The notes below the pieces were generated by a model. That model saw only the letters and a program-made list of their open reading frames with translations. It ran no database searches and was not told the origin of the DNA. Positions 1 through 64,000 of a stretch of 64,000 nucleotides of DNA are shown here, piece after piece. Each line of letters starts with the position of its first letter. Position 1 is the first letter of the stretch. Origin of the DNA: Naegleria gruberi (Eukaryota); assembly GCA_000004985.1 (NCBI GenBank), contig GG738890.1, one strand, 5' to 3'. The position numbers and the translations under genes were made by a program.

Positions 1-13
1 TTTATGTTGGAGG

Positions 14-1816
14 ATGAGGGAGAGTGTTTATTGGATTGAAGTTATTGTGCCAACTAAATTGAAGATTGTGGAGAGGTTTACAATTTTGGAGAGGGATTTG
101 AATAGGTTCACTCCTTCTCTAAAGTATTTTACAAAATCTAGTGCATTGCAGAGTTTATCTGAATTGAATGGGTTGACCTTGCAAAAGAAGGAGGATGTTG
201 AGAAGTTTTGTCAGAATCAATTATTGTGTGAATCTTTGAAAAGACTAACTGTCTATTTGCCTCAATCAATTTCAATATTTGATTTTGCATTCAGAAAAAT
301 TATCAAGAATTGTAAGAACCTCATAGAGTTGAATGTTTTGATAGCCTATTGTATTGAACCTGTTCATTTGGATTTGAATTTTGATGAAGAATTAATTACC
401 CTAAGCACAGAATGTAATACTTTGAAAATTTTGAGAATTGACAGCATGTACATGCATCCTCAAAATAGATTTCTAAAAAAATTATCACCCGAGTTGAGAT
501 TTATCCCAGAAATACCAGAAAAAATCTCAAAGAATTTATTTCCCAATCTAACCGAGCTCTATATCCATACGAGAAATAACAATCAAGATCCATCACTTCA
601 TGCATACAGTGGGAAACTAGCTCTTCAATGTCTCATTCCCTCACATGAACTCAGTTGCATGGATGTTACTAACGAATTCTTCAATATTACATTTCCAAAG
701 TGTAATAATATAGCCCTAAGTGGAGATTTTATTGGAATTGCTGACAAGATTCCAAACTATACACATGTCCAAAGTTTGAAATTGAATAATTTATTCGATA
801 GACCAGATAGATACATTTCGAGATTTCACAGATATTTGAATTTGAAATCGTTATCACTTTTCCGAGTGAACGTCAAACATGGCGAGCATTTAACCATGAG
901 TAAGATCAAATTTGCAACCTTCATTGAAGAACTGACCGTCAAGAATTCTCTCCTTCATCACAACTTTCTTCAACAATTAGTAGTGAGCACTTCATCTTTG
1001 AAATCGCTAGTGTTGGAACAAATAGATACGTACAAGGATTCTATCAGTATTGAAATAGATACTTCCAACACATCTTTTTCGAGTTTGAATACTGTTCGAG
1101 TGATTGACTGTTGTGGAACCTATGTGGAAATGTTGAAATTTATTCTCAACGATAATCCATCCTCTATCAACTATTTACAATTGAAATCGTGTGACGATTC
1201 TCTAGATTATGAATTTTTGGAAAGTCTCTTTTCCATTGCTTCCAGACCAGAGAATGTGTTTATTGAGGGAATTGAATTTAATGATGCACTGATTGAAAAG
1301 TATTTGAATTGGAGAGTATTTCCATCCACAATAGATTTTTCTTTTCAGGGAAGAAGCATTACAAGCAAATTCTTACTCAATCCAAAGAATTGTGACACAA
1401 TTCACAAAATATCAACTCTTTCGCTCCCATTTTGTCCAATTGAAAATGATGATTTTTGTGAAATTTTGGATTACTTGAATAGAGATCGAGTTGAGAAGAT
1501 TGAAATTAATCTGGGAACATCTGGTCCTACTGTGGAAACTTTTGAAGAATTGTCCAATTTCAAATCACTTCAAATATTGGACATTCGTGGAATGGTAGAA
1601 GATTTAGACTCCAACAGCCAATCTCTCCTCAATGATTCCATTCGAGAATTAATTATTGAAATGCCCAATCTCAGAGAGTGTAATTTGGATTGTTGGAATA
1701 TGACTCCACAAGAAATAGAGGCAGTCAAATTAACAATAAGATCTAAGGGGAGATCAGCACCCAAGTTGAATAATAATATTAACCTACCAAAACCTAATCA
1801 ATGCTTGATTTCCTAA
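14..1816 (+). CDS. Leucine-rich-repeat (FBXL-like) hypothetical protein, possibly 5'-partial
   Basis: 600-aa uninterrupted ORF. Repeated L-x-x-L-x-L-x-x-C/N leucine-rich units run throughout. The ATG at 14 lacks the A-rich context of other genes and the frame is open back to the window edge, so the true start may lie upstream. Confidence 0.45.
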   Translation: MRESVYWIEVIVPTKLKIVERFTILERDLNRFTPSLKYFTKSSALQSLSELNGLTLQKKEDVEKFCQNQLLCESLKRLTVYLPQSISIFDFAFRKIIKNCKNLIELNVLIAYCIEPVHLDLNFDEELITLSTECNTLKILRIDSMYMHPQNRFLKKLSPELRFIPEIPEKISKNLFPNLTELYIHTRNNNQDPSLHAYSGKLALQCLIPSHELSCMDVTNEFFNITFPKCNNIALSGDFIGIADKIPNYTHVQSLKLNNLFDRPDRYISRFHRYLNLKSLSLFRVNVKHGEHLTMSKIKFATFIEELTVKNSLLHHNFLQQLVVSTSSLKSLVLEQIDTYKDSISIEIDTSNTSFSSLNTVRVIDCCGTYVEMLKFILNDNPSSINYLQLKSCDDSLDYEFLESLFSIASRPENVFIEGIEFNDALIEKYLNWRVFPSTIDFSFQGRSITSKFLLNPKNCDTIHKISTLSLPFCPIENDDFCEILDYLNRDRVEKIEINLGTSGPTVETFEELSNFKSLQILDIRGMVEDLDSNSQSLLNDSIRELIIEMPNLRECNLDCWNMTPQEIEAVKLTIRSKGRSAPKLNNNINLPKPNQCLIS

Positions 1817-1895
1817 ATAAACAATTCTAATTTGACAAGAAACATTGTAACGCATTCCAGAACTGAACTATTAGTACAAAAGTCAACTCAAAAAA

Positions 1896-2636
1896 ATGTT
1901 AAATCATGACACGCTAGGAATCATTGCAAGGTTTATCTCTCTTGCTGATTTACCAGCATTTTGTCTCGTCAATAGTGAATGGAATTTAACTATTGAACTA
2001 CATGAAGATTATTCAGTTTTCTGGGTGGAAAAACAAATTAATTTTCTTGAATCTAAAATCTCCCTGTACGAAACTTCCATTGAATACAGCAAGGACCAAG
2101 CTCCCACCATTACAAACGAATGTCCAAGCAATGGTTTATTTTTCTTTGGAATTCAAACCTATACGTATAAGTATGGACACACATGGGCACCCCAAGGAAT
2201 GAAACATCCCAAATTCTTTCATCACAGATTGCAAAAGAGAATTCACACACTCGAAAGCAAAATCTATTCCCTGAAGAAATATAAAACCTATGGATATGAA
2301 GGTTTCTCGCGGGAACATTTGATGAATATTGTCTATTATGAATACTATTGGCTTGCTAGTAATTTAAATTCCTATCTGGCCAAATCCACTGCTCTGCCAC
2401 ATTACATTGGTGCATTGTGTGAGGATTTGGAGCGTCTCGAGTTGGAACGATGTCTTCTCAATAATACGGAAGACTCTGTTCAATTGGCACTCGTCTATCT
2501 TATCAAACTTTTTAAAACACCACCACCTCCCATCTATTTCAAGGATGATGTTTATAGGAAATACATTAACACAATTTTAGAAACAAAACCAATAGGAAGA
2601 ATCATTATATCCACTTTCAATGTATTATTATTGTAG
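1896..2636 (+). CDS. F-box-like hypothetical protein
   Basis: 246-aa ORF with aaaaaaATG context. N-terminus 'LGIIARFISLADLPAFCLVNSEWN' resembles an F-box (LPxE..L..VSK.W) motif. Confidence 0.4.
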   Translation: MLNHDTLGIIARFISLADLPAFCLVNSEWNLTIELHEDYSVFWVEKQINFLESKISLYETSIEYSKDQAPTITNECPSNGLFFFGIQTYTYKYGHTWAPQGMKHPKFFHHRLQKRIHTLESKIYSLKKYKTYGYEGFSREHLMNIVYYEYYWLASNLNSYLAKSTALPHYIGALCEDLERLELERCLLNNTEDSVQLALVYLIKLFKTPPPPIYFKDDVYRKYINTILETKPIGRIIISTFNVLLL

Positions 2637-2727
2637 TGTTATGATTGTCATCCCATAGAATTCTCTCATCAGGACTTCATTAAAATATTTTTTCAATTTA
2701 TTTTTTCCATTTGCAAAATATTAAAAA

Positions 2728-4938
2728 ATGTTTGGAAGTTCTGGTTTTAATGCCGGTGGTGGCAATCCTCAAGGAAATGCTCCTGGAGCCTTTTCATTTG
2801 GTAATAATAACTCTGCTCCAACACAACCAGCTACTGGTGGTGGTGGTGGATTTTCTTTTGGATCATCTACAACTGGAGGTACACAACCATCAACAACTGG
2901 AGGATTCGGACAACCTTCTGCACAACCACCAACTTCTGGAGGATTTGCTTTTGGATCATCTACAACTGGAGGTACACAACCATCTACAACTGGAGGATTT
3001 GGTTTTGGTTCAACACCTTCTACCCAACCAACAACTGGAGGAACAACTGCTGGAGGAACCACAGGTGGATTTGCTTTTGGAAATAAGCCAGCTACCACTG
3101 CAACTACAACACAACCAACCACTGGAGGAATGACTTTCGGTCAACCTTCTACACAACCAACAAGTACTGGAGGAACCACAGGAGGATTTGCTTTTGGTAC
3201 TCAGCCAACAACTGGAACAACTACACAACCAACAACTGGAACCACTGGTGGATTTAACTTTGGCTCTACTACACAACCTTCCACACAACCTACTATCAGC
3301 ACAACAACCACTACACAACCATCTAGTGGAGGATTCAATTTTGGTTCCACAACTACTCAACCAACAACCACACAACCAACTACAGGAACAGCTACTGGGG
3401 GAACTACAGGTGGATTTAACTTTGGAAATACTACAACTGGAACAACTACACAACCTACTACAGGTACAACTACTGGATTCAAAATCGGAACTACTTCAAC
3501 AACTCAACCAACTACTGGAACCACTGGAGGAACCACTGGTGGATTTAACTTTGGAAATACTACAACCCAACCATCAACTGGTACTACAACTACTAGCTCA
3601 ACAACTCAACCAACTACTGGTACCACGGGAGGATCTGGTGGATTTAACTTTGGTTCTACCACAACTACTCCATCAACAGTAGCCCAACCAACTACTACAG
3701 GTACAACTGGAGGAACCACAGGAGGATTTAACTTTGGAAATCAACCAAAACCTGTCACAACACAACCATCAACAACTGGTACTACAACACAACCAACCAC
3801 TACTACTACTGGTACAACAGGAGGAGGTGGAGGATTCAATTTCGGTTCTACTGCTACTACCACTACCCCATCAACCACCAACGCTCCAACTAGTACAGGA
3901 ACAACAGGAGGTGCTGGAGGATTCAACTTTGGAAATAAGCCAACAACAACTCCAACTACTACAACCACTACAGGTACAACAGGAACTACCAATGCAGGCT
4001 TCTCATTTGATAATAAGAGACCATCCGATGAGGGAGGTCCAAATAAGAAGAGATCAGCTGGTTCTGACATTTCCACATCAGGAAATACTACAACTACAGG
4101 CACTACTGGAGGTGGATTCACATTAAACACTGGATCAACAACAACTCCATCCTCTACTCAACCAACAACAGGTACCACAGGAGCTGGAGGTTTCAACTTT
4201 ACAGCTGGATCTGATACAAGCAAAAAGCCAACATTACCATCTTTGGATACAACAAATTCTACTACCACTGCTACTACCGGAGCTACTACAACAGCTCAAC
4301 CAACCACAGCTACCACAACTCAACCAAAACCTATTACTACCACAACTCCTCAAATAGATACATCACAAACTCTTTTAGGAAATAGTACTGTCGAAGAAAT
4401 AATTAACAAATGGAATACAGATCTTTCCACTGATATCAAAGATTTCCACAAAGCAGCTAACCTTGTTTCAAAGTGGGATAAGGATATTATGGAAAATGAA
4501 TCTAAGCTTATTGGACTTAACGATCAAGTTAATAGAATTACAGCAGAACAAAGTGAATTGAAAGGACAATTAGACATGATAGACTCTCAACAAAATAATT
4601 TGGAAAATATCATCAAGGGATTAGAAGATTACATTGAAAAGAATCAATCAATATATGATTCTAGTAAGAGGTCACAATCAGACAGGGAGAGAGAAGAAAC
4701 ATACAAGACTGCCGAATCTATTAATTGCCAACTCGATGCCATGCAACAAACTTTAGATGAAATGGTCATGCAACTTAACAAGACCTTTGAACAATCTGTG
4801 GATCCACATTCTGACTTTACTCGTATTGTGCAAGTAATGAATAATCACTTGGCATGCTTACAATGGATTGAACAACAAGCATCTGGTCTTGACTCTGACA
4901 TTCAAACAAGTTCGAATACTTTGAAACGACTTCAATAA
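2728..4938 (+). CDS. nup62: FG-repeat nucleoporin, Nup62/Nsp1 family
   Basis: 736-aa ORF. The N-terminal ~530 aa are GGFNFG/GGFAFG FG repeats separated by T/Q/P-rich spacers. The C-terminal ~200 aa coiled-coil 'EEIINKWNTDLSTDIKDFHKAANLVSKWDKDIMENESKL...' matches the conserved Nsp1/Nup62 C-terminal domain (from memory). A-rich Kozak. Confidence 0.8.
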   Translation: MFGSSGFNAGGGNPQGNAPGAFSFGNNNSAPTQPATGGGGGFSFGSSTTGGTQPSTTGGFGQPSAQPPTSGGFAFGSSTTGGTQPSTTGGFGFGSTPSTQPTTGGTTAGGTTGGFAFGNKPATTATTTQPTTGGMTFGQPSTQPTSTGGTTGGFAFGTQPTTGTTTQPTTGTTGGFNFGSTTQPSTQPTISTTTTTQPSSGGFNFGSTTTQPTTTQPTTGTATGGTTGGFNFGNTTTGTTTQPTTGTTTGFKIGTTSTTQPTTGTTGGTTGGFNFGNTTTQPSTGTTTTSSTTQPTTGTTGGSGGFNFGSTTTTPSTVAQPTTTGTTGGTTGGFNFGNQPKPVTTQPSTTGTTTQPTTTTTGTTGGGGGFNFGSTATTTTPSTTNAPTSTGTTGGAGGFNFGNKPTTTPTTTTTTGTTGTTNAGFSFDNKRPSDEGGPNKKRSAGSDISTSGNTTTTGTTGGGFTLNTGSTTTPSSTQPTTGTTGAGGFNFTAGSDTSKKPTLPSLDTTNSTTTATTGATTTAQPTTATTTQPKPITTTTPQIDTSQTLLGNSTVEEIINKWNTDLSTDIKDFHKAANLVSKWDKDIMENESKLIGLNDQVNRITAEQSELKGQLDMIDSQQNNLENIIKGLEDYIEKNQSIYDSSKRSQSDREREETYKTAESINCQLDAMQQTLDEMVMQLNKTFEQSVDPHSDFTRIVQVMNNHLACLQWIEQQASGLDSDIQTSSNTLKRLQ
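2770..4330 (+). repeat. Coding tandem repeat array (FG-nucleoporin repeats, ~45-60 nt units)
   Basis: Reiterated 'actggaggaaccacaggtggatttaactttgg'-like units are visible in the DNA. They give rise to spurious antisense and alternate-frame ORFs (2711..3133, 2769..3122, 3010..3453, 3188..3682, 3734..4126, 3741..4130). Confidence 0.7.
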
Positions 4939-5201
4939 ACATATTATACGACAATATCATAATACTAGCTCAAATTTAAAGTCCACCATTTCTTCAAGTT
5001 CCTCGAATGGATGATTGTCTATCAGGAAATGAGGTCCCTCTTCCAAGGCATGACCTAATTAATCCATAGTAAAATAATTCAAAGATATTGTTGTAAATAA
5101 CAGTTCCGAAGCCACCCACAAAGTACCCACCTCTGCAATTTCCAAAATGCAATTTAAGGAGATGCACACAGAATAGATTCTGATGGGCAAACTAGAAAAA
5201 A

Positions 5202-6878
5202 ATGTCCCAACAACCACAACTCCCATCATCCTACGAGGATAATAACATTGCTACTTCAACTTCTAATGATAAAGTTACGAATTTAGAATTGACTCATGAA
5301 AAGATTATCATTATTGATTTCGGATCACAATATACACAACTCATTGGTCGTAAAGTTCGTGAATTGAATGTTTATTGTGAGATTTATCCATACGATAAAT
5401 TCAATGAAAATACATTGAAGGTGAGTAGTGGTGGTGAGAATGCAGAACAAGATGGATGGTCATTTGTGAGAGGTGTTATTCTATCTGGATCTCATCATTC
5501 AGTTCATGATGAACATTCACCACGTGTCAATGAACAAGTTTGGAATGAAATTCATAAGAGACAAATTCCAATTCTTGGTATTTGTTTTGGTGCTCAAATG
5601 TTAGCTCACTTGTATGGAGAACAAGTTGTTTCAAGTGTTATTAGAGAATATGGACGTGCTCATATTCAATTGACCTCAAATAATGAAGATACAATTCTTA
5701 GTCAATTGAGTGGTGATTCACAAGTTTGGATGTCGCATGGTGATTCAATTCTTATTAAGGAAGAAGGTTCTCAATTGGAAATTATTGCAAAATCTGATAG
5801 TATTCCAGTTGCTGCTTTCAAAGTTAAGGGAAAGAAGATTTTTGGTGTTCAATTCCATCCAGAGGTTCATCACTCACATTGTGGAAAGTTGATTCTCTCC
5901 AATTTCTTGAAACTTGCTGGATGCTCTTGTACTTGGACTCCTTCTCATTTCATTGACGAAACTGTAAAGAATTTGAAACAAACTATTGGAGAAAGTGATC
6001 ACGTTGTTATGGCATTGAGTGGAGGTGTTGACAGTAGTGTTGCTGCCGTTCTCTTACAAAAGGCTATTGGAGACAGATTACATTGTATTTTTGTAGATAA
6101 TGGATTATTGAGATTGAATGAATTTGAACAAGTATTGGAAACTTATAGAGATAGTTTACATTTGAATGTTAAGGGAGTTGAAGTATCTACACTCTTCTAT
6201 GATGCATTGAAGGGAGAATCTGATCCAGAAAAGAAACGTAAAATTATTGGAGCCAAATTTATTGAAGTATTCGAAAAGGAAGCTCAACAAATTTCCAATG
6301 TCAAACACTTGGGTCAAGGAACTATTTATCCAGATGTTGTCGAGTCAATTGGTGGAGCAACTATCAAGAGTCACCACAATGTTGGTGGTCTTCCAGAAAA
6401 GATGCACATGAAAGTGGTTGAGCCATTGAGATTACTTTTCAAGGATGAAGTCAGAAGAGTTGGTAAGGAATTAGGAATTCCAGATAACATCTTACTTCGT
6501 CATCCATTCCCTGGTCCTGGACTTGGTATTAGAATTTTAGGCGATATCACTGCAGAGAAGGTTGAATTATTACAAAAGGTTGATGCCATCTATGTTAATT
6601 CATTGAAGGAAGAAGGATTGTATAATCAAATCTGGCAAGCTGGTGCTATCTTGTTGCCAATTCATTCGGTTGGTGTTCAAGGGGATGGCAGAACTTATGA
6701 GAAGGTTGTTGCTTTGAGAGCTGTTACTTCTGTTGATGGTATGACTGCAGATATTTTCCATTTCCCTTGGGAATTCCTTGGAAAGGTTTCGAATAAGATC
6801 ATTAATCAAGTTAAGGGTGTGAATAGAGTTGTCTATGATATTAGTACTAAACCACCTTCAACTATTGAATGGGAATAA
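5202..6878 (+). CDS. guaA: GMP synthase (glutamine-hydrolysing)
   Basis: 558 aa. Class-I glutamine amidotransferase motifs ('[13 protein letters not shown]', '[11 protein letters not shown]') are followed by the PP-loop '[15 protein letters not shown]' and a GMP-synthase C-terminal domain. ~35-aa N-terminal extension. aaaaaaATGtcc start. Confidence 0.9.
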
Positions 6879-6937
6879 ATCTATTATCGATTCTAAACTT
6901 TTAAAACAAAGAACTCATTCATTTTGACAAGAAAAGT

Positions 6938-8351
6938 TTATGCCTTAACCTTAAAGTTATAAACGTCACCATCTTGAGTAATATATTCTTTTCCTTCCTG
7001 TCTAATCAGATTCTTTCTCTTGGCCTTGGCATCGTCACAATCGCAATCCAAATAATCCTTCCAATTAATGGTTTCTGCCTTGATGAATCCCTTTTCAAAA
7101 TCACTGTGAATTACACCTGCTGATTCTTGAGCAGTACTTCCTTTAGTAACAGTCCAAGCTCTTGTTTCTTGCACACCAACAGTGTAATAAGTAATGAGAT
7201 CCAACAATTCATAAGATGATGTGATAATTCTCTCGAGACCAGTTTGTTTCAACCCATATTCATTCAAAAGTTCAGCTCTTGATTCTGGTTCACATTGAGC
7301 AACTTCAGATTCCAATTGAGCACAGACAATAACTGGTTCAACAGTATTTCCTCTCTTCTTAATATGTTCTATAAGTGCTTGTGTATGTGTGTTTCCTCCA
7401 TCAATAATTGTCTGTTCATCCACATTACAAATATATAAAATTTTCTTGGTTGTTAAAAAGTTAAATTGTTTCAAAATGGCTATTTCAGCAGCTGTCCATT
7501 TAACTGTATAAAGTGAATTTTCCTCAATCAATGTTTCATGACACTTTTTCAATAAATCCATCTTATCCTTTGATGCTTGAATTTCCTTTCTCTTCATATT
7601 TCTTTCAACAACATCCAAATCACTGAGCATTAATTCTGATTCAATAATTTGAACATCTCTCACTGGATCAACACTATTTTCGACGTGTGTAATATTCACA
7701 TCTTCGAAACATCTCACCATTTGTGCAATACAGTTCACTCCTCTAATGTGACTCAAAAATTTGTTACCCAATCCCTTTCCTTCAGCTGCTCCTTTAATTA
7801 AACCTGCAATATCAATCACTTCAATGTAAGTTGGAACAATTTTCTTGGTTTTTGCCCTTTCAGCAAGTAATTCCAATCTTTCATCTGGAACTGTACAGAC
7901 ACCAACGTTTGGTTCAATAGTACAGAATGGGAAATTGGCTGCTTCTGCCTTTGTTGATTCAGTCAGTGCTGTTATTTAATTCGTATATAAAAAGTTTCAA
8001 ATAAATTTCATCAATTTCAATTATTTCACACAAGAATTTCAACAATTTTTATCATAATTGTTAGAGAAATTCAGAAGATTAAAACAACATACCATTAAAA
8101 AGTGTAGATTTACCAACATTTGGCATTCCGACAATTCCAACACTTCTCTTTGCACTACTTCTAGTCGAATGTGATTGAACGGAAGAATTCAACATGACGA
8201 ATTGTTGATTAAATTTAGAAGCAAATGTTGAATTGGCAAAAATTGATGCCGGTGTTGATGAACATTGTGTATTTCGGGTAATGACGGAATGAACACCCAA
8301 TAAACGTTGTTGGAAAACGTTGGTGGTGGAAAAGCGAGAAAGTTTTTGCAT
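6938..8351 (-). CDS. ola1: Obg-like ATPase 1 (YchF/Ola1), 2 exons
   Basis: Exon 1 is 8351..8093. It ends '...GIVGMPNVGKSTLFN' plus one nt (P-loop), then donor GTATGT. The intron is 7969..8092 (124 nt, GTATGT...AACAG). Exon 2 is 7968..6938 and continues 'ALTESTKAEAANFPFCTIEPNVG...IDIAGLIKGAAEGKGLGNKFLSHIR...' with a TGS-like C-terminus. Joined length 1290 nt = 430 codons, in frame. The two ORF-track pieces (8079..8351, 6938..7876) are these exons. taaaaaaaaATG start. Confidence 0.8.
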
Positions 8352-8530
8352 TTTTTTTTAAATTTTTTGATTGAATTGCAAAATTTGAAAATATTTTGAA
8401 AATTTAATTATTAATATTTAATAATATGCATGTTGGCCATATATCAAATGACAGTGGCAGTTCCAATAAATAAGATACATGGATCTATAATTCAGACGAT
8501 GTCAATAAATTAAATTCAAAACTATTTCAG

Positions 8531-9325
8531 CTATTCTACATGTTGTACAATGTCAATCAAGTGACGTAAATCATGACAAATGAAATCTGGCTCATATTTC
8601 TCAACACATTCAGTATGCTTATCATCCCAATCAGTTTCTTGAGTATAGAGACAACTGAGAGCTCCTGCCTTCTTAGCACAAACAATATCATGAAATGAAT
8701 CACCAATCATTATCATATTCTCAATGGGAACATTCAATTCTTCTGCAATTCGAGTAAGACATTGAGGATTTGGCTTGTAAGGTAAATATTCTCTTCCATG
8801 TAATATTGTGTAAAAATCCGAATAATTACTTCCCAATTTTTCAATAAATAATTGCAAGGTACTTTGTGAATTTCTTGTAACAATTGCAAAATGTTTCAGT
8901 GGTGATTTTTCATCCAATTGTAACTTTTTCAATTCATCCAAAGTTTCAAATAGGTATGGTTGAAATTCCAATTTGTCATTGGCCTCCGATTCTACCCTAT
9001 GAATAATATCAAATAATCTCTTCTTTTCCTCTTCATCATTCAAACTATGAATATGATCCAACACATCGATAGGAGCACTGATACCAGTCAAGAGTCTCAT
9101 CTTGGCAAAATCAATAACAGGTACAGTTAAAGTGCCATCCATATCAAAAGTAGCCACTCGGATCAATGGCTTTTTAATCGATTGTTCATGAACAAAATAG
9201 TAGGGTTTTTCATCTGTTGAGTGAGAGGTTGAATTAACAAAAATCTTCTTGTAGAGTTGATTAAAGTGATTGTGGTGATGTTTTCTGAGAACGGAGAGGT
9301 GGGAAGGACATGTCTTGTGAATCAT
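8531..9325 (-). CDS. HAD-superfamily hydrolase/phosphatase
   Basis: HAD motif I 'VATFDMDGTLT' and motif IV 'IMIGDSFHDIVCAKKAGA'. The ORF-track start at 9370 is a TTG. The ATG at 9325 has caaaaaaATG context. Confidence 0.6.
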   Translation of the reverse strand: MIHKTCPSHLSVLRKHHHNHFNQLYKKIFVNSTSHSTDEKPYYFVHEQSIKKPLIRVATFDMDGTLTVPVIDFAKMRLLTGISAPIDVLDHIHSLNDEEEKKRLFDIIHRVESEANDKLEFQPYLFETLDELKKLQLDEKSPLKHFAIVTRNSQSTLQLFIEKLGSNYSDFYTILHGREYLPYKPNPQCLTRIAEELNVPIENMIMIGDSFHDIVCAKKAGALSCLYTQETDWDDKHTECVEKYEPDFICHDLRHLIDIVQHVE

Positions 9326-9461
9326 TTTTTTGATTATTTTCAATCTATTTTCAATGATTCTTTTACACAACCATGTTGAGATGATTGTTAATTGGCACCA
9401 AGTTTACAATAATTGTTTGGCAGGAGAAATAATAAATTTATTGTTGTACAAAATCTAGAGC

Positions 9462-10268
9462 TTAATTTTCATTAGCCATGACATAGGCAATAATGTCTCG
9501 GAGAGAAATAACTTTAACTGGATGGAGTTGCTTGTCACAAACATACATTCTGTGAATTCTGTTGGCAGCCAATCTTCCAATAACAAATCCTAGTTCAGTT
9601 TCTTCAGAGCATGAAATGGCTGGATGACTTTCATTATATGATTGTTCTCGAATATGTTGGACAAAGGTGTGAACTCCTTGATGGAGAGAATGATAAAGAT
9701 TAGATGGATTAATAGCCTTAATGTCTCTTGCTGATAAGTTTCCAATCAAAATTCCTGTAGCATCAACAACAGCCAAACCACTGACCTTCATTTGTTGCAT
9801 CTTTTTGAAACAATCAATAGTTCTATTGTGTTTTTCAAGAGTAATAACTGGAGAGACACCTAAATCAGCAGCACCAACTTTTTGATGAGCAATGTCACCC
9901 ATTTGTTTTTGATGAAGAGCAAGGAAATTGACAATTTGTGCTTGAGTCAAAATACTGACCATCTTTCCGTGGCTATCAATAACTGGACAACGGTGTGACT
10001 TTTCCTTGACCAACAAGGTACAAGCATCATAGAGTGATTTATCATCTCTAATTGGAGTGAATGGATTGTGAGCAAAGTCAGTAATACCTCCTATTTGTTG
10101 ATCTTGGAATTTAGAAGCAGTCTTCAATCTAGAGAAAATGTCATTACCTTGTCTTGTTTCAGCTTCTCCAAAAAGTTCAACCAAATAAGCCAAAATATCG
10201 AGAATATCAACCAAACCGATACATTCCTTTCCCTTCATGACTGGAGCAGAAACAATACCAGAAGACAT
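9462..10268 (-). CDS. CBS-domain pair protein
   Basis: 268 aa. Repeated CBS-like units ('GLVDILDILAYL', 'GLAVVDATGILIGNLSARDI', 'ISLRDIIAYV'). Real ATG at 10268. Confidence 0.55.
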   Translation of the reverse strand: MSSGIVSAPVMKGKECIGLVDILDILAYLVELFGEAETRQGNDIFSRLKTASKFQDQQIGGITDFAHNPFTPIRDDKSLYDACTLLVKEKSHRCPVIDSHGKMVSILTQAQIVNFLALHQKQMGDIAHQKVGAADLGVSPVITLEKHNRTIDCFKKMQQMKVSGLAVVDATGILIGNLSARDIKAINPSNLYHSLHQGVHTFVQHIREQSYNESHPAISCSEETELGFVIGRLAANRIHRMYVCDKQLHPVKVISLRDIIAYVMANEN

Positions 10269-11439
10269 TAATTTCTAATTTTTCAAAGAGTTTGAATATT
10301 ATCCGTTTTTTTGATATTAATTAAACAAATGATGAAGAGAGTGATAATAGAGCGTTGAAGATGTGCAATATTAATTCGAACAATTGTTGTTGCCAATATT
10401 AACGTTAAGATTAATTATTGTATTGTGTTGTTAATAATAAAAATCAATGTTTTTCCATCATCGTAGAAAATAAAATTCAAGTCATCACGGATCTTCCTAT
10501 AATACCTACCTCCAAAACATCATGTAATTTATCTTCGTATTGGAAAGTAATCAATTCTGTTGGCTTGGCGACTTCCTTGACCAATGTTTTTCTGAGCAAG
10601 CTAAATAATTCCTTCATTTTTTTTTAAAATCTTTAAAATATCGGTTAATAGGTAGATGCGACCCTTAAATGGACTATTTAAAAATATAAAAATGATATTA
10701 TTTAAATTCACAACGTTGACTTTTTGAGTTTTGTGTTGAAAGGATGGTGCATGAATATAATATATTCATATTTTTCATTACACAGCCAATCTGATTGTGA
10801 AATACACGAAAGAGTTGTTTCTGTTTTGTGAGTAGACAAGAAACATGTTCCAGTTTTTAAAGATTTGATTCAATAGAAGAAATATCTTTCAGAGAGATCC
10901 TTTGTACAATAGAGACTTTTTTATTGAAAACTACTAAACAATTTCTAATCTGATATTATTATACAATTGTGGTTTTGTGTTCTTGATATTAGGAGTGCTG
11001 TGGATTTACAATTCTGCAAATGCTATAAAGTGAGGGGAATAATTATCAGCCCTCTTGTGACTCTACTATTCTCAATAATAATTGAAATGAAAAAGTGCAA
11101 GAGGGCTCTCTGAGTCTATAATCATAATAGCTGAAGTATTCATTGCAGTAGGTTTCTTTTTTTTAATTGAACAAGAGACAATCATCACATTCAAGCCAGC
11201 TCTCTTTCTATTTATATTTTAGGAAATGCCTCTTTCAAATTTTGAAACAAACTCTTGTCTATTTGTATTTTTGGTAAATGTAACTTTCATATTTTGAAGC
11301 TGCTATCTAAATTTTTAATTTTCATGATCATGAGAGTTATATAATCAATAAATATTTATTGATCTTAATTGATTCGAGGATGAATCTGTACTGTTGCTTT
11401 TTACTGGCCCTAGTTCAGAAATCAGATGCAACAAGGGTT

Positions 11440-11475
11440 GAAGTGATTGATATTTCACAATTTAAGATAGTGAAT
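11440..11475 (+). promoter_or_regulatory. Conserved 36-nt block immediately upstream of 5S rRNA (copy 1)
   Basis: GAAGTGATTGATATTTCACAATTTAAGATAGTGAAT recurs with 4 mismatches at 24691..24726 directly upstream of the second 5S copy. It contains a TATA-like ATATTT about 25 nt upstream of the 5S start. Confidence 0.35.
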
Positions 11476-11593
11476 GGCTACGGCCATATCACGATGAATG
11501 CACCTCATCCCGTCCGATTTGAGAAGTTAAGCATCGTCGAGCCACATCAGTACTGAGGTTGGAGACAACTTGGGAACCTGTGGTGCTGTAGTC
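11476..11593 (+). rRNA. rrn5: 5S ribosomal RNA
   Basis: 118 nt beginning GGCTACGGCCATATCAC. Conserved 5S elements are present: the loop A/box A region, 'CCCGTCCGATTTGAGAAGTTAAGC', and '...GGGAACCTGTGGTGCTGTAGTC'. The 5' and 3' ends form the 9-bp helix I. A T5 run follows as a Pol III terminator. Identical second copy at 24727..24844. Confidence 0.85.
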
Positions 11594-11823
11594 TTTTTCA
11601 TTTTACCTTATGGATTATTTAATTATTTAGATATTGATCTGTATTAGGTTATAAATTCTACATTTGAAAAAAAGCAACATTCAATCCATGAAATCGTCCT
11701 TATAAACAGCCTTATGAAAGCCTTAGTGACAATTTCACTCTTGAGCTTTCGGTTTGTTTCAAGGTGGTTCTTATGTGAAATAACTTTTTCAAAATCCAAC
11801 ATAATGTTTCTATTATTTAACAG

Positions 11824-11998
11824 AGCGAGAAATCATACCAGATGAATCCTCACAGGAAAAAATTGAGAAGGAGGGCAACAACCACTTTGATTATTGACCA
11901 AATTCCATTGGCTAATCATCCTCTGAGTGCAAGGAGGAGAGTTTCCAGATTCACATTTCAGTCTGCATGATCTCTGAAATGTCCTTCAAGGTAAGTAT
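11824..11998 (-). ncRNA. U1: U1 spliceosomal snRNA
   Basis: The minus strand reads ATACTTACCTtgaagg..., the canonical U1 5' end complementary to 5' splice sites. A stem-loop II 'CCTTGCACTCAGAGGATG' (U1A-loop-like UUGCAC) follows. An Sm site AATTTTTTCC precedes a 3' stem-loop (GAGGATTCAT/ATGATTTCTC). The 3' end is approximate. Confidence 0.75.
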
Positions 11999-12284
11999 GA
12001 AGAAAGCAAAGAGTGTAAATTGGAACAAATCTTTTAAACCTTTCAATATGTTTGGTTTTTGAAAACTGAATTATGGTCGTTGTTTGTTGTTTTATGATTT
12101 GAGTTCTTTGATATTGTTGAACATGAAGCAAACACAGAATTGACATAATTACATTGAAAATTAAGTATGATGAGAATTTAACTAGAAGATAATAAAGAAT
12201 GGGTCAAAAAATTATTGAATATTTACATTTTCAGTTTATTTACAATGATTGCCTAGGTTTACAAAATTTTGAGTTTTATGGAGA

Positions 12285-12500
12285 CTACCACTTTTTGAAT
12301 TGTTTGTTTCTCATTTCTAAGGTGTTATGTGATTGAGATTTGAAAGTTTTGCTTGTTTCACTTCCAATAGAATTCAATGTTTTGTAATCAATTAAATTTC
12401 TTCTTCTTGTTCCACCAACAATATTATCCAGAGAAATTTCGGAATTAAATTGTGAAGTATTATTGGAGGAATTATACATATTTCTTCTTGTTGAGACCAT
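12285..12500 (-). CDS. Small basic S/N-rich hypothetical protein (paralog A)
   Basis: 71-aa ORF with A-rich ATG context. It shares the motif NIVGGTRRRNLIDY with the divergently oriented ORF 12728..13027. Confidence 0.3.
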   Translation of the reverse strand: MVSTRRNMYNSSNNTSQFNSEISLDNIVGGTRRRNLIDYKTLNSIGSETSKTFKSQSHNTLEMRNKQFKKW

Positions 12501-12727
12501 TTTCTAATTGTTATTTTGTTATTTTCTTTTGTTGTTGATTTTCATTAAATTTCCTTTCATCAAAATATTAATAGAAAAATTCAAATTCTTGTGATGAGTG
12601 GAAAATCCACCAAAAATTGGAATCACAAAATTAGTGGAAATCATCATGGAAATAAATAGATAATTGATCGGATGATGAAATTTCCACAACAAAACAAAAT
12701 AACAAAATAACAAAAACTAAGAGCAAA

Positions 12728-13027
12728 ATGCCAGCTAGAAATACCTCATCAAATACTTCTTCATCTTCCGAAGGTAGAATTCCAACAAAAACAGAATGGA
12801 CAAGATCTAAACCAATTGATTTATCTAAAAGATTACCATTATTTGATATTGATACTTCAAATATTATAAGTGGAACAAGACATCGTAATAATATTGATTA
12901 TCATCATGCAAATTTAAATGGTAAACAAATTTCAGTGAAAAGATCTTCGAAAAATTCAATTGAAAAGAGAGCTAAACAACAATCGAACACCACTAATAAG
13001 AAGATTACCAAATCGAAAAAGATGTAA
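12728..13027 (+). CDS. Small basic S/N/K-rich hypothetical protein (paralog B)
   Basis: 99-aa ORF with caaaATG context. It contains NIISGTRHRNNIDY, 11 of 13 identical to the motif in ORF 12285..12500. Confidence 0.3.
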   Translation: MPARNTSSNTSSSSEGRIPTKTEWTRSKPIDLSKRLPLFDIDTSNIISGTRHRNNIDYHHANLNGKQISVKRSSKNSIEKRAKQQSNTTNKKITKSKKM

Positions 13028-13379
13028 ATTACAACTTGTAATAAATTCAGTAAATTGTAAATAAAATGTTTGAAATATAGATGAAGTTTCAATTTAGAAT
13101 TGATCAGAATATGAGAAACCAAAATTTGCATCAAGCAATTTAACATGACAAATGTTCAATAAGTATGAGGTTGATCAACCTTTACACTTTCTCCAACAAA
13201 CCTGAACAAACAAGATTCGTCCAAGAACTCTTGAATTCGCTGTTCATGCAGTCAAAGACTGTAGCGGGATTGTCGCCATATTCCTGGCAGGCTTCCCGTC
13301 CATTGCAACCAATAGAATATCATGTTTTTCCCATCTCTCAATATTTACAAATTCTTCAATGCTTGAACATACTGGACAA

Positions 13380-13870
13380 CTAGAAACCGACCTATTGCCC
13401 ACTCACCCAAGAAAATCGTGATTTGAAAGGTTCCTTCATTTTTATTTAATAAGTGAAATGGCCTAATTGACTAAACTTGAAATTAATCAGAATTTTCTTT
13501 GTGATCATGGTGAACTGAATTGAAACAACTGACTCATCTCTGCATTTCTAATAATAATATTAGCGAAACTGGTGCAAAATATGTTGCTGAATTGAAATAA
13601 GTAATTCATTCTTGTTGAACTGAACAAGTTGACCAATCTCAGTATTTGCAACAATAACATTAGTTCCAAGGGAGGTAAATTTATTAATGAGATGAGTCAA
13701 TTATTTTGATATTAGTAGAAATGGTGTTGAATTTCTCAATTTTAATGAACTAGAACAATTGGAGCACCTTAACATTTCTTGGAATTATATTGGTGATGAA
13801 GGCATTTGCTATAAGCAAAATGAAACATTTACTTTTTCTCGGTGTAAGGGTACCTCTATTCTCTTTCGAA
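13380..13870 (+). pseudogene. Decayed RNI-type leucine-rich-repeat gene fragment
   Basis: Translating the plus strand gives LRR units interrupted by stops and frameshifts: 'LTHLCISNNNISETGAKYVAELK*', 'NKLTNLSICNNNISSKGGKFINEMSQLF*', 'EHLNISWNYIGDEGICY'. These match the repeat consensus of the intact LRR gene at 49795..51012 (LTNLDISNNYIGETGVEYVSEM). Confidence 0.45.
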
Positions 13871-13941
13871 TGGAATGTATTATTATAGTAAAATTCCAAA
13901 CAACCTTGAAAATCTAGTAAATTTGGTAAATGTAAAATGGA

Positions 13942-14015
13942 TACAGCGAGCGGGGCTTGAACCCGCGACCTTAAGCGTGTTAGGCTTACGATCTAACCAA
14001 CTGATCTATCGCTGC
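13942..14015 (-). tRNA. tRNA-Val (anticodon AAC)
   Basis: Minus strand GCAGCGA-TA-GATC-AGTTGGTTA-GATC-G-TAAGC-CTAACAC-GCTTA-AGGTC-GCGGG-TTCAAGC-CCCGC-TCGCTGT-A folds as a cloverleaf. The acceptor has a G1-U72 wobble. T-loop TTCAAGC. T-run downstream. Confidence 0.85.
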
Positions 14016-14193
14016 TTACACTCAGTACAATAATTACCTTAATGAAATACGAGTTACAAATGTGGCAAGAAACAAGCTTAGTTGTAAATGTTGTTAGTAG
14101 CCTCTCCAGTTTTACAATCAAATACTAAACAGAGGATGATTCAACACGAAAATCTCAAAATATATTTATTAGTACTTGAAGCAAACCGTTTTT

Positions 14194-15453
14194 TTAACAG
14201 ATCAATAAATTAAGCAAGACGAGCAAAGCAAGTAAAGCAACAGAAACTACATATCTATCAGATTCACTTCTTACATTATATGAAGTATCAGTTGCAATAT
14301 CACTATTGTCATATCTCAATATCATTTCATTATATCTTGATTTTCCAAGGTTAAGTTTGAGTGTACATTGAACACTACTTGATCCCAAAGCGAGAATTGG
14401 TTGTTCACACAACACAGTTCCACTACTGCTGTAGAATGACAACTTTTTAATATCAATACCAGGTGTCACTTCATATTGTCCATTGAAAAGTGTGAATGAA
14501 ATCTTGAACGGAGTATTCTCTGAGATATCTTTTTGTACGGTGATAGTGCCTCTCTCAATAGTAAATGTGGAAAGTGAAAAACTTGGGAGTGGAATATTAG
14601 GAACGTCTTGATCAGCACTCGTTAATGCTGAGAATTTAATAGAATATGGTTTACCAGAACTCATTGTTGGAGTGAATTTGAGAATGGTAGATCCTCCAAC
14701 AATATCATGATAAGTTTGGTAATCTCCAAAAGTGCCACCTTCAAAACTGATTTCACCCTTTTGCAAAGTGTCCAATTCGTTGAACTGATCTAACAATCTG
14801 ACTTCAAAACTAATCTCCTGACCATAGAAGAAATATGGTACGTGCTTCATGGCTAGATTAGTTGGAAAGGCACCAATTGCAAATTTGGTAAATTTTGGCC
14901 TCACACAAGACATTTGAATGTTGAATCTCAATGAAGTACTGGCACGTGTTTGAGCAATCAAATATGCCTTGCCTGGAACTTTTGATGGAAATCGAACACC
15001 TTCGGTAGGATTCGATGTACAGGTAAGAAAATTTGAATTGTAGGACTTCAAGCCATTGAAAGAAAATCCTTGGTTGGCCATGGCCTTATTCTTGTTTTCT
15101 TCATCAACGAGATAGTAGACGAATCCAGTTGTTTGTGAGGTGGATTGAATATTGACTAAACTAATGGAAGGTACTTGATTGGAAATGGAGCAACTTTCCA
15201 TTGACGAAAGGACAACCCAACCATCGGCAGCCTTTGGACAAGCTTGTCCATTGCAGCCACAAGCAGGGCATGTACACTGTTGAACATCTCTTTCTTGAGA
15301 AATTGTTGGTGAGAAAAAAGTTTCATTAGAAACCTGATGAAAGGAAGTTTTTTCAAGTAAATTTGTTGGTACTTGGAAGGAAATTTCAAACTCGTTTGCA
15401 GCAATAATTTGTGCAACTAGCAGCAAAAGAAACGCAAATGTCAACAACTTCAT
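14194..15453 (-). CDS. Secreted/GPI-anchored cysteine-motif hypothetical protein
   Basis: N-terminal signal peptide MKLLTFAFLLLLVAQIIAANE. Cys cluster CTCPACGCNGQACPK. C-terminal hydrophobic tail VVSVALLALLVLLNLLIC. The ORF-track start at 15465 is a TTG. The ATG at 15453 has aaaaaaaATG context. Confidence 0.5.
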   Translation of the reverse strand: MKLLTFAFLLLLVAQIIAANEFEISFQVPTNLLEKTSFHQVSNETFFSPTISQERDVQQCTCPACGCNGQACPKAADGWVVLSSMESCSISNQVPSISLVNIQSTSQTTGFVYYLVDEENKNKAMANQGFSFNGLKSYNSNFLTCTSNPTEGVRFPSKVPGKAYLIAQTRASTSLRFNIQMSCVRPKFTKFAIGAFPTNLAMKHVPYFFYGQEISFEVRLLDQFNELDTLQKGEISFEGGTFGDYQTYHDIVGGSTILKFTPTMSSGKPYSIKFSALTSADQDVPNIPLPSFSLSTFTIERGTITVQKDISENTPFKISFTLFNGQYEVTPGIDIKKLSFYSSSGTVLCEQPILALGSSSVQCTLKLNLGKSRYNEMILRYDNSDIATDTSYNVRSESDRYVVSVALLALLVLLNLLIC

Positions 15454-16111
15454 TTTTTTTAACAAGCACCAATCGTCTAGTTTTTACAAAGGGCAATGAA
15501 TCTCATCAATCTGTCAATTGTTAGGAAAGACGTCAATTACTATTACTGGGACAAATAAAGCTTAATAGAAATACCTTACTATTTTTGTTTTTTTGAAAAG
15601 CACCGAACAGGCAAGTACGTGACTGCTTTGATGTAAAAAAACAAATGGCAAGTAAGTTGAATAACAAATTTAGTGCAACTATTTGATGGCCATCAGTTGT
15701 TTAATTGGTGAGCAACTGACAGGTTGAATTGGTCCTCCAAAAAGTCAAATTATCGATGAAATGTGAATCTCATAAGTTGTTAAACAACCAAAAAAAATTA
15801 AACAACTTGCCATAATGTTCTTGCACTAGCTAATAATATACAAGAGAGAGGCAACTCCTTCAACTTTGATGGTAGTTAACGTAATTCGATGATAAACAAT
15901 GCATGTGCTTCTAGAAATATTTAGTCCACATGCTACAATGGTTATTTTGTCATTGAAATTACTTGTATCAGTCTTGAAGTTCAACAGTTCTCCTTATTCC
16001 TTTTTTTTAAATATATTGATATGCAAAGATTTTGGAACTTGGAATTTAAAGTTAACATTTGCACTAATTAAATTAAATTTAACAAAGAAAAAACAAAACT
16101 AAACTTAAACA

Positions 16112-16675
16112 ATGGGAAACACTAATCGTTGGAAAATGGAAGAACCACAGCACCTGGCACCTGTTGTCACAAATGTTCAACGAAAAAGGGAATTAGGTGG
16201 AGTGATCAACTTGTCAGAATTCAAGGAATTGCCAATGGAAATTCAGCTACATACACTTACCTTTCTTCCAATGCAAAGTTTGACTGATTTATTACTGGTA
16301 TCCAAATTTATGAATGAACAATTATTGAAATATGATGAAATTTATCGAGTTTTTTATTCTGATTTCAGAAAACGTGCGGTGCAAGAAAAACTTGATTGGA
16401 ATACAAGGAGTTATTATCCTTTTAATCACAATTACATACATTATTATCCTCCTATTATACCTGTTTCTCTGCCAACAACAATTATACCAACAACTAGTGT
16501 GATTGAAGAACAATTTGACAGAGATCTACCTCTAAAACTGGAAACTCTTGTAGAGAGTCATCTTTTAGAGAGTGCCTATCAACAATTGAGTTATGTTGCC
16601 AACACACATATTCAAAACAGGATGAATCAAAAAGTGATGATAGAAGAAATGAGTAATATGACCCAATCTGCATAA
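16112..16675 (+). CDS. F-box-like hypothetical protein
   Basis: 187 aa. 'LPMEIQLHTLTFLPMQSLTDLLLVSKFMNEQL' is F-box-like. acaATG start. Confidence 0.4.
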   Translation: MGNTNRWKMEEPQHLAPVVTNVQRKRELGGVINLSEFKELPMEIQLHTLTFLPMQSLTDLLLVSKFMNEQLLKYDEIYRVFYSDFRKRAVQEKLDWNTRSYYPFNHNYIHYYPPIIPVSLPTTIIPTTSVIEEQFDRDLPLKLETLVESHLLESAYQQLSYVANTHIQNRMNQKVMIEEMSNMTQSA

Positions 16676-16730
16676 TAAATAGTCATTCTATCTTATTATT
16701 TAAAAATTTAAAAGAACAGAGTAATGAAAA

Positions 16731-17759
16731 TTACCAATATCTACTTCTTGTCTCCTGTGTGGGCAATACCTTCCTCAACACAAATAATGAATATAGGAAA
16801 GGGAATTCCAATTTTTCAATAGAATCAAACTTGCTACTGAGCTCGAAATATTGAACTCTGCAATCAATCAAATCTATTCCTCCGTACAAGTAGAATTCTG
16901 GTATTATTTCTTCCAAATATTGAGTTATCATACTGTTGGTCACCTTTTTTTCCTTGTCACTCTTCATACCTACCAATCCAAGAAATCGATTCTTATCCAA
17001 TAGATATTCGTATAAATTCTTTTCTGCTTTCACCTTTTCAAAATAACTTATCATTTGTTTACAAATGTTAAATGATTCAATTGAGGAAACATCAAAACAA
17101 TAGAACAAAATGTTACACTGTTGCATTTGTCCTACGTTATATGGCACAAATCGATTTATGCCAGGAATCTTAATTAATTCAAGGTTATAATGTTCCGAGT
17201 AATCAAATCTAGTGGTCAGATAGTTAATTTGATTACTGAATCTTTTTATCCAAGTTGACTTTCCACAAGATCCGTATCCAGCAATTCCAATTTTAGGTTG
17301 TTTTTGTTCTCCCACTACCAACTGTCCACTTTTAATGGCTCCTCTGATTCTAGGAACAAGATTGTCATGAAAATGAACTAGGGCACTATGTACATTCAAT
17401 CTCATTGGTTTCAGTAGGCAATTTGGTTGTTTCCCTCTATTTTCTAACTGATCCTTCCACAAGAGTGGTTGAAATATCCAGTATTTAGCAAAATTCTTAC
17501 TCACTCTCATCAATTTGATAATATCTGAATTTGGCAAATATCTCATCACATTAATGACCAATTCATACGGTAGCATTCTCTCCATCAATGATTGATTATT
17601 TTCATTAAATACATTAGGATCATTTCTATCTAAATATTCACTCTCTTGATCCATTAATTCCAACTCTTCATAATCAATTTCGATCGGAATGATCTTCTCC
17701 AAATTTAAATCATCAAGAATGATTCTATTACTGGAAAGAGTTGTGTGTTGTTGACCCAT
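16731..17759 (-). CDS. F-box domain fused to divergent Ras-superfamily GTPase domain
   Basis: 342 aa. F-box 'LPYELVINVMRYLPNSDIIKLMRVSKNFAKYW'. P-loop 'GIAGYGSCGKST'. The G3 motif reads DVSS instead of DxxGQ and G4 reads MKSD instead of NKxD, so the domain may be catalytically impaired. aaaaaaATG start at 17759. Confidence 0.55.
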   Translation of the reverse strand: MGQQHTTLSSNRIILDDLNLEKIIPIEIDYEELELMDQESEYLDRNDPNVFNENNQSLMERMLPYELVINVMRYLPNSDIIKLMRVSKNFAKYWIFQPLLWKDQLENRGKQPNCLLKPMRLNVHSALVHFHDNLVPRIRGAIKSGQLVVGEQKQPKIGIAGYGSCGKSTWIKRFSNQINYLTTRFDYSEHYNLELIKIPGINRFVPYNVGQMQQCNILFYCFDVSSIESFNICKQMISYFEKVKAEKNLYEYLLDKNRFLGLVGMKSDKEKKVTNSMITQYLEEIIPEFYLYGGIDLIDCRVQYFELSSKFDSIEKLEFPFLYSLFVLRKVLPTQETRSRYW

Positions 17760-18034
17760 TTTTTTAGTGTTGGTTGAGAGATTTGTTATTATTAGAAGAA
17801 GAATTTATATTCTTCTGTTGTGTGGATTAAAATGGTGAGAAGGTTAATTTGAGAGATTCTAATCTTGTTCCATTTTTTTTAATATTTAATTTTATTAAAT
17901 ATTATTTATAAGATTAAAAATGGAAGGATAAACCAAAATGTCTTCATAAGTCTCTTAAAAATACAAGATTCAAGAGGTTTTAGTGGGATTAATGTATTTT
18001 ATGAATTTTAAAGTGGAAGATAGATTAATGTGTC

Positions 18035-18160
18035 GGGGTCTTGGCGCAGTCGGTATTATTAATAGATTTTAGGGTAGGTAACGCTCTCAATCTACCTCAA
18101 CGTCGGTAGCGCGTAGGTCTCATAATCCTAAGGTCGTGAGTTCGATCCTCACAGACCCCA
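18035..18160 (+). tRNA. tRNA-Met(CAU) copy interrupted by a 53-nt insertion in the D-loop
   Basis: Identical to the intact 73-nt tRNA-Met at 36917..36989 and 25622..25694 (minus), except for an insertion at 18055..18107. The insertion is ATTATTAATAGATTTTAGGGTAGGTAACGCTCTCAATCTACCTCAAC plus GTCGGT, which duplicates the 6 nt preceding it. CTTTTG follows the 3' end. Confidence 0.6.
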
Positions 18161-18320
18161 ACTTTTGCCCTTTCTTTTGCTTATTTTGCATCCTATCGAA
18201 CGATCATCACCATAGTTTGATCACCAATATCTTTACAAGCAAAGGGAGCAATTTCTAGCTGGTTTGTTTTGCTTGTGGTTAACGTTGATATTACAGTTGA
18301 GTAACAAACATAAAATAAAA

Positions 18321-20378
18321 ATGCTCAACAATGTTCATCATGTCGATCATCAAATATTGAACGAAATGGATGACTACTTTTCAAGAAGGAACAAACTCTT
18401 TGATCAATTCAAAGAAAAACGAAGAAGAGAATTGGGAAATAAAATCGGGAAGGAAATTACCATCACAATAGATAAAGATGTAGTGAAGGGGAAAGCCTTT
18501 GAAACGAGCCCATACAAAATAGCATCCGATCTTTCCAATGATCAATCTATGGATCATCTTATTGCCAAGATTAATGGTAAATTATGGGACATGAATAGAG
18601 AGTTGGAAGGAGATGGTCGATTGGAATTTTGTTCTGATTGGAATGATTTGGAGGTGAGGAGAGTTTTCAAGCGTAGTTCTGCATTTGTGTTGGGAGCAGC
18701 TGTGGAACAAGTATTCAAATGTTTGGTCAGTGGTGGAGCTGTACTTGAGGATGATTATGGCAAGGGAGGTTTCTTTTATGAGAATTTTATGGATGAAGTA
18801 GTTAGAAATAGCTCTATAAATGATCATTCGAAAATCAAGAAAGAAATAGAGAAGATCATTGAAGAAAAACACCCATTCGAAAGATTAATTGTGAGGAAAT
18901 ATGAAGCTCTTGAATTATTTGCAGGAAACAAATTCAAAATTGAGCTCTTGAATGAAAAGTTTAAAGATGACGATTTCCTTTGCGTTTATCGTTGTGGATG
19001 CTTCATAGATACCTCTGTCGGCCCACATTTGTTGCACACTGGACAAATAGCATCTTTTGAAATTATATCAAATACTCGATTTCTATCTGATACAAAGAGG
19101 GAAATTTTACGGTTTTATGGAATTTCGTTTCCAACTGTTCAATTAAAGGAAGAATGGAAAATAATGACCCAAAAACTCAAACTTTGTGACCACAAAAAGG
19201 TTGGAAAGGATCAAGAGCTGTGGTTCTTTCATCCACATGCCCCTGGAATGGTTTCACTCCTTCCTCACGGCAAGAGAATATGCAATTCTGTTCAATCTCA
19301 ATTACGAGAAGCTTATTGGAGGTATGGATTTGCAGAGGTTCAAAGCCCCATTGTTTTGAATAAGGATCTGTGGTATTATCAATCAGGTAGTAGGAATCAG
19401 TGGTGGCAACAATACAATTTCGCTCTGGAAATTGATAAGGAGTACTATATACTCAAACCATACAACAAACCTATTCACTGTATTATGTATCGGAACAAAT
19501 CCAGATCTTATAGAGATCTACCAATTAGATATGTAGAATTTGGCTCAGTATTTCCGGATAACATCAAACCTTTTAGGCTGAATGGCAGGTTGAGAAGTTT
19601 CCAAAAAGATGAGTCAACCATTTTTTGCCAGTCAGACCAAACCAAAAAGGAAGTATTGAATTGTCTTCAAATGATGGGAAGTGTATATAACAAATTTGGA
19701 TTTGAATTCAAGATTGTATTTTCCACAAAACCTGTTAGTTTTTATGGTGACAATCTGGAATGGATCAAGTTGGAAGGTATATTGGAAACTGCCCTAAAAT
19801 CATTGGGTCATGAATGGGAAAGAGACGAAGGAGGGGCTCCTTCTCTCGGTCCAAGAATTGAGTTTTATGTTTCAGATAATTTGAAGAGGTTTATTTACCT
19901 TTGTGGAATAATTCAAATGGACTTAATGACACCACGTTTTTTCAATTTGACTTATACCAGTTCAGACAATTCTGCAGAATCAAAACCCATCTGCATCAGC
20001 AGTACCATCTTGAATAACACTGAAACTTTCATGGCTTTATCTGCTGAACGTTATGGTGGAAAGTGGCCTTTTTGGCTTTCTCCTAGACAAGCTATCATCA
20101 TTCCAATTTGTGAAAAGTGTAGTGAATATGCTAACAATGTTAAAGATAGAATTCATCAGGCTGGATACTATGTGGACGTGGATATGAGCTTTCATACGAT
20201 AGAAAAAAAGATTAGGAATGCTCATTTAGCTCAGTATAATTATATTTTAATAATTGGCGTCAGTGAGATGGAAACTGATTGCGTGAATGTAAGAATAAGA
20301 GATGGCGAACAAGAAGGAGTTAAATCTATTCAAGAATTATTGGAAGAATTCGAAGTTAAAATTAGGGAATTTAAATAA
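18321..20378 (+). CDS. Threonyl-tRNA synthetase-like protein with degenerate catalytic and editing sites
   Basis: TGS domain ('ITITIDKDVVKGKAFETSPYKIASDLS...IAKINGKLWDMNRELE'), class-II core ('YRDLPIRYVEFGSVFPDN...LNGRLRSFQKDESTIFCQ') and ThrRS anticodon-binding domain ('PFWLSPRQAIIIPI...'). Zinc/active-site residues are substituted: MNCPGH becomes YNKPIH, FGSCHRNE becomes FGSVFPDN, HRAILGS becomes MALSAER. The editing motif HSxAH becomes RSSAF. The ORF-track start at 18264 is a TTG. The ATG at 18321 has aaaataaaaATG context. Confidence 0.7.
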   Translation: MLNNVHHVDHQILNEMDDYFSRRNKLFDQFKEKRRRELGNKIGKEITITIDKDVVKGKAFETSPYKIASDLSNDQSMDHLIAKINGKLWDMNRELEGDGRLEFCSDWNDLEVRRVFKRSSAFVLGAAVEQVFKCLVSGGAVLEDDYGKGGFFYENFMDEVVRNSSINDHSKIKKEIEKIIEEKHPFERLIVRKYEALELFAGNKFKIELLNEKFKDDDFLCVYRCGCFIDTSVGPHLLHTGQIASFEIISNTRFLSDTKREILRFYGISFPTVQLKEEWKIMTQKLKLCDHKKVGKDQELWFFHPHAPGMVSLLPHGKRICNSVQSQLREAYWRYGFAEVQSPIVLNKDLWYYQSGSRNQWWQQYNFALEIDKEYYILKPYNKPIHCIMYRNKSRSYRDLPIRYVEFGSVFPDNIKPFRLNGRLRSFQKDESTIFCQSDQTKKEVLNCLQMMGSVYNKFGFEFKIVFSTKPVSFYGDNLEWIKLEGILETALKSLGHEWERDEGGAPSLGPRIEFYVSDNLKRFIYLCGIIQMDLMTPRFFNLTYTSSDNSAESKPICISSTILNNTETFMALSAERYGGKWPFWLSPRQAIIIPICEKCSEYANNVKDRIHQAGYYVDVDMSFHTIEKKIRNAHLAQYNYILIIGVSEMETDCVNVRIRDGEQEGVKSIQELLEEFEVKIREFK

Positions 20379-20398
20379 CTCTCACAGAAAGCTATTAC

Positions 20399-21649
20399 TT
20401 ATTGAAAAGAATGAAAATCTTGATAACATGCACTAGATTCAAGAATTTCTACTTGGTTAATCACTTGATCAATTGCTCCCTTGAGTGGTTGTGACTTTTC
20501 CACGAAAAGGGCAAAGTTTTTAACTGACTGATTACTGTCATTCCTATAATATTCAATCCATGCCCTTAATTTACCATTCAAAATTCCCAAATGATCAAAA
20601 GACGTAAATGGTCTTCCCCAGAATTGACAAACAATTTCATCAACGTTGAATGGTATCAAGTACTCTTCTGGAAGTTTCTTTGATTTTCTTAAATACTCAA
20701 CCAAAAAGTCATTCAAAAGTTTGATGATAATTTTGTAACAAGTTGCCATATTACCATCAACAATCTTCCACCAATTTTCTGACTGATCTAATATGGAATC
20801 ACTTGGTCGAATGGCCATTTCCAATGCTTGTTTCAACTCCTTACTCGATTCGAGCTCACTAAAAGCACTTCCAAACCATTTCGAATAAGGATAATATTTT
20901 CTTTCCAATAAGAAACACAAACACATCATTTCCCTAACTATTTTCCCAACCAGAACAAAACATCCAAGTCTATCTCCCACAACTCCACATCTTCCAACAA
21001 ATGGAGCTTCCTGTGAAATTTTGGAAAGTTGTATCATTATTTGATAAATCCAAACAATATCTGGATAGTAATTTCCAATTAACTCTCTAATAGGTTTCAG
21101 AATTCCACAATCATGATAGATTCTTCCAGCTTGTCCAATCGCCAATAATTTTTGCTGAGGAATTGACAACCAATACGTGTAATCCCCATTCAAAATTTCT
21201 ATCAACCATTTCGAATAACTAGTTCCATCATTATTCGTTCGTTTGAGAAGATAATTTGAAAAGTAATCTTCAATAGTTGTAATCTGAATCAGTAAATCTC
21301 CCAAATTATCATCAGATGAAGTTCTTGAATTGGGATCTTCTTGATATCTCATCCGACATGGAATTCCTTCAAAAATTGAAGGAACCTTCTCATCTAATTC
21401 CATCTTGATTTTATCTGAAAATTCTTCATACTCATCGGTAAGGAATAAAATAACTCTCGGAGCAAAATCATGATCTCTGCTCATCTCTGTATCAAATCCC
21501 AACACTTCACTACCATAACCAATTAAGGCAGCTGAATGATTTTCATTGAAATTGCCAAAATCACTCTTGTAGAGAATATTAGTAACGATTTGATGATAAA
21601 ATCTCTCGCATAAATCCAAACCTTTCATGGAGCGAACGTTTTCAGACAT
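20399..21649 (-). CDS. Hypothetical protein with Pol-beta-superfamily nucleotidyltransferase-like motif
   Basis: 'GYGSEVLGFDTEMSRDHDF' fits hG[GS]x9-13DhD. Two in-frame ATGs (21664, 21649). The second has aaaaaaATGtct context and is preferred. Confidence 0.4.
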   Translation of the reverse strand: MSENVRSMKGLDLCERFYHQIVTNILYKSDFGNFNENHSAALIGYGSEVLGFDTEMSRDHDFAPRVILFLTDEYEEFSDKIKMELDEKVPSIFEGIPCRMRYQEDPNSRTSSDDNLGDLLIQITTIEDYFSNYLLKRTNNDGTSYSKWLIEILNGDYTYWLSIPQQKLLAIGQAGRIYHDCGILKPIRELIGNYYPDIVWIYQIMIQLSKISQEAPFVGRCGVVGDRLGCFVLVGKIVREMMCLCFLLERKYYPYSKWFGSAFSELESSKELKQALEMAIRPSDSILDQSENWWKIVDGNMATCYKIIIKLLNDFLVEYLRKSKKLPEEYLIPFNVDEIVCQFWGRPFTSFDHLGILNGKLRAWIEYYRNDSNQSVKNFALFVEKSQPLKGAIDQVINQVEILESSACYQDFHSFQ

Positions 21650-21909
21650 TTTTTTAAATTGCATTTTACAATGAAACAGTTTTCAATTCTAGATTTTAAC
21701 TTGATATCACATTGTGATGAGACAAATTTCAAAGATCAAATTCAATATTAAATAACCCATGCATAAGATCGAAACCTGGCTTTGCTAGACATTTTTTTAG
21801 AAATGGTACAAAATGCATGTGTTTATTTCAATTCCAACTTAATGTTGTTAGAATAACTGTTTATGAAGATCGATAGATCTGTCAAATGTTTGGAGTTTTG
21901 AACTGTTCT

Positions 21910-23173
21910 TTAATAAACAGCTTCTCCAGCATAAACTTGATTCTCAATTCCACCCTCTCCTTGAGCAATTTTGAAATATCCAGACATTCCCCAATTTGGA
22001 CCCCATGAATTGGCAGCTAACCAATAATTAGAACCTCCCTCAACTCCAAATCCAATTAAGGCAACAGCATGTCCACCAAGAACTGTGTTTTCAATGTGTT
22101 TATAGACACCAGACTTGTAACTATAGAAAAACAAAATTAGAATATTTGAAAAACTATAATTCAACTCACCCTGTAAGATCCCTGTAGACTGTGAAACCAG
22201 CTTGTACGCTGCCATATGTCATGATTGCAGTCTTGATATTATTGATACCTGAAATATAAACAGTATTTTTGGCCTTATACTTGCTCATGGACATGGAAGC
22301 AATCTTGCATTGAGTTGGACAAGTTCCAGAGGAGAAGGTTCCTCTTCCACTAGCATATGGAATACAACTGTCAAGTGGTGTTCCAGTATTTTCCAAAAAT
22401 GTCCAAGAATATTTCAAATAACCTCCTTGACAGGCCTTATTCATTGTATCGCATTGAACTTGATATTCTGGTGAGAGGACAACATTGGTTTGACCATTGG
22501 TGGCAATGCACAATCTATGAGCCAATACATAATTTGCAGCTATTAGTTTTAAAAATTACCAAAAAGGAAATTTAAAATGTTGAAATTATAAAAAGTAGAG
22601 AAATTAATAAATGAAATTGTAAAACTTAAAAAACTTACAGAAAGCCCAACAAGCACCACATGTTTGTTGATCTCTAATTGCTGGAACGCATCCTTTCCAT
22701 TGAGTTCTTGCATCGAAATTCATTGGAATATCAATTCTTGTTTCAATATTTGCCATTCTTGGAGTGTCTTCATCAGAGCTCATCAATGAAAGACCAAATA
22801 GATTATCTCTAAGTTGTGAAATGGTCATATTATCAAATCTAGAGTATTCAGTTGCCTTCCATCCATGAGTATGATTGGAATTAATTCTATCAATCAAAGA
22901 TTTGTCATTGACAGGAGTGTTGGCATGAGTGTGATTAGCAATTGGATGAGTTGGATGAACAGGATGAGTGCTATTGTGCTTTGGTGGCATTGGTTTCTTA
23001 TTGTTTCCTTTGGAAAGTTCAATTGGAGTGACCATTGTCAACATGAAGGTGAATAATACGAAACAGACAATGCAACTGAGAACAAGGAATGTATTAGAAG
23101 ACTTTCTTCTAGTAGTAGCAAATGATTTGTTTGAATTGTTATTCATTTTGTTTTTTGTTATTGATTCAAACAT
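21910..23173 (-). CDS. Cathepsin B-like papain-family cysteine protease, 3 exons
   Basis: Exon 1 is 23173..22639 and carries '[10 protein letters not shown]' (catalytic Cys). Intron 22540..22638 (99 nt, GTAAGT...CTAATAG). Exon 2 is 22539..22170 and carries '...[13 protein letters not shown]...'. Intron 22121..22169 (49 nt, GTGAGT...TCTATAG). Exon 3 is 22120..21910 and carries '[11 protein letters not shown]...[15 protein letters not shown]' (catalytic His/Asn). Joined 1116 nt = 372 codons. The N-terminus has a hydrophobic stretch [20 protein letters not shown] (signal anchor). An alternative start ATG at 23146 has acaaaATG context. Confidence 0.8.
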
Positions 23174-23802
23174 TCACACTTTGCATTCCACTATTTATTC
23201 GAAACCTAAAAGACCGCAAGAGATAATGAAAATAATAATGAAAATACCCCTCATTACCCAAGAGCAGGTATTATTGTTCCTAATGGGAATGGTTTTCTCT
23301 TAAACTTGTTGTTGGAAACTCTTCAAGTTGCGAAGAGATAATGTTTCGTCCCAAATTGTTCATCAGATAACATTCCAATAAAGAAAACCATTTTCCAAAT
23401 GACAAGATTCAGATAACAAATCATTACAAATCAACAATATTCAATATAATGTTGTTAAAAAACAACTTACAATGCATCTGTGTTATCCACATTTTTTGAA
23501 AATGCAAAAAATCGAATACCAAAAAGCTTCATTTCTAGAAGAGGAAAGTGACAAATTTGTATTGTGGATTTGTTGTCCAATAGCATCCAATTTTTTTTTT
23601 ATTAATTGAGAATAGCCGATTGAGTATCTTATCTAATGAAATTGTAAGGGAAAATCAATGAAGGAGAATATGCACCAACTTGATTCAATCTCTTTAATTT
23701 AATCTTGATTTTATCTAAATTGCAAACTCTCAATGATATTTTCAAATTGTTCCAAGGTTCAGTAATTAATATAGGATTTATTAGAATGAATTCCATTACT
23801 AT

Positions 23803-24441
23803 TTATTGTTGTCCTGAAACAGCTTTCCATGCAGGTCTTGTTGAAATCTTTTCCCACCAAGCTTTAACAAGTGGACGATCCAACAATAAATTACCCAATC
23901 CAATAGCGAACAACAAGTTTCCATATGGTAAGTGATACAAATCGGCTAAGGTGAATTGATTTCCACCAATGAATTCTTGTTTAGCCAACACTCTTTCATA
24001 GGCATCCAAATTGAGTGCTAACTTTTCACTCAATTGTTTGACACGAGTTTCATCTGCAGCTCCATATCCCATCATGCCCTTAAATAACTTTTCGAAAACT
24101 AAACCAGAGGCATTTGAATCAAAGTAAGCAGTCTCAATGGAAGCACCTTGTTCGAATAGACCCAAAGCTTTGAGCTCGGTTGGAATGAGTTCAGTTCCTT
24201 GGCTCTTATGTTTGGCTTCCAAGTAACGACAGATGGCACGAGATTCATAGATCAAGAAACCATCATCTTCCAAGACTGGAATGACACCAAATGGATGTTT
24301 TTCCAAGTAGGATGGTGACTTGTGTTCGCCCTTCATTAAATCAACAGGAACAAGCTCATATTCCAAACCTTTCTCCTTAATTGTGGTCAAAACACGTTGA
24401 ACACAAGTAGATTGAGCAGCACCATAAATTTTGTAGACCAT
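23803..24441 (-). CDS. Glutathione S-transferase
   Basis: 212 aa. The N-terminal thioredoxin-like GST domain ('KIYGAAQSTCVQRVLTTIKEKGLEYELVPVDLMKGEHKSPSYLEKHPFGVIPVLEDDGFLIYESRAICRYL') is followed by an alpha-helical C-terminal domain. aacaaaATG start. Confidence 0.8.
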   Translation of the reverse strand: MVYKIYGAAQSTCVQRVLTTIKEKGLEYELVPVDLMKGEHKSPSYLEKHPFGVIPVLEDDGFLIYESRAICRYLEAKHKSQGTELIPTELKALGLFEQGASIETAYFDSNASGLVFEKLFKGMMGYGAADETRVKQLSEKLALNLDAYERVLAKQEFIGGNQFTLADLYHLPYGNLLFAIGLGNLLLDRPLVKAWWEKISTRPAWKAVSGQQ

Positions 24442-24690
24442 TTTGTTATTTGTTAATAGTATATAATACAGTTAAGTTGTTTTTTTGTGATTGAAAATGC
24501 ATAATCGTTAGTGTGCCATTTATGGTGGATTCTGTACCGAAACCAAAGCGCTGCCGTGAGCACTAATTATTGATCTGTGGAATTTGCGCAAGAAATGGTT
24601 GCCATTTCATCCTCTTGGAAACTTCACAATCTGTCATTAAGAGAATGATTTTATGTATTTCAAAGCATTGCAATTTCAGAAATTTCAGGT

Positions 24691-24726
24691 GAAGTGATTA
24701 ATATTTCACAATTTAAGAAAGAGAAT
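24691..24726 (+). promoter_or_regulatory. Conserved 36-nt block immediately upstream of 5S rRNA (copy 2)
   Basis: GAAGTGATTAATATTTCACAATTTAAGAAAGAGAAT. See copy 1 at 11440..11475. Confidence 0.35.
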
Positions 24727-24844
24727 GGCTACGGCCATATCACGATGAATGCACCTCATCCCGTCCGATTTGAGAAGTTAAGCATCGTCGAGCCACATCA
24801 GTACTGAGGTTGGAGACAACTTGGGAACCTGTGGTGCTGTAGTC
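24727..24844 (+). rRNA. rrn5: 5S ribosomal RNA (second copy)
   Basis: 118 nt identical to 11476..11593. Followed by TTTT. Confidence 0.85.
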
Positions 24845-25087
24845 TTTTACTTATCAATATTGCTTATTGGTCAATCGTCCAGTTGCTTCTCTCATTCTTT
24901 CCATTATTCCAAACAAAGTGTTAACCACTGATAAAACTGCTCCATCATCAATAATGATCAATTAAGATTTGCTACATGTTCAAAATAAATGACATTATTA
25001 TTTATTAAAATACCACAAACATTTTGCCATTCTTCACTCTAGAACAAACAGAATAAAAACAATGTTCCTTATGCAATTCTGAAAACC

Positions 25088-25275
25088 ATCTTTCTCGGCC
25101 AATTGGCTTTGATCGAGTGTAGTATCTGTTCTTTTCAGTTTAATAGCTGAAAGCAGCCCACGGGTTGCATTACTATTAACTCAATTTTTTGTAGGGATCA
25201 GGGTTTGAGCTTGATTGCTCACTTTGATTGGTTTCAATCAGACATTGCACAAACCGTCAGATTAGGAGCCACCCA
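25088..25275 (+). ncRNA. U2: U2 spliceosomal snRNA
   Basis: ATCTTTCTCGGCCAATTGGCTTTGATCGAGTGTAGTATCTGTTCTTTTCAGTTTAATAGCTGA... matches the conserved U2 5' region, including the branch-point-interacting GUAGUA. Sm site AATTTTTTG. 3' stem-loops end ...GGAGCCACCC. Length ~187 nt. Confidence 0.85.
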
Positions 25276-25621
25276 ACTCTTTTAATTAATTGAAAAATCA
25301 TTGAACAAAGACAATCTCAATCAGAGTAAAATTGAGCTTTTTACAAATTCCGAGCATGTATGATGACGAAGATATAGTAAGCATGCTGAGGGACTCAAAA
25401 CAGTCATTGATTGGTGTTGATATTGAACAATTTCTTGTCGACATTTGAATGCAGTTGGCAAGTGCGAAAAGGAAAATGAGAAGTGGAACGATTTCAAGAA
25501 TGAATTATTTGATTAATTGAAAGTAGAAACAATTAGGAAATTGATGTTGTTTTTTGTTCTCCTTCATAACATAACTATTGGGATTAGCAACACTTAAAAG
25601 CTATTGAGAGGATGCAAAAGT

Positions 25622-25694
25622 TGGGGTCTGTGAGGATCGAACTCACGACCTTAGGATTATGAGACCTACGCGCTACCGACTGCGCCAAGACCCC
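25622..25694 (-). tRNA. tRNA-Met (CAU), elongator-type
   Basis: GGGGTCT-TG-GCGC-AGTCGGTA-GCGC-G-TAGGT-CTCATAA-TCCTA-AGGTC-GTGAG-TTCGATC-CTCAC-AGACCCC-A. Anticodon CAT. T-loop TTCGATC. No initiator-specific A1-U72, A54 or A60. Confidence 0.85.
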
Positions 25695-25797
25695 GACACA
25701 TTATAAACCTTTTACAGTTTCTTCATTAACCTTAACTGAGTTCCTAGGTTTACCTAATAGGAACAGTTTTCTTTTGTTCATATTCAATTCGAAAAAA

Positions 25798-26943
25798 ATG
25801 TTACAACAAACAGAAGAAACAATTGATGAAAAATTAAGATCAAATACAACAACAAATTGGAAAGACATTCCACTGGAAGTGTGGACTCATCACATTTGGT
25901 CGTTTCTTCACCTTCCAGAACTTTTTTCCATTCGTCTAGTTTCTCACGAATGGAACGATTTTTTATTGCATCACGCAAGAGATTATTTGCTTCACGTTAA
26001 ATTAAATCGGATTCATATGCCTTCTTTTTTAATTTGTTGCAAACATTTGTATTTTAATAATATTGGAAAATTGGATATGAAATTTATAGAGTACGCTCTT
26101 GAGCCGAAACATCAAAAACCACTTGACGAAACTGAAAGAAAGGAAATTGCAGAAAGTTTTAATCCCTTAGAATATTTTCCAAATCTTTCCAGTTTGAAAC
26201 TAACTCTTACTGATGTGAAATCATTGGAAACTGTTTCTCCCCAAATTGCAAATATGAAATATCTCAATGATTTGGATATTAGATCAAATTTAATGACAAA
26301 CAAGTGTTTGAATACAATTCTAACACAACCTGTAACTTTAATGAGTTTAACTAGATTGGATGTTTCTGTGAATGTGTTGGGAACATCTTGTGTCGAATTT
26401 ATCAATTCAAATCCTCATCTCTCCAATCTGAAATATCTTAATATGAGTAATAATCAGTTGCTTTTATTCCATACTAAGGTTGAGAGTGTATTCAAAGACA
26501 CTTTGGAAGAGCTCTATGTCTCTGATTGCTCCCTCAATATAGAATCTATGAAGAATATTTTGGTGAGCTATCCAAAGTTGACTACATTGGATTTTAGTTT
26601 CAACAAGCTTGAAAAAATCAAAAATTTATATCAATCTATTCAATTAGAAAACGATACAGAAAAATACTGCAAACTTATTCGATTAAACATGTCAGGATCC
26701 AAATTAAGAAATGATCAATTGGAATATATTGCCAAGATTCCAATCTTTTCAGAATTGAGAATTCTAGATTTGAGTAGAAACAGAATCAACAAATTAGGAA
26801 CTGAAAAACTAGCTGACGAATCAATTAGTGTCTTGTCCAAAGTTGAATATCTGGATTTGAGTCGTTGTGGAATTGGAAAAGAAGGTGCACAAAATATTCG
26901 ACAAAGTTCAATATTTTCCTCTCTAAAATTATTAATTGAATAA
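25798..26943 (+). CDS. F-box/LRR protein (RNI-type leucine-rich repeats)
   Basis: F-box 'IPLEVWTHHIWSFLHLPELFSIRLVSHEWNDFL' followed by LRRs ('LTRLDVSVNVLGTSCVEFI', 'LRILDLSRNRINKLGTEKL', 'LDLSRCGIGKEGAQNI'). The ORF-track start at 25774 is a TTG. The ATG at 25798 has aaaaaaATG context. Confidence 0.6.
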   Translation: MLQQTEETIDEKLRSNTTTNWKDIPLEVWTHHIWSFLHLPELFSIRLVSHEWNDFLLHHARDYLLHVKLNRIHMPSFLICCKHLYFNNIGKLDMKFIEYALEPKHQKPLDETERKEIAESFNPLEYFPNLSSLKLTLTDVKSLETVSPQIANMKYLNDLDIRSNLMTNKCLNTILTQPVTLMSLTRLDVSVNVLGTSCVEFINSNPHLSNLKYLNMSNNQLLLFHTKVESVFKDTLEELYVSDCSLNIESMKNILVSYPKLTTLDFSFNKLEKIKNLYQSIQLENDTEKYCKLIRLNMSGSKLRNDQLEYIAKIPIFSELRILDLSRNRINKLGTEKLADESISVLSKVEYLDLSRCGIGKEGAQNIRQSSIFSSLKLLIE

Positions 26944-27043
26944 ACACTCATTATTCTAATACTTTGAAAAAGATGAATTTGATCAAGTGGGAGTTGTTAA
27001 CTTTTTGTAAACTGTCAATAACAAACAAGCAACGTTTAAAAAA

Positions 27044-28246
27044 ATGCAACAACAAGATGATATGGAACCCTTCGCTTCCGAACGTAAAGAAAAACTCCTC
27101 TCTGAATCACTCTACGATGTCGAACAATGGGCAAATGAATTAATTGATCCGAATACTCAAAAACGATTGACTCCGAGAACTTTCTTCTTGGATCTTTCCA
27201 TAGAGGAAGGTACTGCAATTTATCATACATTTCAGCAGTTTGTTCTTCATCATCGGAATAAATTTACTTCCACTGATGAGAAGGCTATGAAAAATTTGGA
27301 AGGAAGAATTGCTGATTTTCTGAAGGAACATTTTGATGGAAAGAGAGTGTTTTGTAGATTGTCAACGAGAAGTCCGAAAGATGCTAGTTTGTTCGAAGGT
27401 TCTCATTCGTATGAGGTAACTAAGGAAATTATGAGAAAGCAATGGATTAGGAATTTTTATTTGAATAGAAGGAAAACAATGAAAGAGGATCAATCCTTTG
27501 TTTATACGAATGAGGTTGAAGATTTTGAAAATTATGTAAAGAATGAAATGAAATACTATGAGGAGTATTTGATTTTTATGAAAGCATCTCAACAATCTCT
27601 ATCAGTTTCGAATGAAAAGGAAGTTTTGGATGTATTAACTCATTCTGAGAGAGTACTCAGAGATTTGGTGAGAGCATTGGATTTTCCATCAGTGTACAAT
27701 ATGAAGTTAATTTTTAGAGAGTGGTGTCCAGAGCTGTCTTACGAATATGAATTTAGAGGATTTATTCACGATTTTGAATTGATGGGTTTAACACAATACG
27801 ATAATTCATTCAAAATTGATGATTTGATTAATAATAAGGATGAAATTGCTCAATCAATATTGAATTACTACAATACCACTGTTAAGCCATTATTAATATC
27901 CAAATCCAATGACCCCAATTCTGCAATTTCAAAGTGGAATGGAAGAGTGATTATGGATTTTGCCATTCTACAACCAAGTAAGGAAGTTATCATTGTTGAA
28001 TGTAATCCATTCAATGATGGAACAGGCGCATCACTATTCGAGGTTGACAGATCCTTAATTGTTGAAAATTACTCAAAAACTAATCAATTAGATTTTAGAG
28101 TTGTAACAAATGAGTTGTACAATGAAATTCTCTCTCATGGCACTCATGTTTGGGAGAGTATCTTCTCCTCAACAAGAGAGCAAATATTGAAAGAAACCAA
28201 ACAACAAGCTCAACAACCATCCTCCTTCTTATGTAACATTTTATAA
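27044..28246 (+). CDS. cdc123: CDC123 (D123) family protein
   Basis: 400 aa. The 'KRVFCRLSTRSPKDA' motif and C-terminal '...VECNPFNDGTGASLFEVD' match the CDC123/D123 ATP-grasp-like family. aaaaaaATG start. Confidence 0.55.
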   Translation: MQQQDDMEPFASERKEKLLSESLYDVEQWANELIDPNTQKRLTPRTFFLDLSIEEGTAIYHTFQQFVLHHRNKFTSTDEKAMKNLEGRIADFLKEHFDGKRVFCRLSTRSPKDASLFEGSHSYEVTKEIMRKQWIRNFYLNRRKTMKEDQSFVYTNEVEDFENYVKNEMKYYEEYLIFMKASQQSLSVSNEKEVLDVLTHSERVLRDLVRALDFPSVYNMKLIFREWCPELSYEYEFRGFIHDFELMGLTQYDNSFKIDDLINNKDEIAQSILNYYNTTVKPLLISKSNDPNSAISKWNGRVIMDFAILQPSKEVIIVECNPFNDGTGASLFEVDRSLIVENYSKTNQLDFRVVTNELYNEILSHGTHVWESIFSSTREQILKETKQQAQQPSSFLCNIL

Positions 28247-28438
28247 ATTAGACTAAACGATTGTTACATTGACAGTTAAATAGTTTATTTTTCATTCTAA
28301 TTGGCTTTATCGAATAATAATTCATTTCTAACTGAATTACAAAACTGTTCAAAACAACCACTCAATCAATAAGTACTATTTTAGATCAATTTCGTTCAAT
28401 TTTAATTGACAGGAGGTTACATCAACTCAACCAAAAAA

Positions 28439-29819
28439 ATGGGTAACCAACAAACAGCACAACTCAAGTCAAGAGCATTGTCTTCCAATAAGATTCTCCT
28501 TGTTGCAAAGGGAATTTATGCGATTGATGTACCAGAAATTACAAACAAGCAAATGTTGCTTGCCTTGAAGGAAGGTGCACCAAAATTAATCAAGTTACAA
28601 ATTCACTTGAGGGATCAAGGTATGTGTTTTTGTTCCCTAAACCTATCTAAATATGTATTTTGATGTTATTATTGTCGTTGTCGTTGTTTATTGGTGTGGT
28701 GTTCAATTGATGAATTAATTATTCTTGTGTTGTGGAAATTTACTGTAAAAAATTGTGATGATGTGATGATGATTTTAATGTGATTATATTGTTGTGTATT
28801 TGTGAATGTTGATGATAATGTTGGTAATTTATGCTTGATGATGATGATACGGAATGTGTTTAATAATATTAATATTTTGTATAAATACATAATAATAATA
28901 ATAATATTTAGATAATGAAATTATTCCTAGCAATCCACCAACAGTTCAACATCCACAATTTACCTTCCCATTGTCTAATGATTTATCATTCTCTTTCAAT
29001 GATTATCACTTATTCTTGCCAAACTTGGAAAATTTGGCTTCATTGAGTATTGTTGCTACTCTCGAAGTTCCTCTCTCACAAGAAGAACAACAATCCTCTC
29101 TCACTAGTGTCTTGAGTATTATTGGAGCTGCATCGGATGTGAATCAAGTTCATTTGGGAGAGTGCATTCTCGATTTGAGAACTATTAGAAAACGTGATGT
29201 TTACAATAGTGTCACACTTTCATTGATTAGAAATAACAAGGTTGCTGGTAAAATTGATGTACAAATTGTTAAACCAGGTTTGAAAATTGATATTTTGGAA
29301 TTACAAAATTCAATTGTTTCCTATGAACACATGAATGGAGTTACAATTAATGAAACTAATTTATTCTTCAAGGCATTTGATAGATTTGTTGAACAAACTT
29401 CAGATGTTCAAGAATGTAGAAAAGCCAAAATGAAAGTTGAATTATCTGCCCAACAATGGATCAATTTTCATAGTGAAGAACGTATCTCAGTTGTTTCTAT
29501 TGACACATGTCACACCAAGAGCAGTTCTGGATATGAAATGTACTCATGCAATGTTTGGTACAAGTACAGATATGAATTCCTTCAAGAAACTCATCAATTA
29601 GAACAAGAAAAGGAAGCAAGACTCTTAAAGGAAGCTGAAGAAGCCAAAAAGAAATTGAAGCCAGAAGAAGTTGAAGATGATTTAACTGATTCAGAGGCAT
29701 CTGTTGATGATTCACCAACCAAGACCACAACTGAGACAACAACAACAACTAATACCACTGAACAAGCTGATACTGCCACAACCAGTACTACAGAAACACA
29801 AGAAGAAAAGAAGGAATAA
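28439..29819 (+). CDS. Hypothetical protein, 2 exons (acidic T-rich C-terminus)
   Basis: Exon 1 is 28439..28619 (MGNQQTAQL...IHLRDQ, aaaaaaaATGG start, ends on donor G|GTATGT). A putative 292-nt T/G-rich intron runs 28620..28911 (…TATTTAG). Exon 2 is 28912..29819. It has no in-frame ATG near its 5' end, which supports splicing. The ORF 28669..28890 lies inside the intron. Confidence 0.4.
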
Positions 29820-30654
29820 AGTATTGATCTTTAAGGTGCAATATTCTCCCTCATATTTGAATCAATTTATTAAGGAAGAGAACTTGTATATCGGACTTTG
29901 AAGCCCTCTCATCTATATCTCCATTACATCTTCTTAGTTACTCGGCTCTTCAATACTAGTCAGCATTCACATCCTCACACAGAGTGTTGCTTTACAAACG
30001 TGTCAGGCTATTGAGAATCCAAATCACTTCTAATTGTTACTCAAAAATGTTTCAAATTGGAACTTACCAAGAAACGAGTGTATGTATTACGGAGCAATCA
30101 CAATTAAAAAACATTGAAAAAATCATCTGTGTAGTCTTCTGTATTATTATCCACCAGACCATCATCAGATAATTATCATCTACGAAAGAAAAAAACGTGA
30201 GGTAGTGGTGAAATATCAAGAGTTTGTTACTAACAATTTTTAGCAAGAACAACAACAACGGAAAGACGTTAGATTGGAATCAGAAGACAAAAATTTAAAA
30301 AAAGATTTTTAAAGTTGTGTTGCTCTCACTCTCCCTAACTCTCTCAAATATTGTTGGTCTGATTATTTTCTGATAACAGCAAGATAATAACAGGCAACAA
30401 AACATCTAACAATATATATTATCTACGTGAGGAATTTTGTGGCTGGATTTATTTTGATGCAAACATATTCTGATCAAATTAGAATACTACAACAATAAGA
30501 GCAATTATTCCCTCTGTCTCTTTGATCATCATTATTATCCAGTGTGATTGATTAATGGATTTTTTAGATTATATAGGCTTTTCAACAAAAGACAATCAAA
30601 TACCGAATGTGTTAGTATCATAATTATTTCAATTATTTTGACCTTTGCAGAGCA

Positions 30655-32286
30655 ATGAAAGGAATAGATTTTTCTGAAACAACAACTCCAGTATGGCTTT
30701 TAGGCTTGGAGTATCAACCTTTTCTTGTTTGCTCTGATGAGCAAAATGGAGCCATGTTACAAAGTAGTTTTATGGCTACAACAACAACAAATTCATCATT
30801 AACATTTTCTACGGACAATCCTAACCCTGTAAATCATCAAGCCTTCTCCTCAAATACATCATCTTCAGCCAATGATGAAAGTTCTCCTAAAACACCCTCC
30901 AAAATCGGATCATTCTTCAAATCAAAGAAATCAAAGAAAAATTACACTGATAGCGAATTGGTGAAAATCTACCAGAACAAGTTGCAATTAGAGAGTTTCA
31001 TGTTAGATTTTGAATCGAGGTTTTGGTTTTCCTACAGAAAGGAATTTGAACCAATTTCTAACAATCCTCTTGTGATTGAGCCATTACCAGGTGGACCTTC
31101 TGATACATTCTCCTACTTGGGAAGTAATAGTAGTAATGGAGGTGGTAATGGTGGACTTTTGAGTAGTCAAGGATCACTTTTGAGTTCTGGAACAAGTAAC
31201 AATGAGGATATTCCTTTTTACAATGGCTCTCCATCACAATACTATAATAATGGTACCAACAGCAACAATAATAGTTTTTCCAAATCGAATTCAGCCTCTT
31301 CCTTGAGTAAGCTGTATAGATATGTAATTAATTATGCTTCTCTGACATCAGATACTGGTTGGGGTTGTATGATGAGATCAGGTCAAATGCTATTGGGTCA
31401 GGCTTTTTTAACACACTATTTAGGGAGAGACTTTAGACTGCCTATCAATGACAAGACAAGAAATATGTATGAAATCATTAGATCATGGTTCTTTGATACA
31501 GAATCTGCCTATTATTCAATTCATAGAATTGCTCGTGCAGGAACATTTTTCGGAAAGAAAGTTGGTGAATGGTTTGGTCCATCCACAATATCATATGTCT
31601 TAAAGTTACTTGTTGAGCAACATTTGAAGGGAGAATTCATTTTGCACGTATCGGAACAAGGAGGAATTTACAAGGATGAAATACTTGCTAAATGTGAATA
31701 TGATTTTGAGGAATTTTCGATAGATGTCAATAATATCCAAAAGGAGAATACTACCTCTTCCTATCCACAAATCGAATGCATTGGACCAAGGATAAAGACA
31801 ACTAAAAAATGGAAACCTCTCATCATGGTCATTCCATTAAGACTCGGACTTGAAACATTTAACACTGATTACATTCCATCCATTCAGAAAGTTTTTGAAA
31901 TGCCACAGACACTCGGTATCATGGGAGGAAAACCAAAGTCTTCCCTCTATTTCATTGGATATCAAGACAATGAGGTTATTTACTTGGATCCACACACGAC
32001 ACAAAAGTCTTCCAGCAAACAAGAGACCTACCACTGTAAAACTCCACTCAAATTACCAATCTCAAAGATTGATCCATCTATGGCTCTTGGATTTTTATGT
32101 AGTACCAAACAAGATTTTGAAGATTTTTGTACTCTTGCAGAAACTCATTTAGCTTCACGATCACATCCTTTAATTTGTATTAGAGACCAAAAACCTCAAG
32201 AACGAGACTTGGACGTCATTTCATTTGATGATTTGTCAGAGAATGGTGTTAAAGACGACCTCGATGACGACATTGTCATTTTGTAA
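30655..32286 (+). CDS. atg4: Autophagy cysteine protease Atg4 (peptidase C54)
   Basis: 543 aa. 'DTGWGCMMRSGQMLLGQA' is the catalytic Cys region. 'GKKVGEWFGPSTISYVLKLL' and 'DPHTTQ' (His region) match the Atg4 family. The ATG at 30655 is preceded by an acceptor-like TTTGCAG, so additional 5' exons are possible. Confidence 0.8.
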   Translation: MKGIDFSETTTPVWLLGLEYQPFLVCSDEQNGAMLQSSFMATTTTNSSLTFSTDNPNPVNHQAFSSNTSSSANDESSPKTPSKIGSFFKSKKSKKNYTDSELVKIYQNKLQLESFMLDFESRFWFSYRKEFEPISNNPLVIEPLPGGPSDTFSYLGSNSSNGGGNGGLLSSQGSLLSSGTSNNEDIPFYNGSPSQYYNNGTNSNNNSFSKSNSASSLSKLYRYVINYASLTSDTGWGCMMRSGQMLLGQAFLTHYLGRDFRLPINDKTRNMYEIIRSWFFDTESAYYSIHRIARAGTFFGKKVGEWFGPSTISYVLKLLVEQHLKGEFILHVSEQGGIYKDEILAKCEYDFEEFSIDVNNIQKENTTSSYPQIECIGPRIKTTKKWKPLIMVIPLRLGLETFNTDYIPSIQKVFEMPQTLGIMGGKPKSSLYFIGYQDNEVIYLDPHTTQKSSSKQETYHCKTPLKLPISKIDPSMALGFLCSTKQDFEDFCTLAETHLASRSHPLICIRDQKPQERDLDVISFDDLSENGVKDDLDDDIVIL

Positions 32287-33623
32287 ATATAAAATATAGA
32301 AAGTTCAATGATTATTGTAAGAAAGCAACACACTCATTTACAGTTTTCTGTTGCAACCTCTGTAACTGTAGTCTCATTGGGAACTGTAGACTATCCAATA
32401 CTCTAATTGAATTTGTGTTGGTTGTTCAAAATTATCACTAATTCTCCTCTCGGTCAATCCAAATTTCACAATCCAATCTTTGTCATCATCACTTCCAATA
32501 ATTAAACACTTTACAACTAGTCCACTTTAAGAAACAATTCAATTTAAAATGTAACAATGAAATATTGACTGAACAAAATTGTTGAACGAATCTTACAGCA
32601 TGAAGTATGATAGATTCTTAAAACATTTGAAATGTTTGAATCAAAAAGTCAACACTGTCCATTTAGTTCAATATCATATTTCTTTTCCTTTTATGGATGA
32701 TAACAAGCCTCACAAGGATGTGTTCAAAGTGTTTTTTAAAACTTACGTACTGTCCCAAAGCAATAACATGTCTATAACTCTCAATTCTTCATATTATATT
32801 AGCTTAACATTTCATCCTTCATTTCCTCTACATTCTTCCACTTTTCATGATGCACTCAATCAACGGGAGACGATCCTTCATTCACTTCACTTACACTTTA
32901 CAAAACTTCAACAGAGTTGACTATAGAACAACAAAGTGTTTTAATTCACAGTACTATCAATACATGTTAGAGTATTAATTACAAAAATGACAAAGATGAA
33001 ACTTTAAAGGAGAGACATTTGTCATTTAATTCATTGGATAATTGCAACACCACCATCCAATCTAGTTTATCAGCCAAAATTATACAAATTTAAAAGTGTA
33101 TTTTTGCGCAAAGAATTTCTAGTCAACCACAAACTAACCAAAAAATAGCCTTTTATGGAGAGGACACAACAAAAGAAGATTGTCAATGAAAACAAGAAGA
33201 AATAAAAAATTAGGAAGGGCACTAGAAGTGTCATGCTTTGATGAGTATTGTCTAAACATTCTATTTGTCTTTAAATAAATCAAAAAAAAGCAACGAGAAA
33301 GGTTTCGGATCATCACCTAAAACGAAACTAAACTAATTCTTCTTCTGTTCTGACGATTGTCTCGAGTTAGCAATAATCTGTATCCATTCCAAGATTTGCA
33401 AATAGACATTGTCACTAGATCCATCCAAACAAAGACCCAAAGATTCTCAACATCTTTTTTATTCGAATCCGGCAGAAACATTTAAACATTTTAAATTCTG
33501 CACTATTTAGAAACGAGAAAGTAACCAAGGACTGCGTATTCTTGTTGAATTGAAAAAAAACAGTTCTTTTTAATAATAAGACGAAACTAAACTATTTGTA
33601 AATAATAACTAGAAGACTTTAAA

Positions 33624-34133
33624 ATGCAATCGGTGTGTGTTGAACGATGGAATGAAAAGCAAGTACACTATTGGCTGAGTCATTTAGACGAATGTCAAGT
33701 GTGCACCGATAACTTGAAGTTTTTATTAGAAACTTGTCAAATAGACGAAACTAAAGAGTCTCATAATGAACAATTCAATGAACTGCCCACCAACACCACC
33801 CACTCTCCATCCACATTATCATCCTTCAAAGAAATGATACCCTTCTTCAAATATCATGCTCTGCTTGGAATTGATTTATTAGAATTAACACTCGACGAAT
33901 TATTTTCAATATTTTTCAATGAAGAAAACCAAGAAGAGAACGAGGATGAAATTATAGATATTCCATCGAACTGTAATATAGAGGATGAATCAACGAAATT
34001 ATTGATTCACAAATTGTACTACCATTTATGTATTTTAAAATTTAACAATCAAAATTCTGTAAATAATATTAGACAAACATTTAATTATTGCACTGAGTGC
34101 ATAGATAGCCGAGTTAATTCGAGGATTCATTAA
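33624..34133 (+). CDS. Hypothetical protein (SAM-domain-like N-terminus)
   Basis: 169 aa. aaaATG start. 'WNEKQVHYWLSHL...LLGIDLLELTLDELFSIF' is loosely SAM-like. Confidence 0.3.
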   Translation: MQSVCVERWNEKQVHYWLSHLDECQVCTDNLKFLLETCQIDETKESHNEQFNELPTNTTHSPSTLSSFKEMIPFFKYHALLGIDLLELTLDELFSIFFNEENQEENEDEIIDIPSNCNIEDESTKLLIHKLYYHLCILKFNNQNSVNNIRQTFNYCTECIDSRVNSRIH

Positions 34134-34216
34134 AATAAACTGCCATAATAGTTTGCTTACCTAATTAAATTAAATTATTCATTGCGAAATGTTGACAGTT
34201 GTCACTTTAAAAAAAA

Positions 34217-36226
34217 ATGAAACAATTTCTCACTAGTGTTCTGGCACTGCTGCTAACTGTTGTTTTACTGCTTGTGATGGTAGTGAGTTGTCATGATGCT
34301 GCCGACTCGATCATGAATGGGAAGTTTATTTCAATTTCTTCCAGTTTCGAATATTATCAAGATACTCCGTACAATGTAACTTCAACAATTTATGATTTTA
34401 CCAACATTTCCGAAGTTAATAACACATTCCTCTATACTTATGGATCAGAAATTGGTTTTTTAAATTATGGAATTGCCTTCCAAGTGATTAGTTTAATTTT
34501 CGAATTTATTTTAATTGCCATGTCAGCCACACCATTGATTTCTAAAAAAGGAAGAACTTGGCAGAAGAAAGTACTATTGGCATGTTGTTTGAGTGCTTCT
34601 GTTATGGAGTTTGCTGCTCAACCTTTTGATGTGTTGAAAGTGTTTCATCCAGTTCAGGATAAATCTATTGGAAACGTTGGTGGTAAGTAGTTTAATTGAA
34701 TATTGAATCTTTGATCAAATATTTCAGTTCTAATTCTTCCAGTCTTTCTTGCAAAACTTCAATTCCATTCCATTTTTGGTATTTTCGTCTATTTATTCTT
34801 CCACATTAATCGAATTATTTTAACAATTGCCGAAAGAATTAACACTAAAAAGAAGAGAGAAGAAATGAAGGAACATTACAAGAAGGCCATTCTTCAAGCT
34901 ATTGCCTCTAAAAAACCATCTCTTCCAGTTTCCAATAATTTACACGAAAGAGAAAGACCAAGATCCGCCAGCATGGATAGCGTTCATTCAGGCACTCATT
35001 TAATCAATGGAACAACTAGTTCAGTACCAGGATCAGTCAACACAACAGGAACTCCTGGAAATAAGACACCACCCAACATGTTTGCCACAATTAGTTCACC
35101 AACAAGTTTGACACCTTCAATTAATTCAGTTTCGTCTCCAGCGAATGATGAATTATGGTATATGAGAAAGCAAACTGTTTCTCCAACCTCTAATCAAACA
35201 TTGATTGTACCAAATGTTCAATTGAGATCTAGTTTGGATATTGCCACATCAAATGCTCATCCAAGTGTTTCAACATTGGCAGTGAGTAGTAGTGTTTCGA
35301 ATAGTGGAGAATTGAAACCATTAACAAAGAATGCACTCCTTCTACCAAATAATCTTCCTGGAAGTAGAAGAGGAAGTACAGCTTCAAATATTTCCAATTT
35401 TTCAGATACATCAGTGAGTGGATTACTAGTTCCAAATGCAAAGAAATATCTATTCGATCCAAATATTTCACGTGAAAGAAAGAACAGCAATACGTCCACT
35501 AATAGTCAATTGAGTGAATTGGAAAAGACACTCGCATTGGCTGTACCTACTAATTCATTCTATGAAAAATATCCAAGTTCTAAACTTGTGAAAATGATCA
35601 AATTTATCAAGTTTTCAATGATTGCAGTTTTAGTTTTGGATATTATTATTGGATTCCTTGATATTGTAGTGTTGGGTATTTTCTACTTGTGGGATTTGGT
35701 TGGACCAGCTGATACTGCATTCTTTGCAACTCTTGACATTTATCCATTGGTAGCTCTTATTCTGGCAGTTATACTTTCTTTCATGATGATTCTGTTTGCA
35801 TTTGTCAATTTGGCACAAGTTATTGGACTCACTGTAGCTCTCTATCTTCATCCAGATCATGATGATGCAATTAAGAGTGCTATTTTGGGCCATCCATTAC
35901 CTTCCAATGCTGGATCAACTGGTCCACTTAAAGTAGCTCTGGAATCAATTGAGGAAAATCGTGTAAGATTAGTCATTTCATCAGCAGTGATTATTTCTCA
36001 ATTATTTGTGGCTGTTTTCGTTGCCATGTATCCTATCCTCTATCACAGCATGATGATTCAGGGAATGAGTTTCCTCTTCCAAATTATTTATTATTTTGGA
36101 AGAAGAATTGGAACTTTTGGAGCTATTTTAACAATTTACATGTTATATTCTCCATTCTTTCACATGTATCATAGTATTACAAAAATAGCAACTACCAAAA
36201 ATAAGAGAATTCTATTCTTTAGATAA
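34217..36226 (+). CDS. Multi-pass membrane hypothetical protein, 2 exons
   Basis: Exon 1 is 34217..34682 (signal/TM 'LALLLTVVLLLVMVV', then 2 TMs) and ends on donor G|GTAAGT. Intron 34683..34727 (45 nt, GTAAGT...TTTCAG). Exon 2 is 34728..36226. Both ORF-track pieces (34217..34690, 34865..36226) share a frame, which is open from 34715. Joined 1965 nt = 655 codons. C-terminal TM cluster. Confidence 0.5.
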
Positions 36227-36331
36227 ATAAATTATTATTAACTGGATATTATTTATCGATTGCTTATTTACAGTATTTGGAAAGATATTGAGATCGCAAT
36301 GATTCATTGGATATGTACAGATCAAATTCAA

Positions 36332-36634
36332 TTAAACAAAGCTTAAACTATGTGCAACTTTTTGTAAAAATGTTTTTGGTACTTGCTCTTCCAAAAGATC
36401 TGGAAGGATTGGTCGTCCTACTCCGTTCTTTTTTCCAACAATGACGAAACCTTTAGGTTCTGATGGATTTTCTTCTGCTTTTGGAATTGTTGGTTTCTTT
36501 TCCTTTACAATTGTTTCGGTTTTAAGTTTGGATGAATAGTTTCGAACTGAGTTTCTGCTAGGTGAAAGTAATTTGTTTGACCAAGAGATGGTGACTCGGC
36601 AAAGTTTTGATGATAATCTTGTAATAAACGACAT
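36332..36634 (-). CDS. Small hypothetical protein (R/S-rich N-terminus)
   Basis: 100 aa. aaaaagagaATGtcg context. The overlapping upstream ORF 36505..36792 in another frame is probably spurious. Confidence 0.3.
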   Translation of the reverse strand: MSFITRLSSKLCRVTISWSNKLLSPSRNSVRNYSSKLKTETIVKEKKPTIPKAEENPSEPKGFVIVGKKNGVGRPILPDLLEEQVPKTFLQKVAHSLSFV

Positions 36635-36916
36635 TCTCTTTTTGTTGGAATTGAATTTGATTGTTTTCTTTTGTTGTCATAAATATTTTTTACCAAGTTA
36701 CATGGACAAAGAAGGGTAACATATCTTTTAATATTTTGATTGGATTGATTTAACAAAAATACATTGCCAAAAGTGACAAGATGTTTCATCATGTGTTATT
36801 AAAAAAATAGGATGTTCTCCTTAAAGATTAATGATTTAATGAAATCTTGGTTGATATAATTAAGGTGGGATTAATGTATTTTATGAATTTTAAAGTGGAA
36901 GATTGATTAATGTGTC

Positions 36917-36989
36917 GGGGTCTTGGCGCAGTCGGTAGCGCGTAGGTCTCATAATCCTAAGGTCGTGAGTTCGATCCTCACAGACCCCA
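36917..36989 (+). tRNA. tRNA-Met (CAU), elongator-type
   Basis: Sequence identical to 25622..25694. Shares a 52-nt upstream block with the interrupted copy at 18035. CTTTTG terminator. Confidence 0.85.
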
Positions 36990-37247
36990 ACTTTTGTTGT
37001 TTGTTAATTTTTATTATTATTTCTACTATTGAAATACTCTTATTATAACTTGAATTCGCATAAGAACGAAGAAGCAGAGTTGATTCATCGATTTAACTTG
37101 TCTGCTATTTTTAATTTTTGAATTTCAAAAATAAATATCCAAAGTTATCCCGTTTATCCTACTTCTTGATTTGGAAAAAACGAAACCAGCAGTGTCCAAA
37201 TCCATCCTAATTTTACGAGCACAACCTTATTAAAAACACTAAAAAAA

Positions 37248-38367
37248 ATGTCTAAACACCTCAGCTGTGTCTTGTTATTACTGTTACTTGTCGCCATTGT
37301 GCATGCTCAAGTTTTCGAATCTACTTCCAACTTTCGTCCAGGATTATACGAAATTAGTTTCAACTCTTCATTGCCAGTTTCTTTTGGCAGCTCCCCAAAT
37401 CCACTCCCACCACACGATCCATTGGATCAAAACCATCATTGATTACTCATCCAGAGAAGTCAATCGTCAATTCAAACTTTCTTCCATGGAATATTTAATT
37501 TTCAAATCCTCCGCAAACTTTACAATTTCTCATGAAATCAAAGAAGCTTTTGGAGTATTATCTAGCAAGAATACTCACATTTTGAGAATTCCATCACATG
37601 GCATTGAAAGATTATTCTCCAATTCCATTATTTTGACCCATTCGAATAAGAATGTTCTTTATTTGAAAAGAAGTTTCGGCTACAATCATTACGGACCTTT
37701 CACAATTAATTTAGGATTTAAATTTAGAGAATCTGATGATCCAGAATATACCATGTACTCATTTCCATCTTCAAACATTTTGGAAATTTCAATTCCTATC
37801 GAAGTTCCAACTTCCAAAAAATCATCAAACTTTAACACACCTTTCTATTTGTATATTCAATGCAATTCACTATCTGAGGAGTGTCCATTAGAATTGAGAG
37901 TAGCCAACACAGAACATACTGATATTTTGACCATTGTAACCATTTGTATTATTGGCGCCATTTTACTTTTTATTGCAGCAATTTCACTTCCAAGTTTGTA
38001 CATTGCCTGTAAAGGAAAAAAGAAAAATTCTGAAAAGGTAATTAGAGAAGACTCGAGAACACAAGATGGAGAAACACATCACGTCAATAATGAGGAAATG
38101 TCTGGTCAAATTTGTAGAGTTAGCTTTGAAATGCCACGTCCATCCATTAGCTCTGATATTCCAGATGATTTGTTGATGAGATATAGATTACAAAACTCTG
38201 CTAGAAATCAACAACCTGTTGAGTTGTACACTGTTAGCAATGAACAAGAATGTGTTGAGTTGGAGGGAAATCCCAGTCCCTGCCCAAATCAAACAGAAGA
38301 TTCTGATGATTCAGCGGCAGTTCCATATCAACAAAAATCAGTTTACAATAAGGAAAGTTTCAAGTAA
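37248..38367 (+). CDS. Type-I membrane hypothetical protein with apparent +1 frameshift (possible pseudogene or sequence error)
   Basis: The signal peptide [21 protein letters not shown] (aaaaaaaATG) reads in frame 0 and stops at 37440. The 330-aa body reads in frame +1 (open from 37267) and has a TM '[20 protein letters not shown]' and a cytoplasmic tail. Both frames are open across 37342..37399. Confidence 0.45.
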
Positions 38368-38504
38368 ATTGATGAGAAGGAAACGCTTTCCAATAAAAGA
38401 AATGGAATTTAGAATTTTTTTTTTCACTTCTTTTTGAAAATGCTCTTCCTATTGAGATAGCTCCATTTACTTTCCAATAATTGTTTCTTAGTTGACCATT
38501 ATTC

Positions 38505-40641
38505 TTATTTATTTGTATGACAAGCAGTGAATAATTGAGCGCTCTTATCTACTAAATTCCTCTTCACCTCTACAAGTCCCAACTTTTTCATCATTGGTCG
38601 ATAGGTTTCGTATAAATGTTCTGAACTAAACAACACATAAGCTCCTCCCCAAAACACTCCTCCCATAATATAACTCGCAATTCGATGTTTAAACATGATC
38701 GTCCACAAGGTTTCTCCCACAAATTGTTCCGTAATAAATCCCAACTCTGACACCACCTCATAAATCATATAAATCAATGCAAGTAAAATAAGAATCAAAT
38801 ATTGAGAAAATTTGAATTGGAGAAAATAAATCTTTCTCTTCTTTTTCAGCATGAAATAGATTTTCAGAGAATAGGTAAAGATAATTGACCAGGAAATGAT
38901 TAAGGCAATGAAGGCAACTGGCATTGACAGGACTCGAATGTAACCAGAGATGATTTTTGCTGTGAAGGCAGTGACGATACAGGCAATAATGAGAATCATG
39001 AGGAGAATGGAAGCACAGAATAGGATTATTCTATTGGAAAGGTTTAAATTACTTTCGAATATAAAAGTATATTACTTACAAGCCATGAATGGAAACTTTC
39101 TTGTTTTTTCCGTCCAATTTCAATAAAACTTCCACAAATGATCCAGCAAGTGGAATATTATAAACACAAATGAAAGCTAATGAAGCTATTAGAAAGGTAG
39201 TAGTAGGATAAACTGCTGTTCCATTAATACCGTAAGAAGCAGCATGCAATAATGCATTCATGAATAAACAAAAAACACCCATCAGCAAACTGACAACTGT
39301 CAACAATTTCATGTCACATAAAATTCTCAATAATTCATGTTGCAAATGCTCCTTCATTGAATTTCTAACTTGTTCTGATCCTGCATTCTTATCCTTGTTT
39401 GGTAATTCTTCTTTCGTTTCGGCTACAGGAGTAGAAACTCCTTCAAATGAAATCACAACTTGATCTGATTGAGAACTGACAACTTGAATAGGAGTTGAAC
39501 AATTTTCTGAAGTAGTTTCTTCATTAAGAATTGGTACTATACTAGCATTGGATGGGCTTGGTGAGCAAATTTCCTTCAATGGCATTATTTTTGCTGTAGA
39601 CGAAACCATTGGAGAAACTTGAAGTTTCTTTTGAGATTTCTCAATCACTGTCATATTTTGTCTGGCAATCATGTGATCCTTCCACTTTTTCACATTCCTC
39701 ACCAGAATTGGAATGAAACAAATTATTGTAATGACAATCATTTGTAAAGTGTGAAATAGAATTTCAATTATTTTCAGAGAAGGATGCGAACTCAGTGGAA
39801 CCCAAAATTTCACATAAACACTTGAACATTCAAAGAAGGATAATGTTTCAAAGGTGATTTCACTTGAATTGGAGCTTGTTGATGTGCAGTGGCATAGCAG
39901 TGTTCGGTTGAAGAAGGGAATTGTTGACATTCCACAAGTTTCTTCCATGTTTCGTCCAAATATTACGTCCAATGTTTGAACTTTAGGGTAAGCACTCTGC
40001 TGGACAATAGCTGGTAAAGTTTCTGTATGAAATTGTTTGAAATATGGATTATTTTCTTTACAAAACATGAAATAATTGAAGGCGTTCACCAATTCGAATA
40101 GATTTGCTTTCGTATTTCCGTTTTGTAGAACTATATCAAAACCATTAATGAAATAAATTCTTTCAATCGTAAAATTCTTCTCGATTAATAAACTATCCAG
40201 ATACGGCACGAAGTATTGAGTCATTAAAGTGATATTGTTGAACATTTCGAATAATTCTAAAGTTTGATTTCTCATGACAGCATTCGAATTCAAACTAGCA
40301 CAGTAAGGAGCAATATCAGACTCCAACATTACCAAATTATACTGATAATCCACCAAAGAGGCTCCATTAATAACAAAATTCTCTCGGAATAATGCATTCG
40401 GCAGAGAATCACAATTATACGAATCCCAATTCTGCACCATATCATTGGTGTAATTAAAATAATAACCAGCCACCACACTGAGTTCTTCTCCAATATTTTG
40501 CAATCTCCAATAGAGTGGACATGTAGAGGGTGATGATGATGAACTTGTTTCAGTCAATTGTGCACCAAACACTGAGGACATCATAATGAGGAGAATGAAT
40601 GTGAGATGAGATGAAGTTGTCATCATGTTGTGTTGTTGCAT
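38505..40641 (-). CDS. Seven-transmembrane receptor-like protein with large N-terminal ectodomain, 2 exons
   Basis: Exon 1 is 40641..39080 (signal peptide, ~280-aa Cys/N-glyc-rich ectodomain, TM1, ~100-aa S/T-rich loop, TM2-3). Intron 39031..39079 (49 nt, GTAAGT...CCAATAG). Exon 2 is 39030..38505 (TM4-7). Joined 2088 nt = 696 codons. aaaaaaaagATG start. Confidence 0.6.
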
Positions 40642-40874
40642 CTTTTTTTACTGTGTTATGAAGGTGGGCAACACTGAAAACTATTTGGGCTCAATAATCG
40701 TTGATGAGGCAAAATAGAGATAGATATTGTTTTGGGGAACGGAGAAACTAATCAGTTTCCATATTAGTATGAAAAGGAAAGGATTGCACTTTGATTTCAC
40801 TTGTCAAGACGTCGTTCACCTCAAACACTTGATGACTTGTTGCCTTAACATTGTTAACAAACACAAGGTTGTCT

Positions 40875-43670
40875 TTATTCTGAAATTATTGTTGCGACTG
40901 ATTGGCTTTTGATAATTTCCTTAAGTCTTTCAATTTCCTTTTGTTGTTCTTCAATGAGTCTGTTCTTTTCTTTGAGAAGGTCGATGGTTGCAAATTGATT
41001 ACCCGAAGATTTTCTCTCAAGGATTGGAACTGCCTTTTGTGCTACATTGGTTTTGTATTTTCTCTTTAGGTTGTTTACCTTCTCAAGAATTTCACCTGCT
41101 GTTGGTCTATTGTTAGGATCTGTATCAATACATTGCTTAACAATTGCCATTTCTTCTGGGAACTTTTTGACCATTTCAGAAGGTATTATACCATCTTTCA
41201 AATCTTTCAAAATAAATGCTCGTTCTGTACGGGTTCCAAATGGATGCAACAATTCAAACAAAATTACACCCAAACTATAAATATCAGCCTTTTCATTATA
41301 CTGTGAATTGGATAATTGTTCCAAACTTGCATAGAAATATGTGCCTACACCCACAGTGTGATCAATGTTTGTTGGACTACATGGTCTGTTCATGATTATG
41401 CACGAACTTGAATCATGAGGTCCATCACAACTTGCTCTATTGTGATTTATAGTTTCAAAGCAATATTTGGCAAGTCCAAAATCTCCAATTTTAACAGTAT
41501 TGTCTGATGAAAGGAAAATGTTAGAAGGCTTCAAATCACGATGGATAACTCCTCTTTCGTGTATATGTTTGATGCCATCACAAATTTGACCAAAGAAATG
41601 CAATGCTTCATTCATATTCAGCTTCTTATCTTGAGTTCTTTCAGTTGACCATAACCAATCATCTAGTGTATGAGGATTGCACAACTGCATTTGAATGAAA
41701 AGTACCATCTCGAATTTGTTATTTTTCTCATTGAACATGTCTTTGAGTACTCGGAAGAGATGGCTCGTAGTCTTTTTCTTTTCTACAGCAAATTCAAGAT
41801 AACTCATATCTGTAGGAGGTGAAAAAGGGAGCTCGAAAGTTGATTCCATATTTGCAACTGATCCAGAATTGAAACTAGTTTCTGGGCTCATCTCGAAAGT
41901 TAAAGTGTTAGGAAAAACTGTTTTAGGACTTCTTCTATTGACATCAACATGAGGAATAATATCATTCTCTTCCTCATCATCTGAATCAGTAGCATATCCC
42001 ATACTGGAGAAACGTTCCAAATTAGAAGTGCTCATTGATGATTTGAAATCTGATCGGTCGTGATTAGTGTGAGATCCTCCAGTTTCATCTTCTTCTGGTG
42101 GAAGTTCATCGTCATGCATACCATTGGTGTTTGGCTCAAACCAAGCTTGGTTATATCTTACAATATTTGGATGGTCCAAAGCTGCCAAAGCTCTCACTTC
42201 TCTAATTACTTGCTTGTAGACATCTTTTAATTCTTGACTATCTTTGAATGAGAATTTAATCTTCTTGATAGCATAGTAGTGACCATCAATCTTGTGTTTA
42301 CAAACGAACACAACACCAAAAGCACCTCTACCAATTCTTTGTTTGTGATAAAAATCTGATTTGTATCTACTAGGACTGAAAAAGAGTGAATCAAACAAAG
42401 GCAAGGATGTCAGTAAAGTTGAAGATTTGTTTGGTGCATATTCATTACTGTTAGCTGAGAGGAAGGAGTGATAACTTTCCGATCTTGGCAAGCTGCCAAC
42501 CTTTGGTGCTTTGCTTTTTCCTGTTCCACTCACATCATCAGGTTGTACCTTTGAATGTTTAGTGTTGATGTTATCAGTGTCTTCCAGACTGATTGGCCAA
42601 TGCTCTATCACATCCTTCACAAAATCCTTACATCTCTTTTTCAGAACACGAGGATCCAACAAGCTAGTATCATTCAGAAATCCACCAGCGTGCAACTTTT
42701 TACACAATGAAAGGAAAAAGTTAGGATCTGGATTATATTGCCTTGCCACATGTTGTAATAAGAACAATACAAGGGTATCCTTCTTGTCTGGTTCCACTCC
42801 GATTTGTTGTTTAACAGAAGAGAATGAATCTTTTTGCTTTGCTGCTTCCAAACTCAGTGAAGAAATAGAAATGTCAGCATCACTGTCTTCATATTCCTCG
42901 TTTTCATTATCGCTTTCACTATCAGAGTTTGCTTCCGAATCTTCTCCAGAATCTTCAGCCAAGTTAGATTTAAACCAAGTTTTTCTACTCTCTTTCATCT
43001 TGCCAAATTCCGTCTTTGGTTGGTAGGATTTGCTCATGGATTTGTCTTCATCAGACTGTTCTCCATCAGATTCATCCGAAGAAGATGTAGACTCTTCTTC
43101 AGATTCTTCACTATCGGAGCTTGTGTAATACTTTTTCTTTGGGAAAAAGTTTGGTTTTGCAGAGGATGACAAGTATCCTCCTGATGGGAGTGTAGAGCTC
43201 AAAACACCAGCCACATCATCCTCTTCGTCCTCTTCAAAATCTCTTCTTCTATGTTGTGATTTGTTTTGCAAAAATTCATACATTTCATTTACAAGTACCT
43301 CATCATGAGGACTCAGCTTTTTTGGTGTCTTTTCCTTCCTTTTAATTTCATGAAAATCATTACTACTTCTAACAGAAGGAACAGAAGAACGACTCGTACT
43401 TTCATCTTCCAAATCATAGTGTAGCGATGAATCATAGGATCCAAATATTTTAGAATCTGGAAGATAATTTTCGTGGTTCATGATGATAGGTGTGGACTTG
43501 GTAGGTGTTTGTCTTGCTTTAGATGATGGAAATGAGGGTATTGGCTTGGTAGTAGTGTTGTTGTTGTTATTACTAAAGTAAGATCCAGTAGGTAGATGAT
43601 TAGAGGGTGTTGTTGGAGATGCACTCATCCCTTTGTGTTGTGGTGGTTGTGGTTTTACTTTTTGGAACAT
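40875..43670 (-). CDS. eIF2-alpha kinase family Ser/Thr protein kinase
   Basis: 931 aa. Kinase subdomains 'RIGRGAFGVVFVCKHKIDGHYYAIKKI' and 'HRDLKPSNIFL' / 'KIGDFGLA'. The eIF2AK-signature 'LFIQMQLC' follows a long kinase insert. The ~430-aa N-terminus is low-complexity S/D/E-rich. Confidence 0.75.
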   Translation of the reverse strand: MFQKVKPQPPQHKGMSASPTTPSNHLPTGSYFSNNNNNTTTKPIPSFPSSKARQTPTKSTPIIMNHENYLPDSKIFGSYDSSLHYDLEDESTSRSSVPSVRSSNDFHEIKRKEKTPKKLSPHDEVLVNEMYEFLQNKSQHRRRDFEEDEEDDVAGVLSSTLPSGGYLSSSAKPNFFPKKKYYTSSDSEESEEESTSSSDESDGEQSDEDKSMSKSYQPKTEFGKMKESRKTWFKSNLAEDSGEDSEANSDSESDNENEEYEDSDADISISSLSLEAAKQKDSFSSVKQQIGVEPDKKDTLVLFLLQHVARQYNPDPNFFLSLCKKLHAGGFLNDTSLLDPRVLKKRCKDFVKDVIEHWPISLEDTDNINTKHSKVQPDDVSGTGKSKAPKVGSLPRSESYHSFLSANSNEYAPNKSSTLLTSLPLFDSLFFSPSRYKSDFYHKQRIGRGAFGVVFVCKHKIDGHYYAIKKIKFSFKDSQELKDVYKQVIREVRALAALDHPNIVRYNQAWFEPNTNGMHDDELPPEEDETGGSHTNHDRSDFKSSMSTSNLERFSSMGYATDSDDEEENDIIPHVDVNRRSPKTVFPNTLTFEMSPETSFNSGSVANMESTFELPFSPPTDMSYLEFAVEKKKTTSHLFRVLKDMFNEKNNKFEMVLFIQMQLCNPHTLDDWLWSTERTQDKKLNMNEALHFFGQICDGIKHIHERGVIHRDLKPSNIFLSSDNTVKIGDFGLAKYCFETINHNRASCDGPHDSSSCIIMNRPCSPTNIDHTVGVGTYFYASLEQLSNSQYNEKADIYSLGVILFELLHPFGTRTERAFILKDLKDGIIPSEMVKKFPEEMAIVKQCIDTDPNNRPTAGEILEKVNNLKRKYKTNVAQKAVPILERKSSGNQFATIDLLKEKNRLIEEQQKEIERLKEIIKSQSVATIISE

Positions 43671-44797
43671 GTTGTTGCTGTTATCGTGGAATAGTGGATT
43701 ATATTAATTTACAAGTCTATAGTTGTTGTTTTGTTGTATGTTTTACAGGATTATATATTCATTCGTTTTGTCTCGGGTATAGGTTTTCAAAATCCACACA
43801 GATGATACCAAAATCCGATTCTAAATTCAAGTATTTACAAAATGTTGTTATTGTTGTTACTATTATTGTTGTTGTTGTAGTAGCAAAATATTCTTCAACT
43901 TGCTATCCAAAGTCAGTGATTGGTGAATGTCGTCGCAGTAGCAATATCAGAGAGATGAGAGAAGAAGGACGGTTGCTTGTCCTTGATAGCCAGAGAGCGG
44001 GACAGTATTGAAATTTTTTTAAAAGAAAAACTTCAGCTTCAGATTCTCTCTACGTGGTGGAAGGCAGTTGTAGTACTACAAGAAAGAGAACAAGATATTC
44101 TGAACACAATTGAGAAAATGATGGTATTTTGCTGATTTGCGGATGGGTTTATTTTCCAGAGTCACTCAATCAAGGATTTTGATCAAAAAGATTGGTTTTC
44201 TTTCTTGTATCAATATTCCGAGAATGATTGGATTTTTTTTTGATTGAAGTTAGCGCCCAAATATTCTTCTCCTCTGAAGCTTTAAAAATTTGAATCGGGA
44301 AAGTTTGAAGTTCGGAAGAGATTACCTTATCTACCTCATGAATGGTTCATGGAAATGGAGAATGGACTATTCAATGATCAAATTTGATTGTATTGAGAGA
44401 TTGCTTCGAGAATTTTGTTGGTTGCATGTGAAGAAAATCTGTTGTGTTTTATTACAACGGTTTTTATTTGAAGTTTGCTCAGAGTTTACAATGACAAGTC
44501 ATCATGCAAATTTGTACAATCAAAACATTGAACACGTTTTCAAAGAAATTTATTGTTACTAACTGAATGACGGTGATTCATCATTTCCTGAAACGTTGAT
44601 TTAGAACTTGAGATCTTTTTCAATGTTCTCACCATTAGAAACTAAAAGGAGTACTAGAGCATTGAATGTGTGGCCACACTACAGTTACTCTTTACCATAT
44701 TTAAATGTGTTCAATTTCCAAACCAACGTAGCTAATTGCAACTTGCATGTAACTGTTATTTGTTCCGTTGTAATCAAGTTCATTTCCATTGAAAAAA

Positions 44798-47509
44798 ATG
44801 TCTGATTTGCTCCAGCAGATTGTTGGTGATGAGGACGAATACTATGATGACGATGACGACGATTATGATTACGATGAAGAATACAATGATGAAGAAGAAG
44901 AAGGAGGAGAAGAGGAAGAAATAATAGAAGAGAATGATGCGGAAGAAATTATTGAACAAACTAAAGCTAATCTAACATTTAAAAATCACTCCGAACGAAA
45001 GCAAGAATTAAAACAGAACAAACATACAAAATCTAAACTAGTTGCTTCCAGTAATGATAATCATCATCACTCAGAACAAGTATTAGAAATTTCGGAAGAG
45101 GAAATGGAATACTATAAACAATTGAAACTCTATGGAATTAATGGTCCACCAAAGAAGGAAGATGGTGAATTGAATGAGGAAATTAATTTCAAATTGGATG
45201 TTTTACAATCCTCTAAAATGTTTTTCGAAAGTGTACAGCCGACATTGGTTACTATTTATTCTGGATCTAAATTATATGATGATCAGTACAGACACCTTCG
45301 TCAAAATTCATATAGATTAATTAGAGAGAAGGGTTATCAAACAGATCAAGAAATGATGGCAGCAGAGTTGACTCATCCAAGATTATTAGTGGATATTATG
45401 CCTCTTTCAAAATCTATTGACTATGTGCAACAGATTATGAACAGAACTGAACATTTGAGCTGTTTATCATCCGATATGAAATATTTATATATTTATGGAG
45501 GAAAGTATAGAAATTCACTTCGAGATGATTTTATTCAATACGAGATACTAACAGGTAAAATGAATATTTACAATAATTTGAGTTTAGCATCCCATATTGA
45601 TAATTATCAGGGAACTTGTATTGTAATACCTCCATTATTTGGTGGGGGAATGTTTGAGCATGATGGTAAAGTCTATATTATTGGAAAGGGAGAAAAATCT
45701 CCAAGTACTCATATTTACACAATTGAAAATCTTAGAGAACCAATGAAGGTTAAAAACGGAATCAGTGCAGGTTATCCTTGGTCATATCAGCATGTAAATA
45801 CTATATTTAATAGTAGAACTTTTTTTACTATCCATCATTCATATGAATCAAATGTTTTGGAAGTTTTCTTATTTGGAGGAAAATGTGCAGAAAAAGCTAT
45901 GGATGAGATGATTAATATTCACATTCCAATACAAAATTCATATGTACAACCTATTACCTATACTGTATTGACAAAACCTAAAGTTGGAGAGTGGCCATCA
46001 GCAAGATATGGCCACTCTTCTTGTAACATAGCAAATCTTATATTTATTTATGGTGGTATAAATACCAAGAATCAATTATTGAATGATCTATACATGTTCG
46101 ATACAACCACTCAAGTTTGGACTGAAGTCAGTGTCGAATCAATGCTTCCACCACCTCTCTTTAAGCACCAATCATTCTCAATTAATAACCAATCTTTTTA
46201 TATATTTGGTGGTCAAACTCAACACGACGCTTCCAACTCACTATTTAGATTTGATATAACAGACAAGAAGTGGTACTTGATCGAGGTTATTTCAGATGAA
46301 AGAAATGCAAAATTGTCAGGTCATCAATGCTTGGCAACCAGTAACAAGTTATTCATTATTGGTGGAGTTTCTGATCAGGAAAATACCAAATCAATGAGAA
46401 ATTTCAGTGTTCTCTTGAATGTGAGTGATCCAGGAAAACCTATCCCAATCTGTAATTATTTATCTACCAAGAGAAGAGAAGGATATTTGTGTGACATTAT
46501 TTTTAGAGTTAAGGATATGGGAACCGATACTACAAGTCACATTTTGGCACATCGGTGCATTCTAAAAGCAAGATGTTCCTACCTAACTGAAAAATTTTCA
46601 AACTGTGTAGAAACTATGAATACTCATAATTTTGAAGGAACATTTCTAGATGAGGAAATTGGAGTGGTGGATATATCTGAATGTCAAACACACATTTTTG
46701 AAAAATATTTGGAATTCTTGTATAGTGGATCTCTTTATTTGGAGAATTTAGAGGTGGTTAGTCAATTTTTGGAATTTGTAAAGAATATTTCTACAGAAAG
46801 ACACTACCCTTCCCTTCAAAAGATTTGTACATTGGATAGTAGAAAGGATTTGAGTTTGACCAAACAAATTTTGGCCGATATGCACAAGGATTTTGCCACT
46901 CTGATTGACGACAATACCTATAGCGATGTAGTGGTAGTTTTGGATCAGGAAAATATGTTTGAAAAGGATTCTGTTCCTATGGAAGATGGGGAATTCAACG
47001 AAGAGCTTCTTTCTCCTCTCACTTCAGCCACTATTTCTTCTTCTGGAATTTCTGTACATAGGCTCATCATGTCCAGATCACCATTCTTCTCTAGAATGTT
47101 TGTAACATCTGGCATGATGGAAACCAAAGAGAAAGTTGTACACTTGTCAGACTATTCCAAAGAAGTAATGATTGATCTCTTAAAGTATTTATACACAGAT
47201 ATTATTCAACTCTCTCCAAGCAATTGTTTGGGTGTGCTAGTATATTCCCTCATGTTTGACTTGACAGATTTGGCAAGTTGTTGCAGAAGAATGGTAATTT
47301 CACTACTGGACAACAGCACTGTGTGGGTGGTTCATGAAATTGCCATTCTCTACAATGAAAAATCCTTAGAGAGCGAATGTGAGCACTTTATTGCTAACAA
47401 CTTTGTGACTCTGAATTCGAGTTCTGCATTTTTAGACCTGCCAGATATGACTAGAATTAGAATTAAACAACTCTACGAAAGAAAGTATCATAAGAATAAG
47501 ACTAAATGA
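44798..47509 (+). CDS. Kelch-repeat protein with two BTB/POZ domains (LZTR1-like)
   Basis: ~903 aa. Acidic N-terminus, then Kelch beta-propeller blades ('LYIYGGKYRN', 'LIFIYGGINTKNQLLNDLYMFD', 'FYIFGGQTQ', 'LFIIGGVSD'), then two BTB domains ('YLCDIIFRVKDMGTDTTSHILAHRCILKARCSYL', 'YSDVVVVLDQ...VHRLIMSRSPFFSRMF'). The ORF-track start at 44789 is a TTG. The ATG at 44798 has gaaaaaaaATGtct context. Confidence 0.7.
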   Translation: MSDLLQQIVGDEDEYYDDDDDDYDYDEEYNDEEEEGGEEEEIIEENDAEEIIEQTKANLTFKNHSERKQELKQNKHTKSKLVASSNDNHHHSEQVLEISEEEMEYYKQLKLYGINGPPKKEDGELNEEINFKLDVLQSSKMFFESVQPTLVTIYSGSKLYDDQYRHLRQNSYRLIREKGYQTDQEMMAAELTHPRLLVDIMPLSKSIDYVQQIMNRTEHLSCLSSDMKYLYIYGGKYRNSLRDDFIQYEILTGKMNIYNNLSLASHIDNYQGTCIVIPPLFGGGMFEHDGKVYIIGKGEKSPSTHIYTIENLREPMKVKNGISAGYPWSYQHVNTIFNSRTFFTIHHSYESNVLEVFLFGGKCAEKAMDEMINIHIPIQNSYVQPITYTVLTKPKVGEWPSARYGHSSCNIANLIFIYGGINTKNQLLNDLYMFDTTTQVWTEVSVESMLPPPLFKHQSFSINNQSFYIFGGQTQHDASNSLFRFDITDKKWYLIEVISDERNAKLSGHQCLATSNKLFIIGGVSDQENTKSMRNFSVLLNVSDPGKPIPICNYLSTKRREGYLCDIIFRVKDMGTDTTSHILAHRCILKARCSYLTEKFSNCVETMNTHNFEGTFLDEEIGVVDISECQTHIFEKYLEFLYSGSLYLENLEVVSQFLEFVKNISTERHYPSLQKICTLDSRKDLSLTKQILADMHKDFATLIDDNTYSDVVVVLDQENMFEKDSVPMEDGEFNEELLSPLTSATISSSGISVHRLIMSRSPFFSRMFVTSGMMETKEKVVHLSDYSKEVMIDLLKYLYTDIIQLSPSNCLGVLVYSLMFDLTDLASCCRRMVISLLDNSTVWVVHEIAILYNEKSLESECEHFIANNFVTLNSSSAFLDLPDMTRIRIKQLYERKYHKNKTK

Positions 47510-47530
47510 ACTCTAGATGGTGGAAAGGTT

Positions 47531-48592
47531 TCAAAGCAGCTTGATTCTCCAAAATAGAATTCTATTGTCATAGCTTGCAGTGGAGAAGCTAATTTGATGA
47601 GATTCCTTTTTGAATAGTTGTAAACTGTGAATGTGTTTTGAATGGTAGATTCCTCTTTCATTTTCCAACTTTCCAACAAATTTCCATTCATTGCCATTTT
47701 GCAATTCGAATAGAAATGGTGCATTATCATAACCAGCAGCTATAAAATGCTGTGTTGAAACAAAAATTCCACAAGTAAACGCCAATCCACTGTGTAATAT
47801 TTCCTGTTTCGGATAATCTTTAAAGCTTGGATCCAACTTATCATTCGTATATCTATAAAACAAAATTGATGAATTTGAACAAAGAACTGCCAACCATAAC
47901 CCATCTGGAGAGAATTCCAAATAATTTGCCTTATTTTCCAATAGCCTTCTCATATAAACAGTACCATACCTATCTTTTGTTCTTTCTTCATTCCACTTAC
48001 TTGCACAATAGATCAGTAAACTATTCGAAACATCCACACAAGCAATAGTTCGACAATTGGGATGCCAAGCACAAGCAATTGCTGCAGAATTTAATTTCTT
48101 TAATTTTGCAAATCCAAAAGCAGTTTCTTCTTCATAATGACAAACAGAAAGAGTTTGATGAGATCCAACAGCAAATCTAGAGCCATCTTTCGCCCATTTG
48201 CAGAAGAAACATGGAGAACGGCTTCTTGTTAGGATTTTGATACAGTTTTTTAAAGTGTGTTCATGATTTTCGTCTAGTTTCCACAATTTACACATCTTTC
48301 CAATAGAATAGGTTGAACAGGTTACAATCGTGTTGGTTTCTTGATTCCAATCAAATTTAATTTCAGTATCTATGGTTTCCGAATCTTCATCATTCAAAGT
48401 AGAATCAATAATATATTTACAATCACTTTTCGAATAATCCATTCCGAATTCATTATCTGAATCCATACGAAACGGATTAAAATCTTGAGGAATTTGATAA
48501 ATAAATATGAGAGAAGTATTTTTCTTGCTGATTGCTAATAAATTTCCATTCCAAACGTGATGTGATAGAAATTGTTCACCAGTGTTTGCCAT
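47531..48592 (-). CDS. arpc1: Arp2/3 complex subunit ARPC1 (p41-Arc), WD40
   Basis: 353 aa. Blocks align with ARPC1: 'FDWNQETNTIVTCS', 'CFFCKWAKDGSRFAVGSHQTLSVCHYEEE', 'ACAWHPNCRTIACVDVSNSLLIY', 'IAAGYDNAPFLFELQNGNEWKFVGKL'. aaaaaaaATG start. Converges within 21 nt of the previous gene. Confidence 0.65.
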   Translation of the reverse strand: MANTGEQFLSHHVWNGNLLAISKKNTSLIFIYQIPQDFNPFRMDSDNEFGMDYSKSDCKYIIDSTLNDEDSETIDTEIKFDWNQETNTIVTCSTYSIGKMCKLWKLDENHEHTLKNCIKILTRSRSPCFFCKWAKDGSRFAVGSHQTLSVCHYEEETAFGFAKLKKLNSAAIACAWHPNCRTIACVDVSNSLLIYCASKWNEERTKDRYGTVYMRRLLENKANYLEFSPDGLWLAVLCSNSSILFYRYTNDKLDPSFKDYPKQEILHSGLAFTCGIFVSTQHFIAAGYDNAPFLFELQNGNEWKFVGKLENERGIYHSKHIHSLQLFKKESHQISFSTASYDNRILFWRIKLL

Positions 48593-48982
48593 TTTTTTTA
48601 AATGAAATTTTTGTAAACTTCCCTTTCATTGAATTCACAGAATTATTACAATTTTTTCATTAAGCACCAAATCTATCGAAAAACCTTTTTAAGGTTCAGA
48701 TGAAATCTATTCTCACAAATAGGAAGTATACAAAATAAATGTCCTATACCTCCGATTTTTTGATGGAACATGTCGGAATTATTTGTTTATCTCCTTCAAC
48801 AGCAAATCTCTAGCTCGACAGAAAACCTTAGAATAAAATTCAAAGCTAAAACACTGAAAAAAACGCGCCATTTGTTGCGAGCTGCTTGAAGAGTTTCATT
48901 TCTATTGTCGTTTTTCTTTATTTGCTTGATAATTTTGATATATTTTGTTGTAATATTAATAATTCTGTATTAAAAAACAATA

Positions 48983-49408
48983 ATGGAGGATCATAATAAT
49001 TCAATGTTAGTTTCACGTTCGGAATCATCCCTTTCGTTAGTTTCCAATCAAACCAATGAACCACTTCATAAGAGAATGTCGAGTGGAGTTAGTTTGGATG
49101 ATTCCATTGAAATTCTGGAGGAAGGAGCAAATTCTCATCATGGTGATTCCAATGATGTAGATGATAATCATACAAAAATACAAACAACAACAATTAATGG
49201 ACAACGAAGAATTGTGGGCAAACAGCAGCAAGAAAAGAAACATCTTCCTCATGAGCCTGGAATGTTCTCTACATTTGTTGATTCGTTTTTGGAATATGTT
49301 GAAGATGTGTTTGGATTGGGAGGTGATGCAAATAATAATAATGGAGAACATCAAACTCATGATCCTACTGTGGATGCAAAGGCTAATTTTAGTAGTTTTA
49401 TCAATTAA
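48983..49408 (+). CDS. Hypothetical acidic protein
   Basis: 141 aa. aaaaaacaataATG context. Its stop is immediately followed by the 175-bp repeat element. Confidence 0.35.
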   Translation: MEDHNNSMLVSRSESSLSLVSNQTNEPLHKRMSSGVSLDDSIEILEEGANSHHGDSNDVDDNHTKIQTTTINGQRRIVGKQQQEKKHLPHEPGMFSTFVDSFLEYVEDVFGLGGDANNNNGEHQTHDPTVDAKANFSSFIN

Positions 49409-49446
49409 TGAATATCATTTGATGAAGAGTATATTATGAATATCAT

Positions 49447-49622
49447 ATGATGAAGAATAATTTAGGATTTAATTGTAAATATTGTAATTATCAATGAATT
49501 TGGATTATGAATAAACACGTCTCTATTGAGAATAGAGCTACGTGAGCTTGACTTTTCTCTACTTTTAAACTTTCAGCAATTAATTGATAGCATTGACTCT
49601 TTTTCCAATTGTTCTTTTTCAT
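49447..49622 (+). repeat. 175-bp direct repeat element, copy 1 (AATAAA + hairpin module)
   Basis: ~97% identical to 53886..54059. Contains AATAAACACGTCTCTATTGAGAATAGAG (AATAAA followed by a perfect 7-bp inverted repeat CTCTATT/AATAGAG). Confidence 0.7.
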
Positions 49623-49794
49623 CACTAGTGAAAGTTGAATTAAATTTGAAGATGTTCATTTCCATATCTAATGATTTCAATTGTTTTGCCTTACTAATAA
49701 CCTCCAATGTTTTATCATTTGTACTTGAAAAACCATATTGACATCCCAAACAAGTAGAGCTGCATGTTGCTATCTATTCTAACAACACAATAAT

Positions 49795-51422
49795 TCATAA
49801 TAACACACAATTTGGTTCTGATTTTGCTTTGTAATTTGTCACCTCAACTTTTGTCTTATCAATTAAAAGAGTTTTCAATTGATCTATTTTAGATTCATTT
49901 CTAATATTATTTGCTTGAATAGCAAGATGTTTCAATTGTTTCATTTCATTAATGTATTCAGCTCCAATATTTCCAATTCTATTATAACTAACATCAAGTT
50001 CGGTCAATTGTGTCAGTTGGCTTAGAAATTTACATCCTTCATCAGAAATATTATTAAGAGCCATGCTAAGATCAGTCAATTGGGTCAGTTCACTAATATT
50101 TTTACATCCATTATCGGAAATATTATTTCCATTTAGATATAGAATAGTTAGAGATTTCAGATTGGTGATGGATTTGATTGAATCATCGCCTATTGAACTT
50201 GAGCAAATGCGTAAGTCAGTTAATTGTGTCAATGTAGATAAATATTCGAAACTTTCTGCGTTAATCTTATTGTAACTGAATCTGAGACAAGTTAATTGTT
50301 TAAATTGACTGATATGTTTAGCTCCTTCACTTCCTATCTCATTATGACTAATATCAAGTTCAGTTAAATTACCAAGTTGACTAATATATTCCGTTCCTTC
50401 ATTACGAATACTATTATTATTAATTTCCAAAAACATCAACTGTTCCATTTCACTAATGAATTTAGCCCCTTCAGCGCCAATTTTGTTATCATAAATGGAA
50501 AGTCTTGTCAATTGTTTGAGTTTTCTAATTTTCTTACATCCTTCAGCTCGTAGATTATTCTCTATTATGGTAAGAGTAGTTAAGTTTCCCATCTCACTAA
50601 CATATTCGACACCTGTTTCACCAATATAATTGTTACTGATATCAAGATTGGTCAATTGTTTCATTTCACTTATGGATTTAGCACCTTCTTCACCAATTCT
50701 ATTACAATTAATTCCAAGATTGGTCAATTGATTGAGAGCTACAAGATATTTAGCACCTTCTGCACAAATGTCATTCACACCAATATTAAGAATTTTCAAT
50801 TGGCTTAATTGACCTATAAATTTAGCACCTTCTGCTCCCAACTCATTTGTTCTAATATCTAGATTAGTCAACTTTAATTTGGTCAAATAACTAGCTCCTT
50901 CAGCACTTATATTATTCCCATAAAGATTAGCACTTGTCAATTCTTTACATTCGCTCAAATATTTCACACCTTCATTTCCTATTCTATTGTAACCTATTTC
51001 AATACTTGTCAATCTTTTAAAATAATTTAATTATTATTAAATCCAATTGATATTGTCGATTTGTCTTCCACTTTTAGAAAAGTTACATTTTGTAAAAATT
51101 GTGATTTTTGCATTCGTGAATTCTTGTTGTAAAGTTTCAATGAAAGTTTCAATTTTTTTACAATATTTAACCACTGTTTGGAAACAAGTGCGCAATTTAG
51201 AATTAGAAATTTAAAATTTCGAGAATGACACAAGAAGGAAAGAGTCTCTAATAGTGTATCGTCTGAGAATTGTTTCGAATAATTGTTTGTTTCTTCCGAA
51301 TTATTAAACATTAATTTTTTACACTCTATTCCGATACGTGGCGATGATGATTCTTGTTCGGAATGAGAGGATTTAAAATTCGAAACTGGGACTGAAAAAT
51401 TCTTATTGTTCAATTCACTCAT
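49795..51422 (-). pseudogene. F-box/RNI-type LRR gene disrupted by a frameshift (or sequence error)
   Basis: The upstream ORF 51422..51027 encodes the F-box-like N-terminus ('DTLLETLSFLCHSRNFKFLILNCALVSKQWLNIV', atagaaaaaaATG). It stops at 51027-51029. The LRR frame is open only from 51030 downward and the ORF-track start at 51012 is a TTG. There is no plausible GT...AG intron. The break lies in an A/T run aataataattaaatta. Confidence 0.5.
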
Positions 51423-51556
51423 TTTTTTCTATTAACTTTCATACTGTAAAATATATTTTACAATTTTGTAAGTGTCTTAGCAAAAAATGATGAATAAATT
51501 CTGTTTAAAAACCTTAATTTAAATGGTTTTCAAAAAATGCAAAAAACCTTAAAAAA

Positions 51557-53854
51557 ATGGCAAGACGAGCGAAAAAACGTTTTTCAAAAACTAACCACAA
51601 GAGATCTGCTGCAGCAGAAGAGGACAAAACCACAAATGTTTCCAGCAGACTAGTCTCGGGATGCCTTAATGATACAAATAATACAACAATAAAACAAGAA
51701 GAACCATCACAACAATTAAAGAAATGTAAAATAGAAGTTGTAGAAAAATCTATAGCAGATGTAGATTTAAGGCTACGAAATATATATCATGATGAAGAAG
51801 CTTCACATCGACAACAAGAAATATTAGGGAATTCATTCGTAAGATACCTTCCACCTGTTTTTGGAAAAACAACACACGAAAGCCTTAAAAATCTCACTGT
51901 ACGAAAGGAGAAGATATTTAGGTATGAATTATTCCCTGAATGTATTTATCCACCAGAGAAACAAGATCTTGGTGAATTGATTGCAAATTTGATAAAAGTT
52001 AGTGTGAAAAGTCTTTTGGAAGGTAAATTATCTGAAAAGGAGCAAAAATTAAGAATTACTTTAACTGGAAGATCAGGTGATGGAAAAACTTTCTTACTAT
52101 ATTATTTAGCCAATAAGTGTAATGATTCCTGTATTTTTATTCCAATTCATCTTTCAATTAATGAGTTTTTTTATAGAGCTAGAATTCCTGATGAAGATGC
52201 TCTGTTGATTGACTGTGGAGTGTTAATTTGCTCCTATTTGACCTATGTTCAAGAGTTTTTGGAGAGTGGCATTACCAATCCTTACAAAATTATGGAACTG
52301 TTCAACAATACATATTCAAGAAAGGTAATGGAGAGAGCAATAACATTTGCAAGCACCAACAGTAATATGTTAGTACGAGTAGAATGTCAAAAATTGAGTA
52401 ACAAATTTGGTAAATATCCAGTGTTTGTTATTGATGAAGCACATATCATGGCCTCATCTCTTGCCAACAAAATTTCAAATGATGATGGAAAAAGAAATGA
52501 ATCTGCATTGACTGCAATAACGAGAGTGGCAGGATCAATCCCTGTAATTTGTTGCTCCACCAAGATATCCGGAGTTAATCTAGGAATAGATGTTTCTGGT
52601 TCTGAGCATTTGTACAAGTTTAATTTAACAACAGATATTATTGATATACCAAAGAGAGACATTTCCCCAAGCGATTTCATTTCCTTCTTTATTAACCCTT
52701 TTGAGAATGAAGATGTAAAACTCTTTACAAATATGCTTCTCTCTGAATGCCCAGTCCGTATTCATACAATGATTATAGATGAGTACTGGTTAGTTATGGA
52801 CAAAAACTTCCAAACAGATTCAAACTCCAAAACATGGAATCTGAAGAAAGCTATTAAGGGAGTGCTCACAAATCAAATGCCTTCTTTAGGAAAAAAAATG
52901 AAAGAGGAGTTTGATAATATTACTAATGAACGGCTAAAAAAGCTATTATTCTTTGTTTGGACAGGTTTAAATCCTAACATTGAAAACAATTCAGATTTTG
53001 ACTCGAGTTCACTAAAGAGCGTGGTACAAGAATTCAACCTCCATTCACATGATTTGTCTCAAGAGTATGAATTGTTCTCTCAACAAATGCTGCATCTGGG
53101 ATGTGGTAAACCAAAGGACGGAACTTATAGATTTTCTGATGCTTTTTTTAGGTTTGGATATTTTGAATCCATGAGAGATGATAATTGGTACACATATGTT
53201 GAAAACTTGGGGAGCTGTATGAAACACGTAGTACAATCTCATGTTGGGAAGAAGGGATTTCTTTTTGAAAGAGTTATTGGATTATTGTTAATGAGCATTT
53301 CAAAATCATTAAAGGGGAAACCACTTACAAGTTGCGTTTTGTTTGCAGGGGCAAAAGGCACTTGGTTGGATAATTACACAATCACCATTAGATCAGTAGA
53401 AATGACCCCAAAATATTATGAGCCATTGATTTTGTTTGAAATAACGGACATTATTGCCTGTTCAATTGACGAAAATTCAAGTTGCGATTTATTTCTTTCC
53501 TTAGTTCCTATCAGCAAAGATGAAAAGTTTGTTCCTTGTTTAACTTCTATCAAATTTCTAAAGACATTGCTTGGTGAAGAGGAAATTTTCAAGTCAACTT
53601 TGATTGAAAATCAACAAACAAATGTTTTATCATTTAATGAGTTGATGATAAGAAGTAATCACCACGCCAAAAGAAGATTAAGACTTGGATTTGCTGCCAA
53701 TTCTGTAATTGGACATGATGTTAAAATATCAAATGATGATGACATTCAAATATTGTTTTCCCTTAATCACAGATTATTATTTGATTATTTGAAAGAAAAT
53801 TTGGATTTTCTTCATGAAGCATTGATGAATCTCAATACCATTATTCATCGATAG
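51557..53854 (+). CDS. P-loop NTPase (AAA+/STAND-like) hypothetical protein
   Basis: 765 aa. Basic N-terminus (MARRAKKRFSKTNHKRS). Walker A 'LTGRSGDGKTFLLY'. Walker B-like 'PVFVIDEAHIM' ~110 aa later. Long C-terminal domain without recognised motifs. aaaaaaATG start. Confidence 0.5.
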   Translation: MARRAKKRFSKTNHKRSAAAEEDKTTNVSSRLVSGCLNDTNNTTIKQEEPSQQLKKCKIEVVEKSIADVDLRLRNIYHDEEASHRQQEILGNSFVRYLPPVFGKTTHESLKNLTVRKEKIFRYELFPECIYPPEKQDLGELIANLIKVSVKSLLEGKLSEKEQKLRITLTGRSGDGKTFLLYYLANKCNDSCIFIPIHLSINEFFYRARIPDEDALLIDCGVLICSYLTYVQEFLESGITNPYKIMELFNNTYSRKVMERAITFASTNSNMLVRVECQKLSNKFGKYPVFVIDEAHIMASSLANKISNDDGKRNESALTAITRVAGSIPVICCSTKISGVNLGIDVSGSEHLYKFNLTTDIIDIPKRDISPSDFISFFINPFENEDVKLFTNMLLSECPVRIHTMIIDEYWLVMDKNFQTDSNSKTWNLKKAIKGVLTNQMPSLGKKMKEEFDNITNERLKKLLFFVWTGLNPNIENNSDFDSSSLKSVVQEFNLHSHDLSQEYELFSQQMLHLGCGKPKDGTYRFSDAFFRFGYFESMRDDNWYTYVENLGSCMKHVVQSHVGKKGFLFERVIGLLLMSISKSLKGKPLTSCVLFAGAKGTWLDNYTITIRSVEMTPKYYEPLILFEITDIIACSIDENSSCDLFLSLVPISKDEKFVPCLTSIKFLKTLLGEEEIFKSTLIENQQTNVLSFNELMIRSNHHAKRRLRLGFAANSVIGHDVKISNDDDIQILFSLNHRLLFDYLKENLDFLHEALMNLNTIIHR

Positions 53855-53885
53855 CCATTTATGATTGTGAATCCACATCCTTATT

Positions 53886-54059
53886 TGATGAATAATTTAG
53901 GATTTAATTGTAAATATTGTAATTATCAATGAATTTGGAGATTACGAATAAACACGTCTCTATTGAGAATAGAGCTACGTGAGCTTGACTTTTCTCTACT
54001 TTTAACCATTCAGCAATTAATTGATAGCATTGACTCTTTTTCCAATTGTTCTTTTTCAT
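53886..54059 (+). repeat. 175-bp direct repeat element, copy 2
   Basis: See 49447..49622. Begins 31 nt after the stop of 51557..53854. Confidence 0.7.
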
Positions 54060-55835
54060 TAGGATGGACATGATTTCATGAATTTGGAGTCGATAAATTT
54101 TACACAATTCACTTGATGGGATGCCTAGTGGTTGACCTTTGTAATATTGGATTTTCTCATCTGAAAACATTTCATCTCTTTGGTGAGCTTCATGATTAAG
54201 TAAGCATTTAGGATAGGAAGTGCATTGATACAGGAGTGTACCAACTTTGTACGTATGAATATCAAAACATTTACCACAATGACACTTTCTATATTGCACT
54301 AAATCTCTTTTCAGTCTTTTCAAAACCATAGCCTTCCCACAATAGCATTGTACCTTGTATTGGTTAGTTTTCTTGTCTAGAAATGGTTTCGTTTTGGCTA
54401 GACCATTGTTTGGCTCTGTAACTTTCAACTTCTTGGCTGGTTGGCAATAATTTTCAGAGTGCTTGCTTGCTCTACTACTAAGCACTGCACTCTCGAATGC
54501 CTCTTGTTGACTCTGACCAGAGAATAATTGAGCTACAATGTAAGTTGAATTATTCTTCAATAGTTGAGATAGTGTTGGTTTTTCAGAACAAGTGCTGTTT
54601 TTGAGGACCTTAATTAAATCAAATAATCTTGATCGATTTTTCACAGAGGGATCGTTTTGAAATGTTTCAAATTCTTGTTCGTTCATTTTAGAACAGGTAC
54701 TCCACAAACTTTCTAATTGTACAATTTCCTTTTGGAGAATATTCTTACAGTATTGATATCTAACTTCGAGTTCTTTCATTTCATATTCACATTCGTAGTA
54801 CTTGCTCAAAACTGAAATGATAAATGGCTTATCGGAATTACTCGATTTCTTATAGTCTTCAAAGTGAACAACGAACGGAATGAGGAATTTTGGAGTGGCT
54901 TGAATCCATCCTCTATATTTCATTTTATGAATGAGGAGATAGAATGGATTTTTCAATTTCAATCGCTGATTGTTGGTGTCTCTCATGATGAATCCTTCAA
55001 TTCTCAATCTTGCTTCTACATTCTCATGAGTAGAGATGAATGTATCCAAATGTTTGAGAGCTTGTTCCAGACTTGAAAAATTCTCAAAACGTTTTGGTCT
55101 CTTCCAATTCTTCAACTCGGCTCTCTTTCTCAATTTCAAGCAAATTTTATCAACTTGATCCCTGGAGAGTTCCTTTCCACTTTGTGTCTCTACAATTGTC
55201 AGTAAGTAAATGACAGGATTCTGATAGATTTGAACAATTTCATTTTGTGAGGAACACATTTCCAAACAATAGGTCAGTGATGGATCCAAATCCTTTCCAA
55301 TCTCATTCAATTCTACTCCGCCACAAATTTCCACAAATAGCTCTCTATATGTTTTCTGTGTTTCACTTCCAATTGCCAAATAATCCTCACAAAAGTTGTG
55401 TCTCGTTGCAATCATCCACTCTCCCTCATAGCAAAACATTAAAAGAAACGTTCCATCTTCCTTTGTCTCCAAACTGAAATTAGAATAATCAAACAATTTG
55501 GATTTCTCCAATGATGGCGACTGATCCTGTTCCAAAAACACCAATTCTCTATCATCATTTAGTCCTCTAATATTCGGAGAGGACGAATACGAATGGTGCT
55601 GATTAAAAAACCTGGTCATTCCTCTCGCCACAATTTTCCACGAATTTAATTCCAACACCAAGCCTCTGCATTCATTGACAATTTGTTCATCACGTGGCGA
55701 TTGAATATTGTCATAATTTAATACAATTAATGGGAAGGAAGTTTGATCGGGATGTGTTGATGAGCGAATTTTGTATTTTTCATGGAGAGTCGTGATGGAT
55801 TGACCCTTCTGTTGGAGGAATTGTTGTGTTTGCAT
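53904..55835 (-). CDS. ATP-dependent RNA/DNA ligase-like nucleotidyltransferase with C-terminal Cys-rich (zinc-ribbon-like) region
   Basis: Covalent nucleotidyltransferase motifs are present: motif I 'KEDGTF' (KxDG), motif IV 'EGFIMRD', motif V 'LKLKN'. C-terminus 'CYCGKAMVLKRLKRDLVQYRKCHCGKC...CTSYPKC'. The ORF-track start at 55922 is a GTG. The ATG at 55835 has aaaaaaaATG context (643 aa). Confidence 0.5.
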   Translation of the reverse strand: MQTQQFLQQKGQSITTLHEKYKIRSSTHPDQTSFPLIVLNYDNIQSPRDEQIVNECRGLVLELNSWKIVARGMTRFFNQHHSYSSSPNIRGLNDDRELVFLEQDQSPSLEKSKLFDYSNFSLETKEDGTFLLMFCYEGEWMIATRHNFCEDYLAIGSETQKTYRELFVEICGGVELNEIGKDLDPSLTYCLEMCSSQNEIVQIYQNPVIYLLTIVETQSGKELSRDQVDKICLKLRKRAELKNWKRPKRFENFSSLEQALKHLDTFISTHENVEARLRIEGFIMRDTNNQRLKLKNPFYLLIHKMKYRGWIQATPKFLIPFVVHFEDYKKSSNSDKPFIISVLSKYYECEYEMKELEVRYQYCKNILQKEIVQLESLWSTCSKMNEQEFETFQNDPSVKNRSRLFDLIKVLKNSTCSEKPTLSQLLKNNSTYIVAQLFSGQSQQEAFESAVLSSRASKHSENYCQPAKKLKVTEPNNGLAKTKPFLDKKTNQYKVQCYCGKAMVLKRLKRDLVQYRKCHCGKCFDIHTYKVGTLLYQCTSYPKCLLNHEAHQRDEMFSDEKIQYYKGQPLGIPSSELCKIYRLQIHEIMSILMKKNNWKKSQCYQLIAEWLKVEKSQAHVALFSIETCLFVISKFIDNYNIYN

Positions 55836-56096
55836 TTTTTTTGGCTTGATTTTACAATTTCGATTTTGAACTTGTGAGATACTTAAAAGAATATTATTGT
55901 GTATTGAAAGAATAAATATCACAACATTTGCTTTAAATGATTTGTAAGTTTAACATCTCTGACAGCTTTGATGTCAATGTTCTGGTGTGAAAATCTTGAA
56001 AAAGGTCTTGCTATCAAACGAAGCAATCCTCGGCAACTTGAGAACTCATTATTTCAAAACGTTGTTGCTTGAGTCTTGTTATGGAGTTGTACGAAA

Positions 56097-57548
56097 CTAA
56101 TTATTGGTATCACTAATGTTATTAGATTCTTGTGCATTTTGTTGAGAAAGATAAACTCGAGTTGAATGTAAATGATCAAATAGGGAGGTATGAGTGAATT
56201 CCTCTGAAATCCATTCAGGAATTGCAGTTTCAAAAGTCCACTTGTCTGATAATTCGTAACGCCATGAATGTAGATGGATACTCAGTGGTACAGTGTCATC
56301 TTCCTCAATGTTTTTAGAGGTATATTCTGCATTACAGGAAATGCAAACAGTTTCAAATGGCTGTAAGAAGGTTTCCTCTTCAGGTCGAATGTTTGTATGT
56401 GAACGTTTGAAAGGACCTGGTTTTGGCTTTTTTGATTTGGGAGCATTCTTTTCAGAGGTCTCCTTTCTCTTGTGAGGATTTTCTTCTGTTGGTATGGAGG
56501 TATCTGTTGATGATTCACTATTTTCCAAGGAAATATCAGATGTTGATTCGAGTTGGTGATTGGAAAAGTCGACTCTCCAACTTTCTTCCAAAGTCTTTTT
56601 TTGCACTTCCAATTCCTTAATGAATTGTTCGTTATAGAAAAAATCATTAATGATAGGATTTCCAATAGATTCCAAATGAATTCTAATCTGATGTGTTCTT
56701 CCAGTGATTGGTTTACACATTATGAGTGAAATATCCTTTTCCTTATTGTAGACAATACCAGAAAAGAGAGTAATTGCCTCAAACGTTCCCAATTCATCAT
56801 CTGCTGACCAAGTTCCATTCTTGTGATTTTTGCAATATACCTTCTTTTCACATTTCACAAAACTGTTATTTAAATCCTTCACCAATCCACTCACTTCATA
56901 TTCTCCTTTCCACTTTCCTTTCACAACAGCCAAATAATATTTTCCAATTGCCTTTTCTCTTGTCTTGATCATTTCCACAATTTCTCCCGAAACCTTCTTA
57001 TTCTTTGCCAAAACAAGAACTCCCGATGTACTATGATCCAATCGATGAACAACATGAAGTGTTCCATATCCATTCTCCTCCAAAATATAAGTCAATGAAT
57101 TCTTTCGATATCTTCCACAGGGATGAATAGGAAAACTAGCTGGTTTATCGACAACTAATAAATCTGACTCATCATATAAAATTGGAATATTCCTATCAAA
57201 TATTGGTTTCTCATGAAAATGTACTCGATGAGCAATTGTCTTGCTTTTATCCCACTTTTCCTCTAAATTATTTAAATTTTCGTTATTAATTTTAAATCGA
57301 CCTAATTCGAAGGCTTTCATCAGATATTGTTCGGAAAAGTAGGGAAATTCCGCTCTATAGACATCAAGTACCTTCTTATCAACCCATCTATCTCGACATC
57401 CTGTTTGAAAGTCGAGAAAATAGGGAATTGCATGACGAAGTCCATTCCGAACAAGATATTGTTTGCCTCTTGCTAATTCAATGGTTTTCTTGACGAGGAG
57501 ATTTGAAGATGATGACACTGTTGGAATTGTTAGAGGCATCTCACTCAT
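56097..57548 (-). CDS. RluA-family pseudouridine synthase
   Basis: 483 aa. 'LLVVDKPASFPIHP', catalytic 'VHRLDHSTSGVLVLAKN' and 'GRTHQIRIHL' motifs. Acidic/S-rich C-terminal extension. aaaaaaaATG start. Confidence 0.8.
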   Translation of the reverse strand: MSEMPLTIPTVSSSSNLLVKKTIELARGKQYLVRNGLRHAIPYFLDFQTGCRDRWVDKKVLDVYRAEFPYFSEQYLMKAFELGRFKINNENLNNLEEKWDKSKTIAHRVHFHEKPIFDRNIPILYDESDLLVVDKPASFPIHPCGRYRKNSLTYILEENGYGTLHVVHRLDHSTSGVLVLAKNKKVSGEIVEMIKTREKAIGKYYLAVVKGKWKGEYEVSGLVKDLNNSFVKCEKKVYCKNHKNGTWSADDELGTFEAITLFSGIVYNKEKDISLIMCKPITGRTHQIRIHLESIGNPIINDFFYNEQFIKELEVQKKTLEESWRVDFSNHQLESTSDISLENSESSTDTSIPTEENPHKRKETSEKNAPKSKKPKPGPFKRSHTNIRPEEETFLQPFETVCISCNAEYTSKNIEEDDTVPLSIHLHSWRYELSDKWTFETAIPEWISEEFTHTSLFDHLHSTRVYLSQQNAQESNNISDTNN

Positions 57549-57611
57549 TTTTTTTATTAATTATATATTTATTAAATTATATATTTATAAAATATTTATT
57601 TAATTATTAAA

Positions 57612-60600
57612 TTAGAAATATTTATCGCCATTACAACTTGATTGATGGTTGTAAATTGGACCACTTGAAGTTGCACTATATCCACAAAGCCAACAAAAAT
57701 GATTTGGGCAAGCTCTACAGGTCATATGGTTACATCCCTCATTCTTTTCAATAGGTGTGTGGCATTGTGGACAACTCTTGGTATGTCTCCTCTTGTATTC
57801 TTCAAAAAGTTTCTCACAATCAACACAAGGTCCTTGGTGTGCATTTTTGTGACATTTCAAACAATAGTCCTTATCACAAACGATGCAATAGTATGATTGA
57901 ACTCCTGTTACTCTCGATAGATTTTGACAAGTATTACAGTATGTCCATTTAGTCTTATTAGATGTAATGTACTTCTCAAGGAGAATGTTACATGGTTGAG
58001 TGAGTTTCTTGGCATCATTATCAAAGGAGCATACGATATCCATAAAAGGTAATGGTTGTTGGCAGTAATTACAGCAAAGAAGACCTGATTCAATGTTGAA
58101 ACCATCTACTTGGAGAGCTAGACATGCTTGACAACATGTGTGTCCACAAAATGTAAGGTTGTTTGGGTTAATATCATTACAACAAATATCGCATTCATTT
58201 GTTGAAGAAGCGCCACTATGGGTTGATTCAATTTCTTCAACTTTCTTCTTTACAGTTTCAAAATCAGCCTCTGAAGAATCAACCTCTAATGTTCTTTTCT
58301 TAAGGTTCAAATGTATACTCCCCTTAATACACTTTTTAATGTCATCATAAGAAGATCCTCCATTTCCTACAATTGCTTTCATGTTTCTTAATTTGATTTC
58401 TCTAATTTTACTGGCTTGAATAGTGCCAGATATTTCCTTTGCAACAAAATCCCTTTGAGGTCCAAATACTTTGATAGATGATGATCGAGAATCAAAAGCA
58501 AGTAAAATCTCAGGATACCTTTTTGTTGTATCCTCCTTGATTTTGGGGAATCTTCTTTGAACGTTAGCTTTCAAGGAGAATGCTATTTTGATTATTGTGT
58601 GTGAGATTATCTCATTAACTTTCTTTTTGGCCTTTTCAAACTCTGACAAATTTGAAACTGCTTCAAACTTGATTTTTCCACTGTTACCAGTTTCAGTCAT
58701 TTTCTTATTGGGTTCTTGAATGATCTCATTGAAAGACACTTTGATTTGGTGCTCATAGTATATGCTTTCAAAAACAGCACTCAACACATTTTTCTTGTTA
58801 AGACTTTCAAAAACATTTTTTGGAATAGTAATTGAATCGGTCTTATAATATAATTGTAAACTTCCATTTCCAAAAGTAGTCCCTTGTAATGTTGCAATGG
58901 CTGTGTCAGCACTCCTCTTGTTATTATACTTAACTAGAGCTTTGATGAATTTCTTACTTTCCTTTTCAGCTAATGGCAACAATTCCATAACTTCTAATCC
59001 TGGAAATTGTGTAAATAAAGAGTGCAGTTGTGTAGTAATCATTTCTAAGTCAATCAGATTGTTACACTCATCTCGGTGGAAAAAAATTTGTGTGTAAGGA
59101 AGTTTGTTTTTAAAAAGAACACCTGCTAAATGTGACTCTGTGAAATCGGTAGAAAGTTGATCAAAAGCGAGTTTGTTTTGTTTGATTTGAACTTTCCCAA
59201 GTGAACCATTCAAAACTTGATTTGCCTCTATAGCAGATTGGTTGTTAGGAAATTCAACCACTGCTTTTCCTTTGCAAGGAGTAAGGTAATATTTAAGTTG
59301 AATAAAGGGAACATTTTCATCTATTTGCAGCTGTGTATTTTCACTGAGACTAGATGGGAAAAGTTGAATAAAAGTTTCATTCTTCAACTCGGAATAAACT
59401 CTTTCTGCAACTATGCTGTCTTCAAAGGTAACATAGCCCTCCAATTTCTGTGCGCTTGTATTGTTTGGATATGTCACAAACTCCCATACTGGTCCATATT
59501 TCACAAATAGTTGCTCAATATCACAGGCACTCTTCTGCTCAATAGCTATTTTAAAGTTAATTCTTACAAACTCCTTGGAGGTTAGGATTTTTACAACATT
59601 TAGACCAGAACCAACCAAGACTCTGATATTCTTTTGATCATTAGGAACATATTCGTATAATTGTTTGGAAATTCTTTCCTCAATCTGTTTGCAGAATTTT
59701 TCAATTTTTGGTTTGTTTTCTTGCTCTTCATTTTCAGATAATTCCATTCTCAACTCATTCATTTCTTCATCGACTTCGACCAACACGCCAAGTTCTTTCT
59801 CTAATTGTTCTAAAAGCTCTCCACCTCTTGCTTTCAAAAGAGGAAGAGCAGATTTAGGAATTTTCTTGTTATAAGGTTTTTTGACAAATTGTTTGATACG
59901 ACTATAGTTAAAAGATTGGTTATACTTTTGTATAATATTAATATCTACAGGGGTGACGTTTTTCATGTAGAGCTTTTCAGTTCTCATAAGTTCATAGAAG
60001 AGAACATATGAAGGAGGTTTTTCTTCTGAAAATAATACAGATGATGGATGGAGACAAGCTTCTAAATTCAATTCCAATAACTTATAGATGAAATTTCCAT
60101 TACTACTCTTTCCTATATAGTACGCAAAGTTAGAGAATAAACCACAAATAATAGAATCCAAAATTACTTTCTTTTTGAGTTCCTCAGAAGTGTTCTTATC
60201 ATTGATACTTTCAGAGTTAAGGGATTTAATACTCTTCTCAAGATCTTTCAAGGTTGCGAAGGCCATATTGAATGCAGAATAATTCAAATGATTGTCCTTA
60301 CAAAATTGTGATCTTTCTTTAGATTTTTTCTTCAAAAATTGTTCAAATAGCAAATAGAGAGAATATAAATCTCCTTCCTGTTGAGAGGAAGAAAGCTTGC
60401 TAATCGAAATATCATCCTTGTCTTTTCCATCCTTAGATCTTTGGAAAACAATGTTAGATACAGTTGTAATAGCAGCAACTTTTAAAATATCAGATGAAAT
60501 TCCATTTTCAATTCCTTCAATAATCATCTTGGAAACAGATGGTTCCATATAGAGTTGAGATGCAATTTGACCTGATTTGGTAATACGCAAAAGGTTAGCA

Positions 60601-62852
60601 CCAGTAATCTCTACAAACCCAAGACTTATCAGTTTAGCTAATTGAAACGTCAAATCTTTAGGAGACGGTTTTTCAATCAGGTCATAGGCTTTCAATGAAT
60701 CAATAGAAATAGGTTTAGAGGAATCCTGATGGAGAATTATTTGAAGCAAAACAGAGCCGAGATGAGATCTAAATATTTCTGCAGGTTGTGAGATACTGAA
60801 TTGCTCAAAGTCTGATAATGAATAAAGGTTATAACATTCACCAGGTTGGGTTCTACCAGCTCTACCCCTTCTTTGCTTTGATGAAGATTGACTAATGTAG
60901 TTTACCTTAAGAAGGGAAATGTTTCTGTTTTGGTCAAAAGTTCTTTCTTTTACACGTCCGCTATCAATTATTGTGGTAATACCATTAATTGTAACTGATG
61001 TTTCAGCAATGTTGCTAGAGAAAATAACCTTTGTCTTGCCTTTGATTGGATTCAAAGCTCTTTGTTGGCTTTCAACAGGAAGCTTTCCGTGGAGTGGAAG
61101 AATTTCAATTTGTTCTTTGAATGACGTCTTGTTTTTAAGCATTGATTTTAATTTGTGACAAGCAGAATCAATTTCTTCAGGATTAGTCAAGAATACCAAT
61201 ATATCACCGGACAACTTATTTCCTGCTTTGGATCTAGATGAGAGAACAGAAACAACCTTTTTTACGCTTTGTTCAACATATTTGTCTTCTGATTTCTCCC
61301 AATGAACCTCAACTGGATACAATTGGCCAGGCACTCTAATAATTGGACAATCATTAAAATATTTGGAGAATAAATTTTCATCAATAGTGGCAGAGGTAAT
61401 AATAATTTTCAATGGGTCTCCAGTTCCTTTTCTTTCCTTGTACAGTTTCTTTAGTTCACAAAGAAGAATGTCTGTAAAAACAGTTCTTTCATGTGCCTCG
61501 TCAATTATTACACAACTATAATTTTTCATCTTCTTTTTCAATAATTCATGAAGGAGAGCTCTGTCAGTCATGAACATGAGTTTGTTTTTTCTCCAATCTT
61601 CAGGTGTCAACCTCTTGTCAACAGATCTAATTAGTGGACTATCAGTGCATAACATTTCCTCACTAATTCTTTTAGCTAATGATTGAGCCGCAATCTTTCT
61701 TGGTTGGGTACAAACAATTTTCTTTTTGAATATACCAGATTCTAATAAATACTGAGGTATTTGTGTAGACTTTCCGCTTCCTGTATGACCAACGATCAAA
61801 ACAACATCGTTACTTGAAATTTCATCAATAATCTTTTGTCTAAATGCATAAAAAGGAAATAGATTTGTTGCTCTTTTCAATTCCCTTTCAATGGCCTTAA
61901 TTTTGATTTCTAACTTTACCTTTGATTCCAAAATTCTCTTAGTTTGGATTTCAAAGGTGGCCTGTTGCTCTAACAGTAGGGTTTCTTCAGATTTTATGGC
62001 AAGTTTGTTTTCTATGTACTTTTCATAGTCAGATTCTAACAGCTTGACATTTTCCCTGTTCTTACGTTGAATATCTTTAAGTCGTATTCCAAACTGGCTC
62101 TTCATCTTGGAAGTTTCAAAGTACGCTTCATCCACCTCTTTGATTTTGGATTTGTTAGAAGAGTAGGTATCCAAAATAAATGAACCAAATGGATCAGGGA
62201 GAAGCTGCTCTTCGAATGAATAATCATTGTCTAAGAATTCTAAACCGTTTGATACAACACTACTAGAATCACTGATGACTGACATTGTTTCATCAGTAGA
62301 GCTGTCATCATCACTGTCAGATTCAACCAAAGTTTTCCTTTCTTTCATCTTGCTTTGTTGTCTCTTATTGAAAGTGCTAGCATTCGACAATGATGAGTGA
62401 TCAAAAGTACAGCAAATTTTGAAGCATTCTGCTCCATGCTGGCACTTTTTTCTGTTATTGTGTTCGTACAAGCATTCACGGTTAGCACATTCATCTCCCT
62501 TTTCACAAGTAATTGGTACAAGTTTAGGTAATCTTTCATCTCCCTTTGACTTGTTAACAGTGGAAGGAGGATTAGCTCCAAGACCATTCTTGTGGTTTTT
62601 GTTCTTGTTGTCTCCTTGTTTTTGGCTCTTTGCTACTCCACTTGCTACATTATTCTTGATGGAAACAGCCGAGCTGAGAGTGTTGCCTGCTGGAGGGGTG
62701 ATTGTAGAATTGTTAGCTGTGTGATCTAATGTACATTTAATATTCTTACAGCTAGAACCAAATCTACATTTCATTCTAGAGTTATGACGAAAAGTACACT
62801 CAATGTTTTTACACTTGTCATCAAATTTGCAAAGGGGAATGTGTGGTAACAT
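57612..62852 (-). CDS. CCCH zinc-finger / DEAH-box helicase / RBR (RING-IBR-RING) E3-ligase fusion protein
   Basis: 1746 aa. N-terminal tandem CCCH-like fingers ([34 protein letters not shown]). DEAH helicase core (GHTGSGKST ... IIDEAHERT ... SATID ... QRRGRAGR) with HA2/OB-like regions. C-terminal RBR (CDICCNDI...[40 protein letters not shown]). Same domain order as plant DEAH11/12-type proteins (from memory). Confidence 0.8.
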   Translation of the reverse strand: [1746 protein letters not shown]

Positions 62853-63094
62853 TTCTTCAACCGTTTTTTTAGTTTTGAATTACCATCAACTTCATGTCAT
62901 GCCAACCGAGTCACATTCATGAATTCCCAAGGTCGTACAAGTCAAAATGGCTAAGAAATCTGGCATCACCCCAAAATTAATAATTATTATTTTAGTTTGG
63001 TACCAAATTACAACATTATACAAATGACAACTCTCATTGACAGTTAGGAAATGACTCTCTTAACAAGTTAGCCAAAGTCAAGGCATCTTCGAAC

Positions 63095-64000
63095 CTATTG
63101 TAAAGAACAATTCTTTTTTTTTGAGGCAAAAGTGTGAAATCTGAAAGCCATGGCAGATCTGTACATTTCATCAAAGACTGATTTGAGCCCCTGTTGTGTT
63201 AAGCTTGAACAGTAACCTATTTGTACGAGATGTGGAAAGTTATGAAATTTTCTTTCCAGAGTAAGTTGTCCTGCTAGTGAGTAGGCATCCAAATCCTTTC
63301 CTGTTATTATAATGTGAATTGGAATAAGGGGAAAATTCATGACAAGTTTTCTCAAATTCTGAAGAATATGTTTCTCAAATAATTGTTCATCATCCACAAG
63401 ATTATTCAGTTCTGTACATTTACAAGTAAAAGCCACAACATCAAAAGGCTGTTTGATAACTTCTTGAACAATCTTCTCATTTGACAAGGACATAGACTGC
63501 ATTGTGCACATTATCACACATCCATCAATCATAATATTTGCTTCAAACAATGACGCCTTTTCTATCATACCATCTTCTGGGAAGTAATTAGTACAATAAG
63601 AACAGAGTAAACTGGATTTTCCACTTTTAGGAAGCCCTATAATTCCAATATTCAGCCGTAAAGGGGTTGATGTTAAACTACTTGCTCGTTCCATGACAAC
63701 AGAAGGTGATTTACCAACATCATATTTTGGTAGAGAACTTTCTAATAATTCTCTTTCAAAATTAATCATTTCTCTAAAGATGTGAAATAATGTCTTGACA
63801 GATTTTAATCTCAACCCTAACAATTCTAATTGGTAAATAATAAAAGTCTTATTCTCTTTCAAACTGTTCTCTTTCAATTCTTCAAATTTTGGTAAATTCC
63901 TATATAATTGCAATAACTTTCTATATTGATTTACATCTACAATCCAATTAGATTTTGATCCTTCTTCTACAATCATTCCTTCAATACAATTTACTACTCT
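63095..64000 (-). CDS. Divergent small-GTPase-like protein, 5'-partial (runs off window)
   Basis: P-loop 'IGIIGLPKSGKSS' and 'ITGKDLD' (NKxD-like). The frame is open upstream of the ATG at 63976 to the window end, and that ATG has non-A-rich context. Loosely similar to the GTPase domain of 16731..17759. Confidence 0.4.
   Translation of the reverse strand, partial: RVVNCIEGMIVEEGSKSNWIVDVNQYRKLLQLYRNLPKFEELKENSLKENKTFIIYQLELLGLRLKSVKTLFHIFREMINFERELLESSLPKYDVGKSPSVVMERASSLTSTPLRLNIGIIGLPKSGKSSLLCSYCTNYFPEDGMIEKASLFEANIMIDGCVIMCTMQSMSLSNEKIVQEVIKQPFDVVAFTCKCTELNNLVDDEQLFEKHILQNLRKLVMNFPLIPIHIIITGKDLDAYSLAGQLTLERKFHNFPHLVQIGYCSSLTQQGLKSVFDEMYRSAMAFRFHTFASKKKNCSLQ

What the first reader, a model, noticed from the sequence alone, without database searches (positions are those of the whole stretch)
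53904..55835. Eukaryotic RNA/DNA-ligase-like nucleotidyltransferase with a C-terminal Cys-rich module
Motifs I (KEDG), IV (EGFIMRD) and V (LKLK) of covalent nucleotidyltransferases (ligases/capping enzymes) are present in the right order and spacing. The N-terminal region and a ~250-aa C-terminal extension with a C-x-C...C-H-C...C cluster are not like classic ATP-dependent DNA ligases. Stand-alone Rnl-type RNA ligases are sporadic in eukaryotes and are often viral or horizontally acquired, so function and origin are of interest.
Basis: partly seen in the sequence, partly recalled or inferred. Interest (0 to 1): 0.55.

Follow-up and report, generated by a model that had tools for sequence, protein, structure and literature searches.

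The report
Rnl1-type RNA ligase with zinc domain
This Naegleria gruberi gene encodes an uncharacterised RNA-joining enzyme of the phage T4 Rnl1 type, fused to a cysteine-rich domain of unknown function (DUF3268); the same fusion occurs in a few other protists and a giant virus, so it is real and modestly novel but not surprising for this organism.

Summary
The minus-strand ORF 53904..55835 encodes a 643-aa protein identical to Naegleria gruberi XP_002673552.1/EFC40808.1, annotated "hypothetical". It has KEDG (aa 125-128), EGFIMRD (280-286) and LKLK (292-295).

Profile alignment to T4 RNA ligase 1 puts K125 on the T4 nucleophile K99. It also matches the ATP-contacting residues of the N sub-domain and motifs Ia, III, IV and V. 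Pfam gives RNA_lig_T4_1 (E 1e-22) and, at the C-terminus, DUF3268 (above its cut-off).

A confident AlphaFold model shows four parts: an Rnl1-like adenylyltransferase, a helical domain, a basic beta-rich cysteine module and a three-helix bundle.

The ligase+DUF3268 fusion recurs in about 90 sequence clusters. Named members are three Naegleria species, Pelomyxa, Paratrimastix and Klosneuvirus. Some relatives add a 2H phosphoesterase or a P-loop kinase, which points to RNA break repair.

The gene is a long-resident nuclear gene, not a recent viral insertion.

Most likely it is an active ATP-dependent RNA ligase whose zinc module binds the substrate or a partner; that role is inferred, not shown. 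It is a new variant of a known kind, of moderate interest.

The parts
53904..55835 (-). Complete intron-less coding sequence (643 aa plus stop) of the N. gruberi Rnl1-like RNA ligase, NAEGRDRAFT_80922 / XP_002673552.1
   Evidence: ORF list; 100% identity over 643/643 aa to P0020 = EFC40808.1; coordinates re-translated
54948..55835 (-). Adenylyltransferase domain (aa 1-296): Rnl1-like N sub-domain plus the NTase core. A Naegleria-specific disordered loop lies at aa 81-112.
   Evidence: Pfam PF09511 at aa 55-299; PHROG 562 at aa 20-330; hhalign to T4 Rnl1 gives probability 98%, E 1.3e-13; AF2 pLDDT is mostly above 90 except in the loop; Foldseek to T4 Rnl1 gives E 2e-14
55662..55673 (-). ECRG (aa 54-57). 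R57 is the counterpart of T4 Rnl1 R54, an ATP gamma-phosphate contact of the N sub-domain.
   Evidence: Alignments; C56, R57 and G58 are invariant in A1; the role of the equivalent Trl1 Arg99 is taken from PMC6379707
55452..55463 (-). Motif I, KEDG (aa 125-128). K125 is the predicted AMP-accepting lysine.
   Evidence: Aligns with KEDG of T4 Rnl1 (K99; the 5tt6 K99M structure shows MEDG at this position); invariant in A1
55392..55415 (-). Motif Ia region, MIATRHNF (aa 141-148). R144 is the counterpart of T4 K119.
   Evidence: Profile alignment; the position is R or K in 11 of 12 family members
55251..55271 (-). Motif III region, YCLEMCS (aa 189-195). E192 is the counterpart of T4 E159.
   Evidence: Alignment; E192, C194 and S195 are invariant
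54978..54998 (-). Motif IV, EGFIMRD (aa 280-286). E280-G281 is the counterpart of T4 E227-G228.
   Evidence: E280 and G281 are at least 90% conserved in the 71-sequence alignment A3
54951..54962 (-). Motif V, LKLK (aa 292-295). K293 and K295 are the counterparts of T4 K240 and K242.
   Evidence: K293 and K295 are invariant in A1
54471..54947 (-). All-helical middle domain (aa 297-455). It opens with the family signature H303-K-M-K306-Y-R-G-W310.
   Evidence: AF2 secondary structure. hhalign runs co-linearly into the T4 Rnl1 C-domain, but at low confidence. The [KR][YF]xGW motif is present in 55 of 85 fused forms and in 0 of 16 ligase-only relatives.
54186..54461 (-). Basic, beta-rich Cys/His module (aa 459-550). 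Conserved residues are H459, C464, C497, C499, C518, C520, C538, C544 and H548. It is predicted to bind zinc.
   Evidence: Conservation counts over 94 fused forms; AF2 beta strands with pLDDT 85-97; net charge +13 over aa 456-550; weak, non-significant CxC...CxC match to the Thermotoga topoisomerase I zinc ribbon
53907..54140 (-). GxPxGxP linker and three-helix bundle (aa 566-643). This is the core of Pfam DUF3268. Conserved residues are G571, P573, C578, K579, R582, H586, Y604, H619 and C628.
   Evidence: Pfam PF11672 at aa 528-633; PHROG 1934 at aa 566-637; conservation counts; AF2 helices 576-596, 600-611 and 625-639; BFVD matches to Orpheovirus and phage DUF3268 proteins

Best explanation
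The gene encodes a catalytically competent ATP-dependent RNA ligase of the T4 Rnl1 type. The inferred mechanism is the classic three-step pathway. First, K125 (motif I) attacks the ATP alpha-phosphate to form ligase-(lysyl)-AMP, assisted by K293/K295 (motif V), E192 and E280 (metal binding) and R57/R75/R144 (gamma-phosphate/PPi side). Second, AMP is transferred to a 5'-phosphate RNA end. Third, the 3'-OH attacks and seals the break. The helical domain and the basic, probably zinc-binding DUF3268 module are appended to the catalytic domain. They most likely select the substrate (a broken structured RNA such as a tRNA or rRNA loop) or dock the enzyme on a partner, as the different C-terminal modules do in other RNA ligase clades. 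The biological role is most likely repair of RNA breaks, working with separately encoded end-healing enzymes. Shown here: family assignment, conservation of all catalytic residues, the domain architecture and its recurrence. Inferred: activity, RNA as the substrate, zinc binding and the role of the C-terminal module.
For: The sequence matches Rnl1-type profiles strongly: PF09511 E 1e-22 over the full profile, PHROG 562 (T4 gp63) E 1.5e-31, family profile against PDB T4 Rnl1 E 1.3e-15, and hhalign probability 98% over 286 columns. Residue-by-residue correspondence with T4 Rnl1 is R57~R54, R75~K75, F76/F77~F76/F77, K125~K99, D127/G128~D101/G102, R144~K119, E192~E159, E280/G281~E227/G228, K293/K295~K240/K242 and H303/K306~H250/K253. 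The roles of the equivalent Trl1 residues are described in PMC6379707. The AF2 model has pLDDT 84 and pTM 0.79. Its best solved-structure matches are T4 Rnl1 (2e-14), then Trl1-LIG (1e-8), Rnl3 and NgrRnl. The C-terminal module is conserved: PF11672 is found in all 12 family members, best E 7.6e-13. Six Cys are present in 88-92 of 94 fused forms, and H459/C464 are present wherever the alignment reaches them. The module is basic: +13 in this protein, with positive means of +2.4 and +3.5 across the family. The fusion recurs: about 94 long forms (70 of them new 50%-identity cluster representatives) carry the domain, and most also carry KEDG and EG...KxK. Links to RNA repair come from relatives. 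P0014 is ligase-DUF3268-2H phosphoesterase with both HxT motifs; P0090 is ligase-DUF3268-P-loop kinase. These are the same healing activities that are fused to the ligase in Trl1. N. gruberi is known to be rich in RNA ligases (PMC4408790).
Confidence: 0.72

Rival explanations
1. It is the tRNA-splicing ligase of Naegleria. That would make it a Trl1/Rnl6-type enzyme that needs a 2'-phosphate on the 3'-OH end.
For: Trl1-LIG structures are significant Foldseek matches (E 1e-8 to 1e-7). Related discobids (kinetoplastids) use a Trl1-type ligase according to PMC6379707. Some family members are fused to kinase or 2H phosphoesterase domains, like Trl1. Basic residues K304, K306 and R308 follow motif V at about the spacing of the Trl1 RxxR site (sequence; PMC6379707).
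Against: This protein has no kinase or cyclic phosphodiesterase domain. Motif I is KEDG as in T4 Rnl1, not KxNG as in Trl1. The family profile retrieves T4 Rnl1 from the PDB but no Trl1 chain at E <= 1. The H303/K306 residues after motif V also align with T4 H250/K253, so they are not Trl1-specific. N. gruberi also encodes two RtcB ligases and seven other Rnl1-family proteins that could serve tRNA splicing (PMC4408790).
Confidence: 0.1
2. It is a recently acquired giant-virus gene, an integrated viral fragment or an assembly contaminant, and not a genuine Naegleria gene.
For: Klosneuvirus KNV1 encodes a protein with the same two-domain architecture at 37% identity. That is closer than Pelomyxa (26%) or Paratrimastix (30%). 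In a neighbour-joining tree the Naegleria clade sits next to the Klosneuvirus-like clade. Thirteen IMG/VR contigs (5.8-214 kb, most of them 54-214 kb) encode ligase-only relatives.
Against: Orthologues at 54-56% identity exist in N. fowleri and N. lovaniensis. The N. fowleri copy is split by a gap of about 60 nt, consistent with an intron. Gene GC (35.2%) matches its flanks (32.9%). The neighbours are ordinary eukaryotic genes, and the window carries U2 snRNA, 5S rRNA and tRNA genes. Bootstrap support for the Naegleria plus Klosneuvirus grouping is only 20-25%. An ancient exchange between amoebae and giant viruses remains possible, in either direction.
Confidence: 0.08
3. The ligase acts on DNA or on RNA-DNA junctions, directed there by a DNA-binding DUF3268 module.
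Confidence: 0.07
4. DUF3268 is itself an enzyme that uses a conserved His/His/Cys metal site in the bundle, for example for RNA end healing, and not merely a binding module.
For: R582, H586, Y604, H619 and C628 are conserved in both fused and stand-alone forms. C578, R582 and H586 fall on one face of helix 576-596. In stand-alone forms C578 is often Thr, which would leave three ligands, a pattern seen at catalytic zinc sites (the catalytic-zinc generalisation is from my own knowledge).
Against: A bundle of about 70 aa is small for an active site. No similarity to any known hydrolase or transferase was found. Relatives that carry DUF3268 still add separate kinase or phosphoesterase domains. Conserved Cys/His residues in small domains are usually structural.
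Confidence: 0.03

Closest known systems
Bacteriophage T4 RNA ligase 1 (RnlA/gp63; Rnl1 family; PDB 2c5u, 5tt6, 9do4)
   Same: It shares the N sub-domain and NTase core, with every aligned catalytic and ATP-contact residue conserved, including the KEDG nucleophile motif. It is the best structural match (Foldseek E 2e-14). In both proteins a helical domain follows motif V, and the HxxK residues after motif V are shared.
   Different: Identity is only about 16-22%, and the protein scores far below the T4 RnlA equivalog cut-off. The N. gruberi protein is 643 aa against 374 aa. It has a disordered insert at aa 81-112 and an additional Zn/DUF3268 module of about 190 aa that T4 Rnl1 lacks. Homology of the helical domains is not established.
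Fungal, plant and kinetoplastid tRNA ligase Trl1, ligase domain (Rnl6 clade; PDB 6n67, 6n0t, 9qw7)
   Same: It has an Rnl1-like N sub-domain plus NTase (Foldseek E 1e-8). Some relatives of the N. gruberi protein carry the same kinds of healing domain as Trl1, namely a P-loop kinase or a 2H phosphoesterase.
   Different: The N. gruberi protein has no kinase or phosphodiesterase domain. Its motif I is KEDG, not KxNG. Its C-terminal modules are different. There is no profile-level sequence match to Trl1 chains.
Naegleria gruberi NgrRnl (Rnl5; PDB 5cot)
   Same: It comes from the same organism, belongs to the same superfamily and uses the same three-step chemistry (PMC4408790).
   Different: Only about 195 columns of the NTase core align (Foldseek E 3e-5). 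NgrRnl (339 aa) has its accessory domain at the N-terminus and no C-terminal domain.
Klosneuvirus KNV1 'RNA ligase' ARF12500.1, and the Pelomyxa schiedti and Paratrimastix pyriformis 'RNA ligase' entries (all uncharacterised)
   Same: They have the same ligase + DUF3268 architecture, the same motifs and the same Cys pattern.
   Different: Identity is 26-37%. The viral forms are shorter (about 500 aa), lacking the Naegleria loop and part of the helical domain. None has been studied, so they add distribution but not function.
Stand-alone DUF3268 (PF11672) proteins of phages and bacteria
   Same: They share the CxC...Cx(2-5)C knuckles, the GxPxGxP linker and a three-helix bundle with conserved R582, H586, Y604, H619 and C628 equivalents.
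   Different: They are 110-190 aa, are not fused to a ligase, mostly lack the upstream H459/C464 and C497/C499 elements, and sit in early/DNA-metabolism regions of phage genomes. Their function is unknown.

Membership tests
Rnl1-type ATP-dependent RNA ligases (Pfam PF09511 RNA_lig_T4_1) | Motif I KxDG lysine aligned with the T4 Rnl1 nucleophile K99 | tested here: met
   K125 in KEDG aligns with KEDG of 2c5u/9do4 and with MEDG of the K99M structure 5tt6. hhalign gives the same register.
Rnl1-type ATP-dependent RNA ligases (Pfam PF09511 RNA_lig_T4_1) | Nucleotidyltransferase motifs Ia, III, IV and V in order, with their catalytic residues | tested here: met
   R144~K119, E192~E159, E280-G281~E227-G228 and K293/K295~K240/K242; these are invariant or nearly invariant in the family.
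Rnl1-type ATP-dependent RNA ligases (Pfam PF09511 RNA_lig_T4_1) | [quoted passage not shown] | tested here: met
   ECRG (R57) and TRFF (R75, F76, F77) align with ECRG and EKFF of T4 Rnl1.
Rnl1-type ATP-dependent RNA ligases (Pfam PF09511 RNA_lig_T4_1) | Score above the curated Pfam gathering threshold | tested here: met
   81.6 bits against 28.3, over profile positions 1-227 of 227.
Rnl1-type ATP-dependent RNA ligases (Pfam PF09511 RNA_lig_T4_1) | C-terminal helical domain homologous to the tRNA-specificity domain of T4 Rnl1 | tested here: inconclusive
   A helical domain is predicted at aa 297-455. hhalign extends co-linearly to T4 aa 346, but with low per-column confidence. Foldseek aligns about 440 columns, but with rmsd about 20 A.
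Rnl1-type ATP-dependent RNA ligases (Pfam PF09511 RNA_lig_T4_1) | Covalent lysyl-AMP formation and sealing of 3'-OH/5'-PO4 RNA ends | not testable with these tools
   This needs recombinant protein and labelled ATP and RNA substrates.
T4 RnlA orthologues (NCBIfam TIGR02308, equivalog) | Score above the equivalog cut-off | tested here: not met
   34 bits against a cut-off of 242.25. The protein is related to T4 RnlA but is not an orthologue.
Trl1 / Rnl6 tRNA ligases | Ligase domain joined to polynucleotide kinase and 2H cyclic phosphodiesterase domains | tested here: not met
   Only PF09511 and PF11672 are found in the 643-aa protein. Kinase or 2H domains occur only in some distant relatives.
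Trl1 / Rnl6 tRNA ligases | Requirement for a 2'-PO4 at the 3'-OH end | not testable with these tools
   This is a biochemical property. Basic residues follow motif V, but they also align with T4 Rnl1.
Rnl5 (NgrRnl/DraRnl) | Clade-defining N-terminal domain preceding the NTase, with no C-terminal domain | tested here: not met
   Only the NTase core aligns (about 195 columns, E 3e-5). The architecture here is N sub-domain - NTase - helical domain - Zn/DUF3268.
ATP-dependent DNA ligases / mRNA capping enzymes | Match to DNA_ligase_A_M or mRNA_cap_enzyme profiles, and a C-terminal OB domain | tested here: not met
   No such Pfam family appears even at E <= 1. DNA ligases appear only as weak NTase-core structural matches (E about 1e-4).
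DUF3268 (Pfam PF11672, zinc-finger-containing domain) | Score above the Pfam gathering threshold | tested here: met
   31.5 bits against 28.4 for this protein. All 12 family members match, best E 7.6e-13, as do 54 of 71 in A3.
DUF3268 (Pfam PF11672, zinc-finger-containing domain) | Conserved cysteine knuckles capable of binding zinc | tested here: met
   C518, C520, C538 and C544 are conserved in 88-92 of 94 fused forms, and in the stand-alone forms wherever they are aligned. Actual metal binding is not testable here.

The most novel reading that the evidence does not exclude
[quoted passage not shown] It would be a seventh clade, alongside Rnl1-Rnl6, which are distinguished by their appended domains. 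It is shared among free-living amoeboid and excavate protists and giant viruses. In this reading, the zinc-binding DUF3268 module is the specificity determinant for one class of broken RNA. That would also give the first functional handle on DUF3268, a domain found in more than 1500 sequence clusters, mostly from phages.
Probability: 0.3. Interest if true: 0.6.

Novelty: new variant of a known kind. Interest (0 to 1): 0.4.

Why it matters
RNA ligase clades are told apart by the domains fused to a common catalytic core, and those domains decide which broken RNA gets repaired. This protein carries a fused domain that has not been described in any studied ligase. The fusion is conserved in roughly ninety sequence clusters from protists, giant viruses and metagenomes.

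Characterising it would do three things. It would add a substrate-recognition solution to the RNA-repair repertoire. It would give a first functional clue for DUF3268, which is widespread in phages. It would also add an eighth Rnl1-like gene to the seven already counted in Naegleria gruberi, an organism noted for its unusually large set of RNA-sealing enzymes.

It does not overturn any current understanding.

Tried and rejected
- **Exact-sequence contig look-up:** looking up the window protein found nothing on record. Identity was obtained through cluster membership instead.
- **Word-indexed searches:** a search with the C-terminal 167 aa alone returned no candidates. Repeating it with the 71-sequence alignment added almost nothing. 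The exhaustive representative search was what revealed the family.
- **AlphaFold-database fold search:** the library was not available.
- **Phage genome contexts of stand-alone DUF3268 genes:** these showed no RNA-repair neighbours and gave no functional assignment.
- **Conserved gene neighbourhood:** the N. fowleri orthologue has different neighbours. The run of RNA-related genes in the window is therefore not supported as a functional cluster.
- **Adjacent DUF3268 genes next to ligase-only viral genes:** none was found within 5 kb in 13 IMG/VR loci.
- **Recent viral insertion or contamination:** rejected on the grounds of orthologues in three species, an apparent intron in N. fowleri, matching GC content and eukaryotic neighbours.
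- **Neighbour-joining tree:** it has too little support (20-25%) to decide between viral and cellular origin. A first tree script timed out.
- **Literature:** the Burroughs and Aravind 2016 survey of RNA repair systems could not be read. I therefore cannot exclude that it mentions this architecture. No held paper mentions this gene's accessions, links DUF3268 to ligases or uses the name Rnl7.
Full report
**The observation**

The finding's coordinates are the ATG-to-stop reading of a minus-strand ORF, 53904..55835, 643 aa. A mechanically longer GTG start at 55922 adds 29 residues that are absent from the annotated protein and from all orthologues.

The three motifs are present as described: KEDG at aa 125-128, EGFIMRD at aa 280-286 and LKLK at aa 292-295. 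So is the cysteine cluster: C497-x-C499, C518-H-C520, C538 and C544.

The protein is 100% identical over its whole length to Naegleria gruberi EFC40808.1 / XP_002673552.1 (NAEGRDRAFT_80922). NCBI calls it "hypothetical protein" and UniRef calls it "T4 RNA ligase 1-like N-terminal domain-containing protein".

The window is therefore N. gruberi nuclear DNA. This fits its roughly 33% GC, its U2 snRNA, 5S rRNA and tRNA genes, and its ordinary eukaryotic neighbours: protein kinase, Kelch-BTB, WD40, LRR and a DEAH helicase.

**Family assignment**

- Pfam gives RNA_lig_T4_1 (PF09511) at aa 55-299, E 9.8e-23, across the entire profile. It also gives DUF3268 (PF11672, "zinc-finger-containing domain") at aa 528-633, 31.5 bits against a cut-off of 28.4.
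- No DNA-ligase or capping-enzyme family appears even at E <= 1.
- PHROG 562, the family of T4 gp63 (RNA ligase 1), matches aa 20-330 at E 1.5e-31.
- A profile of twelve family members retrieves the three T4 Rnl1 entries from the PDB at about 1e-15.
- hhalign against the T4 rnlA product, fetched from a T4 genome record, gives probability 98%, E 1.3e-13, over 286 columns.

In these alignments the T4 residues correspond as follows:

| This protein | T4 Rnl1 | Element |
|---|---|---|
| R57 | R54 | N sub-domain |
| R75 | K75 | N sub-domain |
| F76/F77 | F76/F77 | N sub-domain |
| K125 | K99 | motif I nucleophile |
| R144 | K119 | motif Ia |
| E192 | E159 | motif III |
| E280-G281 | E227-G228 | motif IV |
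| K293/K295 | K240/K242 | motif V |
| H303/K306 | H250/K253 | after motif V |

The K99M crystal form shows MEDG exactly opposite KEDG. The roles of these positions (lysine nucleophile, metal-binding glutamates, alpha-phosphate lysines, gamma-phosphate contacts from the Rnl1-like N sub-domain) are described for the homologous Trl1 ligase domain in PMC6379707.

Both fail. The protein is not a T4 RnlA orthologue, however: the NCBIfam equivalog model scores 34 bits against a cut-off of 242.

**Structure**

An AlphaFold2 model built from the twelve-sequence alignment is confident (mean pLDDT 84, pTM 0.79). It shows:

- an adenylyltransferase domain (aa 1-296), with a disordered, Naegleria-specific loop at aa 81-112;
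- an all-helical domain (aa 297-455);
- a beta-rich segment (aa 485-550);
- a three-helix bundle (aa 576-639).

Foldseek against the PDB ranks T4 Rnl1 first (E 2e-14). Fungal Trl1 ligase domains follow (1e-8), then archaeal Rnl3 enzymes (1e-7), and, through the NTase core only, N. gruberi NgrRnl (3e-5) and DNA ligases (1e-4).

It is unresolved whether the helical domain is homologous to the tRNA-specificity domain of T4 Rnl1. The hhalign alignment runs on co-linearly to T4 residue 346, but with low confidence.

**The C-terminal module**

Modelled alone, aa 474-643 gives pLDDT 89.5. It has no convincing solved relative:

- The family profile finds only a non-significant match (E 0.95) of its CxC...CxC segment to the zinc ribbon of Thermotoga topoisomerase I.
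- Against predicted viral structures it matches an Orpheovirus protein fragment (6e-8) and phage proteins labelled DUF3268 or "zinc finger domain protein".

An exhaustive profile search of 1.84 billion cluster representatives finds 1508 relatives at E <= 1e-3.

- **Fused forms.** The roughly 94 long forms carry the domain at or near the C-terminus. They almost always also carry KEDG and EG...KxK.
- **Stand-alone forms.** The rest are mostly proteins of 110-190 aa that start at the second cysteine knuckle or at the bundle.

Across the fused forms, C497, C499, C518, C520, C538 and C544 are present in 88-92 of 94. H459 and C464 are present whenever the alignment reaches them. H548, C578, H586, H619 and C628 are present in 71-86 of 94. 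That is enough conserved Cys/His for two or three zinc sites. I could not inspect coordinates, so the pairing is not assigned.

The module is basic: +13 over aa 456-550 in this protein, with positive means across the family.

A signature just after motif V, [KR][YF]xGW (here K306-Y-R-G-W310), occurs in 55 of 85 fused forms and in none of 16 ligase-only relatives. This suggests that this helix and the extra module work together.

**Distribution and origin**

Named members of the fused family are:

- N. gruberi, N. lovaniensis (56% identity) and N. fowleri (54%);
- Pelomyxa schiedti (26%);
- Paratrimastix pyriformis (about 30%);
- Klosneuvirus KNV1 ARF12500.1 (37%).

The remainder are metagenomic. 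Thirteen IMG/VR contigs (5.8-214 kb, most of them 54-214 kb) encode relatives of about 370 aa that lack the DUF3268 module and have no such gene within 5 kb.

A neighbour-joining tree places the well-supported Naegleria clade (bootstrap 100) beside the Klosneuvirus-like clade and away from Pelomyxa and Paratrimastix. That placement has only 20-25% support.

Several observations argue against a recent insertion:

- The gene is present in three Naegleria species.
- The N. fowleri copy is interrupted by a gap of about 60 nt, consistent with an intron.
- Gene GC equals that of its flanks.
- The neighbours are cellular genes.

An old exchange between amoebae and giant viruses is plausible but unproven, and its direction is open.

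**Function**

Every catalytic residue is kept, so I take the protein to be an active ATP-dependent ligase that uses the standard lysyl-AMP / App-RNA / sealing pathway.

RNA break repair is the most likely role. The catalytic domain is of the type represented by T4 Rnl1, which repairs a cleaved tRNA anticodon loop, and by Trl1. In addition, some relatives extend the same ligase-DUF3268 chain with end-healing modules. P0014 adds a 2H phosphoesterase with both HxT motifs. P0090 adds a P-loop kinase of the AAA_33/Zeta type with a GxxxSGKST loop. These are the two healing activities fused to the ligase in Trl1. The N. gruberi protein lacks them and would depend on separate healing enzymes.

By analogy with other ligase clades, whose appended domains confer substrate specificity (PMC4408790, PMC6379707), the helical and zinc modules are the likely substrate- or partner-recognition elements. 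This step is inference.

The phage contexts of stand-alone DUF3268 genes are DNA-oriented. DNA or protein binding therefore cannot be excluded.

**Comparison with what is known, and novelty**

Unciuleac and Shuman (PMC4408790) reported that N. gruberi encodes 13 classic RNA ligases, including seven Rnl1-family members that they listed by accession. EFC40808.1 is not in that list, so this gene appears to be an additional, eighth Rnl1-like gene.

No held paper mentions its accessions, links DUF3268 to ligases or names a clade beyond Rnl6. One relevant survey could not be read.

The ligase nature is already implicit in automatic database annotation. What is undescribed is the conserved fusion to the extended DUF3268 zinc module and its spread across protists and giant viruses.

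I rate this a new variant of a known kind, of moderate interest. It is a sound lead for RNA-repair biochemists and a first functional association for DUF3268, but it is not a surprise in an organism already famous for its RNA ligases.

Noticed in passing
window 53904..62852, minus strand: Three RNA-related genes lie head-to-tail on the same strand. They are a 1746-aa DEAH-box helicase with OB_NTP_bind, RRM and IBR domains (57612..62852), an RluA-type pseudouridine synthase (56097..57548) and the RNA ligase (53904..55835). The N. fowleri orthologue has different neighbours, so this may be coincidence.
   Followed up: partly
window 51557..53854, plus strand: A 765-aa ORF converges on the ligase gene, with only 49 bp between the two stop codons. 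It has only sub-threshold P-loop NTPase matches (AAA_22, nSTAND3, ResIII) and no family assignment.
   Followed up: partly
window 11476..11594, 24727..24845, 25086..25276, 25622..25694: There are two 5S rRNA genes with identical scores. One of them lies in a tight cluster with a U2 snRNA gene and a tRNA-Met gene (24.7-25.7 kb). Further tRNA genes lie at 13942..14015 (Val) and 36917..36989 (Met).
   Followed up: no
literature: PMC4408790 compared with this gene: The published list of seven N. gruberi Rnl1-family accessions does not include EFC40808.1, the protein encoded here. The organism therefore seems to have at least eight Rnl1-like genes.
   Followed up: partly
L003 878..3883 (P0014) and P0090: Metagenomic relatives extend the ligase-DUF3268 chain. 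P0014 adds a C-terminal 2H phosphoesterase and P0090 adds a P-loop kinase, so between them they reproduce the Trl1 set of activities in a different domain order. Their organisms are unknown.
   Followed up: partly
L001 6001..8286 (N. fowleri VFQX01000061.1): The N. fowleri orthologue is split into two ORFs (6001..6543 and 6604..8283) by a gap of about 60 nt, consistent with a short intron. The N. gruberi gene is uninterrupted.
   Followed up: partly
P0130 (451 aa, metagenomic): One protein carrying a partial match to the DUF3268-like module combines it with an aminoglycoside/choline-kinase-type phosphotransferase fragment and ankyrin repeats. The module is therefore not restricted to ligase fusions.
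   Followed up: no
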